A stretch of DNA of 64,000 nucleotides from an uncultured Flavobacteriales bacterium. Lineage in GTDB: Bacteria > Bacteroidota > Bacteroidia > Flavobacteriales > CAJXXR01. The notes below the pieces were generated by a model. The model made no database searches and had not been told where the DNA came from. It saw only the letters and a list, made by a program, of their open reading frames with translations. Each line of letters starts with the position of its first letter. The stretch's first letter is position 1. Positions 1 to 64,000 of the stretch are shown here, piece by piece. Made by a program: the position numbers and the translations under genes. The stretch spans positions 44,448 to 108,447 of the forward strand of contig CAJXXR010000002.1 of assembly GCA_913063375.1 (NCBI GenBank), written 5' to 3'.

Positions 1-2
1 GT

Positions 3-1589
3 GGTGCGGATACCTATATTTGGAATCCATCAAGTAGTCTTAACCAAAGTGTTGGTTCATCGGTAATGGCAATTCCTACTGTATCTACGACTTATTATGT
101 TGAAGGAATTCAAAATGGTTGTTCTGTATTTGATTCGGTGGTAATAGGTGTTGTTCCGGAGATCGTGGTTGCCATTTCTTTAGATTCGGCATTTAACTGT
201 GCGGGGGATTCTATTTTACTTTCAGTCACAGGTGCGGACAGTTATCATTGGATACCAAATACTGGTTTGAATATTGACACTGGATCTGTGGTATATGCTA
301 GTCCACAGGTGAGCACTAATTATATTGTTGAAGGTCTTGTAAATGGGTGTATAAGTTATGATACGGTATTCGTTGAAGTGATACTATTAGATAGCCTCTC
401 ATTTTTAGTTGATAATTCAATACTTTGTCCTGGAGATAGCACTTCTATTACTGTGTATGGTGCTGATTCATACCAATGGGAGCCTGCAATTGGTTTGAGT
501 GTGGATCAAGGGGCGATTGTTCAAGCAAGTCCAAATAATTCTACTACTTATTATGTCACTGGTGAAGTGAATGGATGTCAAGTATTGGACAGTATTAGCA
601 TCTTAGTAAATCCTGTATCAAATCTTATTTTGGATCAGAGTGATAGTATAATTTGTTCAGGAGATTCTGTTTCCTTGTATGCTCAAGGAGCAGATAATAT
701 CACTTGGTATTTTGAGAGTGACACTTTATATGGCGATACCGTATATGTGGCACCGGAAATCACTACAGAATTTCAAGTGCATGGTTATTTGGATGGCTGT
801 AGAATTGTAGATAGTTTATTGGTTTCTGTTGAGGTGATGCCTACGCTTTCCGTAGGGTTAAATAATACTAGTATTTGTCTTGGGGATACGGGCTTAATTA
901 CTGTTTCGGGAGCTAATGGCTATAGCTGGACTTTATTGGATGGAACAAATGTGGGAACAGGAGACAGTATATATTTGTCACCTGCTATCTCAACGGAATA
1001 TATTGTGATTGGAACTTCAGAGTATTGTCAGGTAGCTGATACGGTACTTTTGGAGGTAATTCCCCTTCCTGAGTTTGAAATTCTCACGGATGTGAATGTA
1101 ATTTACCTTTTAGGTGATAACAATACAGTAGAATTTGAATCTACAGGAGACGGTAGTCTTTTCAATTCATGGTTTTTTGGAGATGGTGACAGTAGTGATG
1201 TAATGAATCCAAGCCATGCTTATTATATAGAAGGTCTTTATACGGTAGTTTTAGAGGCAATGGACTCCAATAACTGTAGTAGTATGGATAGCGTGCTTAT
1301 AGAGGTTTTAAATAATATTTCAGTCGAAGAAATAGAAGGTCTGGACTGGTTGGATATCTTTCCAAACCCTACAGAAGGAATTATTCATATTATGCTTGAT
1401 GAAAGCCCGTTGGTAATTGATGAAATTCGAATTTTTGATGCGAGTGGTAGACAAGTGTTGGTTGAAAAACATTCCATATCAGCGTCTATAGATTTGGATA
1501 TATCGAACCAACAGGATGGACATTATATCATAGCTTTAAAGGTAGGAGAGTCGGTATATACTAAGATCATCCAGAAACAAACAAAATAG
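3..1589 (+). CDS. T9SS type A sorting-domain protein with tandem Ig-like repeats and a PKD domain (5' partial)
   Basis: Frame is open from base 3 (GADTYIWNPSS...), so the gene starts before the window. About 75-aa repeats (CxGDS..GADSYxW..GC..DS), PKD motif WFFGDG..NPSHAY, C-terminal IFPNPT..IFDASGRQV..GHYII..KIIQK. Confidence 0.85.
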   Translation, partial: GADTYIWNPSSSLNQSVGSSVMAIPTVSTTYYVEGIQNGCSVFDSVVIGVVPEIVVAISLDSAFNCAGDSILLSVTGADSYHWIPNTGLNIDTGSVVYASPQVSTNYIVEGLVNGCISYDTVFVEVILLDSLSFLVDNSILCPGDSTSITVYGADSYQWEPAIGLSVDQGAIVQASPNNSTTYYVTGEVNGCQVLDSISILVNPVSNLILDQSDSIICSGDSVSLYAQGADNITWYFESDTLYGDTVYVAPEITTEFQVHGYLDGCRIVDSLLVSVEVMPTLSVGLNNTSICLGDTGLITVSGANGYSWTLLDGTNVGTGDSIYLSPAISTEYIVIGTSEYCQVADTVLLEVIPLPEFEILTDVNVIYLLGDNNTVEFESTGDGSLFNSWFFGDGDSSDVMNPSHAYYIEGLYTVVLEAMDSNNCSSMDSVLIEVLNNISVEEIEGLDWLDIFPNPTEGIIHIMLDESPLVIDEIRIFDASGRQVLVEKHSISASIDLDISNQQDGHYIIALKVGESVYTKIIQKQTK

Positions 1590-1616
1590 GCTAGGCTTCC
1601 CCCAAATTTATGGCAT

Positions 1617-1656
1617 AAAAAAAGGCTGTTGTGAATGAATCACAACAGCCTTTTTT
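1617..1656. terminator. Bidirectional intrinsic terminator
   Basis: A-tract, ggctgttgtga-atgaa-tcacaacagcc, T-tract, between convergent genes. Confidence 0.9.
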
Positions 1657-1675
1657 ATTTTATATGGTTGATAAC

Positions 1676-4600
1676 TTATAGCTTTTGTTGAACCTCAACT
1701 TGCTCATAAGCTTCAATGATGTCACCATCTTTGATAGCGTTGTATTTGTCGATATTCAGACCACATTCGTAACCTTTACCAACTTCCTTAACGTCATCTT
1801 TGAAACGTTTCAATGATCCTAGTTTACCTTCGTGAACTACAATACCGTCACGGATAATTCTAATCTCACTGTTTCTATTGATTTTACCATTCAGTACCAT
1901 ACAACCTGCGATTGTACCAACTTTAGATATTGTGAAAGTTTCACGGATTTCAAGGTTTGCAACGATTTCCTCTTTGAATTTCGGAGCCAACATTCCTTCC
2001 ATCGCTTCCTTGATCTCGTTGATCGCGTTGTAGATGATAGAGTACAGTCTGATATCTACAGATTCTACATCAGCTAATCTTCTTGCAGAATTCGAAGGTC
2101 TTACTTGGAATCCAATGATGATTGCCTGAGACGTAGATGCCAATAGAACATCTGAATCAGAGATCTGACCAACTGCTTTATGGATAATGTTTACTTGAAT
2201 TTGTTCAGTAGACAGTTTCAATAATGAATCAGAAAGTGCTTCAATAGATCCATCCACATCCCCTTTCAAGATGATGTTTAATTCTTGGAAATCTCCAAGT
2301 GCAAGACGTCTACCAATCTCTTCAAGTGTCAACTGACGTTGAGTTCTGATTGATTGTTCACGTTGTAATTGCATACGTTTTGAGGCAATAGATTTTGCTT
2401 CTCTTTCGTCTGTCATTACGTGGAAGGTATCACCTGCCTGTGGAGCTCCATTCAATCCAAGAATACTTAATGGAATTGAAGGACCTGCTGCAGGGACTAA
2501 GTTGTCACGTTCATCGTGCATAGCTTTTACCTTACCGTAGTATTGTCCGGCAAGAATAAAGTCTCCAACTTTTAGTGTACCTGTTTGTACTAGTATGTTT
2601 GTGATATAACCTTTCCCTTTATCTAGAGATGCTTCAATTACTGCTCCTGTTGCTTTTCTTTCTGGATTACCTTTAAGGTCTAGAAGTTCTGCTTCAAGCA
2701 TTACTTTTTCCATCAATTCATCAACACCAAGTCCAGTCTTTGCAGATACATCATGCGATTGGAATTTTCCACCCCAATCTTCAACCAATAAATTCATAGC
2801 AGCTAATTGCTCCTTGATTTTTTCTGGGTTTGCAGTTTGTCTATCTACTTTATTGATAGCAAATACAATTGGTACATCCGCTGCTTGAGCATGGGCTATC
2901 GCCTCTTTGGTTTGTGGCATGATCTCATCATCAGCCGCAATTACAATAATTACGATATCTGTAACCTGAGCACCACGAGCACGCATTGCAGTAAAGGCTT
3001 CGTGACCAGGAGTATCAATAAATGATATTTTCTTTCCACTAGCAAGCTCTACATTGTATGCACCAATGTGCTGAGTAATACCTCCGGCTTCACCAGCAAT
3101 TACATTGGCTTGTCTGATATAATCCAAAAGAGATGTTTTACCGTGGTCAACATGTCCCATAATGGTTACAATTGGAGGTCTAGTAATCAAGTCTTCTTCT
3201 CGATCTACTTCTTCTTCAATTGCTTCTTGTACATCAGCACTTACGAATTCTACTTCATATCCGAATTCTTCAGAAACAATCTGTAGTGTTTCCGCATCCA
3301 ATCGTTGATTCATAGTAACCATCATACCAAGCATCATACAAGATGAAATTACATCTGTGATACTTACGTTTATCATGGTTGCTAATTCGTTGGCTGTTAC
3401 GAATTCAGTTACTTTTATTACTTTTTCCGCATGTTGCAATTCAGCTTCAATAGCCTTTTGCTCTTTACGTTCATCTCTTTTCGATCTTCTGTATTTAGAA
3501 GATTTAGATTTTCCTTTACCAGTAAGACGGCTTAATGTTTCACTGATTTGTTTAGCGATTTCTGCATCGGTTGGATCCTCCTTCTTCTCGGCAGGTTTAG
3601 CCGCGCCTTTACGGAAATTCTTTTTTCTAGCACCAGGTCCGCCAGGTCCTCTTCCAGGTCCACCAGGTCCACGTCCACCAGCATATGGTTTTCTTGGTCC
3701 TTTGTTAGCTTCACCAGGTTTTACAATACGCTTACGCTTTTTCTTCGCAGCAGCATTTTTATCCTTAGGATCGTTGGACTTAGGATTGGTAGAAGAAGCT
3801 ACTTTTTCTTTCTTCTTCTTTGGCTTTTGGAATTGAGTCAAGTCAATTTTCTGTCCTGTAAATGTAGGTCCAGAAAGTGTTTTTGCCTTAGCCTTAATTA
3901 CCTCTTCTGGTTTTTTCACTTCTGCAGCAGGTGCTTCAGGTGCTTTTTCTTCCTTAGTAGGTTTTTTTGGCTCTTCCTTCCTAGCTGTTAGCTTTTGAGC
4001 AATCGCTTTTTTAAGGTTTTCTTCCACTTTTTCAGTTCCACTAGCGTACTTCCCTCCTTTGGGCTTACCACCAGGTTCATTGATATTTCCTAAAGCAGTA
4101 ACTCCTTTCAACGCATGAGCTTTTGCCTTAATCACCTCTTTTTTGGCCGTATTCGATTTAGAGGTGCTTTCTTCAGCTTTCACTTCTGGTTGTTTGGCTT
4201 TTGCTTCAGGTTGCTTTGCCTTTGCTTCAGGTTGCTTAGCCTTTGCTTCAGGTTGCTTAACCTTTGCTTCAGGTTGCTTAGCTTTTGCTTCAGGTTGCTT
4301 AGCTTTTGCGGCTGGTTTCTCAACCTTTTTCTTTGGAGTTTCCTCTTTAGATGCTGCTTCAGCTTGCTTAGCCTTTTTGGAATTTTCAAGATCGATTATT
4401 CCAACAGTCTTAATACCTGATAAGTTAGCCTTTGCTTTTATTACATCACTGGATTCCTCAGTAGCAGCAGGTTCTTCTTTCTTTTCAGTAAGAATCTCCT
4501 TTTGAAGCTTTTTAAATTCCTTATCCAAATCAGCTTTTGTTGAAACAACTTCTGTTGATTCATTAGCTGGAGCGGCAGGTGCTGCAGTTGCAACAGGGGC

Positions 4601-4855
4601 TTCATCCGATACAGGATCAGTCTGCTTTTGAGCTTGCTTAAGAGCTTCCTTTTCCTCACGTTTCCGTTTGGTAACCTCTTTTGATCTCAATTTTTGCGTT
4701 TGATCTTTTTGGAAAGCATCTACCAAGAAGTTATGTTGCTCTTCCGTCAATTTGGTATTGGGACGAGCATCTACTTCAAATCCTTTGGATGAGAGCTTTT
4801 CAGCTAGGCGATCAATGCTTACATTGAGTTCTTTCGCAACCTTACTTAATCTCAT
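1676..4855 (-). CDS. infB: Translation initiation factor IF-2
   Basis: [21 protein letters not shown]-domain motifs; C-terminal [11 protein letters not shown]; downstream of nusA. Confidence 0.99.
4184..4309 (-). repeat. In-frame 21-bp tandem repeat x6 encoding A-K-(A/V)-K-Q-P-E in the IF-2 N-terminal region
   Basis: Units of gcaaa(a/g)gctaagcaacctgaa and close variants read directly on the minus strand. Confidence 0.95.
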
Positions 4856-4919
4856 AATTTATACGGCCTTTCGTTCTTTAATTTTCGTTTGTACTCCTAT
4901 TGAATGACTAGATTATTAA

Positions 4920-6152
4920 CTAATCATACAATTCAGTACTCAATATACCTCTAACCTCGACTATTGTTTCTTCCTCAAGATCTGTTCGATTTACCAAATA
5001 TTCTACTGGTAATTCCAGTACACTTTTGGCAGTGTCACATCCAATTTCTTTAAGTTGATCAATAATCCAAGCTTCGATTTCGTCGGTAAATTCGCTAAGC
5101 AATACATCCTCATCTTCAAGATCTCTATATACATCGATCTCGTAGTTGGTAAGCATACCAGCCAATCTTATATTATGTCCACCTTTACCAATAGCAAGTG
5201 ATACTTGATCTGGTTTTAAGTAAACATCCACTTTCTTGTTATCCTCGTCTAATTTCATTGAAGTCACTTTAGCAGGACTTAATGAACGTTGGATGAATAA
5301 TTGAATATTTGATGAATAGTTAATTACATCAATGTTTTCATTTCCGAGTTCACGTACAATGCTGTGAATTCTAGAACCTTTCATACCAACACAAGCACCT
5401 ACAGGATCAATACGATCATCGTAAGATTCTACAGCTACTTTTGCTTTTTCACCAGGGATTCTGTGAACAGCTTTGATGATAATTAAACCATCTGCAATCT
5501 CAGGAATCTCTTGTTCGAATAGTCTACCTAGGAAGCTATTCGCTGTTCTAGATAAAATAATACGTGGTTTATTTCCTTTCAGTTGAACATCTGTTACAAC
5601 TGCTCTTACATTATCACCTTTTCTAAAGTAATCAGATCTAATTTGTTCCTTTTTAGGTAAAATTAGTTCGTTCATAGAATCATCGTAGATGATAACTTCA
5701 TTTTTTCTGACATGGTGAACCTCTCCAGTGATAATCTCTCCAATAAGCTCTTTATATTGCTTAAATAAGTTATTACTGTCGTGTTCATGGATACGGCTAA
5801 TAAGATTTTGTCTCATTGCCATGATTGCTCTACGACCGAAGTCTGGGATTTTAACCTCTGTAGAAACTTCCTCTCCAATTTCAAAGTCAGGTTCAATCTT
5901 TACAGCATCAGATAAAGCGATTTGTGAAACTGGGTCTTCCAGTTCTGCATCCGCTGTTACAATTCTGTTTTGCCAGATCTCAAGATCTCCTTTCTGAGGG
6001 TTTACAATAATATCAAAGTTTTCGTCCGTACCAAATTTTTTGGTAAGCATTGAACGGAAAACTTCTTCCAAAATACTCATAAGAGTAACTCGGTCAATAT
6101 TTTTGAACTCTTTAAACTCCGAAAAAGACTCTATTAATGCTAAACTATCCAT
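4920..6152 (-). CDS. nusA: Transcription termination/antitermination factor NusA
   Basis: S1 and KH domains, IDPVGACVGMKGSRI, SLAIGKGGHNIRLA. Confidence 0.98.
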   Translation of the reverse strand: MDSLALIESFSEFKEFKNIDRVTLMSILEEVFRSMLTKKFGTDENFDIIVNPQKGDLEIWQNRIVTADAELEDPVSQIALSDAVKIEPDFEIGEEVSTEVKIPDFGRRAIMAMRQNLISRIHEHDSNNLFKQYKELIGEIITGEVHHVRKNEVIIYDDSMNELILPKKEQIRSDYFRKGDNVRAVVTDVQLKGNKPRIILSRTANSFLGRLFEQEIPEIADGLIIIKAVHRIPGEKAKVAVESYDDRIDPVGACVGMKGSRIHSIVRELGNENIDVINYSSNIQLFIQRSLSPAKVTSMKLDEDNKKVDVYLKPDQVSLAIGKGGHNIRLAGMLTNYEIDVYRDLEDEDVLLSEFTDEIEAWIIDQLKEIGCDTAKSVLELPVEYLVNRTDLEEETIVEVRGILSTELYD

Positions 6153-6164
6153 GTCTGAAGATTG

Positions 6165-6641
6165 TTAAAAAGATATTAAAACTTTTGCAGTTGCTATGTC
6201 TGAAAAATCGAAGTCTTTCGTCATAGTTACTGTCCTTTTTCCTTTACCTATTTCTTTAGGTATGCGCTCTTTCCACTCCAATGTGATTTTATCATCATCT
6301 ACATGAATCATTGTTCCTTCAGTTTTTGTTCCTGATTGGTCAATAACTAAAAGTTTACGCCCTTTGTTTTTAAGATATTGCCTTTGTAACTTCAAAGGAA
6401 CCTCAAGTCCAGGTGATCCAACTGTTAGAGAAAATTCAGCATCTTCTCCTTTTTCCTCATGTATCCAGCTTTCTATCTTTCGACTTAGCATTTTACATTC
6501 AGAAATTTTGATTCCAGTATCCGAATCAACATGGATTTCTATTTCATTGCCAGCATTGATTTCAATATCTATTAGATATAAATCAAACTCCTCTAAAAGG
6601 ATGTTAACTTGTTGGCTTAGTTCTTGTTTTAGCTCCATCAT
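6165..6641 (-). CDS. rimP: Ribosome maturation factor RimP
   Basis: FSLTVGSPG..PLK..RQY motif; first gene of rimP-nusA-infB; start moved to ATG 6641 (or 6638), downstream of the leader hairpin. Confidence 0.92.
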   Translation of the reverse strand: MMELKQELSQQVNILLEEFDLYLIDIEINAGNEIEIHVDSDTGIKISECKMLSRKIESWIHEEKGEDAEFSLTVGSPGLEVPLKLQRQYLKNKGRKLLVIDQSGTKTEGTMIHVDDDKITLEWKERIPKEIGKGKRTVTMTKDFDFSDIATAKVLISF

Positions 6642-6645
6642 GGTA

Positions 6646-6672
6646 CAAAAAGAGGGGACTTCCGTCCCCTCA
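6646..6672 (-). promoter_or_regulatory. rimP leader terminator-like hairpin
   Basis: GAGGGGAC-GGAA-GTCCCCTC-TTTTT (GNRA loop) just upstream of the rimP ATG. Confidence 0.8.
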
Positions 6673-6699
6673 TCCTTATTCAAAATCTTAATTCTTTGG

Positions 6700-6730
6700 C
6701 AAAAGTACAAAATATTGCTCAATTCCCAAA
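6700..6730 (-). promoter_or_regulatory. Bacteroidota housekeeping promoter for the rimP operon
   Basis: TTTG (6730-6727), 19-bp spacer, TACTTTTG (6707-6700). Confidence 0.7.
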
Positions 6731-6875
6731 TAGCTTTTAAACAGTATATTTAGAATTGGTAGTTATTTTGCGCTTCATCCATAGAAGTTGAAGGCGTAAC
6801 TTCCCATAAGTTATAAAATTATTGGACATAAAAAAAGCCAGCTTAAGCCGGCTTTTAATTTATTCTTATGGAAGA

Positions 6876-8021
6876 CTAAAGAGTTCCTCTTTTTTCTTGT
6901 TCTAATTCAATGGCTTCGAAAAGCGCTTTGAAATTTCCTTTACCAAAAGATACAGCTCCTTTTCTTTGAATGATTTCGAAGAATACAGTCGGTCTATCTT
7001 GAACCGGTCTTGTAAATATCTGTAATAGATACCCTTCGTCATCACGGTCAATTAAGATGCCTAGTTCTTTCAGAGGTGCTAGATCTTCATCTATCTCGCC
7101 AACTCTATCTAATACTGTCTCATAGTATGAGTCTGGCACATAAAGGAATTCAACTCCGTTATCCCTCATATGAGTTACCGTTTCTATAATGTTATTTGTA
7201 GAAACTGCGATGTGTTGGCATCCTGCTCCACCATAGAAATCAATATACTCTTCTATCTGAGACTTTTTAAGCCCGTCTGCTGGTTCGTTAATAGGAAACT
7301 TGATTCTACCGTTCCCGTTACTCATTACCTTCGACATTAAGGCTGTATACTCTGTAGAGATATCCTTGTCGTCGAAAGAAACCAATTGAGCAAACCCCAT
7401 AACCTTCTTATAAAATTCACACCAAGTGTTCATTTCATTCCAGCCTACATTACCAACCATGTGGTCAATAAATTTCAAGCCTGCATCTTTAGGGTTAAAA
7501 TCGCTTTCCCATTTTTGATAGCCTGGTAAGAAGGTTCCGTTATAGTTTCCTCTCTCAACAAAGATATGAATGGTTTCTCCGTACGTGTGGATACCAGAGC
7601 GTACTACATAACCATTTCCGTCTTCAGTTTTAGTAGGCTCCATGAATGGTTTAGCACCACGTTTTACTGTTTCTTCAAATGATTTCGTAGCATCATCAAC
7701 CCATAAAGCGATAACTTTAACGGCATCTCCATGCTCGTCAATATGTCGTCCTATGTCTGTACCTTTCTTAAGTGGTGAAGTTAAAACCAATTTGATTTTA
7801 TCTTGCTTCACTACATATGAAGTGAATTCTTTGTTTCCTGTTTCAAGACCTGAATAGGCGTATGATTGGAAACCAAATGCAGTCTTGTAAAAATGAGCTG
7901 CTTGTTTTGCGTTGCTAACGTAAATTTCAACGTAATCTGTTCCTTTAAGCGGTAAGAAATCTTCCGCCTCGTCGAATATCTTTTCTAGACCGTAGTCTAT
8001 ATCTTTTAATTTATCTGACAT
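6876..8021 (-). CDS. hppD: 4-hydroxyphenylpyruvate dioxygenase
   Basis: IDHMVGNV, GCQHIA, GYLLQIFT, FGKGNFKALFEAIE. Confidence 0.97.
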   Translation of the reverse strand: MSDKLKDIDYGLEKIFDEAEDFLPLKGTDYVEIYVSNAKQAAHFYKTAFGFQSYAYSGLETGNKEFTSYVVKQDKIKLVLTSPLKKGTDIGRHIDEHGDAVKVIALWVDDATKSFEETVKRGAKPFMEPTKTEDGNGYVVRSGIHTYGETIHIFVERGNYNGTFLPGYQKWESDFNPKDAGLKFIDHMVGNVGWNEMNTWCEFYKKVMGFAQLVSFDDKDISTEYTALMSKVMSNGNGRIKFPINEPADGLKKSQIEEYIDFYGGAGCQHIAVSTNNIIETVTHMRDNGVEFLYVPDSYYETVLDRVGEIDEDLAPLKELGILIDRDDEGYLLQIFTRPVQDRPTVFFEIIQRKGAVSFGKGNFKALFEAIELEQEKRGTL

Positions 8022-8199
8022 AATAGTATGCTTAAAAAGTCAAGTAATTGGTTATGATGACACGTAGGGAAAGTCAACTTATAAATATACAAATATAATA
8101 GATTAACTCCCTACCTTTTGGGTATGAATGAGATTATTTTGGGCCTTCAGCACATTGCCCAATGTAAAAACATTAAATATCCTTTTCGTCTCATATTTT

Positions 8200-9360
8200 C
8201 TAATGGTCTAACCAAGATTTGAAATAATCTGGTTCCGACATAGCTACAGCTTGTTCAGTCAGTTTAAGTGGCTTGAAGGTGTCAACCATAACGGCTAATT
8301 CTTCAGTAGATTTTTTACCAATACTTCTTTCTGCGGCACCTGGGTGTGGCCCATGAACAACGCCTGCAGGGTGTAAGGTAATATGTCCAACTTCTATATT
8401 GTTTCTGCTCATGAAGTCTCCATCAACATAATATAATACCTCATCAGAATCAATGTTACTGTGATGATAAGGTGCTGGGATTGCATCCGGGTGGTAGTCA
8501 TATAGTCTTGGAACAAAAGAACAAATTACAAATGCATTTGTTTCAAATGTTTGATGAATAGGAGGTGGTAAATGAACACGTCCAGTGATCGGTTCGAAAT
8601 TGTGGATAGAAAAAGCGTACGGATAGTTGTATCCATCCCATCCAACAATGTCAAATGGATGCGATGCATATACCCATTCGTGCAGTACATCTTCCTTTTT
8701 TATTTTAATGGTGAAATCTCCAATTTCGTCATGCGTTTTTAGATCAGAAGGTCTTCTGATGTCACGTTCGCAGAACGGAGAGTCTTCAAGGTGTTGCCCG
8801 AAATGGTTTCTATATCTCTTAGGTGTATATACAGGGCTAAAAGATTGTACAATAAATAATCTATTGTCCTCTGTGTCGAATTCCATTTGATAAATCATAC
8901 CTCTTGGTACTACCAAATAATCTCCATACGAGAAGGTTAGATTACCCATCATAGATTTAAGTGTTCCAGTTCCACGGTGAACGAAAATTACCTCATCGGC
9001 ATCGGCGTTTTTGTAGAAATAGTCTGTCATAGACTTTTTTGGAGCTGCTAATTCAATATAGCAATCACTGTTAACCAAAACAGGTGTTCTACTTTCTAGG
9101 TAGTCATCGGTTGGCTTCGCTTCAAAACCTCTGAATAGTTGGTTTTGGATGTTTTTTTCAACAGCAACTTTTGGGCTTATGTCCTTTGAAGCTTTAATTT
9201 CTTTTACCTGTGTTGGTCTGTGCAGGTGGTACATCAAGGATGACATTCCTGCAAATCCTTCACATCCAAATAGCTGCTCATAATGTAGCTCGCCATTCTC
9301 TTTTTTAAAAACGACATGTCGTTTTTGAGGAAAATTCCCCAATGAATGATATATAGGCAT
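8200..9360 (-). CDS. hmgA: Homogentisate 1,2-dioxygenase (Bacteroidota type)
   Basis: KNADADE, VHLPPPIH, PYHHSNIDSDE, LHPAGVVHGP; adjacent to hppD. Confidence 0.93.
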   Translation of the reverse strand: MPIYHSLGNFPQKRHVVFKKENGELHYEQLFGCEGFAGMSSLMYHLHRPTQVKEIKASKDISPKVAVEKNIQNQLFRGFEAKPTDDYLESRTPVLVNSDCYIELAAPKKSMTDYFYKNADADEVIFVHRGTGTLKSMMGNLTFSYGDYLVVPRGMIYQMEFDTEDNRLFIVQSFSPVYTPKRYRNHFGQHLEDSPFCERDIRRPSDLKTHDEIGDFTIKIKKEDVLHEWVYASHPFDIVGWDGYNYPYAFSIHNFEPITGRVHLPPPIHQTFETNAFVICSFVPRLYDYHPDAIPAPYHHSNIDSDEVLYYVDGDFMSRNNIEVGHITLHPAGVVHGPHPGAAERSIGKKSTEELAVMVDTFKPLKLTEQAVAMSEPDYFKSWLDH

Positions 9361-9423
9361 TGTGCTGAAGTTAAGTACCTTTTAGGGTACGGTTAAAATG
9401 CATTCTATGAATGCAATGCATGT

Positions 9424-10518
9424 CTAATTTGTCTCATTAGCCTCTTTTTGTTGCTGAATTTCATTCAACTTTGGTCTTAGGCTCGACCTATATTTTTTAT
9501 TCGGATCTGCTCCGGTATCTTTTCTAAGTTGTTCTTGTTTTTCCGCTGAAAGTGAGATTATGTCTACGCATTCTTGACTACAGCAATTCTGTTTTTCTTG
9601 CTTACAGTCCTCACATTGTAGGAATAATAAGTTACAATTTTTATTACTACAATTAGTATGTGTATCACATGGTTTTCCACACTGATGGCAAGAAGATATT
9701 ATATCGTCAGATATCTTTTCTCCTCGGCGCTCATCAAATACGAAATTGGAACCTTTGTATCTGTTTTCAAGGCGCTCCTCTTCTATTTGTTTCGCGTAAT
9801 CGATGATACCTCCATGTAGCTGATTTACATCTTCGTATCCATGGTGCTTAAGAAAGGCAGAGGTTTTTTCACAACGAATACCTCCTGTGCAATACAAGAG
9901 TATTTTTTTGTCTTCCTGGCCTTTTAAAAGGTTTAAAACCTCTGGAAGTTCCTCTTTGAAAGTATCCACATCTGGGCAAATAGCACCTTCGAAATGTCCA
10001 ATTTCACTTTCGTAATGGTTTCGCATATCAACGCAAACACTATTGTCTTCAGCTAAGTGCTGATTCCATTCTTTCGCGGTTAGATGTTTTCCTACATTGG
10101 TAACGTCATAACTATTGTCGTCTTGACCATCTGCTAGGATCTTTTTCCGAATTTTAATCTGTAATTTCAGAAAAGACATTGCTTGGTCTTCAACAGCAAT
10201 TTTAAAGGGAACATCTTTAAATTCTTTGTATTGATTTAAGGTGTCTCTAAAAGCTTCTACAAAAGGTTCCGGACAAGATAATTGAGCGTTAACTCCTTCC
10301 TCGGCAATGTAAATTCTACCTTTTATTTTAAGTGCGTTCCATTGTAGGAAAAGCTCGTCCCTTAGCGTTTCTAGGTCATTCAAATACACATAGCGGTAGA
10401 ATGATATAGTTGTACGTGGGAATTTCTCATTTTGCAATTCCAATTCAAGTTCCTCTTTACTTTTTTGGTTAAAAAGTCGCTTGTTGTTTTTTCCTTTCTT
10501 CATCATATCTGAAAACAT
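9424..10518 (-). CDS. trhO: Rhodanese-domain tRNA uridine(34) hydroxylase (UPF0176/YceA family)
   Basis: GRIYIAEEGVNAQ, DMRNHYE..GHF, YCTGGIRCEK, FVFDER, C-terminal Cys cluster. Confidence 0.92.
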   Translation of the reverse strand: MFSDMMKKGKNNKRLFNQKSKEELELELQNEKFPRTTISFYRYVYLNDLETLRDELFLQWNALKIKGRIYIAEEGVNAQLSCPEPFVEAFRDTLNQYKEFKDVPFKIAVEDQAMSFLKLQIKIRKKILADGQDDNSYDVTNVGKHLTAKEWNQHLAEDNSVCVDMRNHYESEIGHFEGAICPDVDTFKEELPEVLNLLKGQEDKKILLYCTGGIRCEKTSAFLKHHGYEDVNQLHGGIIDYAKQIEEERLENRYKGSNFVFDERRGEKISDDIISSCHQCGKPCDTHTNCSNKNCNLLFLQCEDCKQEKQNCCSQECVDIISLSAEKQEQLRKDTGADPNKKYRSSLRPKLNEIQQQKEANETN

Positions 10519-10630
10519 CTTTTGGCTAATTCATAGAACCCGATTGATTTTAAGATTACAAAGATAGAGTAATTTTAATTTAGATATGGAATGAGAAATG
10601 TCAGCTTTTTATTGAGAAAAAAGACATCTA

Positions 10631-11623
10631 TTATTTTATTACCATCAAATTACAACCTCGAATATCGGAATGGTCGAAGCGCCCCATGATTTCAAAAGAG
10701 CCATTTGGGTAAAACGTTCCTAAGTCTTGAGTGGCAATAAAAGCACAAGATTGGATGTTGGCAAGATCAATAATATTGATGGCTCCGTGCTTTTTGCCGG
10801 TTAGCTCTAATGGGTTTTCTGGGTCCCTTGCTAGTACTTTCATCCAAGGAGGACAATTGAAAATACCATGACCTATTGAGTAGGCTTGAGACAATAATTC
10901 GGTCATTCCGTATTCGGAATTTATTAAGGGTAATTTAGTCTGTTTTTTAAGAATTCCGTGAAGTTCATCTCGTATCAATTCTTTTCTACGTCCTTTCATT
11001 CCACCAGTTTCTATTATAGTGGTGTTTTTTAATTCTGAAGGGTAGGCCTCAAAAAAGTCAAGTAAGGCAAAGCTCACGCCAAATAGGATGGTCTTTTTTC
11101 CGGATTTTTCAAGTTGGTCAAGTTTTTCCTTGAGTGCTTTATGCTCGTACAGATAAAATCCACTATCAGGATGTTGAGAAGTCTTGATTAAGTCCTCAAC
11201 CATATATATTAATGAACTGCCTGTTCTTTCTAGGTAAGAAGGAAGTAATGCTAGAATGCAATATTCCGTAGAATTTGGGTAGAATAGTTGGAATGCTTTC
11301 CGGAAGCTTTCAATGTAAATATCGGTATCGTATAGTGGATGCTTACTAGTAATTGATCCAGTGGTCCCACTGCTACTAAAAACAACTTCTGGTTCTCCTT
11401 TTATACAGCTTACGTGGTGTGTTTTGAAAAAGGATATAGGTAGGAATGGGATCTCAGTATACTGTTTCGGTACTAGGTTCTCTTTACCTATATGCGTTAA
11501 ATATTCTTTATATACCGCATTGGCCTTCTTTTGGTAGTGAAATACCTCAATTGCACAAGCGTTGAATTCCTCTTCGGATTCAATATTAAATAGTATGTCG
11601 GTAGAAACGGGAGTTGATTCCAT
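10631..11623 (-). CDS. LuxE/PaaK-like acyl-protein synthetase (acyl transferase)
   Basis: FSSSGTTG, ETGGMKGR, SEYGMTEL, FIATQDLG, RGCN. Confidence 0.85.
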   Translation of the reverse strand: MESTPVSTDILFNIESEEEFNACAIEVFHYQKKANAVYKEYLTHIGKENLVPKQYTEIPFLPISFFKTHHVSCIKGEPEVVFSSSGTTGSITSKHPLYDTDIYIESFRKAFQLFYPNSTEYCILALLPSYLERTGSSLIYMVEDLIKTSQHPDSGFYLYEHKALKEKLDQLEKSGKKTILFGVSFALLDFFEAYPSELKNTTIIETGGMKGRRKELIRDELHGILKKQTKLPLINSEYGMTELLSQAYSIGHGIFNCPPWMKVLARDPENPLELTGKKHGAINIIDLANIQSCAFIATQDLGTFYPNGSFEIMGRFDHSDIRGCNLMVIK

Positions 11624-11650
11624 AAAAAAAGCAGCCTTATTCAGGCTGCT
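11624..11650 (-). terminator. Intrinsic terminator after the Na/Pi cotransporter
   Basis: agcagcct-gaata-aggctgc followed by T7 on the minus strand. Confidence 0.75.
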
Positions 11651-11694
11651 AATTTAATTGTTTTGACTTAGAATTCTAAATTTGAATTCCTTCT

Positions 11695-13362
11695 TTATTT
11701 TAAACCAACAATTGCTTCAGTTACATTTATGATGTGGTCTCCTACTTTTTCTAATGAATGTAGTAGATCATTATAGATAAGTGCAGTGTCAATTTTATAA
11801 TCTCCAGCTTGAAGATTTTTCAAGTGTGCTGATCTCAGTTCATTTCTCAACTCGTTGATCTCTTCTTCCGCTTCTTTAGCTTGTTTTAGACTAACATTCG
11901 CATATGGTGAGTTCAAGTTGCTTGTCATTATATTCATAGCGACATTTACCTTTTGGATCATAGATTCGATGTTCTTTCTATTCTCTGGGGTGAAATATGC
12001 TTTGGACTCTCTTCTTCTTTCAAGACTTTTTGACATTTGGTAAACGATATCACCAATTCTCTCAAGATCTCCAACAATACTCAGTAGGCTCCTTGTTCTA
12101 GAAGATGCGGTTTCACTCAATCCTTCTTCAGAAGTTACAGATAAGAAATTTGCAATCTCAATTTCCATTTTATCTGTGATATCCTCATACTTATGGATGC
12201 GCTTCAGTTTTTTGTTGAATTTTTTATCTTCTGTTTCAACTAATAATTCTGGAAGCATATCGTACAATCGTTGTGTGATTTCACCAAAGTGAGAAACTTC
12301 TTTTGTTGCTTCTTCTATTGAAAGTTCGGGAGAAGTGAATACGCCAGTACCGATATGTCTCAAGGTAAATATTTCATCATCATCACCTTTTGATTTAACT
12401 GATTTGATAGCCATATTTACCAACTGCTTAACAAAGCCAACGCAAAGTAAAACATTGATAAGGTTAAATGCAGTATGGAACATTGCAAGGGCGAATTTAT
12501 TCGTATCTCCACCTGTGGTGTCGGGTAGGAACATTTCTAGAACATCCAAGAACCATGGCATAATAAGAACCATCCAGAGAACCCCTATGATATTAAACAT
12601 TGAGTGGATTCTTGCAGATCGTTTTGCATGGACATTTGCTACCATGGAAGCTAATTCGGCTGTGATGGTTGTTCCGATATTCTCACCAAGAACCATTGCA
12701 GCTGCAATGTCTAGTGGAAGTCCCTGTGTAGTTAAGGTAATGGTTAAGGCCATTGCTGCACTACTTGATTGAACGATTACCGTTAGTAATGTACCAACCC
12801 CAACAAATAACAACCTTGTAAAGAATCCAGGATTCGTAAATTGGTGCAAGAATTCTAGCACCTCTGGATTGTTTTTGATATCTGGGACGGCATTTTTTAA
12901 TTCACCAAGTCCTAAGAATAAAATGGCAAAACCAATGGCAACTTCAGCCCATTTTCTTCTGCTCTGCTTGTTAGCAAACATGAAAGGAAATGCGATACCA
13001 ATAATTGGAAGTGCGTAGTGAGCAACTTTTACTTTAAATCCGATAAGTGAAACTAACCAACCTGTAATTGTGGTACCAATATTGGCTCCCATCATTACAC
13101 CTGCTGATTCTACTAGTGAAATTAATCCGGCATTTACAAAACTAACGGTCATAACCGTAGTTGCAGATGACGATTGTAAGATGGCTGTAATTAAGAATCC
13201 TGTACCTACACCTGTAAATCTGTTGGAGGTCATTTTTCTCAAAACCTGACGCATTTTCGAACCAGCTACTTGCTGTAGTGCGTCACTCATTATCTTCATC
13301 CCGTAGATGAAAAATCCTAATGCTCCAATTACCGTAAGGAGATCCCAGAATCCAAATTCCAT
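11695..13362 (-). CDS. Na/Pi cotransporter family protein (NptA-like) with PhoU-like C-terminal domain
   Basis: Two QSSS repeats, GANIGTT and GENIGTT, C-terminal DLERIGD and LEKVGDH; start set at MEFGFW. Confidence 0.93.
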   Translation of the reverse strand: MEFGFWDLLTVIGALGFFIYGMKIMSDALQQVAGSKMRQVLRKMTSNRFTGVGTGFLITAILQSSSATTVMTVSFVNAGLISLVESAGVMMGANIGTTITGWLVSLIGFKVKVAHYALPIIGIAFPFMFANKQSRRKWAEVAIGFAILFLGLGELKNAVPDIKNNPEVLEFLHQFTNPGFFTRLLFVGVGTLLTVIVQSSSAAMALTITLTTQGLPLDIAAAMVLGENIGTTITAELASMVANVHAKRSARIHSMFNIIGVLWMVLIMPWFLDVLEMFLPDTTGGDTNKFALAMFHTAFNLINVLLCVGFVKQLVNMAIKSVKSKGDDDEIFTLRHIGTGVFTSPELSIEEATKEVSHFGEITQRLYDMLPELLVETEDKKFNKKLKRIHKYEDITDKMEIEIANFLSVTSEEGLSETASSRTRSLLSIVGDLERIGDIVYQMSKSLERRRESKAYFTPENRKNIESMIQKVNVAMNIMTSNLNSPYANVSLKQAKEAEEEINELRNELRSAHLKNLQAGDYKIDTALIYNDLLHSLEKVGDHIINVTEAIVGLK

Positions 13363-13737
13363 GATTTTCGTTTTATTGATTTTCTGAGGCAAAAGTAATT
13401 CAGGATTTTTCGGTTCTGGTTAAGGGGTTATTATGTCTATGTTAACTTAATGTTAACTCGGTGTGCTCTTAAGGTTTTTTAGGAGATGTGAAATTAAATT
13501 CAATACTAGTGTATTGTCAATGAAATTAGGTGTTTATGAAGTTTTCGCCTTGAAAATGAAAATATACTATGCTTTAAGAAAAGGTTAAGAAAGGGTAATG
13601 TGCTTTGACTGAATGTTAAGACTTTTCATATTTGCACAGCGAAAGTTAAAAGATCGTAAAGGGAATGTGAAAAACCCCTATTCGTTTTTTAATTTAAAAA
13701 GAAGAAGAAAGTATCAAAATTCAGAATTCGAAAAAAA

Positions 13738-14880
13738 ATGTATCAAAATTTGAAACATAGTATCCCTAAAGTATTGTTCACTTTAGTATTTATTTGTGCA
13801 TCTGTTGTGACTGCAAAGGCACAGAGTTTAACAAGTGATAAATTTGGAAAGGGGCTTCGTATGATGGCTGCAGACAGTTCATTTGCTGTGAAGTTTAGTG
13901 CAAGAATGCAAAATAGATATGTAGGGACCTATGTAGGTGAAACAGATCCTTCTTATGTAGAGGAGATGTTTTTGAGAAGAGCTCGTTTTAAATTTGATGG
14001 GTATGCATTGACACCAAAATTGGTGTATAAAATTGAATACGATGCCGTAAATGCAGAGATTCTTGATGCTGTAGTGAAATGGAACTTTACTGGAGATTGG
14101 ACATTGTGGATGGGGCAGACAAAGCTTCCTGGAAATAGAGAACGTGTTATTTCGTCTCAGAAATTACAATTTGTAGATCGTTCACTTTTGAATTCCAAAT
14201 TTACCATAGATCGTGATAAAGGAATTCAACTAAGGACGCATTACAATATGGGGAACATGTTGGTTAGACATATTGGATCTATTTCTTTGGGTGAAGGGAA
14301 GAATTATACAGGGAAAAGTGAAGGAAGAGATTATACCTATAGATTAGAATTATTGCCTTTTGGGAAATTTACGAGTAAAGGGGATTATTTCGGAGCAGAT
14401 TTGAAAAGAGAAGAGGACCCAAAGTTAGCGTTTGGCCTTACGTATGATTATAATGATAATGCTGTAAGAGCAAGAGGGCAGAAAGGTGACTTCATGTCTG
14501 AGTCGAGAGATTTGGAAACGATTTTTGCTGATATGATGTTTAAGTATCAAGGTTTTTCATTCATGGCTGAATATGCGAATAGAAAGGTGAATGAAGGTTC
14601 TGTATATATTGCTGCGGATGAGGCTTCGTATTACACAGGAGAATCAATAAACGCAAGTCTTGGTTATCTTTGTGATGATAATTGGGAGCTTGCTGCTAGG
14701 TATACGGGGGTTACTCCTGAAAGTGCTACTGGGAATAATGAACTTACAGAGTATACATTGGGTGTATCAAAGTATGTCGTTGGTCACAGTTTGAAGGTGC
14801 AGTCTGACTTCACATTGAAAGAGGAAGAAGGTAAAGATGATGCATTTATTTTTAGACTTCAATTAGAAGTGTCACTTTAA
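13738..14880 (+). CDS. Phosphate-selective porin (OprO/OprP family)
   Basis: Signal peptide, FLRRARFKFDG, GQTKLPGNRERVISS, LQFVDRS, C-terminal FRLQLEVSL; divergent from the Pi transporter. Confidence 0.85.
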   Translation: MYQNLKHSIPKVLFTLVFICASVVTAKAQSLTSDKFGKGLRMMAADSSFAVKFSARMQNRYVGTYVGETDPSYVEEMFLRRARFKFDGYALTPKLVYKIEYDAVNAEILDAVVKWNFTGDWTLWMGQTKLPGNRERVISSQKLQFVDRSLLNSKFTIDRDKGIQLRTHYNMGNMLVRHIGSISLGEGKNYTGKSEGRDYTYRLELLPFGKFTSKGDYFGADLKREEDPKLAFGLTYDYNDNAVRARGQKGDFMSESRDLETIFADMMFKYQGFSFMAEYANRKVNEGSVYIAADEASYYTGESINASLGYLCDDNWELAARYTGVTPESATGNNELTEYTLGVSKYVVGHSLKVQSDFTLKEEEGKDDAFIFRLQLEVSL

Positions 14881-14915
14881 TTTTTTTTTTACCAAAAAGA
14901 TATTTGCAACTAAGT

Positions 14916-14968
14916 ATGGTAAAGTATTTTTCGGCTATTTTTGTCGGGAAATACTTTACTCATTTTTG
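14916..14968 (+). terminator. Long hairpin, likely terminator of the porin gene
   Basis: gtaaagtatttttcggc / gtcgggaaatactttac; all three mismatches are G-U pairs in the + strand RNA; followed by a T-rich tract. Confidence 0.65.
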
Positions 14969-14998
14969 GGCATTGCCTAAATAGTTTAACTCGGTATT

Positions 14999-15778
14999 AT
15001 GAAAGCATTTTTTGGAGAGCTGATAGGGACATTTATATTGGTATTTATGGGGACAGCTTCTGTAGCGTTGGCTATTAGCGGAGAAGCTTTTTCTGGTTTG
15101 TTTCAAATTGCATGCGTTTGGGGCTTGGCAGTTTTTTTGGGTATTGTAGCTTCTGCAAAATTGTCAGATAGCCACCTAAATCCTGCTGTATCTGTAGCGA
15201 TGTTGATGGCTAAGAATATTTCAAAAAATGCTTTTGGTAAATATATTTCAGGTCAATTGGTGGGCGCCTTGATTGCTGGATTGGGCGTGTACTTTTTCTT
15301 TGGAGATAGTTTGGCTTTGGTTGAATTGAAGAAAGGAATACTTCGTGGAGCGGAAGGTTCTCATTATACTGCGGCAGCTTTTGGAGAGTTTTTTCCAAAT
15401 CCTGGATTTGAAGGGAAGATTGTTGCAGGACATGGAACGGCATTTGCAGCTGAATTTTTGGGTACCTTTTTGCTGGTGCTTGGGATATTTGGGATTGTAG
15501 AAAAGTTCCCTAGCGATAATCTGTTAGCGCCTATGTTTATTGGTTCGTTGGTAACACTGATTATTTGTATCATTGCACCAATAAGTCAAGCAGGATTGAA
15601 TCCAGCGAGAGATTTGATGCCTAGGCTAGTTGCTTATTTCGTGGGCTGGGGAGATGCTGCTTTTCCACCTGCAAAATATATGGCTGTAACGGTATATGTT
15701 ATAGCTCCTATTTTTGGTGGGATGTGTGCATTTTGGTTAAAGACCTTTTTCAGTAAATTGATCTCTGATAGCGAGTAA
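14999..15778 (+). CDS. MIP family channel, aquaglyceroporin (GlpF-like)
   Basis: SHLNPAVS and AGLNPARD motifs; NPARD is typical of glycerol facilitators. Confidence 0.9.
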   Translation: MKAFFGELIGTFILVFMGTASVALAISGEAFSGLFQIACVWGLAVFLGIVASAKLSDSHLNPAVSVAMLMAKNISKNAFGKYISGQLVGALIAGLGVYFFFGDSLALVELKKGILRGAEGSHYTAAAFGEFFPNPGFEGKIVAGHGTAFAAEFLGTFLLVLGIFGIVEKFPSDNLLAPMFIGSLVTLIICIIAPISQAGLNPARDLMPRLVAYFVGWGDAAFPPAKYMAVTVYVIAPIFGGMCAFWLKTFFSKLISDSE

Positions 15779-16471
15779 TTCTCCTACCAGGTCGGGGTTG
15801 GTTTCCAGCGCATTTCCAATTACAACAATATTTGCTCCATTCTCATAGGCTTGTCTTAATTGTTCCGGGGTATTGATTCCGCCACCGATGATTAATGGAA
15901 TGCTAGTATTTTGGTGAACTGCACGAATCATTTCTGGCTTTATAGGTTGAGATGCGCCACTTCCTGCATCCATAAAAATACAGGATAAACCTAGCATTTC
16001 TCCTGCCATTGCTGTAGCTACTGCTATAGCGTTTTTCTCTCTTGGAATTGGCATTGTATTACTCATATAACCAACGGATGAAGTATGTCCATTTTCTATA
16101 AGCATATATCCAGTTGAGATCGTTTTGAGCCCTTTTTCTTTGATAAGTGGTGCAGATAGAACTTGATGACCGATTAATAGTTCAGGGTTTCTGCCCGAGA
16201 TAAGGCTCATGAACAGCATGGCGTCAGCTTGCTTGCTAATTTGTAAAGCGCTTCCAGGGAAGAGTACTACTGGAGTGTTTGTGAGATCTCTTATGAAGGA
16301 TATGGTTTCGTCTAGTTTATCATTCGTATGAATGCTTCCACCGATGAAAATATAATCCGCCTTAGCATTATGAGCGTTTAGGATAGTTCTCCTAAGTTTA
16401 TCGAGATCCGTTTTCCCCGGGTCTATTAAAACGGCAAATTCTTTATTATTTCTGTTAAACGTTATATTCAT
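15737..16471 (-). CDS. Geranylgeranylglyceryl/heptaprenylglyceryl phosphate synthase family protein
   Basis: VLIDPGK, IFIGGS, VVLFPGS, SLISGRNPELLIG, MDAGSGA, IIGGGI. Confidence 0.92.
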   Translation of the reverse strand: MNITFNRNNKEFAVLIDPGKTDLDKLRRTILNAHNAKADYIFIGGSIHTNDKLDETISFIRDLTNTPVVLFPGSALQISKQADAMLFMSLISGRNPELLIGHQVLSAPLIKEKGLKTISTGYMLIENGHTSSVGYMSNTMPIPREKNAIAVATAMAGEMLGLSCIFMDAGSGASQPIKPEMIRAVHQNTSIPLIIGGGINTPEQLRQAYENGANIVVIGNALETNPDLVGELLAIRDQFTEKGL

Positions 16472-16498
16472 TTAAAGCCTGCATTTTCTTGTTATGAG

Positions 16499-17128
16499 CT
16501 ATTGGATATTATGGCAAAACGATAGGTAAAGCTGATCAATTCTTATAGAATACAATGTAAAGATTTCTGACCGATATGTGGCTATCCAGTTTTTGTTTTT
16601 TTCAATTTCAAATTGAGAGCCGTCTATTTCTGTGAATATCGTTCCAGGAACGGCAATTGTTTTATAAATGGCCTCTTTGGCTGTCCATAGGTAGTGTAGG
16701 AATTCCATTTTTAGCGCCTCTGGTTTAGGGTTCAATTTCTCAATTTCTAGAGGATGCGTGAATTTGCTTTGAATATTTTTGATTTTGTCTTTATGGTATT
16801 GGATGTCTATCCCTATTTCTGTAGAGGCGGATAGTGCAATCGCTACATAGTTGTCCGAATGGCTAATGCTGATCTTTGATTGGTTGCTTAAAGAAGGCTT
16901 ACCATGTTCGTTGTATACCAGGGAAATGTTCTCCTTCGGATGTAGGACTTTTAAAAGATACCGAACAGCTAACCATTCTTTTTTTCGCTTTTTTGAAGTA
17001 AAGCTGTTGAGTTTGTTGAGCTCTTGGCTATTCAACTTGACTTGACTCAAAAGTTCGTCCGAGTTTTTTTCGTACTGATATAGATGGAATGAACCATTGT
17101 CATTCTTGTAGTTGAGCAGTTCTTGCAT
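16499..17128 (-). CDS. 4'-phosphopantetheinyl transferase family protein
   Basis: GKP..ISISHS, IGIDIQ, WTAKEAIYK. Confidence 0.9.
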   Translation of the reverse strand: MQELLNYKNDNGSFHLYQYEKNSDELLSQVKLNSQELNKLNSFTSKKRKKEWLAVRYLLKVLHPKENISLVYNEHGKPSLSNQSKISISHSDNYVAIALSASTEIGIDIQYHKDKIKNIQSKFTHPLEIEKLNPKPEALKMEFLHYLWTAKEAIYKTIAVPGTIFTEIDGSQFEIEKNKNWIATYRSEIFTLYSIRIDQLYLSFCHNIQ

Positions 17129-17273
17129 CTTTGAGCTTAGCTAATTGATATAAAATATTCGTTCATAATCATTTATGCCTAAAGGGAAATGGTGGGTGCT
17201 ACAATTTAGGGGTTAAAATGTACTTATTTCTACCTTTAATTATGTAATTTTGCACAAAAATAAATGCTTTTTT

Positions 17274-18590
17274 ATGGATACAGCAACAGAAAAAGGTCTT
17301 CGTTATAAAGTTAGAGATATTTCTTTAGCAGAATGGGGAAGAATGGAAATAGAGTTGGCAGAGGCAGAGATGCCAGGTTTGATGGCTATTAGAGAGGAGT
17401 ATAGAGGGGAGAAACCTTTAGCAGGTTCTAGAATCGCCGGATGTCTTCACATGACTATTCAAACTGCTGTTCTTATTGAAACTTTGGTAGATCTAGGAGC
17501 GGATGTTCAGTGGTCTTCTTGTAATATATTTTCAACACAAGATCATGCTGCTGCTGCAATTGCTGCTACAGGAGTTCCTGTTTTTGCCTGGAAAGGTATG
17601 AATGAAGAGGAATTTGATTGGTGTATTGAGCAAACATTATTCTTTGGTGAGGATAAGAAACCGTTGAATCTAATTTTGGATGATGGTGGTGATCTAACCA
17701 ATATGGTATTTGATAGATTCCCTGAGTTAACAGAAGGTATTAAAGGACTGTCTGAAGAAACGACTACAGGTGTTCATAGATTGGTGGAGCGTCAAAAGAA
17801 CGGGACATTGGTTATGCCTGCTATCAATGTAAACGATTCAGTGACTAAGTCTAAGTTTGATAATAAATACGGTTGTAGAGAGTCTGCGGTAGATGCAGTA
17901 CGTAGAGCAACTGATTTAATGTTGGCTGGTAAGGTTGTAGTAGTAGCTGGATACGGAGATGTAGGTAAAGGAACTGCTGCTTCTTTTAGTGGTGCTGGAG
18001 CTAGAGTAATTGTTACTGAAATTGATCCAATTTGTGCTTTGCAAGCTGCAATGGATGGTTTTGAAGTTCGTAAGATGGATAACGTTATCGGACGTGCAGA
18101 TATAGTAATCACAACTACAGGGAATAAAGATATCGTTGCTTCTAGGCACTTTTTGGCAATGAAAGATAAGTGTGTGGTTTGTAATATCGGTCACTTCGAC
18201 AATGAAATCCAAATGGGATGGTTGAATGATAATTACGGAGATTCAAAACGTGAGGTTAAGCCTCAAGTAGATAAATACGTGATTAATGGTAAAGACATTA
18301 TTGTATTGGCTGAAGGTAGATTGGTAAACCTTGGTTGTGCAACTGGTCACCCATCATTTGTTATGTCAAATTCATTTTCTAACCAGACCTTGGCGCAAAT
18401 TGAATTGTGGAAAAATTCTGGAAATTACAAGAATGAAGTATATACTTTGCCTAAGTACTTGGATGAGAAAGTTGCAAAACTTCACCTTGCTAAGGTAGGT
18501 GCTGAGTTGGAAACATTATCCGAAGATCAAGCAAGTTATATTGGTGTAGAAGTTGAAGGCCCATATAAGCCTGAGCACTACAGATACTAA
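17274..18590 (+). CDS. ahcY: Adenosylhomocysteinase
   Basis: [43 protein letters not shown]; TAATTTTG promoter element at 17245 supports the ATG at 17274. Confidence 0.98.
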
Positions 18591-18613
18591 GAAATACAAT
18601 TTCTTTTATATAT

Positions 18614-18649
18614 TAAAAAAAGCCCTTCGAACTTCGAAGGGCTTTTTTT
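18614..18649. terminator. Bidirectional intrinsic terminator
   Basis: aaaaaaagcccttcgaa-c-ttcgaagggctttttt between convergent genes. Confidence 0.9.
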
Positions 18650-19076
18650 AGTTCCATATAGTTAGGCTTGTGCCGTCATAATAACTGGGGTATCTTTTTA
18701 ATCCATAAGGGGCAGGGCCATCCCAGTTTTCGCCAGTACTAAGTAGGAAGATAGATCCGCAGCACTCATCTTTGGCAGTGAATCCTCCTTCATTTTCTAT
18801 CTCAATTTGCTCACATGGGTTGGTGGGGTCGTATGTGCAGGCTCTATCGTATACCATGAATTCATTGGTAGACCTCCTATAGATAATTAATCCATTTACG
18901 CCACCATTGAGCGTCATGCTCCCACCAACAGCTCCCAAAGCATAGTACGATCCAGTGCCTGGATAGATTGTTAAGTTTATAGAGACGTTAGGAAATTTAT
19001 CTGATTCGTCTTTAGAGCAACTACTTATTATTAATATAGTTAGCAGTAGGTTGAGCTTTAAAAGCACTCTTTTCAT
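18648..19076 (-). CDS. Lipoprotein with a Rieske-like fold signature
   Basis: Lipobox ISSC; YDRACTY...ECCGSIF..TG..GPA..L..Y resembles Rieske ferredoxins; start MKRVLL. Confidence 0.65.
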   Translation of the reverse strand: MKRVLLKLNLLLTILIISSCSKDESDKFPNVSINLTIYPGTGSYYALGAVGGSMTLNGGVNGLIIYRRSTNEFMVYDRACTYDPTNPCEQIEIENEGGFTAKDECCGSIFLLSTGENWDGPAPYGLKRYPSYYDGTSLTIWN

Positions 19077-19168
19077 AAGGCTTTGATATTGTGATAGTTT
19101 AACAGTATAAAACACTGGATTATTGCCAAATATATGTAAAAAAAGGTTAAAATTTTGTTAAAAAAGGC

Positions 19169-19199
19169 TTTGCTAGTCGCCTTCCATTGTGTAAATTTA
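19169..19199 (+). promoter_or_regulatory. Candidate promoter for the TBDR operon
   Basis: TTTG (19169), 19-bp spacer, TAAATTTA (19192; one mismatch to TAnnTTTG). Confidence 0.45.
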
Positions 19200-19238
19200 C
19201 CCGATTGAAATGTAGAAAATAGATCAAAAAACTCGTGT

Positions 19239-22200
19239 ATGTTTAAGAAATTACTCTTGCTGATGGCCTTCATAGGCTTGACTACCAGCATGATGGCGCA
19301 GACTCTTCGGGGGACTGTAACGGATGATTTGGGAGAACCACTTCCATTTGTTAATGTCGTTGTGAAACAGGCTGGGATTACTGTTAGGGGTACTGCTACG
19401 GATTTAGATGGTGAATATATTATTACACCATTGGACGCTAGCACCTATGATGTGGAATTTAGCTATATTGGTTTAGCCACAATTACGATTCAAAAAGTTG
19501 TTATCTCCAATGGAGTAATGACAGAGAAGAATGCAACGATGAGTGAATCGTCAACTACTATGGGGACTATTGTCCTTGTTGATGAAAAACCTTTGATTGA
19601 GAAGGATAACATTGCTGGGTCAACAGTAACTCGAGATGAGTTTGCTGTACTTCCTGTAAGAGACGTGCAAGCAATTGCTGCAAATACTGCAGGGGTCGCT
19701 CAAAAAGGTCCTGGAACTGACTTAAGCGTTCGTGGGGGTAGGTCTTCTCAAACTGTTTACTATGTAGATGGTGTGAAAATGGTTGGTTCTCCGTCGCTGC
19801 CAAATGTTGCTATGGGACAGATTCAGGTAATTACTGGTGGTCTTCCTGCAGAATATGGGGATGCAACTTCAGGTATTATCTCTATTACAACACGTGCTCC
19901 TTCACCAAGACAAGCTGCAAGTTTTGATATTCAGACTTCAGAATTGTTGGATGACTACGGTTATACATTGGGAGAGTTTTTCTATACTGGGCCACTTGCT
20001 TGGAAGAAAACGGAAAAAGATACTACAGTATTGGCTGGATTGGTATTATCTGGTAACTACCGTCATTTGAAAGATGACTCTTATTCAATTAGCTCTTATG
20101 AGTTGAATGGAGATGTACAGGCTGCTATCGATGCAAACCCATTAGTGATGGGTGGAAGTCCTGAATCACCATTTGGAGTTGATGCACTGCATCACGTAAC
20201 CTCTGAGAACGACTTGACAAAGTTGGATTATAGGAAAAATAAAGAAAATGATTTCTTTAACCTACAAACAAAATTAAACATTAAAACTGGGGAAAATTCT
20301 AGTTTGAAAATAGGGGGTACCTTTCAGAATACTTCTGCAGGACAAACTAGCTATGCAAACAGTGTCTTCAATCCTAATCAAAGAGGAGAGAACAAGACTA
20401 ACCGTTATACCATGTATGCTAACTTTGTTCAGTATTTCAAGGATGAAGCTAAAGGAGAAGGTTCGGCATCTGCTATTACAAATGCCAATTATAATATCCG
20501 AGCGGACTATCAAGGGCGTAACTCTACATGGGAAGATTCAAAATTTGGAGAAGACTATGCTAAGTATGGTTATGTTGGTAAGTTCAATCCAGTATTCTCT
20601 GAAGAGGGCGTATCTTTCATTACCAGTCTAGGAGATATCAGAAATGTTACCTTCATGAACAATATTACAGGTGAAGAGGAAACAGTAACTGTTACTGCAT
20701 TCGATCAACCTGCAGTTTGGAGAGATGCTTTTAGTATTGATCACTGGGAGTTTGATGGGGCAGATTTGAATGCTGAGAAAGCAGCTTACACGAATCAATA
20801 TTTTGACTTTGCAGATGACTTAGGTCAACAAGCCTTAGGACAAATTACTGCAGGTGGTGGTATTTTGAATGGTGGTCAACCAACAAATGTTTATGGTCTT
20901 TGGTTACCTCAAGGGTTTAATTATGACTTTAGCCAAAAATTTGATCAAGAGCAGTTCAGACTTTCTGGTTCGGCTTCAGCTATGATCAAGGATCACCAAG
21001 TGAAAATTGGTTTTGAATTTGAACGAAGATCAAGAAGACAATGGTCTGTTACTCCAAGTAGACTTTGGGGTATTGGTCGTCTTTTGGCAAATAGTTATAT
21101 CAATGATGGATCTATCAAGCGTTATGAGTTTAATGGAAATGTAAATGATCAAGGTCGTTTGATCTTGGATGAATTTACAGATCTATCTGGAACCAATGTA
21201 GTTGGTTTTGCTAAGAATGCAAGAGATTTACTAGGTTTAGGTTACGAAGAATACTTGAATGTAGATGGTATGAATCCAGCTGACTTGGATATCAACTTAT
21301 TCTCTGCTGAGGAGTTGTTAGATCAAGACATTGTTGGTGCATACTATGGTTACGATGCGTATGGTAATAAAGTAACAGACAAAGTTACCATGGATGATTT
21401 CTTGAATGATTCATTATTAGATGGTTCATTAAAAAGAGAAGTAGGTGCATTTGAGCCAATTTATATGGCTGGATATATCCAAGATAAATTCTATGTGCGT
21501 GACCTAGTATTTAATGTTGGGGTTCGTGTAGATAGATATGATGCGAATCAGCAAATATTGAACGATGAATATACAATCTATGATGCCTTTACAGCTGGAG
21601 AGATTGCTTCACAAGGTCAATTTAATATACCTTCAAATGTAGGTGATAACTACGTTGTTTATGTTGACAACGCGGAGGATCCAAATAAAATCAACGGATT
21701 TAGAAATGGAAACGTTTGGTATACTGCAGATGGACAAGTTACAAACGATGTGTCTCAAATTTATGGAGACGGTAGAGCTCAACCATATTTGAAACCTGAT
21801 GCAAAAGAAGGGTTGTCTAAAAATAATGGGTTGACAGATGATGCTTTTGGAGATTATGATCCAGAGATTACAATCATGCCTCGTGTATCTTTCAACTTCC
21901 CAATTTCGGATGTTGCCATGTTCTACGCATTCTATGATATTAAAACAATCAGACCAGCAGCCTTTGCAAGTAGATTTGATCCACTTAACTTCTTGGATAT
22001 TGCACTTGGAGAGCAAGGTATTAATGCAACAAATGCAAACTTGAAACCAGAGAAAGTAACTGATTACGAAATGGGATTCAAGCAAGCATTAGGTGAAAAG
22101 GCAACAATTGATATTTCTGCGTTTTATAGAGAGCAAAGAGATATGGTTCAGCAATTGAATGTTAATGATGCATATCCAGCTACTTATTTGACTTTCGGGA

Positions 22201-22937
22201 ATGTTGATTTCGGTACTATAAAGGGAGCGTCTATTGCTTTTGATATGAGAAGAGTTGGAAATATTCGTTTCTCTGCTAACTATACACTTCAGTTTGCTGA
22301 AGGTTCAGGTTCAAGTGCTACATCGGGACTTAGCTTAGCTAACTCTGGTCAGCCAAACTTGAGAACTACACTTCCGTTGAGTTTTGATAGCCGTCACCAA
22401 ATTCAGTCTACTGTTGACTTTAGAATGTTTGAAGGTAAACAATACAATGGACCGGAGAAATTAAGATCTATTCTGGAAAATACATCAGCAGTAGTAACTT
22501 TCTCTGCTCAGTCTGGGAATCCTTATTCTAGAATTTCTGATGCAACTTCAATTACTGAGTCTAGAACTACATTGGCTGGTACTCCAAATGGAGCAAGATT
22601 GCCATGGACTTCTCGTATTGATCTGAAATTACAAAAGAATTTCGATTTGAAATTGGGTAAGAAGGATTCAAACGGTAACAGAAAAGCATATCCTGCAAGT
22701 GTTTACTTACAAGTAAATAACCTTTTGGATACAAGAAATATCAGTAGTGTATACGCATTTACGGGTAATGCAGAAGATGATGGTTACTTAGATTCGGCTG
22801 CTGGTCAGCAAGCTGCTTCAGAACAAGAAAACGAAGAAGCTTATAGATCATTGTACGCATTGAATATCATAAATAACCCTTCGAATTACCTAAGACCAAG
22901 GACAATTCGTTTAGGTTTAACCATGAACTTCCAATAA
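19239..22937 (+). CDS. TonB-dependent receptor with N-terminal carboxypeptidase-regulatory-like domain (non-SusC type)
   Basis: Signal peptide, LRGTVTD..GEPLPFVNV, plug SVRGGRS..YYVDG..IQVITGGLPAEYGD..SGII, NLKPEK, C-terminal PRTIRLGLTMNF. Confidence 0.92.
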   Translation: MFKKLLLLMAFIGLTTSMMAQTLRGTVTDDLGEPLPFVNVVVKQAGITVRGTATDLDGEYIITPLDASTYDVEFSYIGLATITIQKVVISNGVMTEKNATMSESSTTMGTIVLVDEKPLIEKDNIAGSTVTRDEFAVLPVRDVQAIAANTAGVAQKGPGTDLSVRGGRSSQTVYYVDGVKMVGSPSLPNVAMGQIQVITGGLPAEYGDATSGIISITTRAPSPRQAASFDIQTSELLDDYGYTLGEFFYTGPLAWKKTEKDTTVLAGLVLSGNYRHLKDDSYSISSYELNGDVQAAIDANPLVMGGSPESPFGVDALHHVTSENDLTKLDYRKNKENDFFNLQTKLNIKTGENSSLKIGGTFQNTSAGQTSYANSVFNPNQRGENKTNRYTMYANFVQYFKDEAKGEGSASAITNANYNIRADYQGRNSTWEDSKFGEDYAKYGYVGKFNPVFSEEGVSFITSLGDIRNVTFMNNITGEEETVTVTAFDQPAVWRDAFSIDHWEFDGADLNAEKAAYTNQYFDFADDLGQQALGQITAGGGILNGGQPTNVYGLWLPQGFNYDFSQKFDQEQFRLSGSASAMIKDHQVKIGFEFERRSRRQWSVTPSRLWGIGRLLANSYINDGSIKRYEFNGNVNDQGRLILDEFTDLSGTNVVGFAKNARDLLGLGYEEYLNVDGMNPADLDINLFSAEELLDQDIVGAYYGYDAYGNKVTDKVTMDDFLNDSLLDGSLKREVGAFEPIYMAGYIQDKFYVRDLVFNVGVRVDRYDANQQILNDEYTIYDAFTAGEIASQGQFNIPSNVGDNYVVYVDNAEDPNKINGFRNGNVWYTADGQVTNDVSQIYGDGRAQPYLKPDAKEGLSKNNGLTDDAFGDYDPEITIMPRVSFNFPISDVAMFYAFYDIKTIRPAAFASRFDPLNFLDIALGEQGINATNANLKPEKVTDYEMGFKQALGEKATIDISAFYREQRDMVQQLNVNDAYPATYLTFGNVDFGTIKGASIAFDMRRVGNIRFSANYTLQFAEGSGSSATSGLSLANSGQPNLRTTLPLSFDSRHQIQSTVDFRMFEGKQYNGPEKLRSILENTSAVVTFSAQSGNPYSRISDATSITESRTTLAGTPNGARLPWTSRIDLKLQKNFDLKLGKKDSNGNRKAYPASVYLQVNNLLDTRNISSVYAFTGNAEDDGYLDSAAGQQAASEQENEEAYRSLYALNIINNPSNYLRPRTIRLGLTMNFQ

Positions 22938-22955
22938 TCCGAAAATATCTTAAAG

Positions 22956-25900
22956 ATGAAATTGACCTTACAAAATAAAACCCTTGCTCTTTTCATGTCT
23001 TTGGGGCTGTTTCTTGGAAACGCACGAGAGAATGTGGGAGTGATTGTTAAAACTGCAGGTCCGGAGACGGTCCTTGCGAATAACTGTATTCCGGCAAGTT
23101 CGGAAGCGGAATTAAGCGTAAATAATGTCCGTACTATCATGCGTGGTGGTGGTGACTTCTGGTGGAATGGTACAAATGCTAAGTATGAAGTGCCTCAAAA
23201 TAGTGGAAAACATTCACTATTTGCTGGATCACTTTGGATTGGTGGTTTGTCAGATGACAATACCCTAAAGGTTGCAGCTATGACGTACCGTCAAACTGGG
23301 AATGACTTTTGGCCTGGACCACTAGATAGTAGAGAAACGATTACAGATCCTACCACAGGTGATGAGGTTCCAAATGCAAACTATGGTCAAACAGATCAAG
23401 ATGTTTGTGGTGTGTATAATGAACACTGGAAAATTAAATTAAGTGATGTACTTTCTTTCTACCAAAATGAAGTTTTGGAAGGAGATGTAGATCCTGACTA
23501 TACACGTCCATCTATTATCAACAGCTGGCCAGGTAATGGTGTAGATGGTGAGTTGGATGAGATGTTGGCTCCTTTCTATGATTTTGACGGCGATGGGATA
23601 TATGATCCAGAGAATAAGGATTTTCCTGCTTATGATATCTTAGAAAATAGAGATTGTAAAACAGACGATTTATTATATGGTGATGAAACAATCTTCTTCG
23701 TATTCAACGATAGAGGGAATGTTCACTCTGAAACTAATTCATCTGAAACAATCGGTCTTGAAATTAGAGCTCAAGCATTTGGTTTTACTACCAATGATGA
23801 GATCAATGATATGACCTTCTATAACTTTAAAATTATCAACCGTTCTATTGAAACATTGAACCAAACTTATATTGGACACTTTGTTGATTCGGATATCGGA
23901 ACCTATAATGATGATTATGTTGGTTGTGATGTAGGAAGAGGTTTAGGATATTCATACAATGGTGATGAATTTGATGAAGGTGCTCTTGGTTATGGTGTGA
24001 ATCCTCCTGCAATCGGAATGGACTTCTTTAGAGGACCAAAAGCTGATAATGGTGATGGAATTGACAATGACCGTGATGGTTGTATTGACTGTACTTTCGA
24101 TGAAGAAGGGAATCCAATTGCTGATGCAGATTTGCCAGAGTTAATCTCAATGGCAAAATTCGTATACTATAATAATGACAATAACCCTAAAACGGGGAAC
24201 CCTAATGGGGCTCAAGATTACTATAACTACCTAATTGGTAAATGGAGAGATAATACTTCAATGACATGGGGTGGAAATGCAACAGATCCAACTAGTGATC
24301 CTACAGACTGGATGTTTCCTGGTGATACTGATCCTAACCATCCAGGTGAAAACTGGACGGAAGAAAGTGTCAACAATATTCCTGCGGATAGACGTTTCTT
24401 GATCTCAGCTGGACCATTTACATTGGAACCAGGTGCTGTAAACTTGGTAACTACAGGTCTTGTTTGGGCGAAAGCTACAGAAGGTGGTGCTTTTGCATCG
24501 GTTCAAAAGATGCGTGTAGCAGATGATAAGGCACAAGCGCTTTTCAATAACTGTTTTGCAGTATTGAATGGACCTGATGCTCCAGATGTTGCTATTCAGA
24601 AGTATGACAAGGAATTGATCCTGACGATTACTAATTCTCCAAGCTCTAACAACCTCAACGAATCATATGAAGAAGTTGATCCTACTTTAATTAGTACGGA
24701 TGATTTGGAAATTACTGATAATACGTACAAATTTGAAGGGTATCAAATCTTCCAATTGGCAGATGAGACAGTTTCTCCATCAGATTTATATGATTCAGAT
24801 AGAGCTAAGCTATTATTCAACGTGGATGTTGAGAATTATAGATTAGGTTCTGATACATTGCCTAACCTTGAAGATCCGATCGCTACTTTGAAAAATCACG
24901 AGTACGATTTAGATCTTGGAGAGGATGTTCCTACGAATAAAACTATTAATGCTGCCAATAACGGTATCAAGCATTCATTCAGAATTACTGAAGATTTATT
25001 CGCTTTGGGTGATAAGAAATTGGTAAATCATAAGGAATATTACTATATGGCAATTGCGTATGGTTATAATGAATATATGGTTTATAAGAAGGACATTGGA
25101 TTTGATGGAAATACATTAGTTCCTAATATGCTAGGTCAAAAGCTTCCATTTAAAGCTGGACGTAGAAATATTAAAGTTTACAAAGCATTCCCATATAAGA
25201 ATTCTTCTGATTTTGTTGGTGAGTATGGTTCTAGACCTGCTATGACAAGATTGCAAGGTCAAGGAAACTCAGGATTTGAAATTCAAATGTCTGAAGAATC
25301 TTTTGATACTATCGTTAATTCTTTTTGTGAACCTTCTGTAGACTATTTAGAAGATCAGTCACCGGTTAATATTTACGTGGTAAATCCACAAAATGTTTCT
25401 GATGCAGATTTCGTTTTCGAATTTATTCCTAATAGTGAATTTGATACAATCGTTGATAATGAAACAACTTGGAGATTGATAAGAACAATCGGTGATATTA
25501 GCGATACTGTTTATTCTAATGAAGTAGTAAGTATCATTAACGAACAAATCATTCCAGAATGGGGAATAGCTGTTGATGTAAATATCTTCGGGGAACGCCC
25601 ATATAATTCAAAGGAAAGTTCGAATGGATTTATTAGCGCCGAAATTAACTTCGAAGATGAATCAAACGAATGGTTGACATTTGTAGAAGATAGAGATTAC
25701 GAAGACTTTGGTGTATCTGCACAAGATTGGATTTCTGCTGGTCAAACACAAGTTGGTTTAGCAGATATCTCAACTCAACCATCTTGGGATGAGTATGGAG
25801 TACATGATGCTAGAACAATTGGAATTGAAGGATCTCCGGGTGTTCCTGGTATCGATGCTGAATGGCTAGATCCAAATGAGGTATACGAAGGTGTACTAGG

Positions 25901-27035
25901 TGGTACATGGGCTCCTTTTGCTGTATTAAGTGGTAAATCTATTTACCCTAAATATATCGATGATGAGGTAGATACTGCAGGTACAAAGTATGACTTGGTA
26001 AGTGACTTTAGAAATACACCAAGTGTACATATCGTATTTACAGCAGATACTTCTCTTTGGACAAGAGTTCCAGTAATTGAAGCAGATGATTATGACATTG
26101 ATGATAGAAAATTGAAAATGGTTAAAAATAGCCCTTCAAAAGATATCAATGGTAATGAAGAGTCTGGATTCGGTTGGTCTTGGTTCCCTGGATATGCTGT
26201 AAATAAAGATGCTGGTGTTCGTCTAAACATGATGTTTGCGGAGAACTCTACTTTAGTAGATGATAATGGAGATGACATGTTGTGGAATCCTACTTCTAAT
26301 TTGGGAGAATACAATTATACCTTTAACAATGGAGTGATGGTCCCTAGTGGGCAAGTGTTCGGTGGTATGCATTATGTGTATATTATGAATACAGTGTATC
26401 AAGGTAGAAATGAAAGTTTGAATCCTCAATACGACGACCTAACGGAAATTACTGGTGGAACTGGTATTGGAGAGGTTAAGGAAAAGAAAAATGTATTCGC
26501 TCAAACAAACTGGGTAGGTATCCCAATGTTGGCAGAAAATGCTACTTTGTTATCTAATGATGTTAGTATTGATCTTAACGTTGCTCAACCATTGAGAGAA
26601 TGGGGAGCTGGAAACGGTGAATGTGCTGAAAACATTACATACAATGGTTTCCCTAAATATACCTTCAATACGAATAGTATTACTGGAACTGGTATTGTTG
26701 ATAGATATGATACAAATGATCCAATCAACCTAGTAGGAGTTGTTCCTAATCCTTATTATGGATCTTCTTTCTATGAAGATGGGCAGCTTGATCATAGAAT
26801 AAAGGTTACAAATGTACCTCCGCAATCTGTTGTAACAATTTACAATGTTGGTGGTACTTTGATCAGACAACTAAGAAGTCCAGATGTTACTGATGATGTA
26901 ATTTGGGACTTGAAAAACGGTAATGGAATTTCTATTGCTTCTGGTGCTTACATTATACATGTGAAATCTAGAACTGGAGAGAAAACTATTAAGTGGTTTG
27001 GTGCTTTGAGACCTCTTGACCTTGATTCATTTTAA
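22956..27035 (+). CDS. Large secreted protein with a T9SS-type C-terminal domain, function unknown
   Basis: Signal peptide; acidic; DxDxDG loops; C-terminal VVPNPYY..VTIYNVGGTLIR..IWDLKN..IASGAYIIHV. Confidence 0.8.
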   Translation: MKLTLQNKTLALFMSLGLFLGNARENVGVIVKTAGPETVLANNCIPASSEAELSVNNVRTIMRGGGDFWWNGTNAKYEVPQNSGKHSLFAGSLWIGGLSDDNTLKVAAMTYRQTGNDFWPGPLDSRETITDPTTGDEVPNANYGQTDQDVCGVYNEHWKIKLSDVLSFYQNEVLEGDVDPDYTRPSIINSWPGNGVDGELDEMLAPFYDFDGDGIYDPENKDFPAYDILENRDCKTDDLLYGDETIFFVFNDRGNVHSETNSSETIGLEIRAQAFGFTTNDEINDMTFYNFKIINRSIETLNQTYIGHFVDSDIGTYNDDYVGCDVGRGLGYSYNGDEFDEGALGYGVNPPAIGMDFFRGPKADNGDGIDNDRDGCIDCTFDEEGNPIADADLPELISMAKFVYYNNDNNPKTGNPNGAQDYYNYLIGKWRDNTSMTWGGNATDPTSDPTDWMFPGDTDPNHPGENWTEESVNNIPADRRFLISAGPFTLEPGAVNLVTTGLVWAKATEGGAFASVQKMRVADDKAQALFNNCFAVLNGPDAPDVAIQKYDKELILTITNSPSSNNLNESYEEVDPTLISTDDLEITDNTYKFEGYQIFQLADETVSPSDLYDSDRAKLLFNVDVENYRLGSDTLPNLEDPIATLKNHEYDLDLGEDVPTNKTINAANNGIKHSFRITEDLFALGDKKLVNHKEYYYMAIAYGYNEYMVYKKDIGFDGNTLVPNMLGQKLPFKAGRRNIKVYKAFPYKNSSDFVGEYGSRPAMTRLQGQGNSGFEIQMSEESFDTIVNSFCEPSVDYLEDQSPVNIYVVNPQNVSDADFVFEFIPNSEFDTIVDNETTWRLIRTIGDISDTVYSNEVVSIINEQIIPEWGIAVDVNIFGERPYNSKESSNGFISAEINFEDESNEWLTFVEDRDYEDFGVSAQDWISAGQTQVGLADISTQPSWDEYGVHDARTIGIEGSPGVPGIDAEWLDPNEVYEGVLGGTWAPFAVLSGKSIYPKYIDDEVDTAGTKYDLVSDFRNTPSVHIVFTADTSLWTRVPVIEADDYDIDDRKLKMVKNSPSKDINGNEESGFGWSWFPGYAVNKDAGVRLNMMFAENSTLVDDNGDDMLWNPTSNLGEYNYTFNNGVMVPSGQVFGGMHYVYIMNTVYQGRNESLNPQYDDLTEITGGTGIGEVKEKKNVFAQTNWVGIPMLAENATLLSNDVSIDLNVAQPLREWGAGNGECAENITYNGFPKYTFNTNSITGTGIVDRYDTNDPINLVGVVPNPYYGSSFYEDGQLDHRIKVTNVPPQSVVTIYNVGGTLIRQLRSPDVTDDVIWDLKNGNGISIASGAYIIHVKSRTGEKTIKWFGALRPLDLDSF

Positions 27036-27058
27036 TAGACCCATAAAAGAGAAAGATA

Positions 27059-28129
27059 ATGAAGAGAATTTTTTCAAAATATACAGCTAAGATGCTTTTG
27101 GTTGCTGGTTTGGTCTATGCCTCAAATCAGGACGCTATTGCAGGGAACGAAGAACGTTCTGGGCAAGCGGGTGCATCTGAATTATTAATTAACCCATGGG
27201 CTAGAACTTCAGGTTCTGCCGATGCAAATGTTGGTGGGGTTTCCGGATTAGAGGCAACCTTCCTTAACGTTGCGGGTCTTGCTCGTCTAGGTACTGATAT
27301 GGAAATTGGTTTTTCTACCGTTCAGTGGATAGGTGATATTGACATCAATACTGGTGGGTTTGCACGTAGAATAAGTGAAGACGGTGTAATTGCTGCTACT
27401 ATATCTAGCTGGGGCTTTGGTGATATCCTAAGAACTACAGAAGATAATCCTGGTGGTGATTTAGGTACTTTTAGTCCTACTTATTCTATTATCTCACTTT
27501 CTTATGCTAAGAACTTTACACCAACTATTAGTGGTGGGGTTACTATGAGAGTATTGAGTGAGTCTACACCAAATTTGGATGCTTCTGGTATTACTTTAGA
27601 TATCGGTGTTCAGTATGTTTCTGGAGAGAATAACGAACTGAAGTTCGGGATTACTTTGAAGAATATTGGACCTAAATTGGTATTCTCTGGTGATGGTGAT
27701 GATATTCGTTTAACGAATCAAACCGTTCAAGGAGTACCTTTCCAACAGGCATACGAGCATAGAATGGATCCTTTCGAGGTTCCTTCTTTACTAAGTATTG
27801 GTGGGTCATATGACTTTATCTTAGATGAGGATAATGTAGTAACTTCAATGGCTACTTTTACATCGAACTCATTTACAAAGGATAATGTCAACCTAGCTGC
27901 TGAATGGAGTTTCAAATCTAGCCTTATGCTAAGAGCTGGTTACCGTTTAGAAAGTGACATTACTGCAGATTATGATGATGGAAGAACAAATGCATTAACA
28001 GGAATGACTGCTGGGGCATCTTACATCTTCAGTTCTGATTCTGGTAAAGCAATCGCTATCGATTATTCATACCGTGGAGCTGATCCTTTGGCATCAGTTC
28101 ATAATCTAGGTCTGAGGTTAGAACTATAG
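27059..28129 (+). CDS. PorV/PorQ-family outer-membrane beta-barrel
   Basis: Signal peptide, N-terminal GQAGASELLINPWAR, alternating barrel strands, LRAGY, IDYSY, C-terminal HNLGLRLEL. Confidence 0.82.
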   Translation: MKRIFSKYTAKMLLVAGLVYASNQDAIAGNEERSGQAGASELLINPWARTSGSADANVGGVSGLEATFLNVAGLARLGTDMEIGFSTVQWIGDIDINTGGFARRISEDGVIAATISSWGFGDILRTTEDNPGGDLGTFSPTYSIISLSYAKNFTPTISGGVTMRVLSESTPNLDASGITLDIGVQYVSGENNELKFGITLKNIGPKLVFSGDGDDIRLTNQTVQGVPFQQAYEHRMDPFEVPSLLSIGGSYDFILDEDNVVTSMATFTSNSFTKDNVNLAAEWSFKSSLMLRAGYRLESDITADYDDGRTNALTGMTAGASYIFSSDSGKAIAIDYSYRGADPLASVHNLGLRLEL

Positions 28130-28157
28130 AATTCATATACATATTTTGTATATTTGC

Positions 28158-28187
28158 AAAAGAAGATCGTTTACGGTCTTCTTTTTG
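28158..28187 (+). terminator. Intrinsic terminator after the TBDR operon
   Basis: aaaagaagatcg-ttta-cggtcttctttttg. Confidence 0.7.
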
Positions 28188-28270
28188 TTGTTTAATAACT
28201 ATACATTTAGTGAGGATATTACTTGAAAAAGTGAGGATGGAATAATGTATAGCGCATAAAGAGATTGAAT

Positions 28271-28744
28271 ATGTCAGAAATATCATACTATTCAGAAGAA
28301 GGCTTCAAAAACCTTAAAGAAGAATTGGAGCGCCTAAAGTTTACAGAAAGACCTAAAGTAACTAGGGAAATTGCTGAGGCAAGGGATAAAGGAGATTTAT
28401 CTGAGAATGCTGAATACGATGCTGCCAAAGAGGCACAAGGAATGCTAGAGATGAGAATTTCTGGTTTGGAATCTAAGATGAGGAATGCTCGTCTTATTGA
28501 TGAATCTTTAATTGACAACTCGAAGGTATTGGTGCTATCTATAGTGCGCTTGATGAACCTTAAGTTGAAAAAGGAATTTACCTTTACGTTGGTAGCAGAA
28601 AATGAGGCCAATGTAAAAACAGGTAAAATCTCTGTAAATTCTCCAATCGGAAAAGGATTACTTGGTCTTAAGGTTGGTGATATTGCACAAATTGAAGTTC
28701 CTTCGGGAATAATGGAAATGGAAATCCTTGAAATATCTAGATAA
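28271..28744 (+). CDS. greA: Transcription elongation factor GreA
   Basis: ARDKGDLSENAEYDAAKE, ISVNSPIGKGLLG. Confidence 0.98.
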   Translation: MSEISYYSEEGFKNLKEELERLKFTERPKVTREIAEARDKGDLSENAEYDAAKEAQGMLEMRISGLESKMRNARLIDESLIDNSKVLVLSIVRLMNLKLKKEFTFTLVAENEANVKTGKISVNSPIGKGLLGLKVGDIAQIEVPSGIMEMEILEISR

Positions 28745-29136
28745 TGGCTTCAATATTTTCTAAAATAGTTGCTGGTGAAATACCTTGTCATAAAATAGCT
28801 GAGACTGATGATTACTTAGCATTTTTAGATGTATTTCCATTGGTTAAAGGACACACACTTGTGATACCTAAAAAGGAGATAGATTATATCTTCGATATGG
28901 AGGATGCGCAGTTAGCTGGCTTAAATATCTTTGCTAAAAAGGTTGCTAAAGCTGTTAAACAAGCAATTCCGTGTACAAGGATTGGTGTATCAGTAATTGG
29001 ACTAGAGGTTCCGCATACACATATTCATCTTGTTCCAATGAACGAAATGAATGATATGAACTTCACCAGAGCAAAAATGAAAATAGAAGAAGAGGAGATG
29101 AAACAAATTGCGGATAGCATCCGTCAATATATCTAA
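28744..29136 (+). CDS. HIT family nucleotide-binding protein
   Basis: SIFSKIVAGEIP, GHTLVIPK, HTHIH triad. Confidence 0.95.
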   Translation: MASIFSKIVAGEIPCHKIAETDDYLAFLDVFPLVKGHTLVIPKKEIDYIFDMEDAQLAGLNIFAKKVAKAVKQAIPCTRIGVSVIGLEVPHTHIHLVPMNEMNDMNFTRAKMKIEEEEMKQIADSIRQYI

Positions 29137-29687
29137 CCAATTCTATCAGGGTTGTTTTTCATAAAACTAGCCCATGAACCAGAAGAAGAACCCGCCATGT
29201 GCGGGTTTTTTGTTTGTAGGTGATGGCATAGGGCAACGGCTAAACCATCGGTTGCATCAAAATACTTTGGTGCCTCCTTTATGTTTAGTAGTTTTTGTAA
29301 CATATAGCTTACTTGCTCTTTTGAGGCATTCCCACTTCCTGTAACGGCTAATTTCACTTTTTTAGGAGCGTATTCGGTAATTGGGATATTTCTATAAAGG
29401 CCAGCAGCCATTACTACACCTTGAGCCCTACCCAATTTCAGCATGGATTGAACGTTTTTTCCAAAGAAAGGTGCTTCTACAGCAATTTCATCTGGATGAT
29501 ATTGATCGATCAGGCTAAGGGTTTTCTCGAAAATTCTTTTTAATTTTAGGTTATGCCCGTTTAGTTTGTGCAAAAGTAAAACGTCCAATTCTAGTAATTG
29601 AACTTTTTTCCCCTGAATATGGATGATCCCAAATCCCATGACGCTGGTACCTGGATCTACACCTAATATGATTTTGTCTTTTTTCAA
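29133..29687 (-). CDS. ruvC: Holliday junction resolvase RuvC
   Basis: ILGVDPG, IAVEAPF, LGRAQG, GSGNASKEQV, DATDGLAVALCH; TTG start. Confidence 0.96.
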   Translation of the reverse strand: MKKDKIILGVDPGTSVMGFGIIHIQGKKVQLLELDVLLLHKLNGHNLKLKRIFEKTLSLIDQYHPDEIAVEAPFFGKNVQSMLKLGRAQGVVMAAGLYRNIPITEYAPKKVKLAVTGSGNASKEQVSYMLQKLLNIKEAPKYFDATDGLAVALCHHLQTKNPHMAGSSSGSWASFMKNNPDRIG

Positions 29688-30628
29688 TGGTAAAGAATAT
29701 CTACAAATATCTAAAAATATATGAAGATTTTGGTTCTAAGAGCCTAGATCTATTAAGATATATTTTTAGTTTTTTAGCACTTACCTTTGTAATCATTGAA
29801 TTGAAGCAAGCAATAGGTTTAGGTCATATTGAGACTTTAAAGACTCAACTAACCGTCCATTTTGAATTGGTTTGGCTATTTGGGACGTTTGTTTTCGCTT
29901 TTATTCACCATTGGTCTGATGCCAAGGTCTGGCAGTCAATAATTGCAACGAAAAGAAAATTCCCTTTACTCCTTGCCCTAAGAATGAATTGGACGAGTCT
30001 AGCGTATTCTTTTTATAGTCCTAATAGGCTTCTAGATATTCCTTCGAAGGTTCTACTGTTGGAGGATATGGATCGTGCTTTTAAATGGTACGCAGCTGGA
30101 TTATATAATGTTTTAAAGCCATCTGCTACTTTTTATATTGGATTGGCTGCACTAAGTTTATTGCTTGGTTATTGGTGGTTAACTCTTGGACTTGTAATTG
30201 TTGGGCCGTTCGTGTTACTTTGGATTAAAGATAAACTTGAAAAAAGTGAATTTCTGAGGGATAGAATTTCATTGGAAGAAAGAGTAGGAGATTCTTTATT
30301 TCTGGAACTTTTGGGATTGAATTTAATACGAATAGTTAGTTTGGCTTTACAGCATGCTGGAATTTTATTTCTGCTAGGTTTTCAATTTCCAGTAGAAAGC
30401 TTGTTAATGTATCTGCTAATCATACATACAGTGGTTACTTTTTTACCCCAGGTCGCTGGAACTGAAATTTTCGTCAGGAGTTATCTTTGTTTTTATTTTT
30501 TAGAGTTGGATTCTGGCCATGAGTTGGTGCTGGCAAGTTCTGTGTTAGTATTGTGGACTATGAATATTATGCTGCCTGCCGTTATTGGTTTATTTGTTCA
30601 GAAAAAAGCGGGATTAAAAAAAGACTAA
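29687..30628 (+). CDS. Multi-pass membrane protein, lysylphosphatidylglycerol-synthase-TM/flippase-like
   Basis: Several hydrophobic segments, GTEIFVRS, LWTMNIMLPAVIG; directly upstream of a GT2 gene; start uncertain. Confidence 0.55.
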   Translation: MVKNIYKYLKIYEDFGSKSLDLLRYIFSFLALTFVIIELKQAIGLGHIETLKTQLTVHFELVWLFGTFVFAFIHHWSDAKVWQSIIATKRKFPLLLALRMNWTSLAYSFYSPNRLLDIPSKVLLLEDMDRAFKWYAAGLYNVLKPSATFYIGLAALSLLLGYWWLTLGLVIVGPFVLLWIKDKLEKSEFLRDRISLEERVGDSLFLELLGLNLIRIVSLALQHAGILFLLGFQFPVESLLMYLLIIHTVVTFLPQVAGTEIFVRSYLCFYFLELDSGHELVLASSVLVLWTMNIMLPAVIGLFVQKKAGLKKD

Positions 30629-30630
30629 AT

Positions 30631-31731
30631 ATGGAAGGGGTAATTAGCATTGTACTTATAATCTATAGTCTTTTATTGACCTATTATCATAGATCTTTAC
30701 GAAAGCTCTTTAAATCCCATAAAAATGAGCTCTTTGGGGATGTTACCATTGATGTTGTTGTAGCTTATAGGAATGAGTCGGCAAATTTACCACATCTGCT
30801 GACGGACTTGGGTAATTTGAATACAGCTGGGATAGTTCTGAAGGTATATTTAGTTAATGACCACTCCACGGATACTGGGGCAGCCATTGTTGAAGAATTT
30901 AGAGCACAGGGAAATATTGATATCCATCCCTTTCATCTTCATAATGAAATTGGTAAAAAAGCTGCTATTTCGGCAGTGCTAGATGAATTGTCTTCTGAAT
31001 GGATATTGTTTACAGATGCCGATTGTAGACTGGATAAGGGTTGGTTGCAGAGTTATCGTGCACAAATTGATAATGAAGTTCAATGTATTCTTGGAGCCGT
31101 TCGGTTGACGGACGGTAATTCCTTATTCGGGAGATTTCAGCAACTTGAATTTATGAGTCTACAAGCAGCGACAGCAGCAAGTTGCTTAGCTCAGAACCCT
31201 ATTATGTGTAATGGTGCAAATTGGATGGTTAGACGGAGTAGCTATTTGGCGCTTCGGGAAAACATAAAGAAAGAAATTGCCAGTGGGGATGATATGTTTA
31301 TTCTTCAAGCACTAAAAAGACAAAATGCAAGACAAATACGTTATAATATTGGATTGTCTAGCCTAGTGGAAACAAAAGTTGTGAATAGCTTTGGTGTCTT
31401 TTGGGCTCAACGAAATAGATGGACAACAAAATCAAAGTATTATACGGATCCCACAACTATCGCCATTAGTTTACTTGTCGTGTTTGCGAATATTGCTTTC
31501 GTACTTTCCTTCTGGTATGTATCAAATGAAATAGGCTTGTTATGGTTTATTTTAGCTAAGTTAGCGTCGGAATATCTCGTTTTACAGCGGTATGCTAAAT
31601 TCAGTGGGGAGAAATTGCTTTTGAAAGAATTTCCATTATTAGCTTTATGCTATCCGTTTTATATTATCCTAATTGTAGGGAGTTCTATATTTGCAAAATT
31701 TCAATGGAAAGATCGTAGCTACCAAGCATGA
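30631..31731 (+). CDS. Glycosyltransferase family 2 (membrane-bound)
   Basis: VVAYRNE, VNDHSTD, FTDADC, SGDDMF, QRNRW; start MEGVIS. Confidence 0.92.
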   Translation: MEGVISIVLIIYSLLLTYYHRSLRKLFKSHKNELFGDVTIDVVVAYRNESANLPHLLTDLGNLNTAGIVLKVYLVNDHSTDTGAAIVEEFRAQGNIDIHPFHLHNEIGKKAAISAVLDELSSEWILFTDADCRLDKGWLQSYRAQIDNEVQCILGAVRLTDGNSLFGRFQQLEFMSLQAATAASCLAQNPIMCNGANWMVRRSSYLALRENIKKEIASGDDMFILQALKRQNARQIRYNIGLSSLVETKVVNSFGVFWAQRNRWTTKSKYYTDPTTIAISLLVVFANIAFVLSFWYVSNEIGLLWFILAKLASEYLVLQRYAKFSGEKLLLKEFPLLALCYPFYIILIVGSSIFAKFQWKDRSYQA

Positions 31732-32765
31732 AGAAATTTCGGGACCACATTCGTTTAATATTGGCTTTATTTATCATCGTACCTTTGTGTATCGGTGCTG
31801 TTTTTGCCTATCAATGGATTCCAGATTCCAGTCCCCATGCCAATGAAATGCAATTATCACTCTCAAACCTTAACCCGAATTCAGACCAACTTTTCCTCCT
31901 TTTAGATAATAAGGTTAAAGCTCAGGAAGAAGGCTCTTTCTGGATGGGAAAAAGCAGTTCATCAAAACATATTGCTATAGACTCAGCGATAACACAGGAC
32001 TCGCAAGTTTTTTATTGGGAAGTTGGTATACCGAAAAGACAAGAAATTGAGGCTGCCAAATTATTTTATCCAAATGATCTGGATAAAAGTATGGAATTTA
32101 AAACCTACCGTTTAGGTTCTGATAAATATGGCCGTGATTTTCTAAGTCGATTGGTATTGGGGGCACGTGTTTCATTACTCGCGGGATTTTTTGCCGTAAC
32201 AATATCCTTAGTGGTTGGTTTAGTTCTTGGATTGATTGCTGGATTTTTTGGTGGCTGGATAGATCGTTCTATAATGTGGTTTATCAATGTGCTTTGGTCA
32301 GTCCCGACTTTACTATTGGCAATAGCCATTACACTATCCTTGGGTAAGGGCTTATGGCAAGTTTTCTTGGCAATTGGATTATCTATGTGGGTTGAAATTG
32401 CCAGGTTAGTTAGAGGTAGGGTCCTACAAGAGCGGGAACAAGAGTATGTTAGAGCGCTAAAATCATTGGGTTTTTCAGATTTCAGAATTCTGTTTAAACA
32501 TGTTCTTCCGAATATATTCCAACCGGTGATCGTCCTTTGTGCAGCTAATTTTGCAACAGCTATTTTACTAGAATCTGGTTTAAGTTTTCTTGGGATTGGC
32601 GCAACTGCTCCTATGCCCACTTGGGGGAATATGATCCGGGATCATTATGCCTATATCGTATTAGATAAGGCCTATTTGGCTATTTATCCAGGCCTAGGAA
32701 TTATGGCTTTGGTAATGGCATTTATGCTGTTGGGGAATTATCTAAAAGATAAATGGGCGAGCTAG
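31728..32765 (+). CDS. ABC transporter permease (OppC/DppC-like)
   Basis: LGSDKYGRD..SRLVLGARVSL, EYVRALKSLG, KHVLPN, ESGLSFLGIG..PTWG. Confidence 0.92.
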   Translation: MKKFRDHIRLILALFIIVPLCIGAVFAYQWIPDSSPHANEMQLSLSNLNPNSDQLFLLLDNKVKAQEEGSFWMGKSSSSKHIAIDSAITQDSQVFYWEVGIPKRQEIEAAKLFYPNDLDKSMEFKTYRLGSDKYGRDFLSRLVLGARVSLLAGFFAVTISLVVGLVLGLIAGFFGGWIDRSIMWFINVLWSVPTLLLAIAITLSLGKGLWQVFLAIGLSMWVEIARLVRGRVLQEREQEYVRALKSLGFSDFRILFKHVLPNIFQPVIVLCAANFATAILLESGLSFLGIGATAPMPTWGNMIRDHYAYIVLDKAYLAIYPGLGIMALVMAFMLLGNYLKDKWAS

Positions 32766-33478
32766 TTAAGAATACTAAAGTGGATATTGTCCTTTTCAAG
32801 AAGTGGCTTTCCGGTCCATCTAAGGATTAATTGGGCAACGGCTAAAATATCTTTTTCACAATAAATGGCTATTCGTTCACAGTCATTTTCCTCCCAGAAT
32901 ACACGTCCAACTTCAGAACCATCGATGTCATCTTTAGGACTCGGTATATCAAAAAGATTGGTGAGTAATTTTAATGAAGTAAAATGTTTCCAATCCCCAA
33001 ACTTCCAAAGTTCCATAGTATCTAAATGAGGTACTTCCCACGGTTTTTTACCCGCAACATTTAGGGTGTATGGTAAGGGGATTCCATGAATCAACATTCT
33101 TCTACAAAGAAATGGGATGTCAAATTCTTTGACGTTATGTCCAATAAGTTTGAAAGTCTTAAATTTCTTTAGAGCCTGGCCAAATTCGGCCAAAAGTAAT
33201 TTTTCATCTTCACCATAATAAGATTTGAAGCGCATATCTCTGTGGTCTCCATCCTCTTTTATATAGCCAATACTGATACAAACAACCTTTCCAAATTCAG
33301 CCCAAATCCCAGCCTTTTCATTGTAAAACTCCTCGGCAGTAAATTCCTCTTTACGTTGATAGGCGGTTTTTTTCGCAAAAAGGCCTTGTAATTCTTCATT
33401 GAGTTCGGTGAATTTATGATGAGAGGATACCGTTTCAATATCTATGAAAAGGAGCTCTTCAATGGATGTTTGGATCAT
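32762..33478 (-). CDS. 3'-5' exonuclease (DEDD, PolB-exo-like)
   Basis: FIDIET, GHNVKEFDIPF, YCEKD. Confidence 0.9.
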   Translation of the reverse strand: MIQTSIEELLFIDIETVSSHHKFTELNEELQGLFAKKTAYQRKEEFTAEEFYNEKAGIWAEFGKVVCISIGYIKEDGDHRDMRFKSYYGEDEKLLLAEFGQALKKFKTFKLIGHNVKEFDIPFLCRRMLIHGIPLPYTLNVAGKKPWEVPHLDTMELWKFGDWKHFTSLKLLTNLFDIPSPKDDIDGSEVGRVFWEENDCERIAIYCEKDILAVAQLILRWTGKPLLEKDNIHFSILN

Positions 33479-33487
33479 GTTAAATAT

Positions 33488-35089
33488 TTATTTGGTGTTA
33501 TGTAATATTTCAATAGCCTTTTGAACTTCATTATCCCTGGTATTCCAAATCTTATAGAGACCTTCATTCCCCCATATTTTTCTTGCGATAAGGGATTTTA
33601 GACGATATTTAAGGTAGGGATTAGACTTTTGGATATTCTCTGATGAGCTATTGATAGTTTCCTTTTCTGCTCTTTGAATGATCTCATCAAAAAGTTCAGA
33701 GCTGACATCAAAGGTTCCAGCGAATTCTTCTAAATTTCCTTCATTCATCCAATAGTCTCTATGACTATTTGAGTATTCATAGGCCATATCATTTAAGATC
33801 GAAGAAGATAATATTTGATTCAACCAACGCGAAGTAAAAGTTGTATCCAATGGGATAAAATGGTCTGGATAAATTCCTCCTCCTCCATATACACTTCTAC
33901 CATTCGTAGTTTTGAATATAAGGCTATCAGCAAATACTACGCTGTCAGCATTAAACAATTCTCCAGAGGCAAATCTGTTCAGTGATTCAACATGGTAATT
34001 GTCTAAACCGTCTTCATACGATTTTTGAATGCATCTACCTGATGGCGTATAATATCTGGAAGTAGTTATTCTAAGCGCAGAACCATCACCTAGTTGAGAT
34101 TGTTCTTGAACCAACCCTTTACCAAAGGACCTTCTACCTATTATAATACCTCTATCATTGTCTTGTATGGCTCCAGCCACAATTTCACTTGCAGAAGCGG
34201 AGCCTTCATTAATAAGGACTACAATTTCTGATTTTTCAAAATCTCCTTTTTTTGTTGCGTAGTGATATTCTCTACCTCTTTTGGCTCCCTCTGTGTATAC
34301 AATTAGTTCTTTAGCACCTAGGAATTCATCAATAAGGTCTATGGCTGTATGTAGGTAACCTCCGGGATTGTTTCTTAAGTCGAGTACCATTTTTTGCATG
34401 CCTTGGTCCTTCAATTTTTTGAAGGCTAGAAGGTATTCGTCGTAGGTGGTTGCTGCAAATCTGTTGATTTTAATATAGCCAATTTGGTCGTCTAGCATCA
34501 TGGATACATCCACACTGTGGATAGGGATCTTATCTCTGATAATATCGAAGGCAATTGGATCGGTTATACCAGGTCTTTTAATAAGTACCTTAACCATTGA
34601 TCCTCTTTCTCCTCTTAAGTTCTCAACAACATCTTTATTGGTTATACCAATACCAGCAACTTGAATGGTATCTACTTTTAGGATACAATCTCCACTCTTA
34701 ATTCCCAATTTTTCTGAAGGACCTCCTGAAATTGGAGTAACCACTCGGATAGTGTCATTTTGAATTTGGTACTCAATACCTATCCCATCAAAGTTGCCTT
34801 GCATACTTTCCGTTACTTGGAGCATGTCTTTTGAAGAAATATAAGTAGAGTGTGGATCTAGTTGATCCAAGATGTGTTGAATACTCCCTTCAACAATGCT
34901 ATCCACATTTATATTATCTACATAATTATTTTCCAATTGAAAAATCAGTTGTTCAATTTTCCCATAATTAGCCCCAAAGAGTGGAGTTTCTTGTCTCTCT
35001 GTAAATTGGAATTGCCTTCCTATCCACATTCCTGCAACAAGGATGAGTGCAATATAGATAGGATTAAATGTATTTTTAGATTTAGTCAT
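33488..35089 (-). CDS. C-terminal processing peptidase, S41 family, with PDZ domain
   Basis: LDPHS, LDLRNNPGG, GSASASEIVAGAIQD, SFGKGLVQ, YYTPSGR. Confidence 0.95.
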   Translation of the reverse strand: MTKSKNTFNPIYIALILVAGMWIGRQFQFTERQETPLFGANYGKIEQLIFQLENNYVDNINVDSIVEGSIQHILDQLDPHSTYISSKDMLQVTESMQGNFDGIGIEYQIQNDTIRVVTPISGGPSEKLGIKSGDCILKVDTIQVAGIGITNKDVVENLRGERGSMVKVLIKRPGITDPIAFDIIRDKIPIHSVDVSMMLDDQIGYIKINRFAATTYDEYLLAFKKLKDQGMQKMVLDLRNNPGGYLHTAIDLIDEFLGAKELIVYTEGAKRGREYHYATKKGDFEKSEIVVLINEGSASASEIVAGAIQDNDRGIIIGRRSFGKGLVQEQSQLGDGSALRITTSRYYTPSGRCIQKSYEDGLDNYHVESLNRFASGELFNADSVVFADSLIFKTTNGRSVYGGGGIYPDHFIPLDTTFTSRWLNQILSSSILNDMAYEYSNSHRDYWMNEGNLEEFAGTFDVSSELFDEIIQRAEKETINSSSENIQKSNPYLKYRLKSLIARKIWGNEGLYKIWNTRDNEVQKAIEILHNTK

Positions 35090-35090
35090 A

Positions 35091-35522
35091 TTAGAAACTT
35101 TCTTGATCAATATACACTACTTCAACACCCGTTTCTTTTAAAAAGTCTACACCTGATGAATCTCTATATTTTCGAGAGTATACCACTCTCTTAATTCCTG
35201 TCTGTAAAATTAATTTACTACATTCTTTGCAGGGAGATAAGGTAACATATAACGAAGCTCCTTCTGCGCTTTGCGTAGAGTGTGCAACTTTTGTAATGGC
35301 ATTGGCTTCTGCGTGTAACACATACCATTTTGTCAATCCTTCATCGTCTTCACAAATGTTTTCAAATCCGGAAGGTGTGCCATTGTAGCCATCTGAAATA
35401 ATCATCTTATCTTTAACAATAAGTGCGCCAACTTGCCGTCTTTTGCAATAGGATAATTTAGCCCATTCAGTAGCCATTTTTAGATAGGCTACATCATAAC
35501 TGTATTGTTTTGCTGGACTCAT
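35091..35522 (-). CDS. dCMP deaminase (ComEB family)
   Basis: GYNGTP, HAEANAI, SPCKEC. Confidence 0.93.
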   Translation of the reverse strand: MSPAKQYSYDVAYLKMATEWAKLSYCKRRQVGALIVKDKMIISDGYNGTPSGFENICEDDEGLTKWYVLHAEANAITKVAHSTQSAEGASLYVTLSPCKECSKLILQTGIKRVVYSRKYRDSSGVDFLKETGVEVVYIDQESF

Positions 35523-36202
35523 TTATTTAGTTTTGTTAATTCTTCTACAGCCATTTTGATATTTTCATGAAGCTCTACTATAGAAGCATCCATCATATAA
35601 CAAGGTGCAGAAACTATTTTTAGTTCGACGTCAATAGCCACCTCTTGTATGGTCTTTTCAAGATGTACGGCTCCAATTTGTTCCATTCCTGCAGCTATCC
35701 CTTGAATATCATAGGGGGAGCTTGCTTTACTTGATCCAACAGTTAAGTTGGCGGAATAAGGACTCCCTTCAAGTGCTTTAGCAATGACGGTAGGTCCCAT
35801 ACAAAGTGCTGCAATCGGTTTTTTTTCGGCTATAAATTGTAAGATAGTATTCTTTACAGCAGTATCAATAGTGCAATCAGGACCATTCACGGCCCACTGA
35901 TTCAGGTTTTTTGCAGCGCCAAATCCACCAGGAATTAGTAGTGCATCAAAATTAGAGCTGTCCAAATCTTTAAGATCTGAGATGTCTCCTCTAGCAATTC
36001 TTGCAGATTCAATCAGTACATTTCTATTTTCGTCCATTACAGAGCCATCTAAATGATTGATAACATGTAGCTGGTTCTTGTTTGGAGCAAAGCAATTAGC
36101 TTCATGGCCTAATTCGGCTATGGCTAAAAGACTCAATACGGACTCATGAATTTCTGATCCATCGTAGACTCCCGATCCTGCTAAGATTACTGCTATCTTC
36201 AT
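35519..36202 (-). CDS. elbB: Glyoxalase ElbB (DJ-1/PfpI superfamily)
   Basis: GSGVYDGSEIHE, ESARIARG, PGGFGAAKNL, SAPCYM. Confidence 0.9.
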   Translation of the reverse strand: MKIAVILAGSGVYDGSEIHESVLSLLAIAELGHEANCFAPNKNQLHVINHLDGSVMDENRNVLIESARIARGDISDLKDLDSSNFDALLIPGGFGAAKNLNQWAVNGPDCTIDTAVKNTILQFIAEKKPIAALCMGPTVIAKALEGSPYSANLTVGSSKASSPYDIQGIAAGMEQIGAVHLEKTIQEVAIDVELKIVSAPCYMMDASIVELHENIKMAVEELTKLNK

Positions 36203-36336
36203 GTAGGTATTGTTAATTGAAAAATTAAGTTGATTGAGGCAATCATAGAATTGCTAAATGCCTTTCAAAAATAAGCTTTTTCTTTGGGCATCGTATAGGC
36301 TTATTAAAGTTCTTTAGTTAAAGAACTTTAAGGATA

Positions 36337-36371
36337 AAAAAAATAGGGCTACGATAACGTAACCCTATTTT
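36337..36371 (-). terminator. Intrinsic terminator of trpS
   Basis: aatagggttacg-ttat-cgtagccctatt then a T-tract on the minus strand. Confidence 0.8.
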
Positions 36372-36372
36372 A

Positions 36373-37347
36373 TTATTTTCCAAACCCAACTTTTTGTCGA
36401 ACCCTATTAAGGACTTCCAGCCCTATTATTTTTGCTTTTTCTGCTCCTTTACTGAGTTCTGCATCAATCTTATCATGATCTTCTATCAATTCCCAGTAGC
36501 GGTTTCTTTCTGTTTCGAATTTGGTGATGATCAATTCAAATAAAGCTTGTTTAGCATGACCGTATCCGTAATTTCCTCCTGTATAATTTCCTCTCATTGT
36601 TGCAATTTCTTCAGGACTAGCCATAAGTTCATATAGCTTGAATACATTACAGGTATCAGGATCTTTTGGTTCTTCAAGTCCTTTTGTATCTGTAACGATT
36701 TTCATCAATACCTTTCTAAGCTTTTTATCGGGAAGGAATATATTGATGAAATTCCCATAGGACTTACTCATCTTTCTACCATCTATTCCAGGAACAGTCA
36801 TCACCTGTTCATCTATTTTAGATTCAGGTAACACGAAAGTCTCCCCATAGATTCTATTGAAAGCACCGGCCATATCTCTGGCCATTTCTAAATGTTGCTT
36901 TTGATCTTTTCCAACAGGTACAATGTTCACATCATACATAAGAATGTCTGCCGCCATTAGTACTGGATAATCAAAAAGTCCGGCATTTACATCCGATAGG
37001 TTGCTGGCTTTATCTTTAAAAGAATGTGCATTGGCCAGCATAGGATAAGGAGTAACACAGTTTAAATACCAAGTTAGCTCTGTTACCTGTGGAATATCAG
37101 ACTGTCTGAATAAGGTATTTTTATCCGTATCAAATCCGAAGGCAAGCCAGGCAGCTGCAGTAGCGTAAGTGTTTTCAATTATTTTCCCCGCATCTTTTGT
37201 AGTCGTTATAGCATGCATGTTTGCTATAAAAAACAAACTTTCATTTTTTGGATCGTTTGAAAGTCCTATTGCTGGAACAATTGCGCCTAGTATATTTCCT
37301 AGATGAGGAATCCCACTACTTTGTACACCTGTTAATACTCTTGCCAT
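36373..37347 (-). CDS. trpS: Tryptophan--tRNA ligase
   Basis: HLGN (HIGH), YPVLMAADIL, VPVGKDQKQHLE, KMSKS. Confidence 0.98.
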   Translation of the reverse strand: MARVLTGVQSSGIPHLGNILGAIVPAIGLSNDPKNESLFFIANMHAITTTKDAGKIIENTYATAAAWLAFGFDTDKNTLFRQSDIPQVTELTWYLNCVTPYPMLANAHSFKDKASNLSDVNAGLFDYPVLMAADILMYDVNIVPVGKDQKQHLEMARDMAGAFNRIYGETFVLPESKIDEQVMTVPGIDGRKMSKSYGNFINIFLPDKKLRKVLMKIVTDTKGLEEPKDPDTCNVFKLYELMASPEEIATMRGNYTGGNYGYGHAKQALFELIITKFETERNRYWELIEDHDKIDAELSKGAEKAKIIGLEVLNRVRQKVGFGK

Positions 37348-37521
37348 TTTGTATTTTCTTATTAATAGTCACAAAAATACATTTTCATTTTTTAAAATTT
37401 CCGATTAGTAGCCAGCTTTTTTTTAACAATAATGCAAGGTTCGTGTTAAATTTTGGTTAACAAAGGAAACGAAAAGTAATAAAAAACGTTTCCGTTGTGA
37501 GAATTGTTATATATTTGCGCC

Positions 37522-38136
37522 ATGGATGAGAAAGAGAAACAAATATTAACAATTGCTTGGGGACTTTTTAAGAAGTTCGGAATTCGCAATCTAAATATGG
37601 ATGAGATAGCGAGGCAGTTAGGTATTTCAAAGAAGACCTTGTATCGGTATGTGAAGAACAAGGAGGATTTATTGAAGAAATCGTTTTTCCATCATTTCGA
37701 AAACGAAAAGGAAGGTCAATGTCACATTTTTGATGAATGTGATAACCCTATAGATGAAATGTTAGCTGTAAATGAAAGCATTTGCAAAGAAAATAAGGAT
37801 TTAAACCCAGTAGCAGTATTTGAATTAAAGAGATATTATCCAGCATTATATGATCAAATATTCTCTTCGAAAATTGAATTTGTAAAATCCTGTATTTTGG
37901 TAAACCTTAAAAATGGGGTTGACGAAGGTTGGTATCGAAATAATTTTGATATAGAGATCATCGCTCGTTTGTATGTAGGGAGAATGCAAACTATTGTAAA
38001 TGAAGAGATATTCCCTGGAAACGATTATTCATTCAACGAGTTGGTACAAGAAAGTATCCAATTTCATTTATATGGAATCGTTTCTAAAAAAGGAAGAGAG
38101 TACCTAGAACAGAAACTAAACATCAGCTCAAAATAA
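37522..38136 (+). CDS. TetR/AcrR family regulator
   Basis: MDEIARQLGISKKTLYRY HTH; TATATTTG promoter element at 37510 supports the ATG at 37522. Confidence 0.93.
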   Translation: MDEKEKQILTIAWGLFKKFGIRNLNMDEIARQLGISKKTLYRYVKNKEDLLKKSFFHHFENEKEGQCHIFDECDNPIDEMLAVNESICKENKDLNPVAVFELKRYYPALYDQIFSSKIEFVKSCILVNLKNGVDEGWYRNNFDIEIIARLYVGRMQTIVNEEIFPGNDYSFNELVQESIQFHLYGIVSKKGREYLEQKLNISSK

Positions 38137-38146
38137 CCATCACACT

Positions 38147-39499
38147 ATGAAAGGAATCTATCGCTTGATTTTTGTGTTTGTATTGCCATTGAACATGGCA
38201 TTCGCACAGCAAGCATTTAGCCTCAAGGAGGCTCAGGCATATGCAAAATTGCATAGTTACCTGATTCAAGATGCCAATTTGGACATTGAAAAGGCGAAAA
38301 GAAAAATTCAGGAAACTATTGCCATCGGTTTGCCACAGATTAGTGGTTCTCTAGATTATCAGCATTTCCCTGAATTGCCTAAGAGTATTATTGACCCTTC
38401 CGCTTTTGGATCGGACCCTGATTCAAATTCAGAGGATGAAGGCCCAATCAAGGTGGCGTTTGGTCAGCAATATACGGCTACCGCTGCAATGAGAGTGAAT
38501 CAGTTGATCTTTGATGGATCTTATATTGTTGGATTGCAAGCTACAAAAGTGTTCTTGCAATTGTCAGAAGATCAGAAGTTGAAGAAAGAAATAGATGTTG
38601 CAGCCACTATTTATCAGTCTTATTCTGGTGTATTGATTGCAGGTAGGAACAAAGAAATTCTACAAGAATCTATCTTAGAATTACAAAAGACATTGAAGGA
38701 TACAAAAGCCTTGTATAAGGAAGGATTTGTTGAAGAATCGGATGTCGATCAAATTGAGCTATTGCTTTTGAATAATATCAATTCATTTGAACAAGCGAAG
38801 CGTCAGGAGGAATTGAGTATAGATATGTTGAAATTCAATATGGGTATATCTATCGAGGAAAGCTTGGAGCTTACAGAAAGTCTAGATGATTTTATGAACA
38901 GTGTCAATGGTCATGTGAAATTGGATAATCCATTCGACTTGACTTTGCATATTGATTATAAAATGATAGAAACACAGGAGAGTGCTTCTATGCTAACCTT
39001 AAAAAATGCCAAGGCAAAATTCCTGCCAACAATAAGTGCGTTTTACACACTTCAGAAGGTGTATTCATCAGATGAAAATGTTATAAGTTTAAGTAACAGT
39101 TTTGATTGGACACGTTCTCAAATCTTAGGTTTGTCTTTGAATATTCCAATATTCAATAGTTTCAAAAAGGTTCGTGTAGTTCAACAAGCTCAGTTAGATT
39201 TTGATAAAATGCAGGTTGCTAAAGACCAAATTTCTGAAAGTTTAAAATTGAATGCTAAGTCGGCAAAATCAGATTTCGCTTTTTATCAAACTAAACTTAA
39301 GAATGATAAGAAAAATCTAGAAATCGCTAAGCGAATTAGAAATAAAACGCAGGTGAAATTTAACGAAGGGATCTCTACCAGTTTGGAACTTTCTCAAGTT
39401 GAAAACCAATACCTACAGACACAGGGGCAATATATCCAGAGTCTCTTTCAATTATTCGATGCCAAATCGAAATTAGATCAAGCATTAAACAACTACTAA
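38147..39499 (+). CDS. TolC family outer-membrane efflux protein
   Basis: Signal peptide, GLPQISGS, FLPTISA, LSLNIPIFN, helical repeats. Confidence 0.92.
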   Translation: MKGIYRLIFVFVLPLNMAFAQQAFSLKEAQAYAKLHSYLIQDANLDIEKAKRKIQETIAIGLPQISGSLDYQHFPELPKSIIDPSAFGSDPDSNSEDEGPIKVAFGQQYTATAAMRVNQLIFDGSYIVGLQATKVFLQLSEDQKLKKEIDVAATIYQSYSGVLIAGRNKEILQESILELQKTLKDTKALYKEGFVEESDVDQIELLLLNNINSFEQAKRQEELSIDMLKFNMGISIEESLELTESLDDFMNSVNGHVKLDNPFDLTLHIDYKMIETQESASMLTLKNAKAKFLPTISAFYTLQKVYSSDENVISLSNSFDWTRSQILGLSLNIPIFNSFKKVRVVQQAQLDFDKMQVAKDQISESLKLNAKSAKSDFAFYQTKLKNDKKNLEIAKRIRNKTQVKFNEGISTSLELSQVENQYLQTQGQYIQSLFQLFDAKSKLDQALNNY

Positions 39500-39511
39500 A
39501 TCGTTAGAACG

Positions 39512-40642
39512 ATGAAAAAATATATCAGTTTATTCGCCATAGCTCTTTTATTCTCTTGTTCAGAGGATGATTTAGCAATTTTGAAAACAGAAAGAAATGA
39601 CTTGAAAGAAGCTATTTCTCTTCATAAAGCTTCCTTGTTGGAGGTTGAAGGGAAGATTAAGGCTATTGAAGGAGAGGAGAAAAAGGTTTATGAGGTTACT
39701 ACACTTTCATTAGCTAGTTCAACTTTCCAACATTTCTTTGAAGTACAAGGTTCTGTTGAAGCAGATAAAGTAATAAATGTAAACCCAGAAGCTACTGGAA
39801 GTATCCGCACCATTCAGGTAGAAGAAGGACAACGTGTTCAAACAGGACAGGTTTTAGCAACGTTGGATTCTGAGATTCTTACAAATGGAATCAAGGAGCT
39901 GGAAGTGTCGCTTAAATTAGCTAAAATACTGTTTGAAAAACAAGATCGTTTGTACAAACAAAATATTGGTTCAGAGATTCAATATTTACAAGCAAAATCT
40001 AACTATGAAGGATTGCTTTCTAAGCTGGAGACCATGAAATCTCAGGAGGATCTTTATATAGTGAAAGCTCCCTTTTCAGGAATTGTAGATGAAATTTTCC
40101 CTAAGGTTGGTGAATTGGCAATGCCTCAAGGAACTATTTTAAGATTGGTGAACTTGGATAAAGTAAAAGTAGAGTCTGAGATCTCTGAAAAATACATTCC
40201 TATTATAAAGAAAGGAACAGTGGTAGCATTGAATTTTTCTTCGCTAGATAAGCAAATGGAGAGTGAAATTAGCCGTACTGGAGAATTTATCAACCCTGCA
40301 AATAGATCTTATAAGATTCAAATTGCTATGGAAAATGCTGACCATGATTTGAAACCTAATATGATTGCAACCTTGCAAATTAAAGATTTCGAACAAGAAA
40401 ATGCAATTTCGATTCCGGCAAATAGTATTCAGCAAGATCACAATGGTAATGAATATGTTTTTATAGCTGTAAAGAAAGGAGCTATGCTATTTGCAGAAAA
40501 ACGTACTATCGAGACAGGATTGAGTTATAATAATTCCATTTATGTGAAGTCTGGATTGAAAACTGGTGATCGATTGATTATGAAAGGTGCTAGAAATATC
40601 AAGGATGGACAGGAAATTTCAGTGAGATCTAAAAAAGCTTAA
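39512..40642 (+). CDS. RND efflux periplasmic adaptor (lipoprotein)
   Basis: Lipobox LFSC, VEEGQRVQTGQ, VKAPFSG, LKPNM. Confidence 0.93.
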   Translation: MKKYISLFAIALLFSCSEDDLAILKTERNDLKEAISLHKASLLEVEGKIKAIEGEEKKVYEVTTLSLASSTFQHFFEVQGSVEADKVINVNPEATGSIRTIQVEEGQRVQTGQVLATLDSEILTNGIKELEVSLKLAKILFEKQDRLYKQNIGSEIQYLQAKSNYEGLLSKLETMKSQEDLYIVKAPFSGIVDEIFPKVGELAMPQGTILRLVNLDKVKVESEISEKYIPIIKKGTVVALNFSSLDKQMESEISRTGEFINPANRSYKIQIAMENADHDLKPNMIATLQIKDFEQENAISIPANSIQQDHNGNEYVFIAVKKGAMLFAEKRTIETGLSYNNSIYVKSGLKTGDRLIMKGARNIKDGQEISVRSKKA

Positions 40643-40645
40643 GCG

Positions 40646-43600
40646 ATGAGCGTAAATAAGAAAGAAAAACACAAAGAGTTTGGTTTATCGACGTTGTCGA
40701 TAAACAATAAGGTCTCGGTTTATGTACTTACGGTAATTATATTATTGATGGGGTATACGGCATTTAATACAATGCCGAAGGAAAATTTCCCAGAAGTTGT
40801 CATGCCGGAAATATACATAGGGACTCCATATCCAGGAAATTCTCCATTGGATATTGAAAAACTGATTACTCGACCTTTAGAGAAAGAGATAAATTCCATT
40901 ACAGGGATTGATGAAATAACTTCTACATCAGTACAGGGTTATTCAACAATCAAGGTGGCTTTTGATTTTGGAATAGAGCCTTCTGAGGCACTACAAAAGG
41001 TAAAAGATAAGATTGATATTGCTATGTCGGATGCAGATTTCCCTAAGGATCTTCCTGCAGACCCGAATGCTTTTGAGATGAATTTCTCGGAGTTAATTCC
41101 TATTATGAACATCAATCTTTCAGGGAATTTTTCATTGGCTCAATTAAAAGAGTATGGAGAGGTTTTGGAGGATAAGATTGAAGACATTCAGGAAATCTCA
41201 AAAGTAGATGTCCGTGGGGTAATGGATAAAGAGGTGAAGATCGAATTGGATCTTCATAAATTGGAATCCATGGAGTTGAACTTCGATGATATAGCGCAAG
41301 CTATTCAAATGGAGAATGTATCCATCTCAGGGGGTGATTTATTGTTGGATGACTATAGAAGAAATGTTCGAATAGTTGGAGAATTCAGTTCAATAGATGA
41401 AATAGGTGACATCATTGTTAAACGTGAAAAACAGAATATTGTTTATCTACGTGATATTGCAGATGTCAAATTTGAAGAAGAAGAGAAGGAATCCTATGCT
41501 AGGGAATTCAGTGCTCCAGTTGTTTCTTTGGATATTATCAAACGTGCAGGTGAAAACTTACTTTCAGCTTCTGATGAAATTAATAAGATATTAGAAGAAT
41601 CTAGAGGGGTAGATTTTCCAGATAATTTAAGTGTTACTATTACAAGTGATCAGTCTGATATGACCCGAAACCAGGTTGATGAGCTTTTGAATAGTATCAT
41701 CTTTGGGGTTATTCTAGTAGTCTTTGTATTGCTATTCTTTTTAGGATTAAGAAATGCCTTATTTGTTGGTATTGCGATTCCACTTTCGATGCTGTTGTCA
41801 TTTGCCATATTGTCTGCCATGGGTGTGACGATGAATGTAATGGTTTTATTCTCTCTTGTATTAGCGCTGGGGATGTTGGTTGATAATGGGATTGTTGTTG
41901 TTGAGAATGTCTACCGTTTGATGCAGGAAGGTTATGGGCCGATTAAAGCTGCGAAGTATGGAGTAGGAGAGGTTGCGCTTCCTATTATTGCATCTACAGC
42001 TACTACTTTAGCGGTATTCCTTCCGTTGGCTATGTGGCCAGGGCAGATGGGTGAATTTATGAAGTATTTGCCTATTACCTTAATGATTGTATTGAGTTCA
42101 TCCCTTTTTGTTGCACTGGTAATAAATCCTGTACTTACTTCAGTATTGATGAAGGTGGAGGCTAATAAATCCCATAAAAAGAGAGCTCTGAAAGGTTCAT
42201 TGATACTAATTGCCCTTTCTGTACTATTTATGGTGCTTTCAGGAATTGGATGGTTTACTAGTTTATTATTGTTCTCAGGTATTATTTGGTTGGTCAATAC
42301 TTTTGCTTTGGAGCCCGCATCTTTTTGGTTCCAAGAGCAGTTCTTGCCAAAACTTGAAAATGCCTATGAGTCCTTTTTAAGTTATTGGCTAAAAGGATGG
42401 CGTCCAGTATTTTTATTCTTTGGGATGTTTGCCATGTTGATTGGTTCGATCATGATATTTATGATGAATTCGCCAAAGATTTTATTCTTCCCAGACAATG
42501 AGCCACGCTATGTGAATGTTTTCTTAGAGCTCCCTGTTGGAAGTGATATTGAGGCTTCAAATTCACTTGCAAAAGAGGTGGAAGGGAAAGTAGCCAAGGC
42601 AATGGCTGTCTATGAAGAAGATGTAAATGGTGAAAATGTAAACTATTTAGTTACTTCAATCTTAGGGCAGGTTGGGAATGGTACTTCAGATCCTAATGAA
42701 GGTCCTTCAATGAGTACCACGCCAAATAAAGCGCGTATTTCAGTTTCCTTTATAGAATCGAAATTACGTCGCGGGAAGAGTACTATGGAAGTAATGGAGG
42801 AAATCCGTGAGGCTGTAGGTTCTTACCCTGGTGTTCAAGTTACGGTATCCAAAGATCCAGCAGGGCCACCACAAGGAGCGCCTATTAGCATTGAGATAGC
42901 AGGTGATGATTATGAAGAATTGATCATTGAAGCAGATAATGTGCGAAATTATTTAGATAATTTCAATCTTGCTGGAATTGAACAATTGAAGTTGGATGTT
43001 AAACGTGGAAAACCAGAGCTTCCGATAATAATTGATAGAGATAAAGCAAGAAGATTTGATCTTTCGACAGCTCAAATTGGGGATGTATTAAGAACATCCT
43101 TATTTGGAAAGGAAGTTTCTACGTATAAAGAAGGAGAGGATGATTATCCAATTATGGTTCGTTTAAAGGATCAGTACCGTTATAATGTGGATAATTTGAT
43201 GAATCAGAAAATTACCTTCAGAAATAATATGACAGGTAATATCCATCAAGTTCCTATTTCTGCTGTGGCAACTGCTAAGCGTACTTCAACTTTCTCTGCT
43301 GTTAAACGTAAAGATTTAACAAGAGTAATTACCATTACCTCAAATGTATTGGAAGGATTCAATGCTACTGAAATAAATGATGAACTAAAAGAGATTTTGC
43401 TTGATTATGAAATGCCTGATAATGTTTCATATTCATTCTCAGGACAGCAAGAGAAGCAAGCGGAGGAAATGTCCTTTTTGACTGGTGCATTGATGATAGC
43501 AGTTTTCTTGATTTTCTTAATTATGGTAACGCAGTTTAATTCGGTTATTTCTCCATTTATCATTATGTTCTCTGTAATCTTTAGTTTAATTGGGGTTCTA

Positions 43601-44089
43601 ATGGGCTTGGTTATCTTCGAAATGGATTTCGTAGTTATCATGCACATGATTGGTATTATCTCACTGGCAGGTATTGTAGTAAATAATGCCATTGTATTGA
43701 TGGATTATACAGATCTGGTACGTGAAAGAAAGAAGGAAGAACTGGGAATAAAGGAAAATAAACGTTTACCATTGAATGAATTGATGGATAGTATTGTTCA
43801 TGCTGGGAAAACACGTCTTCGTCCAGTATTACTAACAGCTATTACAACAGTCTTAGGATTGTTGCCATTGGCTTTAGGGATCAATATTGATTTCTTTACT
43901 TTGATGACAGATATGGATCCAAATATCTTTATCGGTGGAGATAACGTAATATTCTGGGGGCCTATGTCATGGGCGATTATATTCGGTTTGACATTTGCAA
44001 CCTTCTTAACCTTGGTTGTAGTACCTGTTATGTATTACCTTTCTGATAAGGTTACGTATAAAATTTTAAAGATGTTTAAAAAGCTCTAA
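40646..44089 (+). CDS. RND efflux transporter permease (AcrB/AcrD/AcrF family)
   Basis: GMLVDNGIVVVEN, GIVVNNAIVL, RLRPVLLTA. Confidence 0.96.
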   Translation: MSVNKKEKHKEFGLSTLSINNKVSVYVLTVIILLMGYTAFNTMPKENFPEVVMPEIYIGTPYPGNSPLDIEKLITRPLEKEINSITGIDEITSTSVQGYSTIKVAFDFGIEPSEALQKVKDKIDIAMSDADFPKDLPADPNAFEMNFSELIPIMNINLSGNFSLAQLKEYGEVLEDKIEDIQEISKVDVRGVMDKEVKIELDLHKLESMELNFDDIAQAIQMENVSISGGDLLLDDYRRNVRIVGEFSSIDEIGDIIVKREKQNIVYLRDIADVKFEEEEKESYAREFSAPVVSLDIIKRAGENLLSASDEINKILEESRGVDFPDNLSVTITSDQSDMTRNQVDELLNSIIFGVILVVFVLLFFLGLRNALFVGIAIPLSMLLSFAILSAMGVTMNVMVLFSLVLALGMLVDNGIVVVENVYRLMQEGYGPIKAAKYGVGEVALPIIASTATTLAVFLPLAMWPGQMGEFMKYLPITLMIVLSSSLFVALVINPVLTSVLMKVEANKSHKKRALKGSLILIALSVLFMVLSGIGWFTSLLLFSGIIWLVNTFALEPASFWFQEQFLPKLENAYESFLSYWLKGWRPVFLFFGMFAMLIGSIMIFMMNSPKILFFPDNEPRYVNVFLELPVGSDIEASNSLAKEVEGKVAKAMAVYEEDVNGENVNYLVTSILGQVGNGTSDPNEGPSMSTTPNKARISVSFIESKLRRGKSTMEVMEEIREAVGSYPGVQVTVSKDPAGPPQGAPISIEIAGDDYEELIIEADNVRNYLDNFNLAGIEQLKLDVKRGKPELPIIIDRDKARRFDLSTAQIGDVLRTSLFGKEVSTYKEGEDDYPIMVRLKDQYRYNVDNLMNQKITFRNNMTGNIHQVPISAVATAKRTSTFSAVKRKDLTRVITITSNVLEGFNATEINDELKEILLDYEMPDNVSYSFSGQQEKQAEEMSFLTGALMIAVFLIFLIMVTQFNSVISPFIIMFSVIFSLIGVLMGLVIFEMDFVVIMHMIGIISLAGIVVNNAIVLMDYTDLVRERKKEELGIKENKRLPLNELMDSIVHAGKTRLRPVLLTAITTVLGLLPLALGINIDFFTLMTDMDPNIFIGGDNVIFWGPMSWAIIFGLTFATFLTLVVVPVMYYLSDKVTYKILKMFKKL

Positions 44090-44106
44090 GCTAATTGAAA
44101 CTATTC

Positions 44107-44143
44107 AAAGCCCCTTTGTCAACTGATAAAGGGGCTTTTTTTT
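44107..44143 (+). terminator. Intrinsic terminator of the efflux operon
   Basis: aaagcccctttgtca-ac-tgataaaggggc followed by a T-tract. Confidence 0.88.
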
Positions 44144-44174
44144 TGTATATTTATCGACTCATTATTCCCCAACT

Positions 44175-47100
44175 ATGTGTCGTTTTCTTGTTTTATTTGT
44201 TTTTTTATCCTGTAGGATTTTTGCCAATGATGCAGAAATTGGACTAGTGTCAGACTCCCTAGTCAATGAGAAATCCTATGATTTGTTTGTTCAAAGTTAT
44301 AGGTATTTTACTCAAAATAAATCGGACTCTGCTTTTTTAAAAATGGAAGAGTTGGATGATTACCTTTCTCAAGGTGACTACCCGGTTTTAGCGATTCATT
44401 ATAGGTCTTTGGGTTCTGCTATTTCTGCCAAGTTTGGTTTCTTTAAACAAAGCTTAAAGAAATCCATTGAAGCCGAAGAGATGGGACATCTGGAGCTAGA
44501 TAGCCTACATGATGAATGGGGGGTAGTCTATGGGAATTTTGCCTATTATTTTAATGCATTAGGTCTTGAAGATCGGGCCTTGGAATACATGAATCGGGCG
44601 CAGGTTATCTTACGCGTAAATAAGGAGGAGAATCCTATTGTTCTGATTGAGAATACCTTCAATTTAGCTTCAAAAGCTCAAAATAAAAATGATTTTAAAA
44701 CCGTGTTAAGTCTGTTTGATGAGGTGGAGGAATATTTGCCTTACTTGAAGCCCAAACAAATCACAATCCGGATAAAATACTACACTAAAAAAGCGAAATT
44801 TTATCTAGGGATTGGGCGGGAGATTGAAGGTGGACGGCTATTACAGAAAGCTATCTCTTTAATGGATGAGCATGATATTAGTGATTTTAAGAACTTAAAA
44901 TTAAAGCACGACTTATTGGCTTTCTATTATTATAGAATTGGAAAGCGAGAAGATGAGCTAGTACATCGCCAAAAATTGGAGGAGCTGTACACCGTTGAAA
45001 TAATTAATGTGGGTAGGTTGGCTAACCTTCATAATATGGCTATGGCTTATGAATTTTTAGAGCAGAATGAAAAAGCGATGTCTATTCATAAAAGAACTTT
45101 AGCACTTCAGAAAGAAATAGGAGGGTTTGCGTATTATGACCTTCTTACATATTTAAGTCAAGTGTCTGTTTTAGAAGCCATGCAGAGATATAGAGAGGCT
45201 TTGGAACTATGTGATTTTGCAATTCAATTTGCCCAAGAGAATGACTTGGTAGCAACTTTTGGATATCCAGAGTTATTCTTGTTGAAGGCCAGTATATTGC
45301 AAGATTTGGGGGCAAATAGGGAGGATATAGAAAAGGAATTCCGAATTTCTATAAAATATTTTAAGATGCAATATTCATCTTCACATTCAAAACTGGCTGA
45401 GATTTATTTGGAATATGCTGGTTTTTTGAAGGAACAAGGTGAAAATAAAATGGCCTTAACTCAATTGGATTTGGCGAAAAATGCCAATTTAATTGTACAA
45501 GATAGTCAAGAGGAAAGTGTTATAGGAAAGCATGTTTGGAGCCCAAAATTAAATTATAAAATTGCATTGGAGAGATCCAAATATACGGGAGAGTTAAACA
45601 GGGAGGGATATTCTAAAAAAGAGCATTTACTTAGCCTCGAAGGAGCATTGGCAGACTTAAGGATGTATATCCGCAGCCTAGCGCATATGGATCAAAAGAT
45701 GGCTCAGTTTTCGGTAATGGATTCGTTGTCCTCTAAAATTGTAGGGCTCTGTTTTACTTTAGATAAAGCGGATTCACCTGATTATTTTTTTAAGGCATTA
45801 TCCACTGCTGAAGATGCACATGGGATATTACTACAAGAAAATTTAACGATGTATAGCACCTATAAAAGGTCAGATGTTTCGGAAGATTTGATTGCTGAAA
45901 TAAAGAGTAGAAAAGGGGAAATAGAAGGGTATAGGGCTTTACTATTGGAAAATCCATCCGATTCTATTTACGATATATTGACTGGAAAGTTAATGAGTTT
46001 GGTGGAGTTTAAACAAGGTCTTTTTAGTGTTTATCCCAAATTGTCAAGCTCAAGGGATTTGAAGGTGCTTTCTAAGAAGGATATAGTTAATTCCATTGGG
46101 GAGGATGAACTCTTGGTTTCTTATTATATGTCGGAAAATCACCTGTATATTTTCTACAATTCACATTCGGATCATGGATGGGAAAGGATCCCTTTTCAGG
46201 CCGCCGAATTTGCGAAAGAAGTGAAAGGGTATAGAGAAGCTGTTAAGGATAGTGATTTCGAACAATTTGGGAAACATTCTTATGCGATATATCAACTTCT
46301 TATCGCTCCAATATCAGATAGAATAGAGGGGAGGAAATTGGTGATTATTCCACATGGTTTATTGAGTACAATCGCCTTTGACTGTCTTATTACTGAACCT
46401 ATCGGAGCGATGGTTGGTTTCAATAAATTGGATTATTTAATAAAAGAAAATAGCATTGAATATGCCTATGGAATCAGAATGTTTTGTTCAGAGGATGCCT
46501 ATCCTATTGACCAAAATAAATATTTAGGTATAGCTCCAGATTATAGTGGTTATGAAGATTTAAAGGCAATACCTATGGCAGAGGAGGAAATCATAAAAGT
46601 TTCTGAGCTATTTAATGGGGTGGTTTTAAGTAAAGAAAAAGCATCAGAGCGAGGGCTTCGGTCTAGTTTAAAACAAGCAAATTTGGTTCATATTGCTGCG
46701 CATGCACATGTGGATAGTAAGCATGTTTATAATTCCAAAATTATCTTGAGTGCTACTGGAGATAGTCTATATGATGATCAGCTATTTGCCCATGAACTCT
46801 TGAATCTTCCTGTATCGGCTAATTTAGTCGTTTTAAATGCCTGTAGTTCTGGAGCAGGTGAATTGGTGCGTTCTGAAGGGGTGATGAGTTTGGGACGTAG
46901 TTTGAAGTATGCAGGTGCAAATAGTGTAATTATGAATCTTTGGGATGTATCCGATAAGCATTCTTCAACCCTTTTAGGTGGATTTTTTAAGTCATTTAAA
47001 AACCATGAGTCTGCTGCAGTAGCGCTTAGAAATGAGAAGATCAATTATTTGGAAAATGCTGATGCTATAAATGCAGCTCCTTTATTTTGGGCAGCACCTG

Positions 47101-47234
47101 TATTGTTAGGTCGACCTGTGCCAATAAAGGCTGATGGTGATTTTGAAATTTGGATCTATTGCCTTTTAATTATTGGCAGTGTATTGATTTGGAGATTATT
47201 TAAAAAGGGTCCAAAACGGAGGTCCAAAAATTAA
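44175..47234 (+). CDS. TPR + CHAT (caspase-like) domain protein with signal peptide and C-terminal TM helix
   Basis: LVIIPHGLL, VHIAAHA (His), LVVLNACSSG (Cys), EGVMSL, MNLWDVSD, FWAAPVLLG; hydrophobic tail followed by basic residues. Confidence 0.9.
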   Translation: MCRFLVLFVFLSCRIFANDAEIGLVSDSLVNEKSYDLFVQSYRYFTQNKSDSAFLKMEELDDYLSQGDYPVLAIHYRSLGSAISAKFGFFKQSLKKSIEAEEMGHLELDSLHDEWGVVYGNFAYYFNALGLEDRALEYMNRAQVILRVNKEENPIVLIENTFNLASKAQNKNDFKTVLSLFDEVEEYLPYLKPKQITIRIKYYTKKAKFYLGIGREIEGGRLLQKAISLMDEHDISDFKNLKLKHDLLAFYYYRIGKREDELVHRQKLEELYTVEIINVGRLANLHNMAMAYEFLEQNEKAMSIHKRTLALQKEIGGFAYYDLLTYLSQVSVLEAMQRYREALELCDFAIQFAQENDLVATFGYPELFLLKASILQDLGANREDIEKEFRISIKYFKMQYSSSHSKLAEIYLEYAGFLKEQGENKMALTQLDLAKNANLIVQDSQEESVIGKHVWSPKLNYKIALERSKYTGELNREGYSKKEHLLSLEGALADLRMYIRSLAHMDQKMAQFSVMDSLSSKIVGLCFTLDKADSPDYFFKALSTAEDAHGILLQENLTMYSTYKRSDVSEDLIAEIKSRKGEIEGYRALLLENPSDSIYDILTGKLMSLVEFKQGLFSVYPKLSSSRDLKVLSKKDIVNSIGEDELLVSYYMSENHLYIFYNSHSDHGWERIPFQAAEFAKEVKGYREAVKDSDFEQFGKHSYAIYQLLIAPISDRIEGRKLVIIPHGLLSTIAFDCLITEPIGAMVGFNKLDYLIKENSIEYAYGIRMFCSEDAYPIDQNKYLGIAPDYSGYEDLKAIPMAEEEIIKVSELFNGVVLSKEKASERGLRSSLKQANLVHIAAHAHVDSKHVYNSKIILSATGDSLYDDQLFAHELLNLPVSANLVVLNACSSGAGELVRSEGVMSLGRSLKYAGANSVIMNLWDVSDKHSSTLLGGFFKSFKNHESAAVALRNEKINYLENADAINAAPLFWAAPVLLGRPVPIKADGDFEIWIYCLLIIGSVLIWRLFKKGPKRRSKN

Positions 47235-48182
47235 TAGAAGGATTAATAGGTTGAAGGCTAAATGTATTTTAATGTTTTCCCTTTTATGCATGAAGTAATT
47301 ACTCAGTAGTAAGGTAATTGGAATACAAGTCAAGAGATAAGCTTCTGGATTTAAATTCAGCATAAAAAACACCACAATCAAAGGGCTGGTCCATAAAATA
47401 AAAGATAACGAAAAGCGTTTTTGGATATTTTTCTGTGAAAATGCTTTGTTCAAATCTGAAAATGCAGCAATAAAATACATACTTACAATGAGAGCAGAGA
47501 GGTAGTCACCCAAATCTAGCTGGCTCATCAACTGGCTAAGTTGAAACTCTAGAGTGAAATAGTTTGAAATAGTGGCAAATGGAGTTTCTAGAATGGTTAG
47601 CTCATAGCTAATGAAAAAACTAAAAGGCAAGGCTAGTCCAAGTAAAGTTACCATCCAATTTCTCAATTCTGATAATCCATAAATCAAGATGAAAAGAATT
47701 AAACTGAGTGAAATTACGCTTAGTTCTGGGCAGATAATACTCGATACGGAAAGCAATATTGCTGCATTGAATAGGTTGGTCTGTACATTTTTAGCTGGAT
47801 AAACTCTTAGGAGTTTATCAAAAGCTAGGAGTATAAATAGTTGACCTAGAACTATTGGTGATAGGTATAGCGTATGGAACGAACTTGAAAATAAGATGTA
47901 CAAAAGTACAGGGAGTACGGAGTTTTGTTTTACCAATCCATTGTTTACGGCAATTCTATTCATCCACGAAGCCTGTACGAAGAGTAAGATAAAGGATAGG
48001 AGAATAGAAAAAATTGTATGGGTTGAAAAGAAATTCCAAAAACCACTAAAAAGGGGGTATTCCCCAGCATAATTAGGTGATTCAGGTAATTGTATAAATA
48101 GAAAACCCCTTGAAATGATTGCCAGAATCAGAACAAAAATAAGAATGATAGGTTTTGATTGTTTAAATAATTTCAGGAGCAT
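47196..48182 (-). CDS. Conserved multi-pass membrane protein (DUF6427-like)
   Basis: About 10 hydrophobic segments; family name from recall only. Confidence 0.6.
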   Translation of the reverse strand: MLLKLFKQSKPIILIFVLILAIISRGFLFIQLPESPNYAGEYPLFSGFWNFFSTHTIFSILLSFILLFVQASWMNRIAVNNGLVKQNSVLPVLLYILFSSSFHTLYLSPIVLGQLFILLAFDKLLRVYPAKNVQTNLFNAAILLSVSSIICPELSVISLSLILFILIYGLSELRNWMVTLLGLALPFSFFISYELTILETPFATISNYFTLEFQLSQLMSQLDLGDYLSALIVSMYFIAAFSDLNKAFSQKNIQKRFSLSFILWTSPLIVVFFMLNLNPEAYLLTCIPITLLLSNYFMHKRENIKIHLAFNLLILLLIFGPPFWTLFK

Positions 48183-48225
48183 AATTTTTTTTCTATTTTT
48201 GTCCCGGATCCAAACACTTTATACA

Positions 48226-48387
48226 ATGAATGATTTTCTATATGGCTTGGGTGATTTTTTCACATCAAGTTTTGAAATTCTACCAGTAATTGGTGGTTTC
48301 GCCAATGTAGGTGTAGCTCTAGTTTTGGCTGTTTGCTTAGCAAAAGCCTTTACGGTAGTTATCGCAGAAGACTATAAGGGAGCATAA
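48226..48387 (+). CDS. Small 53-aa single-pass membrane protein
   Basis: TATTTTTG promoter element at 48194, ATG at 48226, one hydrophobic helix, terminator overlapping the stop codon. Confidence 0.65.
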   Translation: MNDFLYGLGDFFTSSFEILPVIGGFANVGVALVLAVCLAKAFTVVIAEDYKGA

Positions 48388-48405
48388 TGCTCCCTTATTT
48401 TTTTT
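48374..48405 (+). terminator. Intrinsic terminator overlapping the small-ORF stop codon
   Basis: ataagggagca-taa-tgctcccttat followed by a T-tract. Confidence 0.85.
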
Positions 48406-48406
48406 A

Positions 48407-49678
48407 CTAAAGGTCGAATCCGATATCTCCTCTGTAATATTTCTTATCGAAGTTTACTTTTTCCAAATTGGTATATGATTTTGCTAAGGCCTCTTCTGGA
48501 TTGTTCCCATAAGAAGTCATTGCTATCACACGACCACCATTTGTAAGTACCTTATCTCCATCAGTTGTCGTTCCAGCATGGAAAGCGATACTATTTCTGA
48601 TGTCTTTAAGCCCCGTAATCTCTTTGCCTTTTTCGTATGCTTCTGGATATCCACCGGAAACCATCATAACGGTACATACCGTTCTTGGGTCAAGCTCCAG
48701 TTCAACTTCATCCAATCTACCTTCTCCAACCATTTGGAACATTTCTACCATGTCACTTTTGATACGTGGCATAACGACTTCCGTTTCTGGGTCACCTAGA
48801 CGAACATTGTATTCAATTACAAAAGGATCATTTCCAACACGGATCAATCCAATAAATACAAAACCTTTATAAGGTAATTCATCTTTTTGAATACCTTCTA
48901 CGGTAGGACGTACAATTCTATCTTCTACCTTTTGAAGGAATTCAGCATCTGCAAATGGTACTGGAGAAATAGCTCCCATTCCACCTGTATTCAGTCCTGT
49001 ATCTCCTTCTCCGATACGTTTATAGTCCTTTGCATTTGGAAGGATCTTATAGCTCTTTCCATCTGTCAATACAAAACATGACATCTCAATTCCAGAAAGG
49101 AATTCTTCTATAACTACCTTTGCTCCAGCAGAACCAAATTTGTTATCCATAATCATGGATCTCAGTTCTCTTTTGGCTTCTTCAAGGTCCTCAATGATAA
49201 GAACACCTTTACCTGCTGCTAATCCATCTGCCTTAAGTACATACGGAGCTTTTAGGCTTTCAAGGAAAGTATATCCTTCATCCAGATTACCTGCATGGAA
49301 GCTTTGGTAAGCTGCCGTTGGAATATTATGACGCATCATAAACTCCTTTGCAAATTCTTTACTCCCTTCTAGTTCAGCTCCTGCTTTCTGAGGGCCTATA
49401 ACTGGAATGTTTTTCAGGTCAGCATCTGCCAAAAAGAAATCGTGGATACCTGCCACCAACGGTGCTTCTGGTCCTACAACTACTAGCTGTACATTGTTGT
49501 CTAAAACAAAAGCCTTGATAGCATCAAAGTCAGTTTCTTTAATTGGGACATTCTCCCCTAAAAGGGCTGTTCCAGCATTTCCTGGAGCAATGAATAATTT
49601 ATCCAACTTTGGGCTTTGAGCCATTTTCCAAGATAGTGCGTGTTCGCGACCTCCCGATCCTATAAGCAAAACGTTCAT
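48407..49678 (-). CDS. purD: Phosphoribosylamine--glycine ligase
   Basis: GSGGREHAL, KADGLAAGKGV, GLNTGGMG, EYNVRLGDPE. Confidence 0.98.
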   Translation of the reverse strand: MNVLLIGSGGREHALSWKMAQSPKLDKLFIAPGNAGTALLGENVPIKETDFDAIKAFVLDNNVQLVVVGPEAPLVAGIHDFFLADADLKNIPVIGPQKAGAELEGSKEFAKEFMMRHNIPTAAYQSFHAGNLDEGYTFLESLKAPYVLKADGLAAGKGVLIIEDLEEAKRELRSMIMDNKFGSAGAKVVIEEFLSGIEMSCFVLTDGKSYKILPNAKDYKRIGEGDTGLNTGGMGAISPVPFADAEFLQKVEDRIVRPTVEGIQKDELPYKGFVFIGLIRVGNDPFVIEYNVRLGDPETEVVMPRIKSDMVEMFQMVGEGRLDEVELELDPRTVCTVMMVSGGYPEAYEKGKEITGLKDIRNSIAFHAGTTTDGDKVLTNGGRVIAMTSYGNNPEEALAKSYTNLEKVNFDKKYYRGDIGFDL

Positions 49679-49930
49679 GGAGTACAATTTATCGTTTATG
49701 AATGAGCAATTTCCTTAAATATAAATGCCTAAAAGGCGTTTGTAAATTTAAAAGGAATTATTCCTGCCGTCATTATTTTGCAAAGTAACGAAATTAAGCA
49801 AAAAAGATTCTTAGCTTTGATGGACTATTTAAACCTTTTTTATCTTAATTCCCTTAAAATTATAATTTAAAAGGCTTGATGTTCTAGTAAAGTAGCAATT
49901 ATTCCTTTTCCTGCTTTAGAAAATCAAATT

Positions 49931-51178
49931 ATGAGAATTTTTAAATTTGGTGGGGCTTCCGTAAAAGATGGAGCTTCGGTAAAAAATGTGTCACAAATCA
50001 TCCGCAGCTACAAGGAAGACAAAATGTTGATTGTAGTTTCTGCGATGGGAAAGATGACCAATGCCTTCGAAAACCTTATCGAGTCTTACTGGTTGACAGA
50101 TATATTGGAAGAGAAAAAATTGACTGTCATTTATTCCTTCCATCACAAGATCCTAACGGAGCTATTCCCCTTAAATCACATTGCTTTTACCGATTTTGAG
50201 AAGAACTTTGAGCTTTTACGCTCTGCTGTATTCAAGGGGAAGGGTGACTCCTATCCTGCGTATTATGACCAAATTGTATCCTTTGGAGAGTTATTTTCAA
50301 CAAGATTGATACATTATTATTTGGAAGAGGATGGCTTGTTTAATACTTGGTTGGACGCAAGGAAATTAATTATTACCAATTCCAATTTCCAAAATGCAGA
50401 CGTGGATTGGGACAAAACAACTGAAAGGGTTCATGAATTCGTTGGGGAACACGGAATATATCTTACCCAAGGTTTTGTAGCAGGTGATGTGCTAGGAAAT
50501 ACAACTACTTTAGGGAGAGAAGGCTCTGATTATTCTGCAGCTATTTTAGCCTATGTTTGTGATGCAAAAAGAATGACCATTTGGAAGGATGTGGATGGGT
50601 TTTATAGTGCAGACCCTAACCAATTTGACCAGGTCAGCAAGTTTGAAAAATTGTCATTTCATGAGGCAATTGAACTGGCTTATTACGGTGCTACAGTTGT
50701 ACATCCTAAAACAATTCAGCCTTTGAGGCAAAAGGGAATCCCGCTTTGGGTGAAGTCATTTGTTGAGCCTGAAAAAATGGGAACTATTATTTCATCTGAT
50801 GAGGACATTGTACCCGAAGTACCTGCTTTCATAGTCAAGAAAAACCAATTTCTTATTTCCATCTCTACACGCGACTTTTCATTTATTGTAGAGAAAAACT
50901 TGAGTAAAATATTCAATATCTGTGCTGAAATTGGAGTGAAAGTAAATTTAATGCAGAATACCGCAGTATCTTGTTCTTTGGTTTTATCCCACGATACTGT
51001 AAAGATTCCACAGCTGATGGAAGTACTACGGCAAGATTATGATGTCAAATATAACGAAGGCCTAGATTTGTATACTGTACGGCATTATACAGAAGAGATT
51101 ATTCAAGAGATAAAAGGGAATCACAGGATGGTGATAGAGGAGCGTAACCAAAGAACCGTTCAGCTACTGCTAAAGTGA
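49931..51178 (+). CDS. lysC: Aspartate kinase
   Basis: FKFGGASV, VVSAMGK, TLGREGSDYSA, IWKDVDG, VHPKT. Confidence 0.92.
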   Translation: MRIFKFGGASVKDGASVKNVSQIIRSYKEDKMLIVVSAMGKMTNAFENLIESYWLTDILEEKKLTVIYSFHHKILTELFPLNHIAFTDFEKNFELLRSAVFKGKGDSYPAYYDQIVSFGELFSTRLIHYYLEEDGLFNTWLDARKLIITNSNFQNADVDWDKTTERVHEFVGEHGIYLTQGFVAGDVLGNTTTLGREGSDYSAAILAYVCDAKRMTIWKDVDGFYSADPNQFDQVSKFEKLSFHEAIELAYYGATVVHPKTIQPLRQKGIPLWVKSFVEPEKMGTIISSDEDIVPEVPAFIVKKNQFLISISTRDFSFIVEKNLSKIFNICAEIGVKVNLMQNTAVSCSLVLSHDTVKIPQLMEVLRQDYDVKYNEGLDLYTVRHYTEEIIQEIKGNHRMVIEERNQRTVQLLLK

Positions 51179-51199
51179 TTTTAATTTTCCCTCAGTTTT

Positions 51200-52063
51200 T
51201 TAGTAGCTATCTGGTATATCTTGATCTATCACCAAGATAAAGTCAGCCAGACCTTCATATTCTTCTTTCCATGTAAGATCTTCACTTTCTTCTGTATGGA
51301 AGCTTAGTGTTTTCAAATTTGGATTCGCCTTTAGTAGATACCAAATAATAGCTTCTTTATAAATGCTGTGTTGGTTCCCGTTCAGGTGAATAAACAAATC
51401 TCCCTGAGTATAGTTTTTTAGAATGAAATGTGCCATCGTAGCGTCTTTGATAGCCTGAGATTTCGCTAGGTTTTCTCCTCCATGGCCAGTCATAGCCAGT
51501 AGCCCTTGGTAGCATTCCAATTCTCTAGGGAATTCAAATGGCAATGGGCAGATCCATTCCTTTGCAGATGGACTTAATTCATCAAATAGACTATCTCCCT
51601 TGTAGTAAAGTGCCGAAGCATATCGCCTTGGAATATTAGTTCCTATAAATGGTATGTCATTACTTTTGGCATACTCAAGAATGGGCTTATAGTCTGTATT
51701 GTAGTTGTTCCATAAGCGCACTTCGCCTTCAAAACTTTTGGTATTTATCAGTCCTTGGAAATATTCATCAATCAAGATTTGATTGTCTGCTTCAAACATT
51801 TCAGCACCAATTTTTAGATTTTGGTTACTGTCATCCAGTGCACTAATTAGTTCAAATTGGATCCAATGAGATAGGGCATTATTATGCAATTCTCCCATCA
51901 GGATAATATCCTGATCTTGACTTTTCTTAATGACTTTTTTCCAATGTACTTCTTTCCCTTTTTGATTATAAATTTTAAACGCTTTTAGCTGTCTATTTTG
52001 GCTATAGGCGATGCTTGAAAGGCAAAAAAAGACAAGCGTTAGGGAATAGAAAATTGTTTTCAT
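51200..52063 (-). CDS. ChaN-like (Tiki-superfamily, putative haem-uptake) exported protein
   Basis: LMGELHNN, GAEMF, WNNYNTDYKP, NIPR, DATMA, NGNQHS. Confidence 0.75.
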   Translation of the reverse strand: MKTIFYSLTLVFFCLSSIAYSQNRQLKAFKIYNQKGKEVHWKKVIKKSQDQDIILMGELHNNALSHWIQFELISALDDSNQNLKIGAEMFEADNQILIDEYFQGLINTKSFEGEVRLWNNYNTDYKPILEYAKSNDIPFIGTNIPRRYASALYYKGDSLFDELSPSAKEWICPLPFEFPRELECYQGLLAMTGHGGENLAKSQAIKDATMAHFILKNYTQGDLFIHLNGNQHSIYKEAIIWYLLKANPNLKTLSFHTEESEDLTWKEEYEGLADFILVIDQDIPDSY

Positions 52064-52070
52064 AGTAGCG

Positions 52071-53012
52071 TTATGCTTGGTAGTGATCCAATATTTTATT
52101 GGCTAGTACATTGGATAATTTGAAATAGGATTCCTCCGACCAACCTGCAACATGTGGACTCAAAATTACTTTGGGTGAACCTATAAGGAATTCAAAATCT
52201 TCATTTAATTCCTGTTGAAAAACCTTTTCAAAAGAGCTCTTTTCATATTCTAAAACATCCAAACATGCACCTAAAATTTTCCCATTCTTTAGGGCTTGAA
52301 TAAGCGCATTGGTTTTTATCACTTTCCCTCTTGCGGTATTGATGATATAGGCAGGTTTCCCTAGAGAATTGATGAAATCCTCGTCCACATAGTGAATGGT
52401 GTCCTCCTCTTGTGGGACATGAAAACTAATGATATCGGCCCTGGATTGAATTTCCTCTAGACTGACCTCCCTAGCAAATTTATCAGAATAGCTTTTCTTG
52501 TATTTATCGTAGGTTATTACTTCGCATTCAAAGCCTTGAAGTCTTTTTGCGAATGCCTGGCCCATATGTCCATAACCAATTATTCCAACTGTCTTCCCCT
52601 TTAATTCTCGACCTCTATTGGCCTCTCTGTTCCAAATCCCTTTACGGATTTCAAGGTCTGCCCAAGTTAGTTTATTGAATAAAGATAGTATCATGGCTAA
52701 TGCATGCTCACCTACAGCATCCCTATTACCTTCTGGAGCACTAAAACATTCAATGTTTTTAACAGCCGCATAGTCTAGGTCTATGTTTTCAAGCCCAGCA
52801 CCAGATCTGGCAATAAATTTCAATGAAGTGGCTTTATCTAAAAATTCTTTATCAACAGGTATCTTGCTTCTAATTACAAGACCATCATATTCTGCTATGC
52901 AAGCATGAATTTCTTCTTTGGTAAGCTGTGTTTTTATATCACATTGAAAGCCTAATTTCTCAAGCCTTTCTTGAAGAATAGAATGAACCGAATCAATAAA
53001 AATAATTTTCAT
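52071..53012 (-). CDS. D-2-hydroxyacid dehydrogenase (SerA-like)
   Basis: ARSGAGLENID, GIIGYGHMG, INTARG, LDVLEYE, SPHVAG. Confidence 0.92.
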   Translation of the reverse strand: MKIIFIDSVHSILQERLEKLGFQCDIKTQLTKEEIHACIAEYDGLVIRSKIPVDKEFLDKATSLKFIARSGAGLENIDLDYAAVKNIECFSAPEGNRDAVGEHALAMILSLFNKLTWADLEIRKGIWNREANRGRELKGKTVGIIGYGHMGQAFAKRLQGFECEVITYDKYKKSYSDKFAREVSLEEIQSRADIISFHVPQEEDTIHYVDEDFINSLGKPAYIINTARGKVIKTNALIQALKNGKILGACLDVLEYEKSSFEKVFQQELNEDFEFLIGSPKVILSPHVAGWSEESYFKLSNVLANKILDHYQA

Positions 53013-53023
53013 GCGCTAAAAAA

Positions 53024-54370
53024 TCAAGTTAATAATAGCCATTGGGCTATGTAAAAATAGATACATAGGCCAAAAACATCATTGGCAGTAGTGATGAAAG
53101 GGCCAGTAGCAAGGGCCGGGTCAATTTTGTATTTGTTTAAGCTCAATGGGATCAATGTGCCAAATAATGCGGCAAATACAATCACACATAAAAGGGCAAT
53201 ACTTATGGTTTGTGCAAAGGCCAAATTATCCTTCATAAAAAAGGAAACGGCAAAAATAATGGCAGAACAAACACCTCCATTTATCAGTGCTACAAATAAT
53301 TCTTTGGTAAGTCTTTTGGATAGTGTAATATGACCAAGCGTGTTTCCAGCTAAGCCTTGTACAATAATGGCTGAGGATTGTACCCCAACATTTCCACCCA
53401 TGGCAGCAATAAGGGGAGCGAACAATGCCAATTGAGCATTTTTTTCAATGTCAAAATACCCCATTATTTGTGCGCCTAAGATTCCTCCTAATAGCCCTAT
53501 TAATAGCCAGGGTAATCTTGCCCTGGTTAAAACGCCAACATTATCTGAAGATTCAATATTTTCAGAAATCCCAGAGGCCATTTGGTAATCCTTTTCTGCT
53601 TCTTCCGTCAAGACATCTACCGCATCATCAATGGTGACTCTACCAATAAGGCGATTTAGTTCATCGACAACAGGTAAAGCTACCAGATCGTATTTCTGCA
53701 TGGTAATGGCCACGTCTTCCTTTGAGGTGGATGCTTTTACTGAAATGACCTTTTCATTAAAGATCTCAGATACAAGGGTCCTTTCAGAACTCAATAATAA
53801 CCGCTTTAGGGACATCGTACCACAAAGTACTTCATTCTCATCTACTACATAAATGGTATAGACATGTTCTACTTCCTCGGCTTGCTTACGCATCTCTCTA
53901 ACACAACGCAATAAGGACCAGCTTTTATAAACATGGATCAACTCCTTGGCCATAAGACCACCGGCAGTATCTTCTCCATATGAAAGTAGATCTACAATAT
54001 CACTTGCCTGGTCAATGTCTTCAACTTGGGAAAGTACTTCTTCCTTTTGTTCTTCGGACAAATGGGCAATGACATCGGCAGCATCATCGGAATCTAGATT
54101 GTCAAGATGCTCGGCAATCTCTTTCGAGGAAAGCTCACTTAATAACCTCTCTCGTACGTCTTCTTCTAATTCCTTAAGAATGTCTGCAGCAATATCCTCT
54201 TCCAATAGTTCGAAAAAGAATTTCGCATCATCATAGTGAAGTTCATCTAGAATTTCAGCAATATCAGCCCAGTGCACTTGAGTACTAAAAGTTATCAGTG
54301 CCTCTCGATTTTCAGTCTCGACCCAATCTTGGATCTGAGCAATTAAGTCCTTGTTTAATTCAAACTTCAT
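53024..54370 (-). CDS. mgtE: Magnesium transporter MgtE
   Basis: DDAAD, CBS pair, RLPWL, AMGGNVG, DPALATGPFITT..D. Confidence 0.96.
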   Translation of the reverse strand: MKFELNKDLIAQIQDWVETENREALITFSTQVHWADIAEILDELHYDDAKFFFELLEEDIAADILKELEEDVRERLLSELSSKEIAEHLDNLDSDDAADVIAHLSEEQKEEVLSQVEDIDQASDIVDLLSYGEDTAGGLMAKELIHVYKSWSLLRCVREMRKQAEEVEHVYTIYVVDENEVLCGTMSLKRLLLSSERTLVSEIFNEKVISVKASTSKEDVAITMQKYDLVALPVVDELNRLIGRVTIDDAVDVLTEEAEKDYQMASGISENIESSDNVGVLTRARLPWLLIGLLGGILGAQIMGYFDIEKNAQLALFAPLIAAMGGNVGVQSSAIIVQGLAGNTLGHITLSKRLTKELFVALINGGVCSAIIFAVSFFMKDNLAFAQTISIALLCVIVFAALFGTLIPLSLNKYKIDPALATGPFITTANDVFGLCIYFYIAQWLLLT

Positions 54371-54485
54371 GGGCTATTCGTAGAGATTCAATAACAAATA
54401 TAGAAAATATGGATCAGAGAATTTGGGATTGGGAATGCAATTCAAAAAAAAATAGTCTTGCAGCCCTACTGACCCTATTCAAGTT

Positions 54486-55127
54486 TTAGTAAATTTTAAA
54501 AACCCTTTTCAGGATGGAGACTATACTTGTAGCCAAAATTGCGCCTATAAAAGCAAGAAAAATGTCCTTTTGTGCATCCCAAATATCTCCTTGTGTTCCT
54601 AGATAGGCATCTCCTTGTGCTTTAAAAAATAGATCAGCTACGGCCCATTCTATCAATTCGTAAAATCCACTGATAGATAAGGTAACCTCGATAGGAAGAA
54701 ACCAAGCCACCCATTTTTTGAAATTCAACCATTTAAGGAATAATTCACGCATAGGGTAGGCCAAAAGAAAGCCAAAGCTAAAATGAACGATACGGTCATA
54801 ATGATTCCTACTAGTATCGAAAACATCTTGTAGATAATAGCCTAATGGGTTTTCAGCATAGGTGTGTTGAGAACCATAAACATGCAGGCATAAATAAATG
54901 CAAATGAGTAAATAACTGAGGTCGCTAAAAGCAAATCGTTTATACGTAAAGGTTAGAAAGCCTATAAAAATAAAGACCAGTAAATTTTCCAATATCCAAT
55001 TGGCCATGTCCGTTGTCCCCAAAAGACTACTGGTCCACATCCCAAGGAAAACAAGTAGGAAACTCATTAGCCATAGGTTCTTTTTTAGAGGTGTTCGATA
55101 GGTTGAAATTGCCAAGCTAAATGCCAT
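54486..55127 (-). CDS. DUF2238/YjdF-like membrane protein
   Basis: NWILEN, RNHYDRIVHF, YELIEW, LGTQGDIWDAQKD. Confidence 0.85.
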   Translation of the reverse strand: MAFSLAISTYRTPLKKNLWLMSFLLVFLGMWTSSLLGTTDMANWILENLLVFIFIGFLTFTYKRFAFSDLSYLLICIYLCLHVYGSQHTYAENPLGYYLQDVFDTSRNHYDRIVHFSFGFLLAYPMRELFLKWLNFKKWVAWFLPIEVTLSISGFYELIEWAVADLFFKAQGDAYLGTQGDIWDAQKDIFLAFIGAILATSIVSILKRVFKIY

Positions 55128-55266
55128 GATTTTGTTTATTTTTTTATTCGGTACAATATAGGAATAAAATCATTGCCTTATTTGATGTCAATTTCTGTTA
55201 GAGATGAAGGAGTCTTACGCAACAAAAGATTATATTAGAAAAATAAATTTTAAAAAGGGAATTGAA

Positions 55267-55842
55267 ATGATTAAAAAATGTATGTTGATAATGGCCTTTA
55301 TGGGCCTAGTAGAGCAAGGAATTGCACAAGAAAAGGATAGTGTAGAACCAGGGGAGGTATTTTTAACAGGGTCTATGAAATTGGCAGGCATGAGTACTGA
55401 AAACAATACTGAAAGTATATTCGGGATAAACCTTGGAATTGGTTATAGAGTTGATGATGATGTTATAGTCGGGGTACAGGTGTCGTATGCAGACTACCAG
55501 ACTATCATGGTATATGGTGACGAATTCGTTTTAGATAATGGTGATGTTGAGCAATTTGCTATCGGTTTATTTTCCAGACAAAATATTGAGATAACGGATA
55601 GATTGAGCTTTGTTGCCAGAGAAGGTTTTATGATAATTAATGTTGAGGATGATGATGATAGTCAATCGAGTTTTGCCATAAATCTTATACCTATGATCAA
55701 TTATCAAATCACCAATACCTTGGGGGTTGATTTAAATTTTGGTGGATTCAATTATCAAAAGATCTCCGATGCTGATTTTTCCCTGTATTCATTGGATTTG
55801 AACCTCCAGAATATAAATGTAGGTGTCAATTTGAATCTATAA
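55267..55842 (+). CDS. Small outer-membrane beta-barrel protein, paralog 1
   Basis: Signal peptide MIKK..AQ, about 8 amphipathic strands, ends INVGVNLNL. Confidence 0.75.
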   Translation: MIKKCMLIMAFMGLVEQGIAQEKDSVEPGEVFLTGSMKLAGMSTENNTESIFGINLGIGYRVDDDVIVGVQVSYADYQTIMVYGDEFVLDNGDVEQFAIGLFSRQNIEITDRLSFVAREGFMIINVEDDDDSQSSFAINLIPMINYQITNTLGVDLNFGGFNYQKISDADFSLYSLDLNLQNINVGVNLNL

Positions 55843-55998
55843 AAAGAGAAAGATCAGCTTGTAAAACGCCATCGATTGCATTTGTATTTAATGGGGTTTT
55901 TAAATTATAGGCAAATTGATCTTTTGGTATTTGGAAGGAATTCAAGCGTATAACCTTCTTCAGGTAGTATGAATAATAAGCTTAATTTAAGGATTACA

Positions 55999-56565
55999 AT
56001 GATTAAAAAAAGCATGCTATTACTGGCTTTTATAGCTATGTTGACAAATGGTTTAGGTCAAGAATCTTCACAGAGGGAATTTGGAAGAATTTTTATTGCC
56101 GGGGGCTTAAATGTCACAAGTGTAAATAATAACAACAATATTGATAATACCTTTGGTATGAACTTAGCTCTTGGACGTGAAGTCTCGGATGAATTGGTTG
56201 TTGGATTACTAGTTACTTATGTCGAGTACTATGAAGTTAGTATCATATTTGGTGATCAAATTGATCCTACCCCAAATAAAATTGAACAGTTTGGTTTTGG
56301 GATTTTCGCCCGACAGAAATTTACAATAACAGATAAGTTGGATTTTGTTAGCCAGGTAAGTGTTCGGAAAATTCAGGAAGGTGGAGACTCCGGTCTAAAC
56401 ATAAATATATTACCAGTACTAAATTATCAAGTAACGAACACTTTAGGAATTGATGTCAATTTTGGTGGCTTGGTTTATCAAAATAATTCAGATACTGAGG
56501 TAAGTACTTATTTATTTGATTTGGATTTACAGAATGTAAATGTGGGGGTCAATTTTACCTTTTAA
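55999..56565 (+). CDS. Small outer-membrane beta-barrel protein, paralog 2
   Basis: Signal peptide MIKKS.., NYQVTNTLGIDVNFGG, C-terminal Phe (VNVGVNFTF). Confidence 0.78.
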   Translation: MIKKSMLLLAFIAMLTNGLGQESSQREFGRIFIAGGLNVTSVNNNNNIDNTFGMNLALGREVSDELVVGLLVTYVEYYEVSIIFGDQIDPTPNKIEQFGFGIFARQKFTITDKLDFVSQVSVRKIQEGGDSGLNINILPVLNYQVTNTLGIDVNFGGLVYQNNSDTEVSTYLFDLDLQNVNVGVNFTF

Positions 56566-56670
56566 TATTTACAATTCTTGTTTATATAATGCCGCTGGAT
56601 ACATTTGTATTCAATGGCATTTTTTATTGAGGTAAAGCCTTGTTATCTTGCAGAGACAATAGTAGAAATT

Positions 56671-57693
56671 ATGGAGATCAATTTGATAAGTGATACAGTT
56701 ACAAGACCTAGCCAAGGAATGTTGGATGCTATGCTATCAGCAAAGGTAGGAGACGATGTTTTTAAGGAGGACCCAACAGTAAATGCGCTTGAAAAGAAAG
56801 CGGCAGATTTATTTGGTATGGAGGCGGCTTTATATTGCCCTTCAGGAACTATGACCAATCAAATTGCCTTGAATTTACATACACAGCCTGGGGCTCAGGT
56901 TATCTGTGATAAGTGGGCGCATATTTATAATTTTGAAGGGGGAGGAGCCTCTTTCAATTCTGGATTGTCTTGTAGATTATTGGATGGAGACAGAGGAATG
57001 TTTACGGCTGCTCAAATGGTAGAAGCCATTAACCCTCCTGATTTTTACCATTCTCCTTTAACCGCATTAGTGGCAGTAGAAAATACGACTAATAAAGGTG
57101 GTGGTGCTTGCTGGGATATGAATGAAATGAAAGCGATAAAAGTGGCATGTGATCAACATGGTTTACCCTTTCACGTGGATGGTGCTCGTATTTTCAATGC
57201 ACTAGTGGCAAAGAGGGAAAGTGCCAAAGCCTATGGAGAAATGTTTGATACCATATCTATTTGTCTTTCCAAAGGGTTGGGGGCTCCAGTAGGATCCTTA
57301 TTGTTGGGCTCGAAGGAAATGATGAACAAGGCCCTTAGAATTAGAAAGATATTTGGTGGTGGTATGCGCCAGTCAGGATTCTTGGCGGCGGCTGGAATTT
57401 ATGCATTGGATAATAATGTGGATAGGTTAGCTGAGGATCATTCAAAAGCACAAATAATCGCTAGTGTATTGTCTGAATTACCCTTTATAAAAAAGGTAGA
57501 GCCTGTAGAAACTAATATTCTCATTTTTGAAGTTCAAGACAATATTGAGGTGACCGATTTTGTGGCTAAATTGGCTGCTAAAGGAATCCGAATCATCGGT
57601 ATGGGACAAGGTAAATTGAGGATTGTAACTCATTTGGATTTTACGGATGATATGTTGGAGGTGCTATTGAAAGAGTTGAAAGGCTTGTATTAG
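56671..57693 (+). CDS. ltaE: Low-specificity L-threonine aldolase
   Basis: SDTVT, VGDDV..EDPT, SGTMTN, DGARIFN, CLSKGLGAPVGS, GGGMRQ. Confidence 0.94.
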   Translation: MEINLISDTVTRPSQGMLDAMLSAKVGDDVFKEDPTVNALEKKAADLFGMEAALYCPSGTMTNQIALNLHTQPGAQVICDKWAHIYNFEGGGASFNSGLSCRLLDGDRGMFTAAQMVEAINPPDFYHSPLTALVAVENTTNKGGGACWDMNEMKAIKVACDQHGLPFHVDGARIFNALVAKRESAKAYGEMFDTISICLSKGLGAPVGSLLLGSKEMMNKALRIRKIFGGGMRQSGFLAAAGIYALDNNVDRLAEDHSKAQIIASVLSELPFIKKVEPVETNILIFEVQDNIEVTDFVAKLAAKGIRIIGMGQGKLRIVTHLDFTDDMLEVLLKELKGLY

Positions 57694-57724
57694 AATTTTA
57701 ACCTTTAGATTTAATAAATCAAAT

Positions 57725-58177
57725 ATGAAAACACTTTTTTATATCCTGGTATTTTTATTTTCACTGAATGCTTTCTGTTGTACTTGTACCCCTAAATGGT
57801 CTGTAAAAAAGAGCTTTAAACACTCAGAGGTTATTGTTTCCGTACGGGTTCTTGAAATATTGAATCCAATCACTCCAAACGATACGACTTATGCTGAGGA
57901 TGGGAGACGAATAATTAGATCTGCAGTCTTTGGTTATGCTAAAAAGGTTGAAATATTAGAAGTTTATAAAGGGAAAAATATTAAAAAAATAATGATCATT
58001 CAAGGGGAAGAAACTAATTGTGAGTTTCGCCTTCAGAAGGGGAGTGAATATTTAGTTTATGGCCGCATGAATGAAGAGGAGATTCAAATATATAATTGTG
58101 GAAGAACAGCCTTACGAGAAGGAAATCCGGATTTTGAGTATTTAAGTAAAAGGAAAAAGAAATTTAATTTTTCATAG
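57725..58177 (+). CDS. Secreted TIMP-like (N-terminal C-x-C) protein
   Basis: Signal peptide then CTC; EVYKG, NCEF.L..GSEYLVYG, NCGRT. Confidence 0.6.
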   Translation: MKTLFYILVFLFSLNAFCCTCTPKWSVKKSFKHSEVIVSVRVLEILNPITPNDTTYAEDGRRIIRSAVFGYAKKVEILEVYKGKNIKKIMIIQGEETNCEFRLQKGSEYLVYGRMNEEEIQIYNCGRTALREGNPDFEYLSKRKKKFNFS

Positions 58178-58243
58178 AAAATGCCAATCCTTAGTGGTAA
58201 GGATGAGGTTCAATCGATTGTAATGAATTAAAGGATAAAATTG

Positions 58244-58753
58244 ATGAGGAGTCTTAAATTTCTAATACTATTCCTACTTATTGCAAGTTGTTCGGACCAT
58301 GACTATATCCCATTTGAAGAATTTCAATTTGAGGAGGCGCGTATTGCCGATCAGGCTGAAGTTCGTATACTCTCTTTTTCGGGAGGAAAGAAATGTACTA
58401 CAACGGAAACGTATTATTATTCTGTGATTGCAATCGTAATTGGAACCGAAGATACTATTCGGATATTGTCTCCTTGCCAGTTATTTTCACAAAAGTATCC
58501 AACAGGTACATTTCATCTTGAAAATAATAAAAAAGACAGTCTTTTGGCAGCCTTAGGATTTGATTTTTATGATGCATCTATTGATCAAATTGTTGTGGTG
58601 ACCCCTGAATTACCTTTTCAGAAGATAGATTATAAAACAATTGTTGGCTCTATTGGATTTGACGATGAAGCAGGGGAAATTATAAAAGATGATTTGAAAA
58701 GAAAGAATATAGATACACTTTTATTAGAGCTTCCAAGAAAGATAATACCTTAA
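58244..58753 (+). CDS. Hypothetical lipoprotein
   Basis: Lipobox IASC; 169-codon ORF. Confidence 0.65.
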   Translation: MRSLKFLILFLLIASCSDHDYIPFEEFQFEEARIADQAEVRILSFSGGKKCTTTETYYYSVIAIVIGTEDTIRILSPCQLFSQKYPTGTFHLENNKKDSLLAALGFDFYDASIDQIVVVTPELPFQKIDYKTIVGSIGFDDEAGEIIKDDLKRKNIDTLLLELPRKIIP

Positions 58754-58847
58754 AAAGAATGCAAGACCCCATTCAAAATCAATTCGTAAATCGGGACCCT
58801 ATGGTTATCCGCTAAAAAGCTTATCTTAATAAGAAATTAAGCAAAAC

Positions 58848-59702
58848 TTGGAGGAGGATAACCATATAGTAGTCACCAAAATGTCTGGAGAGAAAGTTTC
58901 CTTTTCCTCCATGAAGTTGCGCTATTCCCTGGAGAAATCGGGGGCAGGGGCCAAGGATGTGGAGGATATCTTGACTACAATAAAGGCTATGCTTTATGAA
59001 GGGATTTCTACTAAAGAAATTTATGCCAAAGCCTTTTCCCTATTGCGGAAAAAATCACGGGCCAATGCCGCAAGGTATAAACTAAAAAGAGCGCTATTGG
59101 AATTGGGGCCTACAGGATATCCCTTCGAACAATATGTAGGCGAATTACTCAAATACCAAGGTTATGACGTTATTGTTGGAACAATAGTTCAAGGCCATTG
59201 TATACCACATGAAGTGGATGTGATTGCCAAAAAAAACAATACCCAGTTGATGGTAGAGTGTAAATTCCATACTAAGCAAACTAGGCATAGCGATGTGAAA
59301 ATCCCACTTTATATTCAATCTAGGTTTAAGGATATAGAAAAGGTATGGGCCAAATTGCCAGGGCATGAGGATACCTTTCACCAAGGATGGATAGTCACCA
59401 ATACGAGATTTACCACTGTAGCTTTAGAATATGGGCTATGTGCAGGACTTCAATTGGTAGGTTGGGATTATCCCAAACATGGCAGTCTAAAGGATAGGAT
59501 AGACATAGCAGGATTGCACCCCATCACTTGCTTGACCAGTATAACCAATAAAGAAAAAAGTACTCTTTTGAAACGAAAAAAAGTACTCTGTAAGGACCTC
59601 TGTGCCAATCCTCAATTGTTGTTTGAAATTGGTGCTAAAGAAAGTCGGCATGCGAAAATCTTAGCCGAAGCCGAAGCTGTATGTAAAACAAATGGAGATT
59701 AG
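58848..59702 (+). CDS. ATP-cone + Mrr-type PD-(D/E)xK nuclease domain protein
   Basis: N-terminal VTKMSGEKVSFS..KL..SL..SGA; GYPFEQYV, HEVDVIA..VECKFH, IVTNTRFT; TTG start. Confidence 0.8.
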   Translation: MEEDNHIVVTKMSGEKVSFSSMKLRYSLEKSGAGAKDVEDILTTIKAMLYEGISTKEIYAKAFSLLRKKSRANAARYKLKRALLELGPTGYPFEQYVGELLKYQGYDVIVGTIVQGHCIPHEVDVIAKKNNTQLMVECKFHTKQTRHSDVKIPLYIQSRFKDIEKVWAKLPGHEDTFHQGWIVTNTRFTTVALEYGLCAGLQLVGWDYPKHGSLKDRIDIAGLHPITCLTSITNKEKSTLLKRKKVLCKDLCANPQLLFEIGAKESRHAKILAEAEAVCKTNGD

Positions 59703-60232
59703 TTGTATATCTCTGCTTCTATAAAGGTGTCAATGTCTTTTTGTAAGGTAGGGTTAAGAATTTCACCATGTTTGTTTATAAGTATTCTAGTAGGCATACT
59801 TTCTGCAACCCAATCCAAGTAGGAGACCTCCTGGTTTGGAAAGACTTCATCAATATAATTACAGACTGCTATTCTATTACTTAGGGCATTTCCCCCAGGG
59901 CTATCCATATAATAGGAAAGGAAGCCTTCTTCTCTTTTACTCTTTACAGCATCTAATGAAATAGTTTCATCTGCAGCAATCAGTACTATTTGGCTGTTGA
60001 GGTTTCTGCTTTGGATACTATCTTTGATGGCTGTATAGTAATTTTCTATGGTTAGTTTAGAACCACCACACCAATCCGTCCAAAAAAGAAGATAGGTGTG
60101 ATCTTTCTGCTTATAAAGGTTTTTTAATTCGGAACTAGTTAGGATATATTCATCGGGTGCGTCAATGGCAGAATTGCAAGAAAGCAATCCGATTGAAAGT
60201 ACTAAATTTAACAGGCAGGCTTTTAATTTCAA
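59699..60232 (-). CDS. Thioredoxin-fold (TlpA-like) lipoprotein with CxxS motif
   Basis: Lipobox LLSC, FWTDWCGGS, MPTRILINKHGEI. Confidence 0.6.
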   Translation of the reverse strand: MKLKACLLNLVLSIGLLSCNSAIDAPDEYILTSSELKNLYKQKDHTYLLFWTDWCGGSKLTIENYYTAIKDSIQSRNLNSQIVLIAADETISLDAVKSKREEGFLSYYMDSPGGNALSNRIAVCNYIDEVFPNQEVSYLDWVAESMPTRILINKHGEILNPTLQKDIDTFIEAEIYN

Positions 60233-60289
60233 ATCGTCTTATTATTTAAATAAATTAAGTAGCCTAAATTAATAAAAAAAATCAAAATG

Positions 60290-60324
60290 AAGAGACCTAC
60301 CACTGTTTTTAGATAGGTCTCTTT
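60290..60324 (-). terminator. Hairpin ending the metal(loid) operon
   Basis: aagagaccta...taggtctctt inverted repeat right after the HMA gene stop. Confidence 0.55.
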
Positions 60325-60326
60325 TA

Positions 60327-60656
60327 TTATTTTTCAGTCTCAATAATGCTATATCCAGATCTGTTGATAGCAAATTTGATATCCGCTTCAGTACATTTAT
60401 CTGTATCGAACCATACTGTGATAGCCTGTTTTTCAATGTTTGATTCTGACTTTATATAACCTTCAACTTCCTTTAAATTGTACTCTACCATTTTGGTGCA
60501 GCAATTCTGGGTGTATTTTTTTAAGGTATAGCTCACTTTATGAACCTCCTTTTGAATATTTGTAGTTATATAATTATTTGCCGCATTGCTGTTATCTGTA
60601 CAAGATAGGATTGTGATAAAAGTTAGGCAGGTAAATAAGAGTTTTGAAATTCGCAT
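60327..60656 (-). CDS. Heavy-metal-associated (MerP/CopZ-like) lipoprotein
   Basis: Lipobox ILSC; HMA-like pattern ..NCC...VE..L..VEG....V.FD......I..AI...GY. Confidence 0.65.
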   Translation of the reverse strand: MRISKLLFTCLTFITILSCTDNSNAANNYITTNIQKEVHKVSYTLKKYTQNCCTKMVEYNLKEVEGYIKSESNIEKQAITVWFDTDKCTEADIKFAINRSGYSIIETEK

Positions 60657-60667
60657 AATAAAATGGT

Positions 60668-61012
60668 TTAACGTGTTAGATACGGTAGTAAGAGGGTGGT
60701 AAGGGTCAATACCACAACACTCCAAAGGAATTTTTTCGACTTGAAAATAGCGTCCATTTTTGTTTGTTTTTTATCGACTGTGATATCGCAGCAATTTTTT
60801 GTTGACTTTTTAGGGAAATATGCTCTGTATAGACTAAATCCAACCAAGATAAGGCTGGTAATTATCAAGTAGTTTTTTACACTAGAAAGCCAATTCAAAT
60901 AGGATGCACTTAAGCCAAGTAATCCCGCTAATGAAAGCAAGGGGCCTAGGCAACAGGTACTAGCGGAAAGTGCTACAAACAGTGCGCTGAAAGATGTTAA
61001 GATTGATTTCAT
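60668..61012 (-). CDS. MerT-like mercuric transport membrane protein
   Basis: ASTCCLGPLL in TM1, three TM helices, loop NCC. Confidence 0.8.
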   Translation of the reverse strand: MKSILTSFSALFVALSASTCCLGPLLSLAGLLGLSASYLNWLSSVKNYLIITSLILVGFSLYRAYFPKKSTKNCCDITVDKKQTKMDAIFKSKKFLWSVVVLTLTTLLLPYLTR

Positions 61013-61019
61013 GGGTTGG

Positions 61020-61994
61020 TTAAAATAAAAGGTTAAATAAAAACCCAGAGAGAATCATTCCAGTGGCAATGGTTGAAAAGAAAGCGATAATAAGTTGCTT
61101 CTTCATGACCTTTTTAAGTAACATGGCTTCTGGAAAGGAAAGACCTATGGATCCCATCATAAAAGCGATAGCTGTACCAAGAGGAACACCTTTGTCTACC
61201 AATGAGTCTAGGATGGGAAGAATACTTACAGCATCTATATAGAGTGGAATAGATACAATTACCGCAATGGGTACAGCAAAGGGATTTGAACTCGAAATAT
61301 AGGTTTCGAAAAATGATTGTGGAACATATCCATGAATAAAAGAACCGATACCCAGTCCAATAAATACATAGGGAATCAATTTGAACAATGTTTGAAGTGC
61401 ATTTTTATGAATTTCAGGAAGTCTATCAGTCAATTTCCTAGAATCATTAGGAGCGTTCACGTGCTGTTCTTCCAAGTTTAGCACCCAGTCAGCAAGGTAT
61501 TTCGACATGTTCATCTTGTCAAGAAGTAGACCGCCCAAAACACCTAACAAAACGCCTGATGCGATATATATGAGGGTTATCTTCCAACCAAAACTCACTA
61601 TAAATATGGCGATTGCAATCTCGTTTATGAGCGGAGAGCTTATGAGAAAGGAAAGGGCAATACCAAGCGGTATTCTTGATTGGATCATTCCAACAAAAAG
61701 AGGAATGGATGAACAGGAACAAAAAGGTGTGATGGCTCCTAAAGTTGCAGCAAGAAAATTTCCAAACCCTGACTTTTTGTTTCGATTAAGAAAATGCCTA
61801 ATCTTATTCATGTTGAGGTAATTGGTGACAATTCCCATGAGATAGGTAATCAATACGATAAGTATCAATATTTCAGAAAATCCAATAATGAAATAATGAA
61901 GAACTTCGGTTATTTGATCACCTTTTGTGAATCCTAATAGGTCATAGACTAGTAAGTCTGCTAACCATGTTAGTAGATTGGATAAGTGTTTCAT
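61020..61994 (-). CDS. ArsP/DUF318 permease
   Basis: TPFCSCSSIP, FLISSPLINE, GVPLGTAIAFMM..GLSFPE. Confidence 0.9.
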   Translation of the reverse strand: MKHLSNLLTWLADLLVYDLLGFTKGDQITEVLHYFIIGFSEILILIVLITYLMGIVTNYLNMNKIRHFLNRNKKSGFGNFLAATLGAITPFCSCSSIPLFVGMIQSRIPLGIALSFLISSPLINEIAIAIFIVSFGWKITLIYIASGVLLGVLGGLLLDKMNMSKYLADWVLNLEEQHVNAPNDSRKLTDRLPEIHKNALQTLFKLIPYVFIGLGIGSFIHGYVPQSFFETYISSSNPFAVPIAVIVSIPLYIDAVSILPILDSLVDKGVPLGTAIAFMMGSIGLSFPEAMLLKKVMKKQLIIAFFSTIATGMILSGFLFNLLF

Positions 61995-62005
61995 AATGCT
62001 GAGGA

Positions 62006-62242
62006 CTAAAGGATGGAAAGTAATTTTTCGGTCGTTTGATATTGCTTAAAGTCATAGACTTTATTATTGACAACAAGGGAAGGAAATACCATGGTCCCAT
62101 ACATCATGGTGTCACTCATCTCAGAAAATTCCTCTATTTGAATTTCTAAGTTGTTTTCGTTGGCAATTTGTTCAATAAACGCTTTGATTGGAGAGCCTTT
62201 TGCGCAGCAAGAGGCATGAAGAATTTTGATTTCTGTAGGCAT
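62006..62242 (-). CDS. Small thioredoxin-fold protein (redox-active disulfide protein 2-like)
   Basis: EIKILHASCC, YGTMVFPSLVVN; directly upstream of the ArsP permease. Confidence 0.75.
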   Translation of the reverse strand: MPTEIKILHASCCAKGSPIKAFIEQIANENNLEIQIEEFSEMSDTMMYGTMVFPSLVVNNKVYDFKQYQTTEKLLSIL

Positions 62243-62339
62243 AATAAATAGTTTGTAGTTAAACCTTTATTATGTAGTATCAACTAGTTCTAGAAAAGAC
62301 ACATTTTACAGAAATAAAATGAAATAAATGAAAAATGGT

Positions 62340-62918
62340 TTAATGTTCTCTTAAGTACTGTAGTGATTTGCAACTAGGTTTTACAGTGCATCCAATGAAA
62401 TTTCCATTTCTATCATAGTCGATTTCACAACATTCAATAAAAAGTTCCCGAAGCTTGGCTCTACCTCTTTGAATTCTCATTTTGGTTGCGGATAAGCTTA
62501 AATTCAATTGTTTTGCTATTTCCTTTTGTGGGATTTTCTCTAGATCACTTAATTCAAGTGCAGTGGCATATTTTTCTGGAAGAATGGTAATCATTGGACA
62601 AATGACATCCTTCGAGATGGTCTGTGAGAGTTGAAGTTCAAACTGCTCATTTTCTACGAATTCTATGAGAGCCGTCTCTTCTTTTTTGTTTTTTTTATAA
62701 TAGTCATAGAGCGTATTCCTAGTTACTTGAAATAACCAAGCCTTCATATTTCCAATTTTTGTGGATTTATTGTGGGCTTCCACAAGGCGCATCATGACCT
62801 CTTGTACTAGATCTTCAGCAGTTTCCTTGTCGCTTACTTTTCCTGTAATGAATGCCTTCAAGAAATTGTAAAATTCTTGAACGGTATCATTGATGTCGCA
62901 GCATTTTTCTTTGGGCAT
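62340..62918 (-). CDS. ECF sigma factor, SigZ-like
   Basis: AEDLVQEV, KAWLFQVTRN..YDYY, QKEIA..LSATKMRIQRGR.KL, C-terminal ECC; TATATTTG element at 62944-62937. Confidence 0.88.
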   Translation of the reverse strand: MPKEKCCDINDTVQEFYNFLKAFITGKVSDKETAEDLVQEVMMRLVEAHNKSTKIGNMKAWLFQVTRNTLYDYYKKNKKEETALIEFVENEQFELQLSQTISKDVICPMITILPEKYATALELSDLEKIPQKEIAKQLNLSLSATKMRIQRGRAKLRELFIECCEIDYDRNGNFIGCTVKPSCKSLQYLREH

Positions 62919-62963
62919 AATTCTGTGCGCTTTATACAAATATACAACGCTTAATGATGCGTG

Positions 62964-63785
62964 TCAATTAAGTGTGATTTCTTCTATTTTATCTAAGGAA
63001 ATTTGCATTGTAGAACCATCTAAATTCTGATAGTTCATTTGAACAAACCCATACTTTTCATTGAAGTAAAAAGTTGCGTTTGTAGTCCCTAGTTTATTCG
63101 ATGATATGGCATTTATTAATGTGCATTCAAGTTTTCCTAGGCTGGTTTCCAAGGTAGTGAAATCACTAATGGTATAGGTTATTTTGTTGTCTATTGGTCC
63201 TTCCCAACTGACCAACCTTTCGTCGGACCAGCCATCACCAATGTCCAATTGCCATGACCAGCTTTTTCCTTTTTCTATAGGAAACTCAATGAATGGAAAA
63301 GGTGCCAATTGTAATATTTTAAATACACCCTCCCTAGTAGGGTGCATCCATAGGTTACGTTTGTTTTCTACCAGCCCGGTCATATTTCCTCCTTCTTTGT
63401 CAGGGAAATTAAATAGAATTGCTGTCTGGCTATAATTCGGAACATATTTAGCCATGGGATTCCCCTTTAGAATTGTCATCTCATAGGATTGCGCTATGTC
63501 GAGGGTGTCTGATTCAGGGACCAATTGCCAACCTTTTCTATAAGAATTGGCGTAAAGCTGCTGACCGTCTCTGTGGAAGGTAAATCCAAAGGTGAATTTC
63601 TTGTCTGGCCTATAGATGGTATTATCTCTATTGTATTTTTCAGGATCACTGATAGAGTCATTAAGTTTTTCTACTTGAATTCCATCCATATCAAAGTAAA
63701 CAGTGCTGTCTACAATTTCATTTTGACAAGACAAGAAGGATAGGGAGCTTAAAAGTATAGCTATACCAATTAGTTTTTTATTCAT
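62964..63785 (-). CDS. Hypothetical lipoprotein
   Basis: MNKKLIG.. lipobox FLSC; beta-rich. Confidence 0.7.
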   Translation of the reverse strand: MNKKLIGIAILLSSLSFLSCQNEIVDSTVYFDMDGIQVEKLNDSISDPEKYNRDNTIYRPDKKFTFGFTFHRDGQQLYANSYRKGWQLVPESDTLDIAQSYEMTILKGNPMAKYVPNYSQTAILFNFPDKEGGNMTGLVENKRNLWMHPTREGVFKILQLAPFPFIEFPIEKGKSWSWQLDIGDGWSDERLVSWEGPIDNKITYTISDFTTLETSLGKLECTLINAISSNKLGTTNATFYFNEKYGFVQMNYQNLDGSTMQISLDKIEEITLN

Positions 63786-63828
63786 GAAATATTTAAATAT
63801 TGTCCTATTAATTTTCTTCAAATCATTT

Positions 63829-63999
63829 TTAACTATTTGGCAAGGCATCAAATTCCTTTCGCTTATCATTGAACCAATTGGTCATAGCTTCAGGAGATTG
63901 CATTAGGGCCTGCATTTCATTCATTGCCTTAAGATGTGGGGCATCTTTTTGTTGGAACATCTCCATCCCGTGTTGCTTGCTCAATTCGGCTATTTCTTC
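63829..63999 (-). CDS. DUF1059-like small protein (5' partial, absent from the ORF track)
   Basis: Reads EEIAELSKQHGMEMFQQKDAPHLKAMNEMQALMQSPEAMTNWFNDKRKEFDALPNS*; family name from recall. Confidence 0.7.
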   Translation of the reverse strand, partial: EEIAELSKQHGMEMFQQKDAPHLKAMNEMQALMQSPEAMTNWFNDKRKEFDALPNS

Positions 64000-64000
64000 A

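Follow-up and report, generated by a model that had tools for sequence, protein, structure and literature searches.

Results

Organization of the three-gene locus

Within the window, that is, the whole stretch of 64,000 nucleotides from an uncultured Flavobacteriales bacterium analysed here, three open reading frames follow one another on the plus strand, encoding proteins of 1232, 1359, and 356 aa and separated by intergenic gaps of 18 and 23 bp. The ORF list agrees exactly with the sizes, shared strand, and gaps given by the first-pass annotation. Gene 1 (19239..22937) was assigned from its ORF and Pfam matches as a TonB-dependent-receptor-like outer-membrane protein (P0001), gene 2 (22956..27035) encodes a secreted cargo (P0002), and gene 3 (27059..28129) encodes an outer-membrane barrel of the PorV/PorQ family (P0003). 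Inspection of the translations by eye revealed a Sec-type signal peptide at the N-terminus of all three proteins; where these signal peptides end, no lipobox cysteine was seen in any of them.

The Bacteroidota-type -7 promoter element has the consensus TAnnTTTG, and a search for this pattern in the spacer of 123 bp upstream of the triad identified a near-consensus candidate, TAAATTTA (19192..19199, plus strand), located 40 bp 5' of the gene 1 ATG. The element is no more than a candidate, and no enrichment was observed in a sigma-70 scan (35 sites versus 37.0 expected). At the other end, the terminator scan and the sequence revealed a strong intrinsic-terminator-like structure (28158..28195, plus strand), in which a 12-pair hairpin (28158-28185) is followed by a T-run, closing the three-gene unit with the one terminator that had been described. 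The upstream flank holds ahcY and an unnamed 155-aa ORF, while the downstream flank holds greA, a HIT protein gene, and ruvC; as first reported, no SusD, CAZyme, or regulator gene was found among these flanking genes. The suggestion that the triad has a distinctive codon choice, hinting at high expression, did not hold: among 1787 long ORFs, its genes lie at the 63rd-71st percentile and ahcY at the 59th of an index (C-ending codons over six two-fold amino acids) that is not calibrated against expression.

The receptor-like protein

All domains described here and below lie on the plus strand. P0001 begins with a CarboxypepD_reg-like domain (aa 22-112; 19302..19574; PF13620, 53.6 bits; PF13715, 53.2 bits) followed by a Plug domain (aa 128-212; 19620..19874; PF07715, 32.8 bits versus a cut-off of 23.9). 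Both exceed the Pfam cut-offs, and the Plug was also recovered in a genome-wide Plug scan. A candidate TonB box was noted by eye in the stretch that joins these two domains. For the 22-strand barrel expected after the Plug, weak TonB-dependent receptor matches were obtained at aa 880-1067; PF00593 gave no match in P0001 at E<=0.01 and is precomputed in many of its orthologues. The long insertions pointed out by the first-pass annotation are present in the sequence, where approximately 229 aa, chiefly at aa 464-545 and 613-699, are missing from 7 or more of the 9 shorter homologues compared. A SusC/RagA identity was considered and rejected, as the corresponding model (TIGR04056) did not match P0001 at E<=0.01, the neighbouring genes are not SusD, and a profile search of the whole genome (83% complete) returned no SusD_RagB match.

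Domain architecture of the cargo

No Pfam family reaches its cut-off in P0002, and its family, which comprises at least 6215 clusters at 90% identity and 7152 clusters at 50% identity (E<=1e-3), has no Pfam model. An AF2 model (pLDDT 82.5) predicted an N-terminal galactose-mutarotase-like beta-supersandwich with acidic insertions (aa ~43-536; 23082..24563). Structural comparison with VIA-align placed 9ju0 as its best fold match (Z 18.7, rmsd 3.3, 255 aa aligned), followed by 1ulv (Z 18.6), the N-domains of GH94 and GH65, and aldose epimerases (Z ~12.7), at sequence identities of 7-12%. The supersandwich is not followed by a catalytic (alpha/alpha)6 domain, and the predicted fold is in itself no proof of sugar binding. 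In a second AF2 model, the next segment (aa ~538-752; 24567..25211) resembles an Fn3-like domain with an insertion, a weak assignment based on matches to Fn3 and phage tail-tip domains (Z 7-9). The middle region (aa ~753-1251; 25212..26708) is beta-rich in the AF2 models and carries a conserved WFPGYA motif; these ~500 aa gave no fold match, in a search whose rows barely cover the region and with no usable match in the Atlas. Pfam and NCBIfam model searches detected no peptidase or propeller family in the cargo.

The C-terminal end of P0002 (aa ~1252-1359; 26709..27032) was identified as a type IX secretion system (T9SS) C-terminal sorting domain (CTD) from fold matches and an alignment of 35 CTDs, in which the conserved tail ends with an aromatic residue. 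Assignment as a type A CTD by HMM was rejected, because TIGR04183, with a cut-off of 23, scored 20.5 bits and PF18962 gave no reported match at E<=0.01; the PorZ tail model scored 23.7 bits. In its predicted fold, the domain is an Ig-like beta-sandwich of seven strands that occupies the very C-terminus and can be superposed on solved CTDs. Its nearest neighbour is the CTD of PorZ (5m11_A; Z 12.7, rmsd 2.0, 91 aa, 24% identity), which is also its sole PDB sequence match (E 0.029), followed by that of PorU (6za2_B; Z 9.9), while the CTDs of cleaved cargo scored lower (mirolase, Z 8.6; NucA 8glk_D, 8.2; RgpB, 7.9). The CTD had been called atypical in the first-pass annotation, which agrees with a score below the type A cut-off and with a predicted fold closest to the retained CTDs of PorZ and PorU. 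No other CTD of its type occurs in the genome, where it scores 153.9 bits and the next best (PorU) 18.3.

The barrel and the T9SS complement of the genome

P0003 matches the PorV/PorQ family model NF033709 over nearly its full length (142 bits; cut-off, 90; model positions 3-325 of 326), as well as the Pfam PorV model (PF19572, 34.5 bits, cut-off 27). Three closer identities were considered and rejected. P0003 reached only 70.7 bits against the canonical PorV equivalog (NF033710, cut-off 250), 67.7 bits against PorQ (NF033711, cut-off 220), and 27.3 bits against PorV2 (NF052325, cut-off 325), whereas the genome encodes its own PorQ (322.6 bits) and PorV2 (438.4 bits) elsewhere, and its true PorV (478.7 bits) adjoins PorU (1300 bits) on another contig, the location usual for a canonical porV gene. 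Together with PorZ (600 bits), SprA (2351 bits), and PorP/SprF, these genes indicate that the T9SS is complete and that P0003 is an extra barrel. Of the triad type, the genome encodes a single CTD, a single barrel, and a single receptor.

A phylogeny, which had been proposed as a check, resolved 50 PorV-family proteins into four clades, in which the triad barrels form one clade of their own (100% SH-aLRT, with a long stem of 1.67), apart from the porU-linked PorV and weakly sister to PorV (75% support). Canonical PorV, PorQ, and PorV2 being separate, the sequence comparisons support the earlier reading of P0003 as a dedicated, fourth PorV-family paralogue.

Predicted contact between the CTD and the barrel

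When the two were co-folded, the ipSAE was 0.89 in 3 of 3 runs, compared with 0.02 for the best control; the runs shared at least 96% of their contacts, with a partner pLDDT of at least 86. Among reference pairs, 116 of 157 solved complexes reach the pass mark and so do 2 of 215 mismatched pairs, counts that are only approximate for this pair because we used our own alignments. Since PorV-CTD complexes have already been solved, the pass may mirror likeness to those structures, and the prediction says nothing on whether the CTD would prefer P0003 to canonical PorV as its partner. Within these bounds, the model supports anchoring of the cargo on the barrel, in line with the first-pass proposal that the barrel holds the cargo by its CTD. 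PMC10202324 describes the CTD of PorU as remaining on PorV and that of PorZ on PorQ, and proposes that cognate PorV-like barrels may shield CTDs from cleavage.

Conservation of the triad and its genomic surroundings

The gene-neighbourhood survey that the first-pass annotation had called for revealed the order receptor, cargo, barrel in 60 of 80 related loci, in all 20 regions from other families and classes, and in 19 of 20 further paralogous cassettes. Among the rest of the 80 loci, 12 fit the order as far as they extend before a contig end, 1 carries no information, and 7 hold cargo paralogues that lack the receptor. That the three genes share no function and owe their arrangement to chance inheritance is hardly credible, as order and strand are retained throughout these sets, including in independently diversified paralogous cassettes. 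On the points where the first-pass annotation could have failed, the triad proved to be conserved, its barrel to be other than the sole canonical PorV, and a CTD-barrel interface to be predicted.

Five genomes of other classes were examined further, in which each part of the module occurs in 6-18 copies per genome, and 37 of 53 triad-type CTDs are followed by a triad-type barrel within 600 bp. This adjacency of CTD and barrel is the tightest link in the module and raises an alternative, in which cargo and barrel form a self-contained surface device (for instance an adhesin, an extracellular enzyme, or part of a surface layer) and the receptor, which would have only the operon in common with them, imports something unrelated or just a product formed at a distance. 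Such a device would be consistent with the receptor-less paralogues in 7 of the 80 loci, with a large, beta-rich, adhesin-like cargo bearing an Fn3-like domain, and with one cassette in which three tandem CTD proteins accompany a barrel and no receptor was found upstream in the available stretch. We nevertheless regard it as unlikely: across classes, the receptor gene lies directly upstream in the 60, 20, and 19 loci counted above, the 18-23 bp spacers point to co-translation of a stoichiometric set, and so strict an order at such evolutionary depth would be unusual for unrelated functions.

The surroundings of some paralogous cassettes include GH16, GH18, GH28, a Pel9A-like lyase, GHL10, a glucoamylase-like protein, and CBM9, many of these enzymes carrying T9SS tails themselves; LacI and RpiR regulators and a PfkB kinase also lie nearby. 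These surroundings, which resemble polysaccharide utilization loci (PULs), are those of paralogues from other classes, in which the N-terminal parts of the cargo are different. The triad described here is located among housekeeping genes (ahcY, greA, HIT, ruvC) and not CAZymes, and its synteny with greA and HIT is retained in 55 and 51 of the 80 loci, respectively.

Of 401 genomes sampled from the phylum, 137 have a cargo relative at E<=1e-20, though many of the weaker matches extend over just a portion of the protein or over the CTD by itself. SprA was present in all 137 cargo-positive genomes, and the cargo in none of the 89 genomes lacking SprA, although these counts overstate the support because the sampled kin are not independent. 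The module is phylum-wide and, in other classes, multi-copy, and its cargo belongs to a very large, unannotated family.

The co-occurrence with SprA also bears on whether the receptor-like protein might export rather than import, releasing or exposing the cargo or its product. The Oar protein of Myxococcus, which resembles TonB-dependent transporters and contains a CarboxypepD_reg domain, is reportedly necessary for protease secretion, and the order of CarboxypepD_reg, Plug, and large barrel in P0001 is common to the Oar class. However, the cargo carries a T9SS CTD and its sampled carriers all encode SprA, no Oar-specific model appeared among the Pfam matches, and export by the receptor would leave the dedicated PorV-like barrel without a role, making this reading very improbable.

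The cargo was not found in the sampled genomes of the best-studied T9SS lineages (family f2, 0 of 28), though SprA was found in all 28. This result argues against a further alternative, in which the triad is an accessory T9SS or envelope-biogenesis complex of the attachment or sorting type, akin to PorU-PorV and PorZ-PorQ, its cargo being an enzyme or carrier that acts on other secreted proteins or on surface glycolipid and the receptor-like barrel serving as a conduit or platform. Several observations are compatible with such a complex: the nearest CTDs are those of machine components rather than cargo, PorV is the weakly supported sister of the barrel clade, NCBIfam includes a second putative sorting pair (PorU2/PorV2), and the triad is single-copy in this lineage, in a conserved housekeeping context. 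Yet the multiple copies, variable cargo, and CAZyme and regulator neighbours in other classes fit substrate-specific uptake better, and with no peptidase or propeller family detected in the cargo, we consider an accessory secretion complex quite unlikely.

Discussion

Our preferred reading, which we hold at a little better than an even chance, is that the three genes encode one T9SS-built, SusD-independent outer-membrane uptake module. According to this model, the gene 2 product would be exported by Sec and then transported across the outer membrane by the T9SS via its CTD. We infer that the CTD is left uncut and stays on the extracellular face of the gene 3 barrel, which would tether the ~150-kDa beta-rich cargo at the cell's surface, in the same arrangement as PorZ on PorQ and PorU on PorV. 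The tethered cargo would probably bind a glycan through its galactose-mutarotase-like domain and would capture, and perhaps process, a substrate for the TonB-energised gene 1 transporter, to which it may be coupled both physically and functionally, thereby filling the role of SusD or other surface lipoproteins in SusC/D systems. The proposed coupling of cargo and receptor to uptake is drawn from the conserved gene order and from the many CAZymes that surround paralogous cassettes of other classes.

A broader proposal, which we advance tentatively and rate just short of an even chance, is that these loci represent a phylum-wide, undescribed class of TonB-dependent uptake machines, whose surface partner would be delivered by the T9SS and docked by an uncleaved PorZ/PorU-like CTD on its own PorV-family barrel. 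Outside Bacteroidia, 6-18 cassettes per genome would then serve as PUL equivalents, with variable, unannotated partners beside secreted CAZymes, and the copy described here would be a conserved, single-copy member of streamlined SusD-less lineages. We found no description of the three-gene module in the literature.

SusC/D pairs serve as the marker of Bacteroidota glycan uptake, both when genomes are annotated and in metaproteomic work on marine and gut samples. PUL prediction based on SusD would overlook the module, should it be an uptake system that operates in parallel. The genome described here, 83% complete, carries the module with no detectable SusD. The role of the T9SS would also widen from secretion, attachment, and gliding to the building of nutrient-import machines, the PorV family would gain a fourth functional clade, and a cargo family of thousands of clusters with no Pfam model would obtain its first functional handle.

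Several known systems share part of this architecture. In the PorZ-PorQ and PorU-PorV pairs of Porphyromonas gingivalis, a T9SS-exported protein keeps its CTD on a 14-strand PorV-family barrel, as described in PMC10202324. The triad barrel belongs to the same family, PorZ and PorU have the CTDs nearest to that of the cargo in predicted fold, and the co-folding result stands clear of its controls; however, the triad barrel lies in a fourth clade, the cargo lacks the propellers of PorZ and the peptidase domain of PorU, and the pair is encoded beside a TonB-dependent-receptor-like protein and is multi-copy in other classes. Type B CTD cargo, such as SprB with SprF, is likewise encoded beside its own anchoring PorP/SprF-like barrel, according to PMC10202324 and PMC9143113. 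The triad cargo similarly adjoins its own dedicated outer-membrane barrel, but that barrel is of the PorV/PorQ family, the PorP/SprF of the genome is located elsewhere, and the CTD resembles those of type A and PorZ rather than type B.

A published layout that resembles the triad is that of a Rhodothermus marinus xylan locus, where, among T9SS-tailed xylanases, Rmar_1070-1072 encode a TonB-dependent receptor, a hypothetical protein bearing a Por-secretion C-terminal domain, and another hypothetical protein (PMC6987092). This locus appears to have the same three-gene arrangement, a likeness drawn from the published description rather than from sequence, and the authors treat Rmar_1071 and Rmar_1072 as hypothetical proteins.

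With SusC/SusD (RagA/RagB), the triad would share a TonB-dependent transporter bearing an N-terminal CarboxypepD_reg-type domain and encoded directly beside a large, surface-exposed partner, and, as in PULs, its paralogous cassettes lie beside glycoside hydrolases and sugar regulators. Unlike SusC/SusD, the triad receptor has no SusC/RagA match and occurs in a genome with no SusD found, and its partner is not a lipoprotein but a predicted T9SS substrate that would need the barrel encoded by the third gene as its anchor.

Organization of the receptor–cargo–barrel locus

The triad consists of three co-oriented open reading frames on the forward strand, encoding a receptor (P0001, 19239..22937, 1232 aa), a cargo protein (P0002, 22956..27035, 1359 aa) and a PorV-family barrel (P0003, 27059..28129, 356 aa), with spacers of 18 and 23 bp, exactly as described in the first-pass annotation. 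By-eye reading of the translations identified a Sec-type signal peptide at the start of all three products and no lipobox cysteine in any of them. A terminator-like 12-pair hairpin with a T-run, recognized by the terminator scan and in the sequence itself, closes the three-gene unit (28158-28185). At the opposite end, a near-consensus candidate -7 element of the Bacteroidota type lies 40 bp 5′ of the first ATG; a scan for sigma-70 promoters displayed no enrichment (35 sites vs 37.0 expected). The upstream flank comprises ahcY and an unnamed 155-aa frame, and the downstream flank greA, a HIT protein, ruvC, a GT2 glycosyltransferase and an ABC permease. The identities of these genes thus bear out the claimed absence of a SusD, a CAZyme or a regulator from the locus. 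The codon choice of the triad had also been likened by eye to that of infB and ahcY. As a sign of high expression, this did not hold: by a C-ending index that is unvalidated as a measure of expression, the triad genes fall at the 63rd-71st percentile, and ahcY at the 59th, of 1787 long open reading frames.

Several further features of the window were recorded. The 155-aa frame (18648-19115, reverse strand) matches no Pfam or NCBIfam family and, among the 80 related loci, adjoins the triad in 17, and a 313-aa frame (29687-30628, forward strand) likewise matches no family in either database. A PcrB-family geranylgeranylglyceryl/heptaprenylglyceryl phosphate synthase gene (15737-16471, reverse strand; 276 bits) adjoins a 4′-phosphopantetheinyl transferase gene. 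Scanning the window at Rfam gathering thresholds revealed no RNA family.

Receptor and barrel in the context of the genome

P0001 contains a CarboxypepD_reg domain (53.6 bits) and a Plug domain (32.8 bits), followed by weak matches to the TonB-dependent receptor barrel at residues 880-1067; its orthologs span 1207-1280 aa, and PF00593 is found in many of them. Compared with nine homologs of 916-1095 aa, P0001 carries insertions of ~229 aa, and a search with the SusC/RagA model gave no match. An alternative role of the receptor as an exporter appears very improbable. A profile scan of all six-frame open reading frames identified a single receptor of this type in the genome assembly (2.46 Mb, 83% complete), where SusD_RagB (PF07980) has no match anywhere and 12 Plug-domain receptors are present. 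This Flavobacteriales-like genome seems to do without SusC/D pairs. One receptor ortholog, P0301, is labeled Candidatus Delongbacteria, which is at most a lead that hints at a reach beyond Bacteroidota.

P0003 passes the PorV/PorQ family model (142 bits, cut-off 90), and its assignment as PorV, PorQ or PorV2 was rejected, as it failed the respective equivalog models (70.7, 67.7 and 27.3 bits). The genome encodes four PorV-family proteins. By NCBIfam models, the canonical PorV (478.7 bits) adjoins PorU (1300 bits), with a PorP/SprF gene upstream, while PorQ (322.6 bits) and PorV2 (438.4 bits) are separate genes, so that P0003 is an extra, fourth paralog. The genome also encodes PorZ (600 bits) and SprA (2351 bits). 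The PorU2 model matched PorU alone in this genome, below its cut-off. The PorV2 gene (contig C17, region L088, 9112-10176, reverse strand; NF052325, 438 bits) has lnt, for apolipoprotein N-acyltransferase, and a MATE pump gene as neighbors.

In a maximum-likelihood tree of 50 PorV-family proteins, comprising the four from this genome, the paralogs of five related genomes and triad barrels (30 of the 59 extracted, every second one), PorV2, PorQ and PorV formed clades with SH-aLRT supports of 100%, 99% and 98%. The triad barrels formed their own clade (100%), with a stem length of 1.67 and a weak sister relationship to PorV (75%). The earlier proposal of a dedicated PorV paralog, distinct from the porU-linked copy, was thereby supported. 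Six-frame profile scans further identified one barrel of the triad clade in the genome (443 bits, followed by PorV at 75) and one CTD of the cargo type (153.9 bits, followed by the PorU CTD at 18.3 bits).

Conservation of the triad

With a single genome per GTDB species, a pattern scan detected at least 754 stretches encoding a cargo relative, and the best 80 loci were analyzed. Receptor, cargo and barrel kept their order and strand in 60 of them. Another 12 loci were compatible with the triad and cut by contig ends (11 with receptor and cargo and the downstream part missing, and one with cargo and barrel and the upstream part missing), and one was a bare cargo fragment. The remaining seven contained cargo homologs lacking a receptor, at least four of them with space to either side; two of the four (L019 and L060) come from assemblies that also carry a full triad (L021 and L038). 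Beyond this set, all 20 regions from other families and classes encoded a receptor (~940-1270 aa), a cargo (~1000-1540 aa) and a barrel (~340-380 aa) in the same order. The gene-neighborhood survey called for by the first-pass annotation hence upheld the triad, and it is scarcely credible, beside these counts, that the three genes have no joint function. The triad is followed by greA in 55 of the 80 loci and by the HIT gene in 51, indicating a conserved core-genome neighborhood in this lineage.

Some loci deviated in detail. Tandem cargo-gene duplicates were found beside or after the triad in L012, L058, L072, L135, L128 and L156. In L007, a long contig of a related metagenome-assembled genome, all three triad genes appear split into several frames (2-4 tblastn pieces each), for which assembly indels seem more likely than real pseudogenes.

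Across an even sample of the phylum, 137 of 401 genomes had a cargo match at E<=1e-20; many weaker matches were confined to the CTD or to a portion of the protein. Some families of the same class have full-length cargo orthologs (e.g. 8/8 genomes of family f8), and none were found in this sample in family f2 of the same order (0/28) or in f25 (0/87). SprA was present in 137/137 cargo-positive genomes, and the cargo in 0/89 genomes lacking SprA, although these co-occurrence counts overstate the support, as related genomes are not independent. The triad might alternatively be an accessory T9SS or envelope machine; set beside the lack of cargo matches in f2 and the multiple copies of the module with CAZyme or regulator neighbors in other classes, described below, we consider it rather improbable.

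Predicted structure of the cargo and its contact with the barrel

No Pfam family was matched by P0002 at its cut-off. Over its last ~100 residues, both the type A sorting domain (20.5 bits, cut-off 23) and the PorZ tail were matched below threshold. The cargo family comprises at least 6215 clusters at 90% identity (E<=1e-3, 8000 candidates scored), and 7152 clusters at 50% identity at E<=1e-3 or 1977 at E<=1e-30. The 120 family clusters listed share 39-100% identity over almost the full length, and the few names among them are hypothetical or T9SS-domain proteins. An Atlas search with the whole P0002 gave unnamed clusters and one Fidelibacterota cluster with Por_Secre_tail at 0.91. The label of that cluster hints that the module extends past Bacteroidota, again as a lead at most.

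Two AlphaFold2 models, each built from a 55-row alignment, covered residues 24-1223 (pLDDT 82.5, pTM 0.71) and 536-1359 (pLDDT 80.4, pTM 0.80). Foldseek searches against the PDB returned weak matches (TM <=0.23 for the 1200-aa model). VIA-align against 48,161 PDB representatives was more informative and revealed a predicted galactose-mutarotase-like beta-supersandwich at residues ~43-536. Its top match was the N-terminal domain of dextran dextrinase (9ju0; Z 18.7, rmsd 3.3, 255 aa), followed by the N-terminal domain of glucodextranase (1ulv, Z 18.6), GH94, GH65 and GH116 enzymes, and aldose epimerases (Z ~12.7). The model further suggests a Fn3-like domain with an insertion at residues ~538-752 (Z 7-9, weak). 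The middle 500 residues (~753-1251) were barely covered by the VIA-align rows, and Atlas gave no usable match; we therefore make no fold claim for this region. A short cargo-family paralog elsewhere in the genome (contig C7, 19861-21468, reverse strand; 536-aa frame, 199 bits) contains the N-terminal supersandwich region only, without a CTD.

The cargo CTD (residues ~1252-1351) superposed best on the PorZ CTD (5m11_A; Z 12.7, rmsd 2.0, 91 aa, 24% identity) and next on that of PorU (6za2_B, Z 9.9), whereas the CTDs of cleaved cargo scored lower (mirolase 8.6, NucA 8.2, RgpB 7.9). PorZ was also the sole PDB sequence match of the cargo-family profile (E 0.029). An alignment of 35 CTDs displayed a conserved extension beyond the last canonical strand, with an aromatic residue at its end. 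As stated in a review (PMC10202324), the PorU CTD stays bound to PorV and the PorZ CTD to PorQ, and the same review suggests that cognate PorV-like barrels may shield CTDs from cleavage.

Co-folding of the CTD (residues 1249-1359) with the mature barrel (residues 29-356), using a 35-row alignment for each from the same loci, gave an ipSAE of 0.89 in 3/3 runs, vs 0.02 for the best of three controls, with at least 96% of contacts in agreement and a partner pLDDT of at least 86. The pass mark is met by 116/157 solved complexes and 2/215 mismatched pairs, and is a rough guide here, as custom alignments were used. The predicted interface involves several barrel loops and the C-terminal extension of the CTD. 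The co-folding check of CTD and barrel proposed earlier thus succeeded against controls, although the pass may reflect likeness to PorV-CTD complexes that are already solved and is no proof that the CTD prefers P0003 over the canonical PorV.

Paralogous cassettes in other classes

In each of five genomes from other classes, profile scans returned 8-18 matches for the barrel and 6-17 for the CTD; some of the weaker barrel matches are probably the genomes' own PorV, PorQ and PorV2. A barrel lay within 600 bp downstream on the same strand for 37 of the 53 CTDs, and farther downstream, within 12 kb, for nine more, some behind tandem cargo copies. A receptor-like gene preceded the CTD protein(s) and barrel in 19 of 20 further cassettes, the exception being L156, where three tandem CTD proteins (~990-1000 aa) precede one barrel. 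The cassette CTD proteins span 643-1319 aa, the shorter ones sharing the CTD alone with P0002, and those of the 20 cassettes matched no Pfam family at E<=1e-3 apart from one weak FlgD_ig match. Adjacent enzymes include GH16, GH18 (between receptor and cargo), GH28 with a Pel9A-like lyase, GHL10 and a PF10091 glucoamylase-like protein, many of them bearing Por_Secre_tail domains; CBM9, LacI and RpiR regulators and a PfkB kinase were also found. These surroundings have the make-up of a polysaccharide utilization locus without SusD.

In other classes, it is GWxTD-domain or TPR/multihaem-like proteins, rather than CAZymes, that follow the orthologs of the window's triad. Specifically, a protein of 720-745 aa that has TPR repeats and multihaem-cytochrome-like motifs lies downstream of the barrel in L119, L120, L123 and L126, and a GWxTD-domain protein follows the triad in L116, L128 and L131.

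Proposed scheme and comparison with known systems

The pairing of cargo and barrel is the best-supported step of the scheme, because the barrel belongs to a dedicated paralog clade and occurs one-to-one with the cargo in the genome, adjacency is strict in many diversified cassettes, the CTD fold is nearest to the two CTDs that are known to stay on PorV-family barrels, and the co-fold passes its controls. Cargo and barrel could instead form an autonomous surface device, which the receptor-less loci would suit; beside the near-invariant position of the receptor gene, we judge this unlikely. We infer that the tethered cargo would act for the neighboring TonB-dependent transporter in the role that SusD and surface glycan-binding proteins have for SusC, because the receptor gene keeps that position with tight spacers, the paralogous cassettes lie in surroundings resembling polysaccharide utilization loci, the N-terminal fold is carbohydrate-associated and the genome has no SusD. 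The scheme as a whole, a barrel-tethered T9SS cargo serving a TonB-dependent transporter, is on balance probable.

Searches of the full text of open-access papers and preprints found no description of a module of receptor, CTD protein and PorV-like barrel; proteomic supplements of T9SS papers might list orthologs of the triad. The terms T9SS, type IX, PorV, Ignavibacteri* and Rhodotherm* do not occur in a 2026 review of glycoside transporters. In the gene descriptions of a Rhodothermus marinus xylan locus (PMC6987092), a TonB-dependent receptor precedes two hypothetical proteins, the first of them with a Por-secretion domain, a trio that, as far as these published descriptions go, looks like the triad layout. 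The parts of the triad belong to known superfamilies, namely TonB-dependent transporters, the PorV/PorQ family and T9SS CTDs. They differ from the named models: the barrel fails three equivalogs, the CTD falls below the type A cut-off, the receptor lies outside SusC/RagA, and the cargo body is covered by no model. The finding is notable for its breadth and its direct testability. The module would work like a SusC/D pair built with anchoring of the PorZ-PorQ type, while being a member of neither system.
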